Below are positions 1 through 40,308 of a stretch of DNA of 40,308 bases, one piece after another. A program made the translations under genes and the position numbers. The notes under the pieces were generated by a model. That model was not told the origin of the DNA. It made no database searches and worked only from the letters and a program-made list of their open reading frames with translations. The DNA is from Coriobacteriia bacterium (GTDB lineage: Bacteria > Actinomycetota > Coriobacteriia > Anaerosomatales > JAAXUF01), in assembly GCA_037140395.1 (NCBI GenBank), contig JBAXEO010000002.1:1-40308 (forward strand). The letters run 5' to 3'. Numbering within the stretch: position 1 is the stretch's first letter; each line of letters starts with the position of its first letter.

Positions 1-1201
1 CGCTGGCATCCGGCAGCTCCTCGGCCTCGTCGAGCAGTTCGAAGACGCGCTCCGCCGAGGCGACCGCCGACTGCATGACGTTGGCAATGCTCGCCGTCTG
101 CGCGATCGGCCAGGTGAACTGGCGCGAGTACTGGATGAACGCCTGCACGTCGCCCAGCGACATTGTGCCGGACGCGACCTTCACGCCGCCGATGACGGCG
201 ATGGCCACGTAGTTGAGGTTTCCGACGAACTGGGTCGCCGGCATGATGATTCCCGAGATGAATTGGGCCTTGAAGCTCGCGTCGTAGAGCTTCTCGTTCT
301 CCTCGTCGAACTGCGCAATCGCCTGCTCTTGGCGTCCGAACACCTTCACAATGCTATGGCCGGTGTGCATCTCTTCGATGTGGCCGTTCAGCTTGCCGGT
401 GCGCTCCCACTGCCGCGCAAACTGCTTCTGCGAGCGCTTCCCGATGATGATCGTGATGACGATCGAGATCGGGACGCTCAACAGGGAGATCGCCGCGAGG
501 AGCGGGCTGATCCAAATCATCATCAGCATGATGCCGATGATGGTAAACACGGCCGTGATGATCTGCGTGAGACCCTGCTGAAGCGTGTTTGAGATGTTGT
601 CGATGTCGTTGGTGACGCGGCTGAGGATGTCTCCGCGGGGGTGATCGTCAAAGTATTTGAGCGGAAGCTTCGCGAGCTTGAGGTCAACGCTCCTACGAAG
701 GGAGTAGACCGTGCGCTGCGCGACGCCTGCCATGATGTAGCCCTGCAACCACAGGAAGAATGCGCTGAGCAGGTATACCGCCGCAAGCAGAATCAGGATC
801 TGTGCGAGCTGCCGGAAGTCGACGCCGACGCCCGGGGTGAAACCGCTCTTGGCGACCATCTCGGCCTGCGTGGACTGTCCTTGGGCCTGAAGCCCTGCAA
901 TCGCTTGCTGCGTGGTCGTCCCGGCATGGAACTGCTTCCCGATCACTCCGGCGAACAGCACGTTGGTGGCGTTGCCGAGGATCTTGGGTCCAGCCACGCT
1001 GAAGGCCACGCTGATGATCGACATGACCATGACGAAGATGATTTTCACACGCTCGGGACGCAGTGTCTTGAGCAGGCGCAGTCCTGAATCCTTGAAGTTG
1101 CTGGCCTTCACGATGGGGGCCTTCATCCCACCGCCTCCCGGTCCGAATCCGCGGCCGCCGCTTTGAGCGGCTGGAGCAGCTTTGCTCTTGGCGTCGGTCA
1201 C
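1..1201 (-). CDS. ABC transporter ATP-binding/permease protein (type I exporter, downstream partner subunit); 3' end outside the window
   Basis: Absent from the ORF track because it runs off the window edge. My minus-strand translation from GTG 1201-1199 gives VTDAKSKAAPAAQ..LRLLKTLRPERVKIIFVMVMSIISVAFSVAGPKILG..LKLAKLPLKYFDDHPRGDILSRVTNDIDNISNTLQQGL..SAERVFELLDEAEELPDA. This is a typical exporter TMD up to the start of the NBD. GTGA start/stop overlap with the upstream ABC gene. Confidence 0.85.
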   Translation of the reverse strand, partial: MTDAKSKAAPAAQSGGRGFGPGGGGMKAPIVKASNFKDSGLRLLKTLRPERVKIIFVMVMSIISVAFSVAGPKILGNATNVLFAGVIGKQFHAGTTTQQAIAGLQAQGQSTQAEMVAKSGFTPGVGVDFRQLAQILILLAAVYLLSAFFLWLQGYIMAGVAQRTVYSLRRSVDLKLAKLPLKYFDDHPRGDILSRVTNDIDNISNTLQQGLTQIITAVFTIIGIMLMMIWISPLLAAISLLSVPISIVITIIIGKRSQKQFARQWERTGKLNGHIEEMHTGHSIVKVFGRQEQAIAQFDEENEKLYDASFKAQFISGIIMPATQFVGNLNYVAIAVIGGVKVASGTMSLGDVQAFIQYSRQFTWPIAQTASIANVMQSAVASAERVFELLDEAEELPDAS

Positions 1202-2928
1202 GCGATCTCCTCCTGGGAAAGCTGCGAGTACACGATTTCGCGATACGTCTCCGAACTCTCCATGAGCTCGTCGTGCGTGCCGATGCCGGCGATGGTGCCG
1301 TTCTCCATCACGATGATCCGGTCGGCGTGCATGATCGTGCTCACGCGCTGCGCGACGATGATGACCGTCGCCTCACGTGTCTCGTCGACCAACGCTGCAC
1401 GAAGCTTCGAGTCGGTCTTGAAGTCGAGCGCCGAGAAGCTGTCGTCGAAGACATAGATCTCGGGCCGTTTCATGAGTGCGCGGGCGATAGCGAGCCTCTG
1501 TCGCTGGCCGCCGGAGACATTCGAGCCGCCTTGTGTGATGGGCGCGTCGAGCCCCTCGGCCATCTCGGCGACGAACTCAGAGCCCTGAGCGACCTCGAGT
1601 ACGCGCCACAACTCGTCCTCGGGGGCGTGCTCGGAGCCGTAGCGCAGGTTGCTCGCCACCGAGCCGGAGAACAAAAACGCCCGTTGCGGGATGAATCCGA
1701 CCTTGCGCCAGAGGTCTTCTCGGCGCATGTCGCGTACGTCGACGCCATCGACAAGCACGCGGCCGCCGGTGACGTCGTAGAAGCGCGGGATGAGGTTGAT
1801 GAGCGTGGACTTGCCGCTCCCGGTACTGCCGACGATTGCGGTTGTCTCGCCGGGCTTGGCCGAGAAGGAGATCGAGCACAGGACCGGGTCCTCAGCGCCG
1901 GGGTAGCGGAACTCGACGTTCTCAAACTCGATGTAGCCGGAACCCTCGCATACCGGTGATGCGCCTTCCGGATCGTTGACCGAAGGCTCCATCTCCAAGA
2001 CTTCGCAGATGCGCTCGGCCGAGGCGGCCGCGCGCGGGACCATGGCGAACATCATGACGGCCATCGTTACGGACATGAGGATGAGCGAGATGTAGGTGAT
2101 GAACGCGGTGAGGTTGCCTATCGGCATCGCACCACTGGCTACCCGCAGCCCGCCGAACCACATGATCGCCACGGTCGAGAGGTTCATGATGCCGAAGAGG
2201 GCCGGGATCATGATTGCAAACAGGTACGCGACTCTCAATGCGGTGTCGGTGAGGTCGCGGTTGGCGAGGTCGAAGCGTTCCTCCTCGTGCCGGGTTCGCA
2301 CGAAGGCTCGGATGACGCGCACGCCTGAGAGCGTTTCGCGCGTGACCTGGTTAATCCGGTCGACCTTCTTCTGCATGGCTTTGAACAGCGGTAGCGCTTG
2401 GCTGAGCAGCGTACCGATTACAACTACCATCAGCGGGATGATTACGATGAGTGCTGTGGAGAGCTGCACGTCCATCCGGACCGCCATGATTACGCCGCCG
2501 ATGGCCATGATGGGCGCCGTGATCATCATGTTCAGGCCCATCACGATGACCTGCTGAACCTGCTGGACGTCGTTAGTGTTGCGCGTGATCAGGGACGGCG
2601 TGCCGAAGTAGTTGACCTCGGTCTGGGAGAAACCCTCGACGCGCCGGAAGATCGCGCTGCGCACGTCGCGCCCGAACGCCATAGCTGTCTTGGAACCCCA
2701 GTACACCGAGACGATCGAGATCGCTCCGACCACGAGTGACACAAGCAGCATGACTACGCCGTATCGCAGAATCGTCGTGATGTCGCCCTTGGCGACGCCT
2801 TCGTTGATGATCTTGGCGTTGAGGTCTGGGAGGAACAGGTTGCCCATCGCCTGCAGCAAGACCAGCAGCATCACGAGGGTCAGCTGTTTCCAGTACGGGC
2901 CAAGGTAGATCTTGAACAGCTTGGTCAT
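1198..2928 (-). CDS. ABC transporter ATP-binding/permease protein (type I exporter)
   Basis: Six-TM exporter domain followed by Walker A GSTGSGKST, signature VSGGQRQRLAIARAL and Walker B IYVFDDSFSALD. Start moved from 3018 to ATG 2928 (MTKLFKIYLGPYW), which follows AAGAGGAAG. The 30 upstream residues are Arg/Ser/Pro-rich junk. Confidence 0.9.
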   Translation of the reverse strand: MTKLFKIYLGPYWKQLTLVMLLVLLQAMGNLFLPDLNAKIINEGVAKGDITTILRYGVVMLLVSLVVGAISIVSVYWGSKTAMAFGRDVRSAIFRRVEGFSQTEVNYFGTPSLITRNTNDVQQVQQVIVMGLNMMITAPIMAIGGVIMAVRMDVQLSTALIVIIPLMVVVIGTLLSQALPLFKAMQKKVDRINQVTRETLSGVRVIRAFVRTRHEEERFDLANRDLTDTALRVAYLFAIMIPALFGIMNLSTVAIMWFGGLRVASGAMPIGNLTAFITYISLILMSVTMAVMMFAMVPRAAASAERICEVLEMEPSVNDPEGASPVCEGSGYIEFENVEFRYPGAEDPVLCSISFSAKPGETTAIVGSTGSGKSTLINLIPRFYDVTGGRVLVDGVDVRDMRREDLWRKVGFIPQRAFLFSGSVASNLRYGSEHAPEDELWRVLEVAQGSEFVAEMAEGLDAPITQGGSNVSGGQRQRLAIARALMKRPEIYVFDDSFSALDFKTDSKLRAALVDETREATVIIVAQRVSTIMHADRIIVMENGTIAGIGTHDELMESSETYREIVYSQLSQEEIA

Positions 2929-2983
2929 CTGCGCGCTTCCTCTTTCGGGGGATGGTGCTTGCCGGGTCTGCAGTTGAGGGCGT

Positions 2984-3466
2984 TCACTCGAGCGCCGCTT
3001 CCGTATTCTGGGCGACAATGCCGAGAAGACGTTCGAGCTCGCGGCGGTCCTTCACGGTCATCGAGTCAAAGGCAGTTGAGATGTAGACGGCAAACGTTTC
3101 ACGCATCTGCGCTGCGAGCGTGCGGCCACCATCGGTCAGGTAGACGCGCATAAGGCGCTGGTCGGCATCGTCTGCGCGCCTCACGATGAGTCCGGCCTTC
3201 TGCATCCGTTGCAGCATCGTCGTCACTGCTGGCCGAGAAAGTTGCATGGCCTCTGCTAGGTCGCGCTGAGTGATGCCATCGTTGGCCGCGAGCATGCGCA
3301 GGCAAAACGCTTGGCCAGGGTGAGTGTCTGCCTCGCTCAGGAGCTTGCCGATCAGTTGGCGATGCAGGTGAAGCGACCGCATGTAGGCGCCAAAGACCGC
3401 ATACGAGAGCGGGTCAACGCCGTCCGGCTGGGGGAGTGCGCAGTTAGAACCGTGGCCGTGGTGCAA
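2984..3466 (-). CDS. MarR family transcriptional regulator
   Basis: Winged-helix core: ITQRDLAEAMQLSRPAVTTMLQRMQKAGLIVRRADDADQRLMRVYLTDGG. The track ORF extends to GTG 3559. I prefer TTG 3466 behind AGGAGA (3471-3476), which gives about 160 aa, because 3500-3545 looks non-coding (AT-richer, direct repeats). The start remains uncertain. Confidence 0.8.
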   Translation of the reverse strand: MHHGHGSNCALPQPDGVDPLSYAVFGAYMRSLHLHRQLIGKLLSEADTHPGQAFCLRMLAANDGITQRDLAEAMQLSRPAVTTMLQRMQKAGLIVRRADDADQRLMRVYLTDGGRTLAAQMRETFAVYISTAFDSMTVKDRRELERLLGIVAQNTEAALE

Positions 3467-3499
3467 GGGATCTCCTAGTGGCGCAGGCCCGCCCAGCAG

Positions 3500-3545
3500 G
3501 CAATGGTTAATGAGCGAACGGTTAGTATGCGAAGAGTATGCCACA
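3500..3545 (-). promoter_or_regulatory. Candidate promoter/operator of the marR-ABC operon
   Basis: Local GC drop. Direct repeats AGTATGC at 3524-3530 and 3535-3541, and GGTTA at 3505-3509 and 3520-3524, lie just upstream of the preferred marR start. No consensus boxes assigned. Confidence 0.25.
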
Positions 3546-3598
3546 TCCGATCCAAGCACGGGTGGCGGTAGACGCGTGTCGTTGGCTGATTTCGGGGT

Positions 3599-5770
3599 CT
3601 ACAGCTGGTTGGCCTGGCCGGCGATCGCCCGTTGCACCCGCACCCGAATTGCTTTGCGGTTAGCCAGGGCATACGAGATCCCCGATATGCCCGAGATAAT
3701 GAAGTATCCCGCGAGCACATACTTGGTCAGGAGCGCTCCGCGGTGTTCGCCAAACACAAAGGCCAGTGCAATGGCGACGCCGAGGAGCCCCTCAAAGACG
3801 AGGATCCACCGTGATCGAGGAGTGTGCGCCACATTGCGGGCGACGTAGAGGTTGGCGACGCCCACGTACAGAGCGCGAGCCATGATAGCGAACGCCAAGA
3901 TGGTGAGATTGAGGCGGGTGCTCACTAGAAGCAGCCCCGCAACGCCAAAGGAAACCACCCCGATGAGCAGCCAAGGTAGCCAGCCAGCAGCACCGCTCCG
4001 GCGAAGGCCGATGGCACCGATTACCGTCGAGATCCCCTCAATCAGGACCCACACGGCAAACCCGATGGCGAGAAGGCGAGAGTCTGCCGAGTGGAGTGTC
4101 AGCATCCAGAGTCCGAGAACCACAAGCCCCAGCCCGCGCCACATGACCTGATTCGATGCGCTGGTGAACGCCGCTTTCACAGCATCAAGCCCGGCGCGTG
4201 GTTTCACCTGCGGAGCGGCCTTGGCCTTCTCGGCGGCAGATCCGGCTTTGGGGTCGATCAAAAGTACTGTGCCTGAAGGGTCTTCCAGTGGCATCCAGCG
4301 GACGCCCTTCGGTTCGAGGACATGCAGGACCCTAGAGTCTGCAAGCAGTCGTTTCAGGTAGGAGCGGGGAACGCGGTCGTCGGCATCGGGCATCACGATT
4401 ACCGTCGGCATCGAGACGGATGCGAGAAGCTGTTCGGGATCGGCAGCCAGGACCGCGTTGAGGCCGGTTCGCAGTAAGGGGACGATGCGCTCCTCGGATC
4501 TCTCAACAGCTGCTCGCGAGCGAACATCTCCAACCATCGCTCTGACTCGTTCTCGAGTGGCCAGAGCCTCAGCTTGGAGAGCATCTCCGCCGTCCGCGGC
4601 ATCTGACGGTTCCAGGAGCAGTGGCGAAAACGCCACGACGTCAGACACAAGCTGCGGCGCTGCAGCGGCCACGGCAAGCGCGACAGTCGAGCCAAACTCC
4701 TGTCCCACCAGCCGCACTCTGCGACCGGCAAACTCTCTCTTGAGCGTACGAATGACCGCGTCGGCGTGATCGCTTAGCTTGTAGCGACTCGAGAGAGGCT
4801 TAGGCGACTCCCCAAAGCCGAGCAGGTCCACTGCGGCCACCTCGCCACGTGCTGAGAGCGCCGTGGCAACCGGCACCCAGAAGTTCGGATCCTCGCCCGC
4901 GCCGTGCAGGAAGACTGTCGCAGCGCCTTGCCCTGCGCGGTAGCGCACGTGAAGGCCGCGGACCTCGTCGCGCATGATCTCCTCGGCGACGGTGGCGGGC
5001 AGGTTCTGGAGCATGAAGTGATCGGCCGACAGCCCCACGATGCGACGGATGTCGATGTCGGGCTTGAGTCGCTTCAGGTCGGGTGTCTGGTCGGGGTGCA
5101 CGATGGGATCGCGGATGCCCAGTGCGAAGGTCACCGGCATGTCGAGTTTGGGCAGGTCGTCGACGAAGGTGGCTTTTGCGATGCAGTTGCTGAGGTTCTT
5201 ACTCATGATGTCCCAGCGGACGGGGACCTCGTCGCTGCGAAGCTGGGCTTTGGCGAACTCCTCGGCGCGTCCGTTGGCGAGTTGGTAGAGCAGGTCGTCC
5301 TTCTTCTTGGCTCCCGAAACCAGTCGCCAGAGAGCCTGGAAGACCACCACTTGCAGGTAGCGCGTCGCGAAGTGGTCGCTCGCGAACGACTCCGGGGGCA
5401 GGTAGAACGGCGCCGAGAGCAGGAAGAGGCGCCGGACCTTGTGCGGGTAGGTGGATGCATAGCGGATTGCGATATCGCCGCCCAGTGAGTAGCCAACCAA
5501 GAGAAATGGCTGGTCGACCCCTGCATCGACGAGGGTGGCATCGAGAATCTGCACCTGCTGGTCAGTGTCGTAGTCGATGTCGAGGGGCTTGGGCGAGTCC
5601 CCGTAGCCCAGGTGGTCGACAGCGATGAACCGGTAGCCCCCGCCGATGGTATCGATGACCGGGCGCCAGTCAGTTGCGTCGGCGTTGAGGCCGTGCAGAA
5701 GCACCATCGGGGGGCCATCGCCCTCGTCATAGCGCACGTTGAGACGCAGTTCGCTAACGTCCGTTGCCAC
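3599..5770 (-). CDS. Tandem alpha/beta-hydrolase domains fused to a C-terminal HdeD/DUF308-like multi-TM domain
   Basis: Domain 1 has HG (VLLHGL), nucleophile elbow GYSLGG, RDPIV and ADHF. Domain 2 has FLHGAG but GQEFG in place of GxSxG. The C-terminal part (about aa 545-705) is a run of Gly/Ile/Leu-rich TM helices (GLWMLTL.., WVLIEGISTVIGAIGL.., GYFIISGISGISYAL) resembling HdeD repeats. GTG 5770 lies 5 nt after AGGAGG. The track uses TTG 5773. Confidence 0.75.
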   Translation of the reverse strand: MATDVSELRLNVRYDEGDGPPMVLLHGLNADATDWRPVIDTIGGGYRFIAVDHLGYGDSPKPLDIDYDTDQQVQILDATLVDAGVDQPFLLVGYSLGGDIAIRYASTYPHKVRRLFLLSAPFYLPPESFASDHFATRYLQVVVFQALWRLVSGAKKKDDLLYQLANGRAEEFAKAQLRSDEVPVRWDIMSKNLSNCIAKATFVDDLPKLDMPVTFALGIRDPIVHPDQTPDLKRLKPDIDIRRIVGLSADHFMLQNLPATVAEEIMRDEVRGLHVRYRAGQGAATVFLHGAGEDPNFWVPVATALSARGEVAAVDLLGFGESPKPLSSRYKLSDHADAVIRTLKREFAGRRVRLVGQEFGSTVALAVAAAAPQLVSDVVAFSPLLLEPSDAADGGDALQAEALATRERVRAMVGDVRSRAAVERSEERIVPLLRTGLNAVLAADPEQLLASVSMPTVIVMPDADDRVPRSYLKRLLADSRVLHVLEPKGVRWMPLEDPSGTVLLIDPKAGSAAEKAKAAPQVKPRAGLDAVKAAFTSASNQVMWRGLGLVVLGLWMLTLHSADSRLLAIGFAVWVLIEGISTVIGAIGLRRSGAAGWLPWLLIGVVSFGVAGLLLVSTRLNLTILAFAIMARALYVGVANLYVARNVAHTPRSRWILVFEGLLGVAIALAFVFGEHRGALLTKYVLAGYFIISGISGISYALANRKAIRVRVQRAIAGQANQL

Positions 5771-5836
5771 CAAGGCCTCCTGGGAAAGTCGACTGCCAGA
5801 TGAGGATACTCGTTCGAGCCAGCGCCGAGTGGCGCC

Positions 5837-6880
5837 CTACGGCTGGTACCCCTCGATTGCCTGAGTCGCCCTCGGCCCCTCGATCCCCAGCGCGCCGAGC
5901 AGGACCTCGAGCACGGCCCGCGGATTGGGGCGCGGGTCGAGCCAGGGGTCGATGAAGTCGTGCTCCCAAGCGAGCGAGGCTGGCAGCGTGATCTCCTCGT
6001 AGGCGGCAGGCGTGTCGTAGAAGCAGCTCCGGAAGAGCTCACGTGCCCGAGCGTCACTCACGGCGTCGTCGCAGTCGTTGAGCACGAGGGTCGCATGCTG
6101 CAGATTGGGTTGCTGAGCCAGACGGCGGTCGTAGAGCGCCTCGGAGATGCGCATGTACGCCGAGCCGCCGCGAATCGGGAATCCGGAGTAACCGTAGGGG
6201 GAGAGGGTCGCCTCGGTCTTTAGCTCGTCGTCCCAGTAGTGCATGGTCGTCGGCAACTTTCCCTCAAGCCGGGCGGCGATGCGCACAGCCGCCCAAGGGT
6301 AGCCTGCAGGTGCGGTGAAGGGGGCAATCGCGGCCACGCGTGTCACCTCAGGTCGCACGCGCGCGCACCACGAGGCCATGAGCCCACCCGCCGACAGCCC
6401 CATCACCCAGACCGGCCCACCGAATCCGCTGGCGATGTCGATGGTCGAGTCGGCCCACTCGGTCAGGTCCTCGGCACAGACGTCGGCCAGAGCCTCACTC
6501 GATCCGTCGGTCCGGCCGTGCTCGGGCATGAGAGGCAGGAGTACGCGGTAGCCGGCGTCGCGGATGACGGTGCCTATCCACCCGAACTGGTCGGGAGTCA
6601 TCGTCAGGCCGTGCATGAGCACGACGGTGGGAGTTCCGGGCGGGGACTCAAGTGGAGTGAGCAGGGCGGTGTGGCCGGCCGGATGGACCTCGCCCGCCTC
6701 GGCAGCGCGAAGCGCTTCCACACGCTGCCAAGCGTCGTCGATGGAGTGTGCGGGATCCGGATGCGAGACAGGGCGCCGAATGCCGATGCCGGTCAGGCTC
6801 AGCGCGGCAACTGCGCCCACAGCCGCACCAGCAGCGACGCCTGCGAGCAACGCGGGTGGTACTCGGCAGGGCCTGATCAT
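5837..6880 (-). CDS. Alpha/beta hydrolase (esterase/lipase-like) with N-terminal signal anchor
   Basis: VVLMHGLTMTP, nucleophile elbow GLSAGG, N-terminal hydrophobic ALLAGVAAGAAVGAVAALSL. Start moved to ATG 6880 behind AAGGAG. The longer track ORF (to 7054) would overlap the arcA start. Confidence 0.75.
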   Translation of the reverse strand: MIRPCRVPPALLAGVAAGAAVGAVAALSLTGIGIRRPVSHPDPAHSIDDAWQRVEALRAAEAGEVHPAGHTALLTPLESPPGTPTVVLMHGLTMTPDQFGWIGTVIRDAGYRVLLPLMPEHGRTDGSSEALADVCAEDLTEWADSTIDIASGFGGPVWVMGLSAGGLMASWCARVRPEVTRVAAIAPFTAPAGYPWAAVRIAARLEGKLPTTMHYWDDELKTEATLSPYGYSGFPIRGGSAYMRISEALYDRRLAQQPNLQHATLVLNDCDDAVSDARARELFRSCFYDTPAAYEEITLPASLAWEHDFIDPWLDPRPNPRAVLEVLLGALGIEGPRATQAIEGYQP

Positions 6881-7033
6881 CGTGACTCCTTCTTGGTGTA
6901 CTGGGATTCTCGGCGGCGGGGGCCTACGCGAGTCGCCATCAGTATCCTTCCCCACGCGCAGGGCGTATACGCTTCGGCGCGGCGGCGATACGATGGTGCG
7001 CGCAAGTACATGCATCTGAGACGGGGCGTGAGC

Positions 7034-8302
7034 ATGGCGGGATTCGGCGTACATTCAGAAGTTGGTCGCCTCAAGACGGTGCTGGTACATCGTCCGGGCA
7101 GGTCGCTTGAGAGGCTGACGCCTCAGAATCGCTCGGAATACCTCTTTGACGACGTGGTCTGGGTCGAGCGGGCCCAGCGCGAGCACGACTATTTCACTGA
7201 CGTGCTGCGTGATCGGGGCGTGGAGGTGCTCTATCTCCAGCAGCTCCTAGCCGAGGCCCTGGCTGCAAGCGAAGACGCCCGTAGCCACATCGTCGAGCGC
7301 GCGGTTTCGTCTTTCACCGTCGGGCTCTCACTGGTCGAGGAGTTGCGCGGCTGGCTCTATTCGCAGGAGCCGTCGCGGCTCGCTGAGATTCTGGTGGGCG
7401 GACTGCTGATCTCGGAACTCGACGGCCTCGACTTAGACAGACTCAATCGCCATTCGCTTGGTGCGCTGCTCGCTACGCCCGACTCCTTTGTTCTGCCGCC
7501 GCTGCCCAACTCGCTCTTTATGCGCGACTCCTCGGCGTGGATCTACGGAGGCGTCATTCTGCCGCCGCTGTTCTGGCACGCTCGGCGCCTCGAGGTCTCA
7601 AACGTCTCCGAGATCTACCGTCACCACCCCAAGTTTGTCGCCGAGAAGTTCGACTTCTGGTATCCGCCGGCCGGCGACGCGGAGCGGTTCGCCGTGGAGG
7701 ACTTCGGCCACGGCGCGTCGCTTGAGGGTGGTGACGTCATGCCGATCGGCAACAAGACGGTGCTTGTCGGCATGGGAGAGCGTTCCACCGGCCGGATGGT
7801 CGAACACATTGCCCGTGCGCTCTTCGCCTCCGGCCAAGCCGAGCGAATCATCGCGTGTCGCATGGAGTTGGCCCGCGCCTACATGCATCTCGACACGGTG
7901 ATCGGCTTCGTTGATCGCGATGCGGTGACCATCTATCCGCAGGTCATCGAGCAGATGCAGGTCTTCAGTCTGCGACCGGGTCACGACGGCAGCACTTTCG
8001 ACATCACCGAGGAGGCGGGGCTCCTGCCTGCGATCGCCGATGCGCTTGGCGTGAGCGAACTGCGGGTCATCCCCACCGGAGGCGACTCGTTCCAGGCCGC
8101 ACGGGAGCAGTGGGACGACGCGAACAACGTCGTGGCGATCGAGCCCGGTGTGGTCGTGGCCTACGCGCGAAACACCCGCACGAACGCCAATCTGCGTGCG
8201 GCCGGCGTTGAGGTTATCGAGATTGAGGGCTCCGAGCTTGGCAAAGGCCGAGGCGGCTGCCACTGCATGACGTGTCCTATTGCCCGAGAGGGACTCGCCT
8301 GA
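7034..8302 (+). CDS. arcA: Arginine deiminase
   Basis: N-terminus MAGFGVHSEVGRLKTVLVHRPG and C-terminal catalytic-Cys motif GRGGCHCMTCPI are hallmark ADI motifs, and the length is about 422 aa. The 687-aa track ORF (from 6239) is an in-frame upstream extension antisense to the esterase gene. Confidence 0.9.
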   Translation: MAGFGVHSEVGRLKTVLVHRPGRSLERLTPQNRSEYLFDDVVWVERAQREHDYFTDVLRDRGVEVLYLQQLLAEALAASEDARSHIVERAVSSFTVGLSLVEELRGWLYSQEPSRLAEILVGGLLISELDGLDLDRLNRHSLGALLATPDSFVLPPLPNSLFMRDSSAWIYGGVILPPLFWHARRLEVSNVSEIYRHHPKFVAEKFDFWYPPAGDAERFAVEDFGHGASLEGGDVMPIGNKTVLVGMGERSTGRMVEHIARALFASGQAERIIACRMELARAYMHLDTVIGFVDRDAVTIYPQVIEQMQVFSLRPGHDGSTFDITEEAGLLPAIADALGVSELRVIPTGGDSFQAAREQWDDANNVVAIEPGVVVAYARNTRTNANLRAAGVEVIEIEGSELGKGRGGCHCMTCPIAREGLA

Positions 8303-8305
8303 TCC

Positions 8306-8360
8306 GACACGAGATTGCTCCAACGCCTAGCGTGTCACTCGCATTTATAGGTACAGTGAC
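8306..8360 (+). promoter_or_regulatory. AT-richer leader with two inverted repeats (possible arcA terminator and/or operator-promoter of the cytochrome b operon)
   Basis: GACACG (8306-8311) pairs with CGTGTC (8331-8336). GTCACT (8334-8339) pairs with AGTGAC (8355-8360), flanking CGCATTTATAGGTAC. This is the lowest-GC stretch I noticed in the window. Confidence 0.25.
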
Positions 8361-8460
8361 GGTGAACGATTCTTATCGAACCGTGCAAGGGTACGAACCG
8401 GCGGCGTCGAACAAAGCTAGCGGCGGCAACGTGCCGTCGGAAATGAGGGGGTAAGGCTTC

Positions 8461-9282
8461 ATGAACTTGGTCGAACTCAATGTCTGGATCGACGTCATCT
8501 TCACCGCGCTCTACATCGTCGTCGTGCTGTTTCTCCTGTTCCACTTCACGCTCTATGTGACCACGGGTCGTTTCCGAAGGTCATTCATAGAGGGAAACTG
8601 GCCCGAGCACGATGAGCGTCCTCCCGCGACTCCCAAGTGGCTCCACGCGGTGCACATGTCATCGATGATCATCCTTGGCTTCACCGGCATGTATCTGCGC
8701 TTTCCCTTCTTCGTGAGTAACCGAGTGATCATGCGCAACACCCACTACGTGTTCATGATCATCGTCATCGTTGTTCTGGTCTGGCGCGTCTGGTACGCGT
8801 TCTTCTCAAAGACCAATGCAGACTGGCGCGAGTTCTCGATTGGCGGCAAAGACATCGGCTCCATGCTCGGCGTGTTGGCGTACTACGGCTACTTCTCCGA
8901 CAGCAAGCCGCACGTTGCCAAGTACAACGTCATGCAGAAGATGGCCTACGCGATGTTCCTGGTCATGATGGTTGCCCAAGCGTTCACCGGCTTGTTCATC
9001 TGGCGCTATCAGGTGCCAATTCTCAGTATCAGCCTGTACGGCGTGACCGCCAGTCTTCTCGGCGGCACCGGCGTCTGGGCCATGCGTACGGTCCACTACG
9101 TCCTCAACTGGCTGTTCATCATCCTGACCACGGTGCACCTCTACCTCGCCGCTCACATTGACATGCCGTGCACGATGGACTTCTTTGGCATCAAGCCGAT
9201 GGAAGTACATCCGCATCATGATGATGACCACGGCGACGGTCACGAAGCGGTTCCGGCACAGGTCGAACCCCAGACCACCTGA
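8461..9282 (+). CDS. Cytochrome b561 / Ni-Fe-hydrogenase b-type cytochrome family membrane protein
   Basis: Four or five TM helices with conserved His at helix starts (LHAVHMSSMIILGFTGMY, HYVFMIIVIVVL, KMAYAMFLVMMVAQAFTGLFIW, HYVLNWLFIILTTVHLYLA). His/Asp-rich C-terminal tail HPHHDDDHGDGHE. SD GAGGGGG upstream. Confidence 0.65.
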   Translation: MNLVELNVWIDVIFTALYIVVVLFLLFHFTLYVTTGRFRRSFIEGNWPEHDERPPATPKWLHAVHMSSMIILGFTGMYLRFPFFVSNRVIMRNTHYVFMIIVIVVLVWRVWYAFFSKTNADWREFSIGGKDIGSMLGVLAYYGYFSDSKPHVAKYNVMQKMAYAMFLVMMVAQAFTGLFIWRYQVPILSISLYGVTASLLGGTGVWAMRTVHYVLNWLFIILTTVHLYLAAHIDMPCTMDFFGIKPMEVHPHHDDDHGDGHEAVPAQVEPQTT

Positions 9283-9809
9283 TGACCAGCGGCCCGACCC
9301 TCGACGAGCTTCAGAGCGCCCTAGAACGGTCCCGCGCCGAGACGCGCTCGGCGTTTGAGAACCGTGCCCTGATGTACGCATACCTCTACGAGGAGCTTGC
9401 CGAGGAGCTCGGTCGCGACCGAGCAGTCGAGGTCATGAAGCGAGCCATCTATCGCCGAGGACTCGAAGTAGGTCGCAAGTACGCCGAGGCGGCCGAGGCA
9501 GGCGACCTGGCCGAAGTGGGCCGCATCTTTGTCGAGGGTTCTCCCTGCGGAGGCACGCTCTTCGAGCCCGCGATTGACGAGCTCGAAGATGGTCGGCTCG
9601 TGCTCAGCATGAGCTCCTGCCCTCTGGCGGACGCATGGCGCGCAATCGGCCTGCCCGCCGAGCAGATCGACACGTTGTGCGAGATAGCTGCCGCCGTCGA
9701 CGAAGGAACGTTTGAGGGAGCCGGGCTCGACCTGACCTTTCTCGATCGTTTGGGCATCCTCGGTTCACGTCACTGCCTGCTCGAGCTCGTCGTGCCCGTC
9801 GGGGAGTAA
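9282..9809 (+). CDS. L-2-amino-thiazoline-4-carboxylic acid hydrolase-like (ATC_hydrolase family) protein
   Basis: The pattern FENRALMYAYLYEEL..RAIYRRGLEVGRKY..SMSSCPLADAWRAIGL..DTLCEIAAAVDEGTF matches my memory of this small Cys-containing family. TGATG overlap with the preceding cytochrome b gene. Confidence 0.55.
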   Translation: MTSGPTLDELQSALERSRAETRSAFENRALMYAYLYEELAEELGRDRAVEVMKRAIYRRGLEVGRKYAEAAEAGDLAEVGRIFVEGSPCGGTLFEPAIDELEDGRLVLSMSSCPLADAWRAIGLPAEQIDTLCEIAAAVDEGTFEGAGLDLTFLDRLGILGSRHCLLELVVPVGE

Positions 9810-9887
9810 CTGGACGCCGTTTTGCGTTTGTCCTACGTGCGAACGGGCATTTTCTTGAGGTGCCCAGCCCCGGACCGGGAGTTCTCT

Positions 9888-10544
9888 ATGCGCTTCCTCA
9901 CCTACAACATTCGCCACGGCGAAGGCGTCGATGGCTGGGTTTCCAACCGCCGCATTGCCAGCGTTATCGCGGGCATCGCTCCCGACGTGGTGGGGGTAAA
10001 CGAGGTCTGGCACATCCGCGGACTTTGGGATCAGCCCGACCAGATCGCACGCATGCTCAACATGGAGCACGCTTTTGAGCCCAACCACACTCGCTGGGTG
10101 CACGCCCTGGGCAACATGGTCATGGCGAACGAGGGAACGCTCTGTTCGGCAAGTAACCTGTTTCTTCCGGGCGGTATGGAGCGCCGAGGCGCTCTGGTCG
10201 CCGAGATCTCGGCTGGCGGCACGCCCATCACGTTCGTCTCCACGCATCTCTCGCTAGGGCGTCGAACGCGTGAGGCCCAGATCGCCTTCCTGGCCGAGAA
10301 CCTGCCCCGCGACACTCCGCTGGTGCTTGCCGGCGATCTGAACTGCCAGGCCGCCGAGTTGACGGTACTCTCCGACCTGCTTGAGGTGGTCGAGAATCCG
10401 CCGAGCAGCTTCCCGAGTATCCGGCCAAACCGCGGCCTGGATCACTTTGCCTATAGCCGGCACTGGAAGCTTGAGGCACTCGAAGCGGTGCCGAGCCGAG
10501 CCTCGGATCACTTGCCGGTCTACGCTGACCTCGTGCTGCGCTAG
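9888..10544 (+). CDS. Endonuclease/exonuclease/phosphatase (EEP) family protein
   Basis: MRFLTYNIRHGEG.., VVGVNEVW, FVSTHLS, LAGDLN, ASDHLPVYADL. These are the canonical EEP motifs. Start moved to ATG 9888. Confidence 0.85.
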   Translation: MRFLTYNIRHGEGVDGWVSNRRIASVIAGIAPDVVGVNEVWHIRGLWDQPDQIARMLNMEHAFEPNHTRWVHALGNMVMANEGTLCSASNLFLPGGMERRGALVAEISAGGTPITFVSTHLSLGRRTREAQIAFLAENLPRDTPLVLAGDLNCQAAELTVLSDLLEVVENPPSSFPSIRPNRGLDHFAYSRHWKLEALEAVPSRASDHLPVYADLVLR

Positions 10545-10577
10545 CACGCGCGGCCTCGTTCGCTCGGGAGTTTGCGG

Positions 10578-11825
10578 CTACTTGAGAAACATTCCGGTAT
10601 GGGCGTTGAACTCGCGCACCCACTGCTTGCCGTCCGGTCGAATCGCGGTGACCTTCACACACCCTGGCGTGGTTGACCTCGACAGCGAGATCCCGGCAGT
10701 TGGGAAGAACTCCACGTTCCATCCGACCCACGACGAGGCGATCGGCACGTTGCACACGGCGAGTCGGCCTCTCACGTTTTGTGCGGGGTCGGGGTTTTGG
10801 GATGTGGTGAGCGGATACTCGTAGAGCTGGGAGATGACCAGCCAGTCGCTGCCCGGCGCGGTGCCGGTGGGGCTGGGAGCAAATGCGTAGTCCTCGTACC
10901 ACACGTGCCCTGCCGTCATCTGTGTCGACCAGGGCATCTTCATGATCTGGGCTTCGAAGGTTGTGAGGCACACACGGCCAATTCCGTCGGCCTTGGCGCC
11001 ACTGGACGGAGCGCGCATGAAGACCACGTACTTGGCGTTGGGCGACAGCAGCGGCCGACTGTCCCAGGCCGAGCCGCTCGTGAGCTGTCTGGTGCCGATG
11101 CCACCGGTCCTGATGTAGATGTCGCCGCCGCTGGCCCACACCGTGGCACCGGGGTAGCTGGCGGTGCAGTTGGACTGAGTGGAGCCGGGCCCACTCGATC
11201 CCGACCCTCCGTTGCCCGCTGAGAAGCTGGCACCTGCGACTGGTGACGCACCGGCCCCAAAGCCCGTTTCCGGCTCGATGCCGAGGGAAACAACCAGCAC
11301 GACCCGTGATCCGACAGGCACCTTGGCATTCGCAGGCGGATTCTGACTGATGACGGCGCCGGCAGGGATGCTGGGGCTGTAGCGCCCCTCGACTTCCATG
11401 ACCAGTTGCTTGGCCTTAATGAGCAGTTCTGCAGCTGAGGTGTCATTGCCTATGACCTCGGGCACCTCGACAAGCTCAGCACCGAGCGCCACCACAAGGT
11501 CAACGCTCCCGCCGCGGGAGAAGACAGCGCCAGCCTCGGGCGCCTGCTCGGCAACCTTGCCCGCCGAGGTGTCGGGGAGCACGACCCTGCTTACAGCGCC
11601 CACCTGGTAACCGGCTTGCGTCAGCTTTGTGACAGCTTGATTCTCGGTTAGCTCGACCACGTCGGGGACACGAGGTACGCACTGGGTGAGCACGATGAGC
11701 AGCACAATTGCTGCAACCAGCACTGTGGCCAGCAGCCCCCAGATGCCAGCATTGCGCCGGTTTTTGGGGTCCTGCTCGGACTCGGGTTCCACCTCATCGT
11801 AGCCGCCGGTGTAGTCGGCCGACAT
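10578..11825 (-). CDS. Membrane-anchored PASTA-domain protein with Cys-containing C-terminal beta-rich domain (no kinase or PBP domain)
   Basis: Short cytosolic N-terminus, TM helix GIWGLLATVLVAAIVLLIVL, two PASTA repeats (VPDVVELTENQAVTKLTQAGY..VDLVVALG and VPEVIGNDTSAAELLIKAKQ..VVLVVSLG), a Gly/Ser linker, then about 200 aa containing a PD40-like stretch GGDIYIRTGGIGTRQLTSGSAWDSRPLLSPNAKYVVF. Start moved to ATG 11825 behind GAGGGGGG. Confidence 0.75.
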   Translation of the reverse strand: MSADYTGGYDEVEPESEQDPKNRRNAGIWGLLATVLVAAIVLLIVLTQCVPRVPDVVELTENQAVTKLTQAGYQVGAVSRVVLPDTSAGKVAEQAPEAGAVFSRGGSVDLVVALGAELVEVPEVIGNDTSAAELLIKAKQLVMEVEGRYSPSIPAGAVISQNPPANAKVPVGSRVVLVVSLGIEPETGFGAGASPVAGASFSAGNGGSGSSGPGSTQSNCTASYPGATVWASGGDIYIRTGGIGTRQLTSGSAWDSRPLLSPNAKYVVFMRAPSSGAKADGIGRVCLTTFEAQIMKMPWSTQMTAGHVWYEDYAFAPSPTGTAPGSDWLVISQLYEYPLTTSQNPDPAQNVRGRLAVCNVPIASSWVGWNVEFFPTAGISLSRSTTPGCVKVTAIRPDGKQWVREFNAHTGMFLK

Positions 11826-12018
11826 TCCGTTGCCCCCCTCGGCAAGGACACGGTTTATGCATTGCGCTACTTGCATCTTACGCGAGGTTAACGGCTTCGC
11901 GCGCACACTTTTCGGTGGTGAGGACGCAAGAGGCATCATTGTCGAGCGTGCTACACTACCCCCTTGCGCTAAATGTGTCCCAGACGGCAACTACGTCTCT
12001 CAGAAGTATCGGAGCATC

Positions 12019-13830
<1,812 letters not shown>

Positions 13831-13849
13831 GGACCGGCGTCACCCGCAG

Positions 13850-14761
13850 TCACTCCCGATTCACCTCGGGATCTTCCGCGATCGCGGCCATACGGCGCTG
13901 CAGCTCCTCGCGAATGGGCTCGGTGAGGTACTGCGCCGCCCGCACCTCGCCGGAATCCAGCCCTAGCAGCGCCACCTGTTCAGGGCCTTTGCTCGTGCAC
14001 ATGACTAGCCCGATGGGTGCCGAGTCGCCCTCGTGTCGCTGGTGAGCGTCGAGCCAACGCAAGTAGAGCATCATCTGCCCGTAGTCTCCCGGCTCCAGTG
14101 GACGCGTCTTGAGCTCGAGTGCGACGTAGCAGCGCATGGTGATGTGGTAGAAGAGCAGATCGAGGTAGAAGTCGGCGCCGTCGACAGTCATGCGTTTCTG
14201 CCGTTCCACGAACGCGAAGCCGCCCCCAAGCTCGAGCAAGAATCGCTGCATCTCGTCGAGAATTGCGCGCTCGAGGTCGGCCTCTGTGTGCTGCGACGGC
14301 AAGCCGAGGAAGTCGAGCACGTAGGGGTCGCGGAAAGCGAGCGACGGCTCGACGGCGCCGGTGGTTGCGAGCGTCGCGAGCTCGGCTTCGATGCCGTCGG
14401 CAGAGCCTCGGGCGGCGATGGTGCGCTCGTAGAGCTTGCCGGCGATCTTGGCCCGTAGGGTGCGTTTTGACCAGCGCTCGTGGATGCAGAAAGCTAGGTA
14501 GAAGTCGCGTTTGCGCTGCTCATCAATGGCGAGAAGTTCGCTGATGTTGGTCCAAGTCAATTGCGACGCCACTGGCGACGCAATCTCCAGTAGCGGATAG
14601 GTCTCTGAGAAACGCAACATTCGCTCCAGGTTCCGCTGCCCCCAACCTCGCCCGTAGCGCGCAGTCAGCCTGACGGCCAGGCGCTTCACGACTTCTTGCC
14701 CGTACGCCCCTCGTTCCCCGCCGAGAACCTCCTCGCGCACGGCACTTATGCATTCCCGCAT
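13850..14761 (-). CDS. YhcG/DUF1016 family PDDEXK nuclease, N-terminally short
   Basis: GRGWGQRNLERMLRF, LTWTNISELL, FRDPYVLDFLGL, ERAILDEMQRFLLELGGGFAFVERQ, and PD-(D/E)xK core DLLFYH..YVALELK. It begins only 18 nt after the upstream gene's stop and lacks the usual roughly 40-60 N-terminal residues. Confidence 0.8.
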   Translation of the reverse strand: MRECISAVREEVLGGERGAYGQEVVKRLAVRLTARYGRGWGQRNLERMLRFSETYPLLEIASPVASQLTWTNISELLAIDEQRKRDFYLAFCIHERWSKRTLRAKIAGKLYERTIAARGSADGIEAELATLATTGAVEPSLAFRDPYVLDFLGLPSQHTEADLERAILDEMQRFLLELGGGFAFVERQKRMTVDGADFYLDLLFYHITMRCYVALELKTRPLEPGDYGQMMLYLRWLDAHQRHEGDSAPIGLVMCTSKGPEQVALLGLDSGEVRAAQYLTEPIREELQRRMAAIAEDPEVNRE

Positions 14762-14779
14762 CGGACCCGCGACGTCGGC

Positions 14780-15805
14780 CTACTGTCCGCTCGTGTACGG
14801 CGCAGCGCCAGCGAAGTCGCTCGCGATAGTCGAACGGATCCCGCGAACCACTCCCGAATCCTTTGTGATGATTCCGACGTTGCGGTTCTGGTCGGTCATG
14901 GGCGTCGTGAAGTTGGCGCTGCCCGCGTAGGCCGTGTCATCGTTAACCGTGAGGGCCTTGGCGTGGATGTAGATCGGGGCGCTCGGCTGGTAGACCCTCA
15001 CTTGCACGCCGCCCGCGCTGAGGGCGTTAAGTCCCGCTGCCCAGTTGGAGTCGTACGTCATGAGGAAGTTCACCGTAGCCCCGCGTTTTGCCGCCGACAC
15101 CAGCGCCTGCTGTATCGGCGGGCTGTCGAGCTGCTCGGACTCGGCCCAGACAGTGGTTCCCGCGCGCGCCGAATCGATCAGGTCGACGAGGGGTGTCTGC
15201 GCGCCTGGTGACCAGACCAAGTCCGAGCCGCTGGGCACCACGCCTGAAGTCGGCGGGCTGCTCGTGGCCTGCCAGTCCTTGTCAAACGTCGCATCCATCC
15301 CCGCCACTGTTGCACGATCGTCGGTGATCACCGCGAAGTCCCTCACGAAGGGATAGTAGGGTGCGTACAGATTGCAGGTCATGATTGCGGCAGCAACGCC
15401 GTCACGGCTGATGCTCTTCTGGTGCCAAAGCGTTCCGGACCAAGCCCATCTCACTTCGACGCTGCTCGTAGATAGATCGCTGTAGGCGGCCTGGTTCATG
15501 GTCGGGCTGCCGCCGCCTGAAATGTTGGAGTCGAGCAGCACTCGGACCTTGACTCCGCGCTTGGCCGCTGCCTTCAGGGCATCTTGTGCCCTTGTGTCCT
15601 GCAGCTGATACATCGTCATGTCGAGAGACGTCTTGGCTCCCGAGATGAAGTCGTAGATGGGCTGGTATCCGGCCTGTGGCTCGACCACGAGAGTGAGTGT
15701 GGGTTTGGGCGGCTCGGGCGCCATGGACTGCGCCGGAGCGCATCCGGACACGACCGTCGCGAGCAGCACGGCGCTCAGGGCAATTCCGGCGAAAGAGGCA
15801 CGCAT
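14780..15805 (-). CDS. Phospholipase D / HKD-superfamily lipoprotein
   Basis: Signal peptide with lipobox VVSGC. First HKD motif is WHQKSISRD. Second is IHAKALTVNDD..GSANF, slightly off consensus. Confidence 0.8.
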   Translation of the reverse strand: MRASFAGIALSAVLLATVVSGCAPAQSMAPEPPKPTLTLVVEPQAGYQPIYDFISGAKTSLDMTMYQLQDTRAQDALKAAAKRGVKVRVLLDSNISGGGSPTMNQAAYSDLSTSSVEVRWAWSGTLWHQKSISRDGVAAAIMTCNLYAPYYPFVRDFAVITDDRATVAGMDATFDKDWQATSSPPTSGVVPSGSDLVWSPGAQTPLVDLIDSARAGTTVWAESEQLDSPPIQQALVSAAKRGATVNFLMTYDSNWAAGLNALSAGGVQVRVYQPSAPIYIHAKALTVNDDTAYAGSANFTTPMTDQNRNVGIITKDSGVVRGIRSTIASDFAGAAPYTSGQ

Positions 15806-15816
15806 CGCTCTTGCTC

Positions 15817-16884
15817 CTATCGGTTGGCGAGATACCGGGCGATCCGGTTCGCGGCGTTGGCCCGGATGTCGAAGTAGTAGAGCGGGTAATCGTAGTTGTG
15901 GAAGATTCCTGCGGCGGTCACGCTGTTGCCCGGATCGAGCGTTGCCGTGTTCACCGTGCTGCAGATCAACAGACCCTTCGCTGTGTCGATCTTCGCATCG
16001 GCGACGCCGAGCATCCTCTTCGGCTGCCCGTGGGCATCGAGCACGGCGTAGCTATTCGCGTCGAGCGAGATGCCCCCGAGGTTCTGTGCGGCCGTAGCGG
16101 TCGCCTCGCTCCTCGTCCACGTGATCGGGTTGATGACCATCGCGCCGGGGTGCACTACGGGGTCGGGCATCGTGGTCGTCGGGGCGACTGTGTTGTAAGA
16201 GACGATCACCTGCGTGTCGTCGGCGTTCTCGGCGAACTTGAGCTCGCTGTGCTGCTGCAGGTACTGCGGCGTTATCGAGTACCCGGGCACGTACGCCACG
16301 ATCATGCGCTTGTAGACCTCGGGGTTCTTCTTCATGTAGTCGGCCATCAGGTTGATCATGATGTTGGAGCCTTGCGAGTGGCCCGCAAGGATGAACGGCC
16401 GCCCGTTGTTCAGGTGCTTGATGTAGTAGTCGAATGCCGAAAGCGCATCCGTTGTCGGCGCGCTTCCGATTATCGTGTCCTGCTGCTGAAGCGGCAGCGC
16501 GAGAATCTGGATCTCCGCTTGCCGATAGTACGGCGCGTACACGTTCGCAAGCGGCGAGAACGCTGTCGCGGTCCTGGAGAACGCGGCCTGGGCGCCGCTG
16601 CGCATCTGCGGATTGTCCGCCGAGCAGACGACCGGGGCGCTCGGGCCGGTCGGCTTGTAGACGGTCGGATAGAGGAAGAAGACGTCGACCGGCTTGGAGG
16701 CATCGCTCGACGATGGCTGCGACAGCCAGTTGGAGGAGTCGGCGTAGTCGGGTGCGGGGGCACTTGTGGTTTCGGTAGAGCTGGTCGAAGGCGCGACCGC
16801 AGGATGGCTTCCGCAGCCGGTGACGAACATGGCCACGCAGAGTGCCGCGACCAACATGGCGACGATACTAGGTCTTCTAGGCAT
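15817..16884 (-). CDS. DUF3089-family alpha/beta-hydrolase-like lipoprotein
   Basis: Lipobox FVTGC, VDVFFLYPTVY, APYYRQA and LAGHSQGSNIM are typical of DUF3089. ATG 16884 follows GAGGAGG. The track start at 16902 has no SD. Confidence 0.75.
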   Translation of the reverse strand: MPRRPSIVAMLVAALCVAMFVTGCGSHPAVAPSTSSTETTSAPAPDYADSSNWLSQPSSSDASKPVDVFFLYPTVYKPTGPSAPVVCSADNPQMRSGAQAAFSRTATAFSPLANVYAPYYRQAEIQILALPLQQQDTIIGSAPTTDALSAFDYYIKHLNNGRPFILAGHSQGSNIMINLMADYMKKNPEVYKRMIVAYVPGYSITPQYLQQHSELKFAENADDTQVIVSYNTVAPTTTMPDPVVHPGAMVINPITWTRSEATATAAQNLGGISLDANSYAVLDAHGQPKRMLGVADAKIDTAKGLLICSTVNTATLDPGNSVTAAGIFHNYDYPLYYFDIRANAANRIARYLANR

Positions 16885-16938
16885 TGCGTGTGGCCTCCTC
16901 ATTGCGTGCTGAGCCTGTCACAGCCCGGGCTTCTTCGG

Positions 16939-17781
16939 CTACTTCTCGGCAGCGTCGATCTGCTTCTGGTAGTCGCCGGCTAAGTCGACCTTCTGGAACT
17001 CCTTGGTCTGCGGGATCGAGAGATTGAACCCCGGCGTGATGTCGATCTGTGCCTTCGCCGCGCCCATCGACACGTCGAGTACGTGGCCGCCGCCGGTTTT
17101 GTCGGCGGTCAGGAAGTGGAAATGGTAGCCGGGTGCGTTGATCTGGCCGATCCATGCGGGGCACCAAATGCCGACGAGTACGCCGTCGACGTCGCGGAAT
17201 TCGAACTCGGTCTGCTTGGCAGTGACCTGTGCGAGCGGCGGATAGGGTTCGGTCTGGCCCGGCACGCTGCGTGTCTTGACGTAGTTGAAGTGGCCGGGGA
17301 CGCGGATGACGCGGATGTCGTTGACGCCGGGGATTTGAGCGTCGAGGCTCTTCTTGAGCGCGTCGTAGGTGGGCGCGCCGGTGATCTCGACGGTCCGTTC
17401 GTTGTCGAAGTATGTGACGGCGGCAAATGGTGAGGTGCTTGCGTCAGGGCTCTGGTGCACGGTGCCGTCGGCGCGCACCTGGTAGACGACATCGTCGAGC
17501 ACGATCATCTCACCGTCGAGTGCGGTGAAGGTGCCGATGCCGGTGTTGCCTGCCTGCTTGATCTCGCCGACGGTGACGGTTGGCTGGTAGAGGCCGACGA
17601 CCAGCGCGCTCAGCATCGACCACTGGTAGAGCGTCTCGGAGTCGAAGGCGGCTGGCACCTGCCCGTTGCTGCCGGTGGCCGGAACGGCGACGCTCTTGCT
17701 GCCTGTCGATGGCGCGCATGCGGCCGCGCTCAGCAGCGTGAGCGTGAGCGCCACTGCCGCACCAATCCTGATTCCTCGCAT
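16939..17781 (-). CDS. Alpha-acetolactate decarboxylase family protein with signal/lipoprotein leader
   Basis: LYQWSMLSALVVGLY, GIGTFTALDGEMIVLDDVVYQV, GYHFHFLTADKTGGGHVLD (ALDC metal-binding His region). N-terminus MRGIRIGAAVALTLTLLSAAAC. Confidence 0.8.
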   Translation of the reverse strand: MRGIRIGAAVALTLTLLSAAACAPSTGSKSVAVPATGSNGQVPAAFDSETLYQWSMLSALVVGLYQPTVTVGEIKQAGNTGIGTFTALDGEMIVLDDVVYQVRADGTVHQSPDASTSPFAAVTYFDNERTVEITGAPTYDALKKSLDAQIPGVNDIRVIRVPGHFNYVKTRSVPGQTEPYPPLAQVTAKQTEFEFRDVDGVLVGIWCPAWIGQINAPGYHFHFLTADKTGGGHVLDVSMGAAKAQIDITPGFNLSIPQTKEFQKVDLAGDYQKQIDAAEK

Positions 17782-17920
17782 TGCACTCTCCCTGTTCGCC
17801 GACAGTGACCACAGCCTACACCCGAGGCTGGTGTTCGCGTGAGTTGGCGGCTACGGTGGTGGCGTTGTCCGAGCTACTCCGAAAGGCCTCCATGAAAGTG
17901 CGCTGTGCTTTGGGGTCTAC

Positions 17921-18763
17921 GTGCTGACCGCACTGCTCGGCGCTGCAACGGCGGTTCTGTTTGGCAGTGGGGACTTCTTTGGTGGGCTGGCCAGCCGCAG
18001 AAGCCCCGCACTGGCGGTAACCGGCGTGGTGTATGTGGTCGGCATGGTCGCCTTTGCGGTGTTCTTGCTTTTCGTCCGGCCCGAGCAGGTGACCCGCGTC
18101 GACCTGCTCTGGGGCGCGGCTTCGGGCGTCGCCGGCACGGTGGGCATCGTCTCGTTGTACGCGGCCCTGGCAATCGGTCGCATGAGCATCGTTGCGCCAA
18201 TCACGGCGGCACTCAGCGGCGCAGGGCCGGCGATCTTCGATCTTGTGCGCGGCTCTCACGTGGGGCCGATTACGCTTGTGGGTTTGGCCTTGGCGCTGGT
18301 TTCGGTGATCATCGTGAGCACCACCACCGGCACGGTCGAGGAGCATGGCATGCCACCGCTCGCCGTGGGGCTCTCGGTGCTGGCGGGAGCGAGTTTTGCC
18401 TGCTCGCTGGTCTCGCTCTCGCTCACTTTGCCAGCGAGCGGTTTCGCGCCGCTCCTGATCGCCCGCACGGTCGGCACCGTCATCATGGCAATTGCGTTGA
18501 TCGTGCGCCGGCGCGACATGAAACTGGATCGCGAGGCAGTTCGGATGGCGCTGGGCGCAGGGCTGCTCGACGCCACGGCCAACGTCGTGATGCTCTCGGC
18601 CATTCGGATTGGTCCGCTGGCGGTCGCGGCGGTTGTCGGCGGCTTGTACCCGGTTGCGACGATGCTACTGGCGCGGATGGTGCTGGGTGAGCGACTCAAG
18701 CGGCATCAGGCGTTCGGTGTTGCGATGGCTCTAGCGGCGGTTGTCCTCACCGCGTTACCCTAG
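17921..18763 (+). CDS. EamA/DMT superfamily transporter
   Basis: About ten TM helices in two halves. N-terminus LTALLGAATAVLFGSGDFFGGLASRR and C-terminal half LLDATANVVMLSAIRIGPLAVAAVVGGLYPVATMLLARMVLGERL are typical of EamA. GTG start. Confidence 0.8.
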   Translation: MLTALLGAATAVLFGSGDFFGGLASRRSPALAVTGVVYVVGMVAFAVFLLFVRPEQVTRVDLLWGAASGVAGTVGIVSLYAALAIGRMSIVAPITAALSGAGPAIFDLVRGSHVGPITLVGLALALVSVIIVSTTTGTVEEHGMPPLAVGLSVLAGASFACSLVSLSLTLPASGFAPLLIARTVGTVIMAIALIVRRRDMKLDREAVRMALGAGLLDATANVVMLSAIRIGPLAVAAVVGGLYPVATMLLARMVLGERLKRHQAFGVAMALAAVVLTALP

Positions 18764-18799
18764 CGAGCACATGGCGGTCGTCTCGGCGGCGAAAGGCGG

Positions 18800-19651
18800 G
18801 TGGGGGCTGTGAGCGACGATACGTCCGAGCCGGAGTTGGAGCCGAAGCTGGAGCCGGAGGCAGAGCCGGAACCGGATGTGGAGCTGACGCCGAAGCCGGA
18901 GTCGGAGCCGAAAGACCACGGCGCGGTGTACTCGGCTGCGAGGTTTGGGTGCGGTGGCATCCTGCTGGTCCTTATGGCTGCGGCAACGGGGATGGCGCTG
19001 GTGTCGGGCCTCGGGACGTGGGTCGCGCGGCACAAGGTCTCCACGGTGCCCAGCGTCACCGGGTTGCGTGTCCCCAGTGCGACCGCGCGCATTCTAGCTG
19101 CCGATCTGACCACGGCGCCCATGGGCGCGTTTGCGACGGCCGACTTCGAGCCCGACGTTGCCATGCGGCAAGATCCGCCTTCTGCTACTCATGTACCCCC
19201 TGGAACGCGCGTCGACCTGCTGGTCGCGGTTGCGCCGACGCCCACCGTTGTGCCTGACGTATCCATGGATACCGATGTTGCTGCGGCGAGCGTGCTCGAG
19301 TACGCGCTCCTGAGGCCCGTCGTGTACCAGCAGCTCAGCGACAGCGTTCCCTTTGGGCGGGTTGTCGCGCAGATGCCGCGGGCAGGGCAGCGCGCGACAA
19401 CCGGTCAGCAGGTTGCGCTGTTCGTGTCGATGGGCCGAGGGACGGGCGGTGCGGTGGTTCCCAGTGTGCTGGGCAAGTCATTGAGCGAGGCCGCGACCGA
19501 TGTCGCGAGCGTCTATCTCGTGGCGCTACTCTTTGATGCCGGTCCTGGCACGAGCCTGAGCGGCAAGGTGACCGACCAACTGCCGGCACCTGGCACGCGG
19601 GTACCAATCGGCTCAGGTGTGCCGCTCATCACTAGCAGCGTGGTGAACTAA
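18800..19651 (+). CDS. Membrane-anchored protein with three PASTA repeats only
   Basis: Acidic EP-repeat N-terminus (EPELEPKLEPEAEPEPDVELTPKPESEP), TM helix GGILLVLMAAATGMALVSGL, then three PASTA-like repeats (VPSVTGLRVPSA.., VVPDVSMDTDVAAA.., VVPSVLGKSLSEAA..). Start is GTG 18800, or possibly GTG 18809. Confidence 0.7.
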   Translation: MGAVSDDTSEPELEPKLEPEAEPEPDVELTPKPESEPKDHGAVYSAARFGCGGILLVLMAAATGMALVSGLGTWVARHKVSTVPSVTGLRVPSATARILAADLTTAPMGAFATADFEPDVAMRQDPPSATHVPPGTRVDLLVAVAPTPTVVPDVSMDTDVAAASVLEYALLRPVVYQQLSDSVPFGRVVAQMPRAGQRATTGQQVALFVSMGRGTGGAVVPSVLGKSLSEAATDVASVYLVALLFDAGPGTSLSGKVTDQLPAPGTRVPIGSGVPLITSSVVN

Positions 19652-22386
19652 CCAGTCACCTTCGCTTCCTGTGCCGACACGCGCGACCGGGCGATCATCT
19701 TGCCGATCTCCCACAACACAAAGAGAAGGATCGCCGGTGCCGTGGCGAGCGCCCACTGCGTCATCGACAAGTGCGTAGTGCCGAGCATCTTGCGGAGCAA
19801 TCCCGACTCGGTCACGAGAATCGCCAGTACGATCTCGGCAAGTACCGTCCAGTTCAGCGTGGAGTTGTCGAAGGTGGCGACCGTGAGGATCGACAGGTTC
19901 TGGCTCCGGCTTTCGTAGGAGCCGACCACTCGGAACATCGCGAACGCTGTCACTGCAAGCGTCGAGCCGATGGCCAGACTCCCCAAGGCTGCTTGACCGT
20001 AGACGATGAGGAGCAGGAACGACGCAGTCATGAGCACGCCGACAAGGCCGACGGTCAGTACGACCGAACCCGTGAGGATCTTCTCGTCTCGCGGACGTGG
20101 CTTGAGCAGCATGAGCCCCGGGGTCTCCTTGTCGAATCCAAGCGCCATGCCCAGCGGGGAGTCGATGAGGAAGTTCATCCACAGGATCTGCGTGGGGCTG
20201 AACGGCTGGCCTGCGGCGATGTTGAAGATCGTCGCGGCGAGAAACGTCAGAACAAAGGCGGCTAGCGTGATCAGGACGAATCGAATGTACTTGTCCAGGT
20301 TGTCGTAGAGCTTGCGGCCCTGCTCGATGGCGAAGACGATCGTGGCGAAGTTGTCGTCGGACAGGATCATGTTCCCGGCGTTCTTGGCGACCTCAGTGCC
20401 GGTTCCCATCGCGATGCCGATATCGGCGGCTTTGATCGCCGGAGCGTCGTTGACTCCGTCGCCAGTCATCGCGACGACCTCGCCCTTCTTCTTGAGCGTC
20501 GTGGCGATGAGCACCTTGTGCTCGGGCGCCACGCGTCCCACCACACCGATGTCGTCGATGCGCGCAAGCTGCTCGTCCTCGCTCAAGGCAGCGAAGTCGG
20601 CACCCAGGATCGCCTCGCCCGGGATGCCGAGCTGCTTGGCGATCGCCGCGCCCGTCACGACGTCGTCACCGGTGATCATGCGCACGCGGATGTGCGCCTT
20701 CTGGGCCTCAGCGACCGCGTCTTTGGACTCGAGGCGCGGCGGATCGACCATGCCAACGATGCTCGTGACCGAAAGCTCGCTCATGTAGCCGAGAAGGTCG
20801 CCATCAGCCTTGAACTCGGCTGGGGCGATGTCGCGAAACGCGGCGGCCATGATGCGCAAGCCTTCGCCACCCATGCGATCGATGTTGGTATTCACCCGCT
20901 TCTTGATGTCATCATCAAGAGGAATGCTCGTGCCTCCCGAGAGTGCGGAAGTGGAGCGCCCGAACACCGCGGGGGAGGCCCCCTTCACGTACGCACGGAC
21001 CACCTTCTTGCCGCTCTCATCGGTGACGTCGCAAAACGTCGCCATCAGCTTGTAGGTCGGATCGAACGGCAGCGTGGCCAGTCGCGGCGACTTCGCCTGC
21101 GAAGCCGCAACGTCGAGCCCCGCCTTGTGACCCAAGACGAGCAGCGCGCCTTCAGTCGGGTCACCCACGACTTTTCCGTCTTGCAGCTTGGCATCGCTGG
21201 CCATGAGGAACGGCAGAATCGCGTCGTCGATCGAGGCGGATGTCCCTGCCGTGTGCTGTATCTGACCCTCCAAGCTGTAGCCCGTGCCACTTACCGTGTA
21301 GCGATCCGTGGGGTCGAGCACCTCGACCACGGTCATCTGGTTCATGGTCAGCGTGCCGGTCTTGTCGGAGTTGATCGCCGAGGTCGAGCCGAGCGTCTCG
21401 ACGGATGAGAGCTCCTTGACAATCGCGTTCTTCTTGGCAAGGTCCATGGCGCCGTTGGACAGGATCACGTCGACGACGGTGGGAAGCGCTTCGGGGATCG
21501 CTGCGATCGCGAGGGCGACCGCGGTGATGAAGAGGGTCTGCCAGGCTTGGCCGCGCATCGCGCCGAGCGCGAACATCACGACCATCGTCAGACCGGCCAT
21601 CGCGCCGATCCAGAGCGTCATCTGGTTCAGCTGCTTGGTGAGCGGCGTGTCTTCGGCCTTGGTCGCCGCGAGCATCCCTGAGATCTTGCCGACTTGGGTG
21701 TCGGCCCCGACACCCGTCACGATGATGGTCCCGCTGCCGTGCGTCACCGGCGTGTTCATGAAGGCCATGTCGGTCTGGTCGCCCGGGTTGGTCGCATCAC
21801 CGGTCGGTGCCGACGAGCCCTTGGACGCCGGCACGCTCTCGCCGGTGAGCGCCGACTCGTCGATCTGGAGCGAGCTGGCCGCTACGATGCGGCCGTCTGC
21901 AGGCACCTGGTCGCCCGCCGCCAGGAGTACGACATCGCCGGTCACGAGCTGCTCGGCGGGTATCTTGGAGTCGGTTCCGTCTCTGAGCACGCGCGCCGAG
22001 GTCTTCATCATCGACTTGAGCGCGTTCATCGCGCTGTCGGCCTTGCCCTTCTGGCGCAGCCCGACGACCGCGTTGACCACTGTCAGCAGCAGCAGAACGA
22101 TGCCGGTGTTGTACTGCTTGATGACAATCGAGATCACTCCGGCGATGACCAAGATGATCTGCATGTAGCTCGAGTACTCGGCGAGAAACCGCATCCAGCC
22201 CGGCGTGGGCTTCTCGGCGGGAAGGGCGTTGGGGCCGTTCTTTGACAGCCGACTTGCCGCCTCTGTCGCGGAGAGACCGGTCGACTGATCGACGCCGAGT
22301 TTCTGCGCCACATCGTCGGCTGACATTGCATACCACTTGGCCGTATCCGTGCCCGTCACACTCGGCGCGTCTGCCTTCTTGCTCAA
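19648..22386 (-). CDS. Cation-transporting P-type ATPase (P2 type, Ca2+/Mg2+-like)
   Basis: N-terminal cation-ATPase domain, LTGESVP, IPEALPTVV (TM4), DKTGTLT, MITGDD, TGDGVNDAPAIKAADIGIAMG, ten TM helices. Ion specificity cannot be determined from sequence alone. Confidence 0.9.
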   Translation of the reverse strand: MSKKADAPSVTGTDTAKWYAMSADDVAQKLGVDQSTGLSATEAASRLSKNGPNALPAEKPTPGWMRFLAEYSSYMQIILVIAGVISIVIKQYNTGIVLLLLTVVNAVVGLRQKGKADSAMNALKSMMKTSARVLRDGTDSKIPAEQLVTGDVVLLAAGDQVPADGRIVAASSLQIDESALTGESVPASKGSSAPTGDATNPGDQTDMAFMNTPVTHGSGTIIVTGVGADTQVGKISGMLAATKAEDTPLTKQLNQMTLWIGAMAGLTMVVMFALGAMRGQAWQTLFITAVALAIAAIPEALPTVVDVILSNGAMDLAKKNAIVKELSSVETLGSTSAINSDKTGTLTMNQMTVVEVLDPTDRYTVSGTGYSLEGQIQHTAGTSASIDDAILPFLMASDAKLQDGKVVGDPTEGALLVLGHKAGLDVAASQAKSPRLATLPFDPTYKLMATFCDVTDESGKKVVRAYVKGASPAVFGRSTSALSGGTSIPLDDDIKKRVNTNIDRMGGEGLRIMAAAFRDIAPAEFKADGDLLGYMSELSVTSIVGMVDPPRLESKDAVAEAQKAHIRVRMITGDDVVTGAAIAKQLGIPGEAILGADFAALSEDEQLARIDDIGVVGRVAPEHKVLIATTLKKKGEVVAMTGDGVNDAPAIKAADIGIAMGTGTEVAKNAGNMILSDDNFATIVFAIEQGRKLYDNLDKYIRFVLITLAAFVLTFLAATIFNIAAGQPFSPTQILWMNFLIDSPLGMALGFDKETPGLMLLKPRPRDEKILTGSVVLTVGLVGVLMTASFLLLIVYGQAALGSLAIGSTLAVTAFAMFRVVGSYESRSQNLSILTVATFDNSTLNWTVLAEIVLAILVTESGLLRKMLGTTHLSMTQWALATAPAILLFVLWEIGKMIARSRVSAQEAKVTG

Positions 22387-22456
22387 GGTGGGCTCCGTTC
22401 TTGTAAGCGTCTGGGAATGGTATGCGCTGCCTGGCGCGGGGCTTTAGGGACGCGGT

Positions 22457-23539
22457 CTACTTTGACTTGTTCTTCTTTTTGGCCTTCTTCTTCGAGTCAC
22501 GTTTGGTGTTGTGATCCGGAGCTGCCGCAGCATCTGCGGGCGGGGCATCCGCGGGCCGAGCGTCTGCGGGTGCAGTCTTTTCGGCGGCTTTGCGAGCGGC
22601 CTTTGCCTCGAGCTCCGCTTCGACGGGATCGGGTGCAGCGCCGGCGGGCGCCTCGGCCTCGAGCACGGTCTTGGTTGCATCGAGTGCAGCGAGCTCTTCG
22701 GCACCGATGACCGGGTACTGAGGATTGATGGTGGCCAGTGTGTCGACCAGGACCGCAGCGGCGGCGATGCGCGCGAACCACTTGTGATCGGCCGGGATGA
22801 CGTACCAGGGCGCCCATTCGGTGCTGGTGTTGGAGAGCATCTCTGAGAACGCCTTTTGGTAGTCGTCCCAGAATTCGCGCTCCTTGGCATCGCCAGACGA
22901 GAACTTCCAGTTCTTCTCGGCGAGGTCGATGCGGGCGAGGAATCGTTTGCGCTGCTCCTCCTTGGAGAGGTTCAGGAAAATCTTCACTACCTTGTAGCCG
23001 TTGTCGGTGAGGTGCCGTTCCCACTCGTTGATCTCGCGGTATCGGCGCTTCCACACGTCTCGGCCCGACTTGGGTAGCCGCTGGTGCTCGAGCACTTCCG
23101 GATGCACTCGGACCACAAGCACTTCCTCGTAGTGGGAGCGGTTGAAGATGCCGATGTTGCCTCGAGCCGGCAGCTTCTGCTGGTAGCGCCAGAGGTAGTC
23201 GTGGGCGAGCTCATCGGCGGTAGGCACCTTGAAGCCGTGGACCTCGACGCCCTGCGGATTGACGCCACTCATGACGTGGCGGATGGTGCCGTCTTTGCCT
23301 GCGGCGTCGAGCGCCTGCAGACACATCAGTACGCCCACCGTGCCTTGCGCCGCCAGCCTGCTCTGGTAGTCGGCGAGTAGTTCGATCCCGCGCTGGAGGA
23401 GCTCTTCGCCGTCTTCCTTGGCGAGGAAGCCGGCCTTGTAGCCGGGATCGAAGTCTCGGGCCAGTCTGACCTGCCTACCAGGCTCTACTCGGAAGGGCTC
23501 GATAAGCTCCCTGACGCGCTTCATGTTTATTGCCGCCAT
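22457..23539 (-). CDS. ppk2: Polyphosphate kinase 2 family protein with Ala/Pro/Lys-rich C-terminal tail
   Basis: LQALDAAGKDGTIRHVMSGVNPQG, FNRSHYEEVLVVRVH, EREFWDDYQKAFSEML, APWYVIPADHKWFAR. These are the PPK2 core motifs. SD GAGGAGAG upstream of ATG 23539. Confidence 0.88.
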   Translation of the reverse strand: MAAINMKRVRELIEPFRVEPGRQVRLARDFDPGYKAGFLAKEDGEELLQRGIELLADYQSRLAAQGTVGVLMCLQALDAAGKDGTIRHVMSGVNPQGVEVHGFKVPTADELAHDYLWRYQQKLPARGNIGIFNRSHYEEVLVVRVHPEVLEHQRLPKSGRDVWKRRYREINEWERHLTDNGYKVVKIFLNLSKEEQRKRFLARIDLAEKNWKFSSGDAKEREFWDDYQKAFSEMLSNTSTEWAPWYVIPADHKWFARIAAAAVLVDTLATINPQYPVIGAEELAALDATKTVLEAEAPAGAAPDPVEAELEAKAARKAAEKTAPADARPADAPPADAAAAPDHNTKRDSKKKAKKKNKSK

Positions 23540-23568
23540 ATCCCACTCTCTCCTCTACGATCGATCGG

Positions 23569-25110
23569 TTACACGCCCATCTCGGCTTGAATGCGGCCGC
23601 TCTTGAATGCGGCCTGCATAGCCTCGAAGTCGCGCTCATTCTGGTCGGCATAGGCGACCGCGAAGTCAGCGATCGCGTTGTCGAAGACGTCGTTCGTTCC
23701 CAGGTAGGCGGCCAGCGCTATGCGGTCGCCGGTCCGTGCGTGCCCACGGGCGAGTGTCCAGCCGCACATGCCGGCGTAGGGGATGAAGGTCGGGGGAGGC
23801 ATTGTGCTCACGTCGATCGAGGCCTTGCCATCCCAGAGCTGCCGCACGTAGAAGTCGTGCACCTTGCCATCGAAGGCGTGCACCTTGTACCAGCCCAAGA
23901 GGCTGTCACTTGCGGCCTGCGTCAGCCGCTGGCCCTCGACGACACGGCGCCCATGGTTGCGGTAGCGGCTTCTGCCGACGAAGCGCTCCAGCACCGAAGC
24001 CTCGGCCTGCTTGAGCTGCAGGAAGAGAGGGTCGGTGTTGTCTCGGCCGGTGGCCAAGACAACCCACGAGCGCAGGCCGACGCTGCCTACGCCGACCACC
24101 TTTCGGGCGATCTCGCGGAACTCGTACTCCTCGAGAAGGTGCCGGCGGTCATCAGACAGGCTCATGGCGTAGTTGCGCAGGAACTCGTGGATGGTCTTGT
24201 TGAAGGTCTCGAGCGACTCGCCCGCGAGCAGCTCAGATGCAGGCTCGAGGAGCGGCGGCTGGCTTACGAACCGGGGCTCGCCATCAACCATGACCGTGAG
24301 CTTCGCGAGTGCCCGCAGGTTGTTCTTGGCCTCTGCCTTGGCGAACAGCTTGGCTGTCCGCTTCACGGTGCGCTTCTCGGCGTCTGACTTCAGGCGTTCC
24401 AGAATGATTCTCGTGTCCAGGCGCTCGTACCACACATCGAGGTTTCCGAGCGTTGCAAATTGGGTCATGCTCTCCCGGTACGCGCTTGCCACCGTGAGCA
24501 GGACATCACGCCGGTCCGCCGGCTCCATGCCCCGGTCTCTCATGGCGACCTCGAAGGACGCCGCCAGCCGTTTCACGTCCCACTCCCACGGACCGGGCAG
24601 CGTCTCGTCAAAGTCGTTCATGTCGAACACCTGGCCGCGCTCTGGAGACGAGTAGATGCCAAAGTTGACCAAGTGCGCGTCGCCGCACGCCTGCACACTG
24701 AGGCCGGTGCGCGGTGTCGTTGCGAGGTCGGAAGCCATGATGTAGGCACCGCCGCGGAAGAATGCGAATGGCGATGCCAGCATGCGCCCATACCGGATGG
24801 GGACGAGTTCCGGCCAGCGGGTCTTCGCCTGCTCTTCGAGGAGCGACACCGGGTCGGGTCGGTTGGGCCACGTCTCCCATTGAGCCTGGCATCGGCGCGG
24901 AGTCTCCTGTCGGCTCGCCTTACCGCGGCTGATACGTTCTTCAGGAGTGGCGTGCGGCAGCAGCGCCTCGTACTGGAGAGGCGGCGGAGCTTGGGGCGCC
25001 GGAGCCACGTTTGCCGCCCTGGCGCGCGGTGCTGGTTTCGCGGCTACCGCGGTTTTGGCCTCGGTCGTCTGAGTGGTGGGCTTCGCCGGGGGCTTTCTTG
25101 GCGTGGTCAT
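23569..25110 (-). CDS. DUF2252 domain-containing protein
   Basis: VPIRYGRMLASPFAFFRGGA, ACGDAHLVNFG, FDMNDFDET, WDVKRLAASF are typical DUF2252 blocks. Start moved from 25482 to ATG 25110 (MTTPRKPPAKP) behind GAGGAG. A 29-nt gap separates it from ppk2. Confidence 0.8.
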   Translation of the reverse strand: MTTPRKPPAKPTTQTTEAKTAVAAKPAPRARAANVAPAPQAPPPLQYEALLPHATPEERISRGKASRQETPRRCQAQWETWPNRPDPVSLLEEQAKTRWPELVPIRYGRMLASPFAFFRGGAYIMASDLATTPRTGLSVQACGDAHLVNFGIYSSPERGQVFDMNDFDETLPGPWEWDVKRLAASFEVAMRDRGMEPADRRDVLLTVASAYRESMTQFATLGNLDVWYERLDTRIILERLKSDAEKRTVKRTAKLFAKAEAKNNLRALAKLTVMVDGEPRFVSQPPLLEPASELLAGESLETFNKTIHEFLRNYAMSLSDDRRHLLEEYEFREIARKVVGVGSVGLRSWVVLATGRDNTDPLFLQLKQAEASVLERFVGRSRYRNHGRRVVEGQRLTQAASDSLLGWYKVHAFDGKVHDFYVRQLWDGKASIDVSTMPPPTFIPYAGMCGWTLARGHARTGDRIALAAYLGTNDVFDNAIADFAVAYADQNERDFEAMQAAFKSGRIQAEMGV

Positions 25111-25338
25111 GGAAGGACTCCTCTGCTGACTACCAGGACGGTCGCGGACCGAGACCATACTAGTCCTTGACTCTTTACTCCTTCCCAACAAGAGGTTTCT
25201 TGCATCAGCGATTCGGGCGGCACAGGGTTCCGTCGAACGGTAGGATGGGATGGGAACACTCCTCGTAGGACCCAATGCGCAGATGCCGGACGGTTGCCGG
25301 CCGTGGGCGCTGTGCTTGCGATATCGAAAGAGAGCCAC

Positions 25339-26061
25339 ATGGACCAGCGATTCGCCGTCGACGGGGTCGACGCGCATTCTCACCTGAGGCAGGCCGCTCC
25401 CGCCATTCTGCTTGCCAAGGCCGAGCCGCTCTTCGAGCTCGAGTCGGCGGCAAGCGGCGGCGCCGACATGGACGCCGTCCACGACATGCGCGTCGCATCG
25501 CGGCGGCTACGCGAATCGATGCGGCTTCTGGCGCCTCTCTACCCGCCCGCGGCCTTCGCGCAGTGGTACAAGCGCGTGCGTGGCGTGACTCGCGCGCTCG
25601 GACCCGTGCGCGACTCCGACGTCTTCATCGACGCGTTCTCCAAGCTCAACCGATCGCTTGACGCAGGCGGGCGTCACGCCGTCGCATTCCTGGTGGGCTA
25701 CCGGATGGGGCAGCGGGAGCGCCAGCTTGAGCTCTTGCAGCGTGCGCTCGGCAACCTCGACCTCGTCCAGAGCCGCCGGTCGTTCGCGCGGCTGGTCCGG
25801 GCCCCCAAGCGCGGGCCTGAGTCGCAGCGGCCCCTCTCGGCGTTTGCGCATGCGGCGGTCGCCGAGCGCATCTCGGCGGTGTACGGGCTGATGCCGGTCG
25901 CACTCGACGAGGCCGACATCGAGGCGCAACACGCGCTACGCATCACCTTCAAGCGGCTGCGCTATGCCGTCGAGGTGTTCGCGCCCTGCTATGGCGACGA
26001 CTTCGCTGCGCTCCACGAGACGCTGACCGCCTTTCAAGACGAGCTAGGCCGACCTGCATGA
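25339..26061 (+). CDS. CHAD domain-containing protein, 5' part (reading frame interrupted near 26048)
   Basis: HDMRVASRRLRESMRLL, LGPVRDSDV, HALRITFKRLRYAVEVF are CHAD helix motifs. ATG 25339 follows GAAAGAGAG. It ends ..LTAFQDELGRPA-stop in the middle of a conserved CHAD block. Confidence 0.8.
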   Translation: MDQRFAVDGVDAHSHLRQAAPAILLAKAEPLFELESAASGGADMDAVHDMRVASRRLRESMRLLAPLYPPAAFAQWYKRVRGVTRALGPVRDSDVFIDAFSKLNRSLDAGGRHAVAFLVGYRMGQRERQLELLQRALGNLDLVQSRRSFARLVRAPKRGPESQRPLSAFAHAAVAERISAVYGLMPVALDEADIEAQHALRITFKRLRYAVEVFAPCYGDDFAALHETLTAFQDELGRPA

Positions 26062-26575
26062 CCTGCACGTCTTCCTGGACATGGTGCGTGAGCCGGAGCG
26101 CCGTGCTGCGGCCCTGGCAGCCGGCGTGAGCGCCGAGGATCTCGTCGCCGTCGAGACGCTACTCGAAAAGAAGGCCCACCGCGAGTTCACGCAGTTCTCC
26201 AAGCTCGCACGGGAGCACCCCGCGGGCGAACTCCTCCCAGCGCTCCTGCTCCCGCTGTCGCGCGTGGCCGAGCCGCAGCCTGCAGCTTCACCGGCCGTCT
26301 TCGAGGGCCAGCCTCATGCCGCTGCAGAGGGCGACTCCGCTGCCGGCTCCGAGCCGCAGGCCCTCGTGGTGGCCGGCGAAATCGAGCCGCCGCCCTTGGA
26401 GATCCCCATTGCCGACTTTGGTGGCTTTGCCATCGAGCCGCCAATCGTTGTCGGCGCTGAGCCATGGGCGTTGCGACCGCGAGTAGAGCCATCGGAGCCC
26501 GTCGCCGAGCCCGAGCCCGAGCCCCCTGCCCTCGCACCGGTTACCTCCGGCCCTGCCGAGGAACCTGCCGGATGA
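26051..26575 (+). CDS. CHAD domain protein, 3' part in the +1 frame (continuation of the previous ORF), with Pro/Glu-rich tail
   Basis: Reading from 26051 gives DLHDLHVFLDMVREPERRAAAL.., which completes the expected CHAD block LQDxLGxxHDxxV. The track ORF begins at internal Met 26081. ATGA overlap with ppx at 26572-26575. Confidence 0.65.
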   Translation, partial: DLHDLHVFLDMVREPERRAAALAAGVSAEDLVAVETLLEKKAHREFTQFSKLAREHPAGELLPALLLPLSRVAEPQPAASPAVFEGQPHAAAEGDSAAGSEPQALVVAGEIEPPPLEIPIADFGGFAIEPPIVVGAEPWALRPRVEPSEPVAEPEPEPPALAPVTSGPAEEPAG

Positions 26576-28101
26576 GCCGACTGCAGGCCATCGACATCGG
26601 CACCAACTCCGTGCGCTCGATCATCGTCGAAGTGCCGGTGGGCGGTGCCCGCCACGTGATCGACGATGAGAAGGCGATGACGCGCCTGGGCCAGGGTCTC
26701 GACGCGACCGGCATGCTTGATCCCGAGGCGGTCGACCGCACCATCGAAGCGCTCACTGCGATGCGCGACATCGGCGTCAGTCTCGGCGTCTCGGAGGTGC
26801 GAGCCATCGCCACCGAGGCGGTTCGCCGCGCGAGCAACGGCGAGGAATTCGTCGCCCGCATGAGAGAAGAGGCGGGCATCGAGGTCGAGGTCATCTCGGC
26901 CGAGGAGGAAGGTCGCCTGGTGTGGCTCAGCGCCGCACTTCAGGTGGGTTATGCGCCCTTCTCGGCGGCGATTGACATCGGCGGTGGGTCGGTCGAGATC
27001 GTGCAGGCGATCGACGCAGATCCGGTTGAGATCGCGTCGCTTCGACTGGGCGCTCGGGTGTTGGCGGAACGCTTTGTCGCCGAAGATCCCATCTCGGAGG
27101 AGGCGTTCAAACTGCTCAAGCGCCACGTCCGGCTAGCCCTGCGTGATGGCGTGGAACTGCTGACACCCGGCGCAAGCCCGCTGGTCGGCTCCGGCGGCGC
27201 TGTCACGACGACGGCCGCGGTTGTTGCTGGCATGCGCGGCCGACGGTACGAATCGCTACACGGGCTGGAGATCGAGCGCGCCGAGGTCATGCAGCTGCTC
27301 GATATCCTGAGCCACAGCACAGCCGCCGAGCGGCTCAAGCTTCCAGGCATGCCACCCGAGCGCATCGACGTGGCGCTTCCCGGTACCCTGGTACTGGCCG
27401 AGATCATGAAGCTCTTTGGCGCGTCGCGCGTGCTGGTCAACGCGCGTGGAATCCGCGAGGGCATCATCATCGATACGCTGTCAAGCGAGGGTGCCATAGC
27501 GAGTAAGGTCGATCACCTGCAGGCGGTCCGCGAACTTGGCGCACGTCACCACTACGACCGCAAGCATGCCGAGCAGGTCACGTGGCTCGCGCTTTCGCTC
27601 TTTGACGAGCTCGCAGATCTTCTCGGCATCGATCCTGATGGGCGTCCGCTGCTTCAGACTGCCGCGATGCTGCACGACGTAGGCGACTCCGTTGCCTACG
27701 ATGGGCACCACAAGCACAGCTACACGCTGATTGTTCACGCGAGCCTGCCGGTGTTTACTCGGCGTGAGATGGCGATGACCGCTTCGATCGCCCGCTACCA
27801 CACCAAGTCGCAACCCAAAGCCGGTCACGAGTCGTGGTCGTCGCTCGACCCTCCGGATCGGCTCAAGGTGCGCGAACTCGCAGCGCTCCTGAGAATCGCC
27901 GACGCTCTCGACCGTAGCCGGGGGGCCCGCATCCAACGTATCGAGGTTGCCGACGATGGCGCCGTCACGCGGCTCACCGTGTTCAGCGCTCATGACCTGC
28001 ACGCCGAACTGTACGGAGTGGAAACGAAGAAGGACCTGTACGAAGAAACTTTCGGTCGAACGCTGGTCGTCGAGACCGAGTATTCCGAGGAGACAAGATG
28101 A
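26572..28101 (+). CDS. ppx: Exopolyphosphatase (Ppx/GppA family) with C-terminal HD domain
   Basis: MSRLQAIDIGTNSVRSIIVEV, EVEVISAEEEGRLVW, IDIGGGSVEI, then the HD region HAEQVTWLALSLFDEL..AAMLHDVGDSVAYDGHHKHSY. Start moved to ATG 26572. Confidence 0.9.
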   Translation: MSRLQAIDIGTNSVRSIIVEVPVGGARHVIDDEKAMTRLGQGLDATGMLDPEAVDRTIEALTAMRDIGVSLGVSEVRAIATEAVRRASNGEEFVARMREEAGIEVEVISAEEEGRLVWLSAALQVGYAPFSAAIDIGGGSVEIVQAIDADPVEIASLRLGARVLAERFVAEDPISEEAFKLLKRHVRLALRDGVELLTPGASPLVGSGGAVTTTAAVVAGMRGRRYESLHGLEIERAEVMQLLDILSHSTAAERLKLPGMPPERIDVALPGTLVLAEIMKLFGASRVLVNARGIREGIIIDTLSSEGAIASKVDHLQAVRELGARHHYDRKHAEQVTWLALSLFDELADLLGIDPDGRPLLQTAAMLHDVGDSVAYDGHHKHSYTLIVHASLPVFTRREMAMTASIARYHTKSQPKAGHESWSSLDPPDRLKVRELAALLRIADALDRSRGARIQRIEVADDGAVTRLTVFSAHDLHAELYGVETKKDLYEETFGRTLVVETEYSEETR

Positions 28102-28187
28102 GTTGGTGGCCCTTCGGCGGGCGTAAAGCCATGCCAGTTCCCGCATCGATTTCGGCAGAAGTGCCAACGCCCGTCAAGGAGGTCGTC

Positions 28188-30368
28188 ATGAGTGAACCCA
28201 TCGGCGAAGCAGTCCTCGAGCCGGAGCCGGCAGCTGCCGCCCCGCCAGTGGCCGACCTCGCTTCATCGACGCTCTATCTCAACCGCGAATTGAGCATGCT
28301 CTCCTTTCAGGAGCGCGTGCTTGAGGAGGCCGAGGACCTCGATAACCCGCTGCTCGAGCGGGTCAAGTTCCTCTCCATCTTCAGTTCCAACCTCGCCGAG
28401 TTCTACATGGTGCGCATCGCAGGTCTCAAGCAGCAGGTCCAGGCGGGAGTGCGCGACCTCTCGGCCGACGGGCTGACACCGGCCGAGCAGCTCGCGATCG
28501 TCAGAGAGTCCGCCCGAGGGCTGATCGTGCGCGGGCGTGGGTTGTATCCGCGTCTGAGGGACGAGCTCGCGGGTAACGGAATCTACGTGCTGGGCTACGG
28601 TGAGCTCGACGAGCATCAGCGCGAGGACGCCGACCGCTATTTCAATGACGTTGTCTATCCCGTTCTCACCCCGCTCGCTTTTGACCCGGCACGTCCGTTC
28701 CCACACATCTCCAATCTGAGCCTGAACCTCGCGGTGCTCATCCGCACGTCAGACGGCGAGGAGCGCTTCGCTCGCGTCAAGATGCCCCGCGCACTGCCCA
28801 GGCTGGTGCCGATCTGCTCCGCCGCAGGCGCAGGCCCATCGTGTGACATGAAGGGCGCCGACAAGCGCGGTCGCTCCTACCACTTCGTGTGGCTTGAGCA
28901 GCTCGTCACCGCGCACCTGGGCATGATCTTCCCGGGAATGGAAGTGGTCGAGGCGCACCCCTTCCGTGTTACGCGCGACGCCGACATCGCCATCCAGGAG
29001 CTCGAGGCCGAAGACCTCCTCGAGACGATCGAGGAAGGTGTCCGCCGTCGGCGCTTTGGCTCGGTGGTTCGGGTCACCGTCACACCGTCGTTGCCCGACT
29101 TCGTCCGAGACACGCTGGCCGAGAACCTCAAGCTCGACCCCGAGGACCTGGTCATCGTCGAGCCGCCCATCGGCGCGAGCAACCTCATGGAGCTCTACAA
29201 GATCGATCGTCCCGACCTCAAGGACCCCTCGTTTCGGCCCGCGCAGCTCCCCGGCTACAACGACGCCGAGCACTTCGACCTGTTCGCCGCGATTCGCGAA
29301 CACGACCTCCTGCTACACCGCCCCTTCGATTCCTTTGAGCCGTTCGTCAAGCTGCTCCAGCAGGCCGCCGAGGACCCCGACGTGCTCGCCATCAAGATGA
29401 CGCTGTACCGGGTCGGCCGTGACTCCCCGGTGGTCGAGGCACTCCTCGACGCCGCCGAGAACGGCAAGGAGGTCGCGGCACTCGTCGAGCTCAAGGCCCG
29501 TTTCGACGAGGAGAGCAACATCGGCTGGGCGCGCAAGTTGGAGCAAGCAGGCGTGCACGTGGTCTACGGGGTGCTCGGCCTCAAGACGCACAGCAAAGTC
29601 GCGCTCATCGTTCGCAAAGAGGGCGATCGCGTCCGCCGTTACTTGCATCTGGGCACCGGCAACTACAACGTCGCTACCGCGCTGCAGTACACCGACCTCG
29701 ACCTGCTCATCACCGACGAGACCATGGGCGAAGACGCAAGCGAACTATTCAACTTCCTCACCGGCTATGCGGAGCAAGAGTCCTACGAGAGCTTCCTGGT
29801 CGCCCCGGTGACTATCCGCCAGGGGCTGGAAGAGCTGGTCCGACGCGAAATCGCCCATGCGCGCGCGGGCAGGCCCGCGAGGATGATCCTAAAGATGAAC
29901 TCGCTGGTGGACAGGGCAATCGTGCGCCTGCTCTACGAGGCATCGCAGGCCGGGGTGCAGATCGATCTGATCGTGCGGGGCATGTGCATCCTGCGTCCCG
30001 GCGTGCCGGGCATCAGTGACACCATCTCGGTCACGAGCATTGTTGGGCGGTTTCTGGAGCACACTCGCATCTACTACTTCGAGAACGACGGCGAGCCGAC
30101 GGTGCTCATCGGCAGCGCCGATCTTATGCGGCGCAACCTCGACCGCCGCGTCGAAGTGCTGGCACCAGTCAACGACCCCGCGCTGATTGCTCGGCTGCGA
30201 GGGGAGATCTTGCAGACCTACCTCGACGACAACGTCAAGGCGCGAGTGATGCGCTCGGATGGCTCGTACGTGCGCGTGCATCCCGAGGAAGGCGAGGAGC
30301 GCGTCGATTCCCAGCGCGTCCTCATGGAGGCGTCGGCGAAGAGGTCTGGGCACGAGCCTGATCGATGA
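28188..30368 (+). CDS. ppk: Polyphosphate kinase 1
   Basis: LYLNRELSMLSFQERVLEEA, FLSIFSSNLAEFYMVR, phospho-His region GLKTHSKVALIVR, two PLD-like C-terminal domains. ATG 28188 lies 5 nt after AAGGAGG. The alternative ATG 28098 overlaps the ppx stop (ATGA). Confidence 0.9.
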   Translation: MSEPIGEAVLEPEPAAAAPPVADLASSTLYLNRELSMLSFQERVLEEAEDLDNPLLERVKFLSIFSSNLAEFYMVRIAGLKQQVQAGVRDLSADGLTPAEQLAIVRESARGLIVRGRGLYPRLRDELAGNGIYVLGYGELDEHQREDADRYFNDVVYPVLTPLAFDPARPFPHISNLSLNLAVLIRTSDGEERFARVKMPRALPRLVPICSAAGAGPSCDMKGADKRGRSYHFVWLEQLVTAHLGMIFPGMEVVEAHPFRVTRDADIAIQELEAEDLLETIEEGVRRRRFGSVVRVTVTPSLPDFVRDTLAENLKLDPEDLVIVEPPIGASNLMELYKIDRPDLKDPSFRPAQLPGYNDAEHFDLFAAIREHDLLLHRPFDSFEPFVKLLQQAAEDPDVLAIKMTLYRVGRDSPVVEALLDAAENGKEVAALVELKARFDEESNIGWARKLEQAGVHVVYGVLGLKTHSKVALIVRKEGDRVRRYLHLGTGNYNVATALQYTDLDLLITDETMGEDASELFNFLTGYAEQESYESFLVAPVTIRQGLEELVRREIAHARAGRPARMILKMNSLVDRAIVRLLYEASQAGVQIDLIVRGMCILRPGVPGISDTISVTSIVGRFLEHTRIYYFENDGEPTVLIGSADLMRRNLDRRVEVLAPVNDPALIARLRGEILQTYLDDNVKARVMRSDGSYVRVHPEEGEERVDSQRVLMEASAKRSGHEPDR

Positions 30369-30429
30369 GCCTGGGATTCGTGCGACAGGCATAGGGACCC
30401 GACGGTAGTTGAAAGGGGGGCGAGGACCG

Positions 30430-32214
30430 GTGAAAGCGCTGCTGCGATGGACGCCGGGCCTGCGCTCGCTTTCCGCATACCAGCGAAAGTGGTTGCCCGC
30501 CGACCTCATCGCGGGCCTGGTGCTCGCCGCGGCGCTCGTGCCCGTGGGCATGGCGTATGCCGAGCTCGCCGGGTTGCCGCCCGTGTACGGCCTCTACGCG
30601 AGCCTCGTCCCGCTGCTGTTGTACGCCGTGTTCGGGCCGTCACCGGTGCTGGTGATGGGGCCGGACTCGGCCACCGCCTCGCTCGTGGCGGCCGCGATCG
30701 TCCCGCTCGCGCTTGCGGGCTCGCCGGAGCGCATCGCGCTCGCGGGCATGCTGGCGCTGCTTGTCGGAGCGATGACGCTGGTGGTGGGGATCGCTCGGCT
30801 GGGATTCGTGGCGGCGCTGCTCTCCAAGCCGGTGCGCCTTGGCTACATGAACGGCATCGCGGTAGTTGTGGTAGTCAGCCAACTCCCTAAGATGTTCGGT
30901 TTCAAAGCACCTGCCGAGGGCGTCGTCTTGCAGGTCTTCGAGTTCTCCAAGCGCGTCGGCGCTGTCAACCCGGTGGCAGCAGCGCTCGGGGTGGGATCAC
31001 TCGTCGTGATTCTGGGGCTGCGCGCTTGGATGCCTAAGATCCCCGGGCCGCTCGTCGTCGTCTTCGTGGGCGCGGTTGCAACGGCGCTCTTCCAGCTGCA
31101 GCAGTTCGGCATCGCGACGGTCGGCGTGCTGCCGCAGGGGCTTCCATGGCCGAGCTGGCCTGCGGTGGGAATCCCGCAGACGCTGACGCTTGTCGCGGCC
31201 GCCTTTGGAATCGCCGTCATTTCGCTGACCGACACTAGCGTGCTGTCGCAGTCGTTCGCTGGCCGCTTTGGCTACGAAGTGGACGCCGACGAGGAGTTCA
31301 TCGCGCTTGGCGTGGCCAACATCGCCGCGGGGCTCTTCCAAGGCTTCCCGGTGAGCGGTAGCCAGACTCGCACCGCCATCAACCAGGCTGCCGGTGCCAA
31401 GACACCGCTGTCGGGAATAGTGGCAGCGATCGTCCTCGGCTCCATGCTGGTTGCGACGCCGTGGCTGCTCAAGACCCTGCCGATCCCGGTGCTGGCCGCC
31501 GTGGTTGTCTCGGCGGGATTCGAGCTCGCCGATGTGCGTGGCACCGCCCGGCTTTGGGTGATTCGGCGTACCGAGTTTGCGCTGTCGGTGGCGAGCTTCG
31601 TGGGCGTGATTGCACTCGGCGTGCTGCCGGGTGTCTTCGTCGCGGTGGCGCTTTCGATGCTGAACTTCATCCGCCGCCAGTGGTGGCCGCACGACGCGGT
31701 GCTCGGGCGCGTCCCGGGCGTCAAGGGCTACCACGACATCAGCGAGTTCCCTGAAGCCGAACAGGTGCCGGGGCTGCTGCTCTTCCGCTTCGACGCGCCG
31801 CTCTTCTTTGCCAACGCGGGCATCTTCCGCCACCGCGTGCTGGACCGTATCAAGACGGCCCGAGTGCCCGTGCGCCGTTTCGTTCTGTGCGCCGAGCCCA
31901 TCATCGACGTCGACACCACGGCCGCCGATGTTCTGAGCGAGCTTGTCGGCGAACTACAGTCGCGAAATATCGTGTTTGCGCTTGCCGAGATAAAGCATCC
32001 CGTCCGCGAACACATCGCGCGCTACGGCCTCATCGATCTCATCGGCGCCGACAACATCTTCCCCACGATCGGCAGCGCCGTGCATGAGTACGTGCACGCG
32101 ACTGGTGTGGATTGGGTGGACTGGCAGGACGCCGATGAGCCGGACGCTGCTGTACCGCCTCGGGCGATCGACGACGAGTCCCCGGACGAGAGCGACGAGC
32201 CTTCAAGGAGCTGA
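30430..32214 (+). CDS. SulP family inorganic anion transporter with C-terminal STAS domain
   Basis: LPADLIAGLVLAAALVPVGMAYAELAGLPPVYGLYASLVPLLLYAVFGPS, and the STAS region LLLFRFDAPLFFANAGIFR..VLCAEPIIDVDTTAADVL. GTG 30430 follows GAAAGGGGGGCGAGGA. The track uses TTG 30409. Confidence 0.88.
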   Translation: MKALLRWTPGLRSLSAYQRKWLPADLIAGLVLAAALVPVGMAYAELAGLPPVYGLYASLVPLLLYAVFGPSPVLVMGPDSATASLVAAAIVPLALAGSPERIALAGMLALLVGAMTLVVGIARLGFVAALLSKPVRLGYMNGIAVVVVVSQLPKMFGFKAPAEGVVLQVFEFSKRVGAVNPVAAALGVGSLVVILGLRAWMPKIPGPLVVVFVGAVATALFQLQQFGIATVGVLPQGLPWPSWPAVGIPQTLTLVAAAFGIAVISLTDTSVLSQSFAGRFGYEVDADEEFIALGVANIAAGLFQGFPVSGSQTRTAINQAAGAKTPLSGIVAAIVLGSMLVATPWLLKTLPIPVLAAVVVSAGFELADVRGTARLWVIRRTEFALSVASFVGVIALGVLPGVFVAVALSMLNFIRRQWWPHDAVLGRVPGVKGYHDISEFPEAEQVPGLLLFRFDAPLFFANAGIFRHRVLDRIKTARVPVRRFVLCAEPIIDVDTTAADVLSELVGELQSRNIVFALAEIKHPVREHIARYGLIDLIGADNIFPTIGSAVHEYVHATGVDWVDWQDADEPDAAVPPRAIDDESPDESDEPSRS

Positions 32215-32247
32215 TGGGCCGCTCGGCGGTACGTCGCGAGCGCCAGC

Positions 32248-32775
32248 CTACTTCACCCGCGTCGCGGTCCACGGGCCATCATAAACGAGCGGGCCCGCGG
32301 CGATGTGCACCGTCCCGACGATGCTGTCCCCTGTGACATCACCGATGTATTCGATCGTGACTCCTTGGGCGGAGCCGTCGATCGTGATGCGTTTTCCGTC
32401 GAAGATGACCTCCGGTGCTCCGCCCGCAGTCTTTGCCGAGTAGCCATCGCCGCTCTTGGCGATCACCAAGGTCGTCGACTTGCCCTCAGACCACTTCGGC
32501 TTCGCTGCGGTGCCGTCGTTTCGCATCGGCCGATACGACCACGTGCCTACCGGATCCTCGACGATGACCGCTGCTGGAGGTGGTGTGGCGCTCGCTGCGG
32601 CTGCCGCATCCTCCTGCACCTGGGCATTGAGGGCCCCAATGTCAGCATCTATCGCCTGCTCCCGCACCTTCTGGTCTTCCGGGCTCACGTCCCCAGTCGG
32701 TTCGCATCCCGCAACCGGGAATACGAGCGCGAGCAGCACCAATCCGATCGTCAAGCCGCGTATCGAGCGCTTCAT
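32248..32775 (-). CDS. Lipoprotein with C-terminal ATRVK-ending module (copy 1), family not recognised
   Basis: MKRSIRGLTIGLVLLALVFPVAGC (lipobox). C-terminus VGTWSY..GDGYSAKTAGG..FDGKRITIDG..IGDVTGDSIVGTV..GPWTATRVK-stop. Start moved to ATG 32775. Confidence 0.7.
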   Translation of the reverse strand: MKRSIRGLTIGLVLLALVFPVAGCEPTGDVSPEDQKVREQAIDADIGALNAQVQEDAAAAASATPPPAAVIVEDPVGTWSYRPMRNDGTAAKPKWSEGKSTTLVIAKSGDGYSAKTAGGAPEVIFDGKRITIDGSAQGVTIEYIGDVTGDSIVGTVHIAAGPLVYDGPWTATRVK

Positions 32776-32826
32776 GGCCGATCTCCGTTCTTCAGATTCC
32801 TGCCCCGAGACGATGCGCATTGCCTG

Positions 32827-33450
32827 CTAAGGGGTAGCCTTCGACCACGTCTTGGTCGCCTCGTCGTAGGCGAAGACGATCCCGGTCTTGCCAGCGTCGC
32901 CCGTCATCGTCGAAGCGGTGGGCGGGGCATCGTAGGCGATGAGCTCCCAGGTGTTCTTGCCGTCGGAGCCGGTGTTCTGGACGAGCCGCACGAAGTACTT
33001 GTCGGGATACTCCTTGGCGTACCAGGTCATGAACGCCTCGGGATCGGGCACGCCGCTGAACTGGCTGCCGGCGGCAATCGCGCTGAAGAACGCCGAGGCC
33101 CGTTGATCGAAGGTCATCGAGTCGTCGGCAGGCACGTCAACTGTCTGGTACATCTTGAACGCCGGCACCTTCTTGTTGGTGTAGGTGGTGAGGAAGACGG
33201 TGTAGTCAGCGTCGTGCGAACCGGTCGACTTCTTCTCCGAGATCACCTTGCGGACTTCGAGGTCCCAGTTCGCGGCCTCAGGGCTCGCTTGCCAGACCTT
33301 CATGAGGTCTTCGGCGGTGTACTTGGGTCCGGCGCCCGGGATGACACTTGCGCCGGTTCCCGAGCAGCCGGCAAGTAGGAGCACGGCGAGAGCTGCCGCC
33401 ATGCATGCCACGGTGATGAGGTGGTGCTTGCTGGTGCGCGTGAGGTTCAT
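32827..33450 (-). CDS. Lipoprotein, function unknown
   Basis: MNLTRTSKHHLITVACMAAALAVLLLAGC (perfect lipobox LAGC). The mature part has normal coding composition and no motif I recognise. Start moved to ATG 33450. SD is weak. Confidence 0.6.
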   Translation of the reverse strand: MNLTRTSKHHLITVACMAAALAVLLLAGCSGTGASVIPGAGPKYTAEDLMKVWQASPEAANWDLEVRKVISEKKSTGSHDADYTVFLTTYTNKKVPAFKMYQTVDVPADDSMTFDQRASAFFSAIAAGSQFSGVPDPEAFMTWYAKEYPDKYFVRLVQNTGSDGKNTWELIAYDAPPTASTMTGDAGKTGIVFAYDEATKTWSKATP

Positions 33451-33561
33451 CGGCCCGTCCCGTCTGTCGTCACCTGATCGGTGTCCTGCCGGCACCCTCG
33501 GATATGTCATTGCGGCGTCACCCGCCTCGGCTCGCCGTACGCAGCCTCGGCCCGCGCGCCA

Positions 33562-34182
33562 CTACTTCACGCGCGTCGCCGTCCAAGGGATGTCGAAGAC
33601 GCCCTCCCCGGTGTTCGCCTTCGCCACCACTACATAGTTGACCGTCCCAACAAGGGTGTCACCGACGATGCCGCCAGTGAAGCTGACGGTGTCGCCGCGA
33701 GAGCCCACCTTCTCGCTGACGGTGAAGTGCTTTCCATCGAGCTTGACCGCTCCACCCCCGTCGGTGGCGTAGCCCTCGCCCTTCCTGACGATGACGAAGT
33801 GCCATGCCGCGTCGCCTTCGATCGGGGTCCACACGGGGTTCATCCGATGCTCATCGCGGAAATCTACCTCCCCGTTGGGCCAGTACCACTCTCCGACGAG
33901 GGTGTCCGTGGCTCCCTCCTCGTACTTCATGACCTTGGCGGTCTCCTCGGCTTCGCGACGTGCTTTTGCTTCAAGCTCTTCCTTGACCGCTTCATCCTCC
34001 CGCGCGGCTGAGGAACTCACTTGGGCCCTCGTGGCTGCGGTGCCCGCGCGGCAGCCAACCTGCCTGCCTGCCTGATCGTGATCGCAGGCGGTCAACGAGA
34101 AAGTCAGGGATGCAAGCAGGAGCGCGGCACACGCCAGCTTGGCGATCCGAATGATCACGCTGGCCGTTGGGGAGTGCTTCAT
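33562..34182 (-). CDS. Lipoprotein with charged helical linker and C-terminal ATRVK-ending module (copy 2)
   Basis: Lipobox FSLTAC, linker EDEAVKEELEAKARREAEETAK, then VGEWYW..GEGYATDGGG..LDGKHFTV..GGIVGDTLVGTV..IPWTATRVK-stop. ATG 34182 follows GAAGGAG. Confidence 0.7.
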   Translation of the reverse strand: MKHSPTASVIIRIAKLACAALLLASLTFSLTACDHDQAGRQVGCRAGTAATRAQVSSSAAREDEAVKEELEAKARREAEETAKVMKYEEGATDTLVGEWYWPNGEVDFRDEHRMNPVWTPIEGDAAWHFVIVRKGEGYATDGGGAVKLDGKHFTVSEKVGSRGDTVSFTGGIVGDTLVGTVNYVVVAKANTGEGVFDIPWTATRVK

Positions 34183-34223
34183 GGTGAATCTCCTTCTCCG
34201 CGACTCGCGGGCCGGCGCGCCTA

Positions 34224-35006
34224 CTACTCGGTCCCGATGTTGTCGATGACGAGCTTGCCGTCCTTCTTGACCACGAGATACCAGTTGGTCCACGTCCCCT
34301 CCGACCACTTCTCCTTGACGTAGACCAGATAGCCGCCCTCGCCCTTCTGGGTGTCCACCATCCCGAACTCCTTGAGGTCGTTGGCGGCAAGTGAGTAGTA
34401 GTCCGAGGTCTTCTCGGCGCGGAAGCGCGCGGTTGTGACCGCCTTCGCCTTGGCCGAGTCGCCGTTCATCGCGTCTTGGAGGTACGTCATGACCAAGTCA
34501 ATCGCGCTGCTCTTGGTCAGAGAAACGGTCGGCGCGGGTTCGGGTGCCGGCTCGGCCGCGGGTGCTGTCGGCGCCACGATGGGCGGTGGTTCGGGGGTGG
34601 TCGCCGCAGCCGCTGCGGCGACGGTGGTCTCGCTTGCCGACACCGACCCGCTCGCCGTGACCGAGCCGACGCTGGCCGGCAACTGGGAGAAGTCGGTACC
34701 GGACTTAGGAACGAGTGCTCGAGCGAAGAAGACCCAGCCGATGCCGCAGAGCAAAAGCAGTACGACGACTCCGACTACGATGCCGATAACGAGGCCCGTC
34801 TTGCTGCCGGACGAGCGCGTACTCGGCGGCGCTGCTGCGGCCTGCGCTGGCATCGGCGGCGGTGCGACGGGTTGGGAACCGGGCGGTGCGGGCGGTGGCG
34901 GTGCTCCTCCCAGCAGAGGGGGTGGAGCGCTCGCGAGCGGACCGCCGCAGGTCGCGCAGAAGACGGCATCGTCAGGCATAGTTGCTGCACAGCTTGGGCA
35001 CTGCAT
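34224..35006 (-). CDS. Zinc-ribbon domain membrane protein with Pro-rich linker and extracytoplasmic C-terminal domain
   Basis: MQCPSCAATMPDDAVFCATCGGPL (CxxC..CxxC), a Pro/Ala linker, TM helix GLVIGIVVGVVVLLLLCGIGWVFF, and a C-terminal globular part about 100 aa long. ATG 35006 follows GAGGAGGAG. Confidence 0.75.
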   Translation of the reverse strand: MQCPSCAATMPDDAVFCATCGGPLASAPPPLLGGAPPPPAPPGSQPVAPPPMPAQAAAAPPSTRSSGSKTGLVIGIVVGVVVLLLLCGIGWVFFARALVPKSGTDFSQLPASVGSVTASGSVSASETTVAAAAAATTPEPPPIVAPTAPAAEPAPEPAPTVSLTKSSAIDLVMTYLQDAMNGDSAKAKAVTTARFRAEKTSDYYSLAANDLKEFGMVDTQKGEGGYLVYVKEKWSEGTWTNWYLVVKKDGKLVIDNIGTE

Positions 35007-35063
35007 GGTCTTCTCCTCCTCTGCGAGCGCCGCACAACCGGCGTGCGCTCGAACGAGATGGTT

Positions 35064-35492
35064 CTACTTGAGGCCGCGCTGAATCGTGGCGCTCACCGCG
35101 CCGTTTAAGAACGACACAGTCATAGCTGTTCCAGAATCCGTTCCGTACCACGCGTACTGTGCGACCTTGATGTCGCCAGACGAGCCCTCAGTGATCACCA
35201 TGCCCGGTCCCCCCATGATCGTCTCGACCTCGGAGAGTTTCATCCCCTTCTTGACCTGGTTGAACTTCGCAAGGGTTGCCACGGGCTTGCCAGTATCCGG
35301 TGCTGTCGTTCCTGCGGCGGGACTCGCGGCCTCGGAGGTCGCAGCCGAAGGAGCAGCCGGAGTCTCAGCAGCAGTGCCGGAGCCCGATGATGGGCTGGTG
35401 CCAGCAGTAGGCGCGCTCGGGCTCAGGGCGCATCCCGCAAGCATCAGCGCCACAGCAGACGCACAAGCTACGAGCATGATGGTCCGTTTCAT
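35064..35492 (-). CDS. Small lipoprotein, DUF3862/BLIP-like domain (tentative)
   Basis: MKRTIMLVACASAVALMLAGC (lipobox), a Ser/Ala/Pro linker, then ATLAKFNQVKKGMKLSEVETIMGGPG..AQYAWYG..VSF, the pattern I associate with DUF3862. ATG 35492 follows GGGGGAGAG. Confidence 0.6.
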   Translation of the reverse strand: MKRTIMLVACASAVALMLAGCALSPSAPTAGTSPSSGSGTAAETPAAPSAATSEAASPAAGTTAPDTGKPVATLAKFNQVKKGMKLSEVETIMGGPGMVITEGSSGDIKVAQYAWYGTDSGTAMTVSFLNGAVSATIQRGLK

Positions 35493-35614
35493 GATCTCTC
35501 CCCCAACTGGAGCCCCCGGCTCCGCAGTATGTTGCGCTTCAGCCACGGCCGTTGCGCCCCTCTTTCTTGTGTCCCGCCAGAGGCCGGATGCACCTCACGA
35601 GCGGCCGTCAAACC

Positions 35615-35914
35615 TCACAGCACCGACCAGACACCCGGGCGTATCGCTGCCGCGCCTGCGTACCAGCCGAGACTGACGGTTTGGCCCTCGGCAACGTCGA
35701 CGGTTGTGCTGCTTGCATACGCCTGACGGATGATCAGCCAGCGGTGGTACATCTTCAGCGTGTGCTGGCCCGGCGGCACTGTAAGAGTGTTGAGCCCCCA
35801 GGTACCCTGCGTGGGCTCGCCATCGACCTCAATCGTCGGATTGACGAGATCTTGGGCCACCGAGCCCTTCATGTGGCTGGCCATGACCTCAATCGTTGCC
35901 CTTCCGTCGCTCAT
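35615..35914 (-). CDS. Small (99 aa) hypothetical protein, beta-rich, no signal peptide
   Basis: MSDGRATIEVMASHMKGS..PTIEVDGEPTQGTWGLNTLTVPPGQHTLKMYHRW..VDVAEGQTVSLGWY. ATG 35914 follows GAAGGGGGAA. It is co-directional within the cluster. Confidence 0.55.
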   Translation of the reverse strand: MSDGRATIEVMASHMKGSVAQDLVNPTIEVDGEPTQGTWGLNTLTVPPGQHTLKMYHRWLIIRQAYASSTTVDVAEGQTVSLGWYAGAAAIRPGVWSVL

Positions 35915-35984
35915 GGTTCCCCCTTCAAGTCGTTGCCCCGAGCCTTCGCTATGCCCGGTCCGGCTGCGGGGCAAACTCGCCTGG

Positions 35985-38360
35985 CTACTTCACGCGGGTG
36001 GCGTTCCACGGATCGGTGTTGGTCCATTGACTGTTGGAGTCCTCCTCGCGTGTCTCCTTCCCGGTGATCTTGTCGCCCTCCAGCACTCCAGTCATGACCA
36101 CTTTCCCTCCGTCGATGGCCGGGACGGCGATGGTCACGTTCTTGCCAACGAGGGTGACCGTCGATTTACCGGCTGCCCACTTGTCAGTTAGTGCGTATCC
36201 ACTGCTCGTTTCGACGATGCTGAACGTGAGCATCCCCCCAGTCTTCTGGTTCAGGAAATACTCCGGATACGCCCACGTTCCCGCGAGCGTGCTCGGCTGG
36301 ATGGTGATGACACTGGCTGCACCATTATCTTGGCGAGTGACCCTGATCGTGCCCTGGGCCTTGGGCAGCGTGACGTTCCACTTGGACTCGCCGGCGCCGG
36401 CTAGGAACTGCTCGGTGTTCCCGCCGAAAGCACTGCTCTCGCCGAACACCTGGATCTTGACCTTCGTGCCCTTCTCGCCGGCTGCACCCACGATGCCTCT
36501 GACTGCGTACTCACCGGGCTCGCCGGTGACCGCCACCCCATCGACGACGCCCATCTTCTCCAGCGTCTCAGCCGTCAGCGGCGGCAGGCCCTTGGCTGCG
36601 CGCAGGTCGTTGATGACCTTGAGCACGGCCAAGTCGACCGCGAGAATCCTCCCGCCCATGTCCTGGGCGATGGGATGGGAGTGCGGGTTCTTGGGGTCGG
36701 AGGCGTCCGTAACTCCCCCGCGCGCGGTCTCCGAGAGGATCTGCTTAATCTGACCTGCGGAGAGCTTGGGGTTAAGCGATCTAAGGATCGCGGCGGCGCC
36801 TGTCACCTGGGGTGCGGCGAAACGGCTCCCGTCCTGTCGCTCGGCACCACCGTCGGACTTGAGGCCGACGACTGCCTGTGTTCCCGGGGCGCCTAGGGTG
36901 ATCTCGTAGTTCGGGCTCGCCTTGTCGGCGTATGTCGCGGTAGTGCCGTCGTTGTTCAGGGCTCCCACTGTGATCATGTTCGGCAGCTTCAACCCGCTCG
37001 GGAAGCGTTTCGACCCGTCCATGACTTTGCCGTCGTTGCCGCCCGAACACACGAAGAGCACGTTGGGATGCTTGGTCGACATCTTCGTGAAGAACCTGGT
37101 GTAGGCCGCAACGGTTCCCGTCGACGCATTGGAGTTGCCCCAAGAACAGTTGATGACGGTGGCGCCGCTCTCGATCTGCTTGGTGAGGGCAACAAGATCT
37201 CCGACTGCGTAAGTCTTGCCGCCCTTCCCGACGGTCTTGGTCGGATCGTTGGGGTCTGGTGCCGCTTGCGCATTCTGACCGTACTGGCCGGAGTAGGCGT
37301 TGAGTACCGAAACGGTGAGCTTGTCGCCGAGAGGACCGGCCACGCCAGACGGCCCGCCGTTGTCCGGGTTCGCGGCGAGGAGCGTACTCACGCCAGTGCC
37401 GTGGTTGCCTGCCGGGTTGATGGTTCCGTCGGGGTAGACCTCGGGACTTGCGAGTATCCCTGCTGCCGGGTCGGGGAACTCGATCTTGACTTTGCCGCCC
37501 TCGAACTCGTTTTCGGCTCCCTTGCCCGGGAGATAGAGCCCGTCGTCAACCACGCCGACCCTCACGGGGCCGAGTTCGAGGCCCGCACCTTTGACATACG
37601 TCCAGGCCTTGCTAACGCCGATGGCCTTGTAGCCGTCACCTGCACCGTTGTCATAGATCGGGTCGTTGTAGGGATCAACGCGCACACCCCAGATCTCGGC
37701 GTCTAAGTACACCTGCTGGTTGGGGAACGCCCCATCGACCTTGTCGGCGGTTTGCGCCTTGGTGAGCGCGGCGGCGAGGTCGGCCTCGTTCTTGCCGGGG
37801 AACTCAATTTGGTAGACGTCCGCGTATTCGACCTCACCGACGATCGTGCCGCCGAGCGTCTTGGCGGCCTTCTCGGCGTCGGAGCGCTTGGCGTCCTTGG
37901 CCATCAGCAGGCAGACCTGGTTGGCGGGCACCTCGCCCCATGCGGCGGTCTGGATGAGCGACGCGCGGTCGGGGACCTTGGCTGTGGCCACGCCGAGGTC
38001 TGGCCCGCCGTTGCCGGGGCCACCCCGCAGGAATAGGAGCGAGCCGACGCCGACGCCTCCGAGGATGAGCACCGCGACCGCGATGGCGGTGGCGATGAGC
38101 CAGACGCGGTTCTTGGGCGTCGGAGGCAACGTCGACTGTGGCGCCGAGAACGTTGGCTGTGGGGCCGCCGGTACCACCGTCAATCCGGAAATGGCGCCGG
38201 CCAGTGTCCACTCGGCCATACTCTCGTGCCACACATAGTCAGTCGCTTGGAGTCGGCCCTCACTGGCGAATGCGACGAGTTCGGCCCACGAATAGGGGCC
38301 GCCCTCCCATTCGGACGCGCCGTCGCGGCGTCCAACATGCCACCCCATTGTGCGGTCCAT
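35985..38360 (-). CDS. Membrane-anchored subtilisin-like (S8) peptidase homologue with cytosolic GYF_2 domain and C-terminal ATRVK-ending module (copy 3)
   Basis: GYF_2: WHVGRRDGASEWEGGPYSWAELVAFASEGRLQATDYVWHESMAEWTLAG. TM helix VWLIATAIAVAVLILGGVGVGSLLFL. S8 motifs: VGVVDDGL (Asp), GNHGTGVSTLLAA (His), VINCSWGNS (Asn), but GSRFAAPQVTGAAAIL where GTSxAAP is expected. C-terminus AGTWAY..SSGYALTD..LVGKNVTI..GVLEGDKITG..DPWNATRVK-stop. ATG 38360 follows GAGGGGG. Confidence 0.85.
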   Translation of the reverse strand: MDRTMGWHVGRRDGASEWEGGPYSWAELVAFASEGRLQATDYVWHESMAEWTLAGAISGLTVVPAAPQPTFSAPQSTLPPTPKNRVWLIATAIAVAVLILGGVGVGSLLFLRGGPGNGGPDLGVATAKVPDRASLIQTAAWGEVPANQVCLLMAKDAKRSDAEKAAKTLGGTIVGEVEYADVYQIEFPGKNEADLAAALTKAQTADKVDGAFPNQQVYLDAEIWGVRVDPYNDPIYDNGAGDGYKAIGVSKAWTYVKGAGLELGPVRVGVVDDGLYLPGKGAENEFEGGKVKIEFPDPAAGILASPEVYPDGTINPAGNHGTGVSTLLAANPDNGGPSGVAGPLGDKLTVSVLNAYSGQYGQNAQAAPDPNDPTKTVGKGGKTYAVGDLVALTKQIESGATVINCSWGNSNASTGTVAAYTRFFTKMSTKHPNVLFVCSGGNDGKVMDGSKRFPSGLKLPNMITVGALNNDGTTATYADKASPNYEITLGAPGTQAVVGLKSDGGAERQDGSRFAAPQVTGAAAILRSLNPKLSAGQIKQILSETARGGVTDASDPKNPHSHPIAQDMGGRILAVDLAVLKVINDLRAAKGLPPLTAETLEKMGVVDGVAVTGEPGEYAVRGIVGAAGEKGTKVKIQVFGESSAFGGNTEQFLAGAGESKWNVTLPKAQGTIRVTRQDNGAASVITIQPSTLAGTWAYPEYFLNQKTGGMLTFSIVETSSGYALTDKWAAGKSTVTLVGKNVTIAVPAIDGGKVVMTGVLEGDKITGKETREEDSNSQWTNTDPWNATRVK

Positions 38361-38420
38361 CGCTTCGCCCCCTCTGCCCACTAGCCTACCCACGCGGGCG
38401 TTCGTCGAAGCCGCCGAGGA

Positions 38421-38759
38421 CTACGCAAGCATCGAGAGCCCCCACTGCGCCACCCAGAGCACGGCCATCCCCACAGTGAGCGTCGCGAGCACGTTCTTGG
38501 TGCGCAGCGCAATGACCATCGCCATGGCGGCCGCCAGGATGCGAGCCGGTGCGATCGTGTAGGTGGCGCCGGAATGCACGTAGATCGAGCTCGGGATGAC
38601 GAGCGCGGTGAGCGCAGCGACTGGGACGTGCTTGAGGAACCGCTCGAGCCATGGTGGATGCGGGACATGTCCGTGGAGCATGATCGGCAGACTTCGCATC
38701 AGCCACGTGCCCAGAGCTAGCAGGACGATGAGCACCCAGAACTGCGATTGTGCGCTCAT
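38421..38759 (-). CDS. azlD: Branched-chain amino acid transport protein AzlD
   Basis: 112 aa with four TM helices: MSAQSQFWVLIVLLALGTWLMRSLPIML..VPVAALTALVIPS. ATGA overlap with the azlC stop. The longer 276-aa track ORF is an out-of-context extension into azlC. Confidence 0.8.
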   Translation of the reverse strand: MSAQSQFWVLIVLLALGTWLMRSLPIMLHGHVPHPPWLERFLKHVPVAALTALVIPSSIYVHSGATYTIAPARILAAAMAMVIALRTKNVLATLTVGMAVLWVAQWGLSMLA

Positions 38760-39457
38760 GTGCCCTCGCCCTCGGCCGCTGGGCGGTCGCGCCAGGCTCC
38801 GTAAAGCATCCCGACGAGAATTGCGACCACGAGACCCGACTGCATCGGCAGCAGCGGTACCAGCACGGCAGCAGCGACGGCGGTAACCACGCAGACCTGG
38901 ACGGCGACGGAGTCCTTCAGAGCCGGCGCCAGCATCGCGAGAAACACCAGCGGCACGGCGAACTCCAGCCCCCAAGAGGGCGGGATCAGCGGGCCGATGA
39001 GTGCGCCGGCTATCGAGGACAGTTGCCAAACGCTCGCGAGTGCGAGCCACGCACCCACGTAGTACGGAATCACGTCGACGTCGGTACGAAAGCGTCCCTT
39101 GGTCATCGTCGAGGCGTAGTTCTGATCGACCAGCATGTGGCCGAGGATTGGCCGGAGCCAGCCGGGGGCGTCGGAGAGGACGGGTGCGAGCGACGTACTG
39201 TAGATGAACATGCGCACGTTGACGATGAGCGCCGTTGCCAGCGCGAGCCACAGTGGCGCGCCGCTCCCGAACAGTGTGGTGGCGACGATCTGCGAGGCAC
39301 CGGCGTTGACGAACAGCGACATCCCAATCGCCTCGGGAAGGCCGAATCCAGCTTGGATGACTGCCGCGCCCGCGACCAGACCGAACGGCACGATGCCGAC
39401 AAGGATAGGCGCGATTTCCTTCGCGCCCGCGAGCATGCTGTGCGACCTGCGTGACAA
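38756..39457 (-). CDS. azlC: AzlC family branched-chain amino acid exporter subunit
   Basis: EIAPILVGIVPFGLVAGAAVIQAGF..MSLFVNAGASQIVATTL..LIVNVRMFIYSTSLAP..HMLVDQNYA. TTG 39457 lies 6 nt after a perfect AAGGAG. Confidence 0.85.
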   Translation of the reverse strand: MSRRSHSMLAGAKEIAPILVGIVPFGLVAGAAVIQAGFGLPEAIGMSLFVNAGASQIVATTLFGSGAPLWLALATALIVNVRMFIYSTSLAPVLSDAPGWLRPILGHMLVDQNYASTMTKGRFRTDVDVIPYYVGAWLALASVWQLSSIAGALIGPLIPPSWGLEFAVPLVFLAMLAPALKDSVAVQVCVVTAVAAAVLVPLLPMQSGLVVAILVGMLYGAWRDRPAAEGEGT

Positions 39458-39509
39458 AGAAAGCTCCTTGGCGGAGTCGGTGGAGTGCGCTGGAGCGGTT
39501 GGCGACGGG

Positions 39510-39956
39510 CTAGATGCTCTTGTGTCGCCCCAGTACCCGGTCCCATGCCGAGAGGGCTTTGAGCTGCTCGACGCGGAGGCGCTGAAGATCGAGGTCGGCC
39601 GCCAGCGCGAGGACGCGTGCGTGCTCCGCCTCGAGGGCCTTCTGCTGTTCTTGCGCGATAGCGCGCTCCCAGGCGACCTGTGCGAGCAGGTTGGCGCGCT
39701 CGCCCTCCAGCTGCGTGAAGCGGGCGATCATCGCGGCTCCGCCGGAACTGGGGTCCTCGGCAGCGCGCGCGGCGAGCGCCTCGACGTCGGCGGCTGTCAG
39801 GGCGAACCGGCCGTTGCGCTTGCTGCCGATGCGCGTGGGACAGATGAGGTCTGAGGCGATCTGGGCGCGGATCCAGCGGGCGGTTACGCCGAGGTCCTCG
39901 GCGGCTCGTCTGATACTGACGGTGTCTGGTGCCGCTACCGGATGCTTCTTGGCCAC
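39510..39956 (-). CDS. Helix-turn-helix (MerR/excisionase-like) protein with C-terminal coiled coil
   Basis: VSIRRAAEDLGVTARWIRAQIASDLICPTRIGSKRNGRFALTAADVEAL, then a heptad-like stretch ARFTQLEGERANLLAQVAWERAIAQEQQKALEAEHARVLALAADLDLQRLRVEQL. GTG 39956 follows GAGGGAGAG. The track start at 40130 is unlikely. Confidence 0.65.
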   Translation of the reverse strand: MAKKHPVAAPDTVSIRRAAEDLGVTARWIRAQIASDLICPTRIGSKRNGRFALTAADVEALAARAAEDPSSGGAAMIARFTQLEGERANLLAQVAWERAIAQEQQKALEAEHARVLALAADLDLQRLRVEQLKALSAWDRVLGRHKSI

Positions 39957-40039
39957 GTCGTCTCTCCCTCTGCGTCGGATCCTCTTTCGGACCCATTGTA
40001 GCCAGACTCTGCGCCAGCGTGGGGAGGCGTGCTGGCTGG

Positions 40040-40060
40040 GTAGAATCATCAGTAGAATCA
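40040..40060. promoter_or_regulatory. Tandem direct repeat GTAGAATCA x2 in a divergent intergenic region
   Basis: GTAGAATCA at 40040-40048 and 40052-40060, period 12 nt. Each copy contains a -10-like TAGAAT. It lies between the HTH gene (-) and the CDGSH gene (+). Confidence 0.3.
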
Positions 40061-40142
40061 GCGGCTGCCCGGCGCAGTGCGCGGCGGATGCCGGGGAATC
40101 GACATCGAAGGGCAGAGTGCGCACATGCAACCGGCCGATGGC

Positions 40143-40308
40143 ATGAGAATCAAGATCACTAGGGACGGTCCCTACACCGTCAGCGGCAGCGTCCCGATGT
40201 CTGTCGAGTCCATCGCCGTGGACTCCGATGGCGAGTCCCAGTCCTGGCAGGTCGAGTCCCGACTGGCCGAGAAGGAGCAGTGCGGACTCTGCCGCTGCGG
40301 CAAGTCAG
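40143..40308 (+). CDS. CDGSH iron-sulfur domain-containing protein (5' part; continues beyond the window)
   Basis: My translation from ATG 40143 gives MRIKITRDGPYTVSGSVPMSVESIAVDSDGESQSWQVESRLAEKEQCGLCRCGKS.., the usual lead-in to the C-x-C-x2-(S/T)-x3-P-x-C-D-G-(S/A/T)-H motif. That motif itself would lie just past the window end. Confidence 0.7.
   Translation, partial: MRIKITRDGPYTVSGSVPMSVESIAVDSDGESQSWQVESRLAEKEQCGLCRCGKS

What the first reader, a model, noticed from the sequence alone, without database searches (positions are those of the whole stretch)
23569..25110. DUF2252 protein co-transcribed with ppk2 carries protein-kinase-like catalytic motifs
The DUF2252 ORF stops 29 nt before the ppk2 start codon. 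Within it I see ACGDAHLVNFG (GDAHLVN at 24664-24684), which resembles the (H)xDxxxxN catalytic loop of APH/choline-kinase/protein-kinase-like enzymes. About 14-17 residues later comes VFDMNDFDE, resembling the metal-binding DFG/IDxx Asp strand at the usual spacing. I also recall, unverified, that this DUF is grouped with the kinase-like superfamily. Its position at the head of a ppk2 operon, divergent from CHAD-ppx-ppk1, suggests an uncharacterised phosphotransferase linked to polyphosphate or nucleotide-phosphate metabolism.
Basis: partly seen in the sequence, partly recalled or inferred. Interest (0 to 1): 0.65.

Follow-up and report, generated by a model that had tools for sequence, protein, structure and literature searches.

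The report
Permuted kinase-like DUF2252 beside polyphosphate genes
This gene encodes an ordinary member of the widespread, uncharacterised DUF2252 family, which the literature already classes as a kinase-like fold with its two lobes in swapped order; its position in front of a polyphosphate kinase gene comes from a recent insertion in this one genome and is not a conserved partnership.

Summary
A 513-aa DUF2252 gene lies on the minus strand at 23569-25110 and stops 29 nt before ppk2. It is divergent from CHAD-ppx-ppk1-sulP. GDAHLVN and VFDMNDFDE sit at the stated coordinates.

The catalytic-type residues are 92-100% conserved in 60 representatives that share 38-54% identity. A glycine-rich loop and a Lys-bearing strand lie about 200 residues after the catalytic loop, so the kinase lobes are in permuted order. 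A confident AlphaFold model (pLDDT 91) matches APH-type small-molecule kinases only weakly. Both halves hit the same kinase, NahK, in swapped order. The kinase-likeness and the lobe swap are already published (Pfam PKinase clan; PMC9758233), and this scan has noted the same motifs on other DNA.

The polyphosphate link is weak. Five relatives in three genera keep CHAD-ppx-ppk1 opposite DUF2252 but have no ppk2. Here a 3.9-kb ppk2 plus P-type ATPase cassette was inserted exactly downstream. Elsewhere PPK2 is directly adjacent in 1 of 59 phylum genomes, within 10 kb in 4 of 80 loci, and within 10 kb of none of 14 copies in a second phylum. Genome-level co-presence is strong (56/60 versus 35/141) but confounded.

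Verdict: a typical member of a known family, substrate unknown, interest low to moderate.

The parts
23569..25110 (-). DUF2252 (PF10009) gene, 513 aa; predicted circularly permuted protein-kinase-like enzyme
   Evidence: Pfam E=3.9e-137. AlphaFold model pLDDT 91, pTM 0.89. Orthologues at 70-82% identity in five relatives.
24961..25110 (-). N-terminal ~50 aa disordered, basic Pro/Ala/Lys-rich tail (MTTPRKPPAKP...)
   Evidence: pLDDT <50 for residues 1-40. The tail has net charge +4. Similar Lys-rich leaders occur in many homologues: 69 of 261 have tails of 40 aa or more, and 40 of those 69 carry net charge of +3 or more.
24664..24684 (-). Catalytic-loop-type motif GDAHLVN (D144, H146, N149)
   Evidence: Coordinates verified. 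G143 and N149 are invariant; D144 and H146 are kept in 59/60. The motif lies between strands 138-141 and 150-154 of the model.
24604..24630 (-). VFDMNDFDE: candidate metal-binding Asp (D163) at the end of a strand, followed by an acidic cluster D166, D168, E169
   Evidence: D163 56/60, D166 57/60, D168 59/60, E169 58/60. The strand spans 160-164. D163 lies 14 residues after N149.
24076..24093 (-). Glycine-rich loop GVGSVG (aa 340-345) in a beta-hairpin
   Evidence: G340 60/60; G342 and G345 58/60. The loop lies between strands 330-337 and 348-354, which is a kinase-type hairpin and not a Rossmann beta-alpha unit.
24001..24021 (-). LQLKQAE: strand carrying Lys367 (codon 24010-24012), the candidate ATP-phosphate-binding lysine
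   Evidence: K367 55/60. It sits in strand 361-369, which is followed by helix 386-397 and strands 406-411 and 417-424, the order of a kinase N-lobe.
23540..23568 (-). 29-nt spacer with a GGAGAG ribosome-binding site between the DUF2252 stop and the ppk2 start
   Evidence: Sequence read. No terminator-like site on this strand.
22457..23539 (-). ppk2 (PPK2_rel_1 subfamily, single-domain) with a Lys-rich C-terminal tail
   Evidence: Pfam PPK2 E=5e-67. TIGR03709 scores 365.7 bits against a cutoff of 247. The tail ends ...KRDSKKKAKKKNKSK.
19648..22386 (-). P2-type (Ca2+-ATPase-like) cation pump, second gene of the inserted cassette
   Evidence: Pfam E1-E2_ATPase and Cation_ATPase N and C domains. 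Closest NCBIfam models are the PMR1/SERCA-type Ca-ATPases, below their equivalog cutoffs.
19637..23566 (.). ~3.9-kb insertion (ppk2 + ATPase) between the DUF2252 stop and the convergent PASTA-gene stop
   Evidence: In relative G003 (L107) the homology to DUF2252 and to the PASTA gene is 38 nt apart; here the gap is 3931 nt. The cassette is absent from five relatives. The same cassette (PPK2 65%, ATPase 67% identity) occurs in a Solirubrobacterales MAG (L054).
25111..25293 (.). Divergent intergenic region between DUF2252 and the CHAD operon
   Evidence: A block GTGTTCCCATCCCATCCTACCGTTCG is conserved within the genus only. No sigma-70 consensus match.
25294..32214 (+). CHAD, acidic ORF 26081-26575, ppx, ppk1 and sulP: co-directional genes, probable operon
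   Evidence: Pfam and NCBIfam hits. The order is conserved in G001, G002, G003 and G010, partly in G008, and without DUF2252 in G004.

Best explanation
The gene encodes a typical DUF2252 protein, a cytoplasmic enzyme with a circularly permuted protein-kinase-like fold. The chain begins inside the helical C-lobe and runs through the catalytic loop (D144-x4-N149) and the metal-binding strand (D163). It only then forms the ATP-clamping N-lobe: Gly-rich hairpin 340-345, Lys367 strand, helix, two strands. It ends in C-lobe helices.

Because every residue class needed for phosphotransfer is conserved, the protein is most likely an active nucleotide-dependent phosphotransferase. The inferred roles are Lys367 and the Gly loop holding the triphosphate, N149 and D163 holding Mg2+, and D144 acting as base. 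Its nearest structural analogues are APH/choline-kinase-type small-molecule kinases, so a small-molecule substrate is the best guess. The substrate is unknown.

The apparent DUF2252-ppk2 operon is a by-product of a recent insertion of a ppk2 plus Ca-ATPase-like cassette into the 38-nt gap downstream of DUF2252 in this genome. ppk2 and the pump are now probably read through from the DUF2252 promoter.

Shown: family membership, motif conservation, secondary-structure order, the insertion, and the rarity of the adjacency. Inferred: catalytic competence, residue roles, read-through transcription and substrate class.
For: Family membership: Pfam PF10009 at E=3.9e-137. About 14,000 50%-identity clusters match the protein at E<=1e-3.

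Motif conservation in 60 representatives: G143 and N149 60/60; D144 and H146 59/60; D163 56/60; G340 60/60; G342 and G345 58/60; K367 55/60.

Structure: the model has pLDDT 91. Its element order is catalytic strands 138-174, then helices, then hairpin 330-354, strand 361-369, helix 386-397 and strands 406-424. An exhaustive structural search aligned residues 302-511 to NahK 4ocj_A residues 3-325 (Z 5.5), and about 19 of the top 50 hits were APH, choline-kinase or protein kinases. The separately folded fragment aa 50-300 (pLDDT 89.8) aligned full-length residues 124-219 to the catalytic core of the same chain, 4ocj_A 187-284 (Z 5.2). Maltokinase, glucosamine kinase, APH, MTR kinase and Bud32 were also among its top 50.

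Literature and cross-hits: PMC9758233 and bioRxiv 10.64898/2026.09.18.752743 state PKinase-clan membership and the lobe permutation. In some ESM Atlas DUF2252 clusters, 11-13% of members also hit Pfam APH.

Insertion; both junctions are confirmed in independent runs.

Rarity of the adjacency.
Against: No individual structural match is significant: Z is at most 5.5, where the tool's own noise level is 7-8, and Foldseek E exceeds 0.5. My profile-profile comparison with a 19-sequence APH profile was not significant (probability below 1%), although its best path did place QxCGDAHLxNF on vHGDyrLdN. I could not inspect model coordinates, so I have not shown that Lys367, the Gly loop and D144/N149/D163 face one pocket. 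The usual helix-C Glu partner of the lysine is not obviously conserved. No biochemical data exist for any family member. The alternative assignment of the metal-binding Asp to the invariant D178 cannot be excluded.
Confidence: 0.75

Rival explanations
1. DUF2252 is a phosphotransferase that works in polyphosphate or nucleotide-phosphate metabolism. It might phosphorylate or regulate PPK, PPX or CHAD proteins, act on a polyP-derived substrate, or dock on the granule through its basic tail. Its placement among ppk2, CHAD, ppx and ppk1 would then reflect function.
For: The DUF2252 <-> CHAD-ppx-ppk1-sulP arrangement is kept in five relatives of three genera. Within the family, 6 genomes have both the gene and the polyP operon and 7 have neither. 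A ppk2 cassette landed exactly downstream. PPK2 lies within 10 kb in 4 of 80 actinobacterial loci, against a rough chance expectation of about 1%. PPK2 is also adjacent or near in G054, G024 and G002. Genome-level co-presence: 56 of 60 DUF2252-positive genomes have PPK2 versus 35 of 141 negative ones; for CHAD the figures are 44 of 60 versus 36 of 141. In a second phylum, 6 of 6 DUF2252-positive genomes have PPK2. DUF2252 carries a basic Lys-rich N-terminal tail and PPK2 a Lys-rich C-terminal tail. A DUF2252 protein is depleted under phosphate limitation in Burkholderia (PMC13700237). Unverified notes of this scan report DUF2252 fused or coupled to PPK3-like and PpgK-like genes in other phyla.
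Against: More than 90% of the DUF2252 loci examined have no polyP gene within 10 kb. No CHAD is adjacent in any of 59 phylum genomes, and no CHAD, PPX or PPK1 was detected near the 80 loci; that second test used tblastn, which is insensitive for CHAD. Neither PPK2 nor CHAD lies within 10 kb of any of 14 copies in a second phylum. The conserved synteny covers the whole block, including an unrelated PASTA gene, so it carries no specific weight. G004 keeps the polyP operon without DUF2252, and same-class families have DUF2252 but no CHAD at all. Neighbours elsewhere are heterogeneous: LuxR/MalT-type regulators, MFS, SulP, CLC, aquaporin, sulfatase, DAGK-like and B12-binding methyltransferase genes.
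Confidence: 0.13
2. The fold is kinase-like and catalytically active, but the chemistry is not simple ATP-dependent phosphorylation. It could be AMPylation or another nucleotidyl or group transfer, as in atypical kinase-fold enzymes such as SelO.
For: The lobe permutation and the unusual acidic cluster D163-x2-D166-x-D168-E169, together with many invariant Arg and His residues (R181, R389, R423, H457), depart from canonical kinase sites. The helix-C Glu is not evidently conserved.
Against: The D-x4-N loop, Gly-rich hairpin and strand Lys have the canonical arrangement for gamma-phosphate transfer. Nothing in the data points specifically to another chemistry.
Confidence: 0.08
3. It is a pseudokinase or scaffold, or a HipA-like protein-kinase toxin, and not a metabolic enzyme.
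For: The D-x-H-x2-N spacing resembles what I recall of the HipA catalytic loop; this is from memory and untested. Several bacterial kinase-like DUFs have turned out to be pseudokinases (bioRxiv 10.64898/2026.09.18.752743).
Against: All catalytic-type residues are 92-100% conserved, which argues against a pseudokinase. Pfam gives no HipA_C hit at E<=0.01. No small HTH antitoxin gene is adjacent. The gene is single-copy and vertically inherited with its neighbours.
Confidence: 0.04

Closest known systems
Pfam PF10009 (DUF2252), member of the Pfam PKinase clan
   Same: [quoted passage not shown]
   Different: Nothing essential differs. It carries a ~50-aa basic Pro/Ala/Lys N-terminal tail, which only about a quarter of homologues have at that length. 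It sits upstream of an inserted ppk2-ATPase cassette.
APH / choline-kinase-type small-molecule kinases: NahK (PDB 4ocj), maltokinase (5jy7), glucosamine kinase (6hwj), APH(3'), MTR kinase
   Same: A D-x4-N catalytic loop followed about 14 residues later by a strand-end Asp. An N-lobe made of a Gly-rich hairpin, a Lys strand, a helix and two strands. These are the best structural matches to both halves of the model.
   Different: The order of the lobes along the chain is swapped. The first residue of the Brenner motif is Cys-Gly in place of His-x. The helical parts differ. Z-scores reach only about 5, and no sequence-profile significance was obtained. It is not a member of PF01636.
Polyphosphate loci (ppk1-ppx-CHAD; PPK2; PPK3 operon of PMC12995831)
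   Same: The gene lies physically inside such a locus in this genome and in its family relatives.
   Different: DUF2252 is not among the gene families that the PPK3 paper names as typical PPK neighbours. The adjacency is not conserved outside this family.
MalT-activated large genomic region (MRLGR) of Micromonosporaceae (PMC7567727)
   Same: Its supplementary gene table lists a DUF2252 gene (AMIS_RS08950) among the Actinoplanes missouriensis genes, and the paper reports ppk2 copies in the corresponding regions of the compared strains. LuxR/MalT-type regulators are the commonest neighbour of DUF2252 in my 80 loci, at 13 of 80.
   Different: No MalT-type regulator gene and no TCATCC-N5-GGATGA site near the gene in this window.

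Membership tests
Pfam PF10009 DUF2252 | Full-length profile match above the gathering score | tested here: met
   457.9 bits against a cutoff of 22.3, profile positions 1-389 of 392.
Pfam PF10009 DUF2252 | Family-conserved motifs QxCGDAHxxNFG, FDxNDFDET, GxGSVG and LQxK | tested here: met
   All are present in the window protein and 92-100% conserved in 60 representatives.
Protein-kinase-like superfamily (Pfam PKinase clan) | Catalytic loop Asp-x4-Asn | tested here: met
   D144 59/60 and N149 60/60, in a loop between two strands.
Protein-kinase-like superfamily (Pfam PKinase clan) | Metal-binding Asp at the end of the second strand after the catalytic loop (DFG / IDxE position) | tested here: inconclusive
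   D163 (56/60) ends strand 160-164, 14 residues after N149. The invariant D178 is an alternative suggested by a non-significant hhalign path. No coordinates were available to decide.
Protein-kinase-like superfamily (Pfam PKinase clan) | N-lobe with a Gly-rich hairpin and a strand lysine | tested here: met
   G340-x-G342-x-x-G345 lies between strands 330-337 and 348-354. K367 (55/60) lies in strand 361-369, followed by a helix and two strands. Residues 300-430 align to the N-lobes of NahK, homoserine kinase II, FN3K, APHs and choline kinases.
Protein-kinase-like superfamily (Pfam PKinase clan) | Significant overall fold or profile similarity to solved kinases | tested here: inconclusive
   VIA Z 5.5 and 5.2, below the tool's noise level. 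Foldseek E above 0.5. hhalign probability below 1%. Kinases are strongly enriched among the top hits, and both halves hit 4ocj_A in swapped order. Published clan assignment: PMC9758233.
Protein-kinase-like superfamily (Pfam PKinase clan) | Demonstrated nucleotide binding or phosphotransfer | not testable with these tools
   No biochemical data were found in the literature.
Polyphosphate-metabolism operon member | Adjacency to ppk2 conserved across genomes | tested here: not met
   Absent in five orthologous loci. Adjacent in 1 of 59 phylum genomes. Within 10 kb in 4 of 80 loci and never co-directional with a short gap. Within 10 kb of none of 14 copies in a second phylum.
Polyphosphate-metabolism operon member | Adjacency to CHAD/ppx/ppk1 conserved beyond close relatives | tested here: not met
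   Seen in 5 of 5 orthologous loci, but only inside this family, where the whole block is collinear. Not seen in 0 of 59 phylum genomes or near 0 of 14 second-phylum copies. G004 has the operon without DUF2252.
Polyphosphate-metabolism operon member | Co-transcription with ppk2 | not testable with these tools
   The 29-nt gap, ribosome-binding site and lack of a terminator are compatible with it. No RNA run holds the locus.
HipA-like toxin kinases | HipA_C profile match and an adjacent HTH antitoxin gene | tested here: not met
   No HipA_C hit at E<=0.01. The neighbours are ppk2 and CHAD.

The most novel reading that the evidence does not exclude
DUF2252 enzymes are a missing, loosely linked component of bacterial polyphosphate biology. 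In this reading they are permuted kinases that act on, or are tethered through their Lys-rich tails to, polyP granules. The near-universal co-presence with PPK2, the repeated independent juxtapositions with PPK2 and polyP genes in different lineages, and the landing of a ppk2 cassette directly behind the gene would then reflect real functional coupling.
Probability: 0.12. Interest if true: 0.7.

Novelty: new member of a known kind. Interest (0 to 1): 0.3.

Why it matters
DUF2252 is a very large family. About 14,000 50%-identity clusters match this protein, and the family is present in roughly 30% of the sampled genomes of this phylum. Its members look like intact enzymes, yet none has a known substrate, so any solid functional lead would annotate tens of thousands of genes. 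This locus does not supply such a lead. The ppk2 link that made the finding attractive is a one-genome insertion, and the kinase-likeness is already recorded. What remains useful is a clear residue map for mutagenesis (D144, N149, D163, K367, Gly loop), a confident model showing the permuted lobe order, and a quantified but confounded co-presence with PPK2 that a proper phylogenetic test could confirm or dismiss.

Tried and rejected
- **PDB sequence searches.** The single protein and the 60-sequence profile found no relatives. The only hits (E about 0.1) were lactate dehydrogenases aligned on VVGVGSVG. I rejected them because the model places this loop in a beta-hairpin and not in a Rossmann beta-alpha unit.
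- **Foldseek.** Searches against PDB, Swiss-Prot AFDB and AFDB clusters gave no significant non-DUF2252 match.
- **Profile-profile comparison.** DUF2252 against one APH protein of this genome, and against my own 19-sequence APH profile, was not significant.
- **Sources for the APH profile.** A search for APH genes in relatives at too strict a threshold returned only 3 loci. Eight of the 27 ORFs I picked automatically from the phylum-level APH loci lacked the Brenner motif, probably wrong-strand ORFs in high-GC DNA, and I discarded them.
- **MalT operator.** TCATCC-N5-GGATGA has no match in the window better than chance.
- **Insertion scars.** I looked for flanking direct or inverted repeats that would mark the mechanism of the ppk2-ATPase insertion. 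None lies at the junctions, and the cassette shows no compositional anomaly.
- **Domain fusions.** Ten longer homologues carry only DUF2252 plus low-complexity tails.
- **Metagenome context look-ups.** Three divergent representatives showed unrelated neighbours or contigs too short to use.
- **Literature search for PF10009.** It returned only Plasmodium gene identifiers.
- **RNA evidence for co-transcription.** No RNA run holds the locus.
- **Model coordinates.** They are not available in the script box, so I could not measure active-site distances.
Full report
**What is there.** The finding's coordinates describe a minus-strand ORF, 23569-25110, of 513 aa. Its ATG at 25110 is preceded by GGAG. 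The protein matches Pfam PF10009 (DUF2252) end to end at E=3.9e-137. NCBIfam has no model for it.

The stop codon is followed by 29 nt containing GGAGAG, then the ATG of a single-domain PPK2 gene at 22457-23539. That PPK2 belongs to subfamily TIGR03709. Next comes a P2-type, Ca-ATPase-like pump at 19648-22386. No terminator-like site lies on this strand between DUF2252 and ppk2.

Across a 183-bp gap on the other strand lie CHAD, a small acidic ORF, PPX, PPK1 and a SulP permease. VFDMNDFDE is aa 161-169.

Contigs from several lake-water DNA runs cross both ends of the ppk2-ATPase segment without mismatch, so the arrangement is not an assembly artefact. The genome is a 2.37-Mb, 94%-complete MAG. 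A source names a 69%-identical homologue (P0020) as coming from a Coriobacteriia MAG.

**Are the motifs meaningful?** The family is very large: 13,979 clusters at 50% identity match with E<=1e-3. I aligned 60 full-length representatives that share only 38-54% identity with the query. Conservation was as follows:

| Residue(s) | Kept in |
|---|---|
| G143, N149, G340 | 60/60 |
| D144, H146, D168 | 59/60 |
| E169, G342, G345 | 58/60 |
| D166 | 57/60 |
| D163 | 56/60 |
| K367 | 55/60 |

The second half is a glycine-rich loop, G340-V-G342-S-V-G345, and a lysine in the strand LQxK367. It lies about 200 residues after the catalytic loop.

**Fold.** AlphaFold2 run on this alignment gives a confident model (pLDDT 91, pTM 0.89). 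Only residues 1-40 are disordered. The order of elements along the chain is:
- helices 56-129;
- strands 138-141, 150-154, 160-164 and 171-174, which carry the D-x4-N loop and D163;
- a long helical stretch;
- a beta-hairpin 330-337/348-354 with the Gly-rich loop at its tip;
- strand 361-369 with K367;
- helix 386-397;
- strands 406-411 and 417-424;
- final helices 439-504.

The last five items before the final helices form the canonical topology of a protein-kinase N-lobe, but placed after the catalytic core. This is a circular permutation.

Order-dependent structure searches behave accordingly. Foldseek finds nothing significant in PDB or Swiss-Prot; its weak hits are kinase N-lobes (PKA, Pan3, titin kinase) over residues about 280-425. 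The exhaustive VIA search ranks N-acetylhexosamine 1-kinase (NahK, 4ocj_A) first, aligning model residues 302-511 to chain residues 3-325 at Z 5.5. About 19 of its top 50 entries are APH, choline-kinase, FN3K, YihE or protein kinases.

I then folded aa 50-300 alone (pLDDT 89.8) and searched again. The same chain 4ocj_A came first, now matching full-length residues 124-219 to its catalytic core 187-284 at Z 5.2. Maltokinase, glucosamine kinase, APH(3'), MTR kinase, Rv3168 and Bud32 were also in the top 50.

Each Z is below the tool's stated noise level, so no single match proves anything. The case rests on three things together: the same kinase hit by both halves in swapped order, the strong enrichment of one superfamily among the hits, and the motif conservation.

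My own profile-profile test against a 19-sequence APH profile was not significant (probability below 1%). Its best path did lay QxCGDAHLxNF on vHGDyrLdN. In two ESM Atlas DUF2252 clusters, 11-13% of members also hit Pfam APH.

[quoted passage not shown] A 2026 preprint (10.64898/2026.09.18.752743) explains its isolation in structural networks by that same N- and C-lobe permutation. I found no paper with biochemical or genetic data on any member.

This scan has also noted the same motifs in DUF2252 genes on other DNA (e1-4752440, e1-5315682). Those notes are unchecked and I do not count them as evidence.

**The ppk2 link.** I compared the locus with relatives:
- Five genomes of the same family (three of the same genus, two of other genera) carry the orthologue at 70-82% identity. 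Their order is SulP<PPK1<PPX<acidic ORF<CHAD <-> DUF2252> <PASTA gene, then a further shared gene.
- None has ppk2 or the ATPase between DUF2252 and the PASTA gene.
- None has an orthologue of this ppk2 anywhere. Their best match is 36% identical and corresponds to the other PPK2 of this genome. Three of the five are only 73-83% complete; the other two are 97-99% complete.
- In G003 the DNA homology to DUF2252 and to the PASTA gene is 38 nt apart. In the window it is 3931 nt apart.

So a two-gene ppk2-ATPase cassette was inserted precisely into the convergent intergenic gap. I found no flanking repeats and no compositional anomaly. A cassette with 65% and 67% identical proteins occurs in a Solirubrobacterales MAG (L054), which points to horizontal acquisition. 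The 'operon head' position of DUF2252 is thus recent and specific to this genome.

**How general is any polyP association?** I made four tests.
1. **80 further actinobacterial DUF2252 loci with 10-kb flanks (50-59% identity).** PPK2 lies within 10 kb in 4 and is never co-directionally adjacent. No CHAD, PPX or PPK1 was detected; tblastn is insensitive for CHAD. SulP lies nearby in 10, and a P-type ATPase in 6, four of them 64-67% identical to the window's pump. De novo clustering of neighbours gave a heterogeneous set: LuxR/MalT-type ATPase regulators (13 loci), MFS, SHOCT proteins, sulfatase, CLC channel, phosphodiesterase, DAGK-like kinase, aquaporin and K+ channel.
2. **201 near-complete genomes of the phylum.** DUF2252 occurs in 60, PPK2 in 91 and CHAD in 80. 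Comparing coordinates, PPK2 is adjacent to DUF2252 in one genome other than this one (G054, convergent, about 0.8 kb), plus one marginal gene fragment. CHAD is adjacent in none. Twenty-one weak PPK2 matches were not listed, so the PPK2 count is a lower bound. These tallies include the unpublished genomes G160 and G128, one genome each; removing them changes nothing.
3. **A second phylum, centred on a Ktedonobacterales genome.** Full-length DUF2252 occurs in 6 of 151 genomes. All six have PPK2, but none of the 14 copies lies within 10 kb of PPK2, or of CHAD in the five of those genomes searched for CHAD. The closest PPK2 is 23 kb away.
4. **The window's own family.** Six genomes have both DUF2252 and the polyP operon, seven have neither, and G004 has CHAD-x-ppx-ppk1 without DUF2252.

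The conserved divergent arrangement is part of a block that is collinear on both sides, including the unrelated PASTA gene. It therefore says little about function.

Some signal remains in favour of a link. Genome-level co-presence is strong: 56 of 60 DUF2252-positive genomes have PPK2 against 35 of 141 negative ones, and 44 of 60 have CHAD against 36 of 141. Proximity to PPK2 runs at about 5%, against a rough 1% chance estimate of my own. I also found scattered independent juxtapositions in G024, G002 and G054. One proteome study reports a DUF2252 protein depleted under phosphate limitation (PMC13700237). The supplementary gene table of the MRLGR paper lists a DUF2252 gene (AMIS_RS08950) among the Actinoplanes missouriensis genes, and the paper reports ppk2 copies in the corresponding regions of the compared strains (PMC7567727). 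The MalT operator of that system is not present here.

**Mechanism proposed.** The most likely mechanism is nucleotide-dependent phosphotransfer in a kinase-type cleft formed between the late N-lobe and the early catalytic core. The roles I assign to individual residues are inferred by analogy with solved kinases and are not shown here. The invariant basic residues R181, R389, R423 and H457, with several near-invariant arginines in helices 98-120, would suit an anionic or phosphorylated substrate. The substrate class is unknown. The structural neighbours are mostly sugar and other small-molecule kinases.

My rough odds are: small-molecule kinase about 50%; polyP-linked role about 13%; other chemistry on the same fold about 8%; protein kinase, toxin or pseudokinase about 4%; the rest undetermined.

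**Verdict.** The gene is an ordinary member of a known, uncharacterised, kinase-like family. The feature that raised interest, co-transcription with ppk2, is a local accident of insertion. Interest is low to moderate.

Noticed in passing
window 25294-26575 (+); L109 8296-9579 (-); L107 8228-9525 (-): The CHAD ORF (25294-26061) and the following acidic Pro/Glu-rich ORF (26081-26575) are one 427-aa ORF in relative G010. They are split into two ORFs here and in same-genus G003. The Pfam CHAD match here stops at profile position 216 of 228. This is either a genus-wide frameshift or split, or a real two-gene arrangement. It was also flagged by scan note e1-4766987.
   Followed up: partly
window 19637-23566: The ppk2 plus Ca-ATPase-like P-type pump travel as a two-gene cassette. 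The same pair (65% and 67% identity) occurs in a Solirubrobacterales MAG (L054). Pumps 64% identical lie near DUF2252 in L030, L046 and L063. A polyP kinase paired with a divalent-cation pump may be a module of its own.
   Followed up: partly
window 22457-22520 (-) and 24961-25110 (-): PPK2 ends in a Lys-rich tail (...KRDSKKKAKKKNKSK), and DUF2252 begins with a basic Pro/Ala/Lys tail. Among 261 DUF2252 homologues, 69 have N-terminal tails of 40 aa or more, and 40 of those 69 are net positive, often starting MAGKNKKKS... Such tails could bind polyanions. This is untested.
   Followed up: partly
window 25225-25262: An intergenic block GTGTTCCCATCCCATCCTACCGTTCG (given here in the orientation of the minus-strand DUF2252 gene) between DUF2252 and CHAD is conserved in the four genomes of the genus but not in the two other genera. 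It could be a shared promoter or operator element.
   Followed up: no
loci L026-L105 (neighbours of DUF2252): Large LuxR/MalT-type ATPase regulators (AAA_16 + GerE) are the commonest neighbour of actinobacterial DUF2252 genes, at 13 of 80 loci. Ion channels and transporters (MFS, SulP, CLC, MIP, K+ channel, P-type ATPase) recur alongside them. This is reminiscent of the MalT-activated island of PMC7567727.
   Followed up: partly
G000 contig C4 6839-7444 (locus L118 679-2388): The genome's only clear APH-family gene encodes a 569-aa protein (as the ORF is drawn from its first start codon) with a ~300-aa N-terminal extension of unknown nature ahead of an HNDCTPWN...FDWED kinase core.
   Followed up: no
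window 18800-19651 (+): A stand-alone PASTA-repeat protein without a kinase domain lies convergent to the inserted ATPase; their stop codons overlap at 19648-19651. It is conserved at this position in all five relatives.
   Followed up: no
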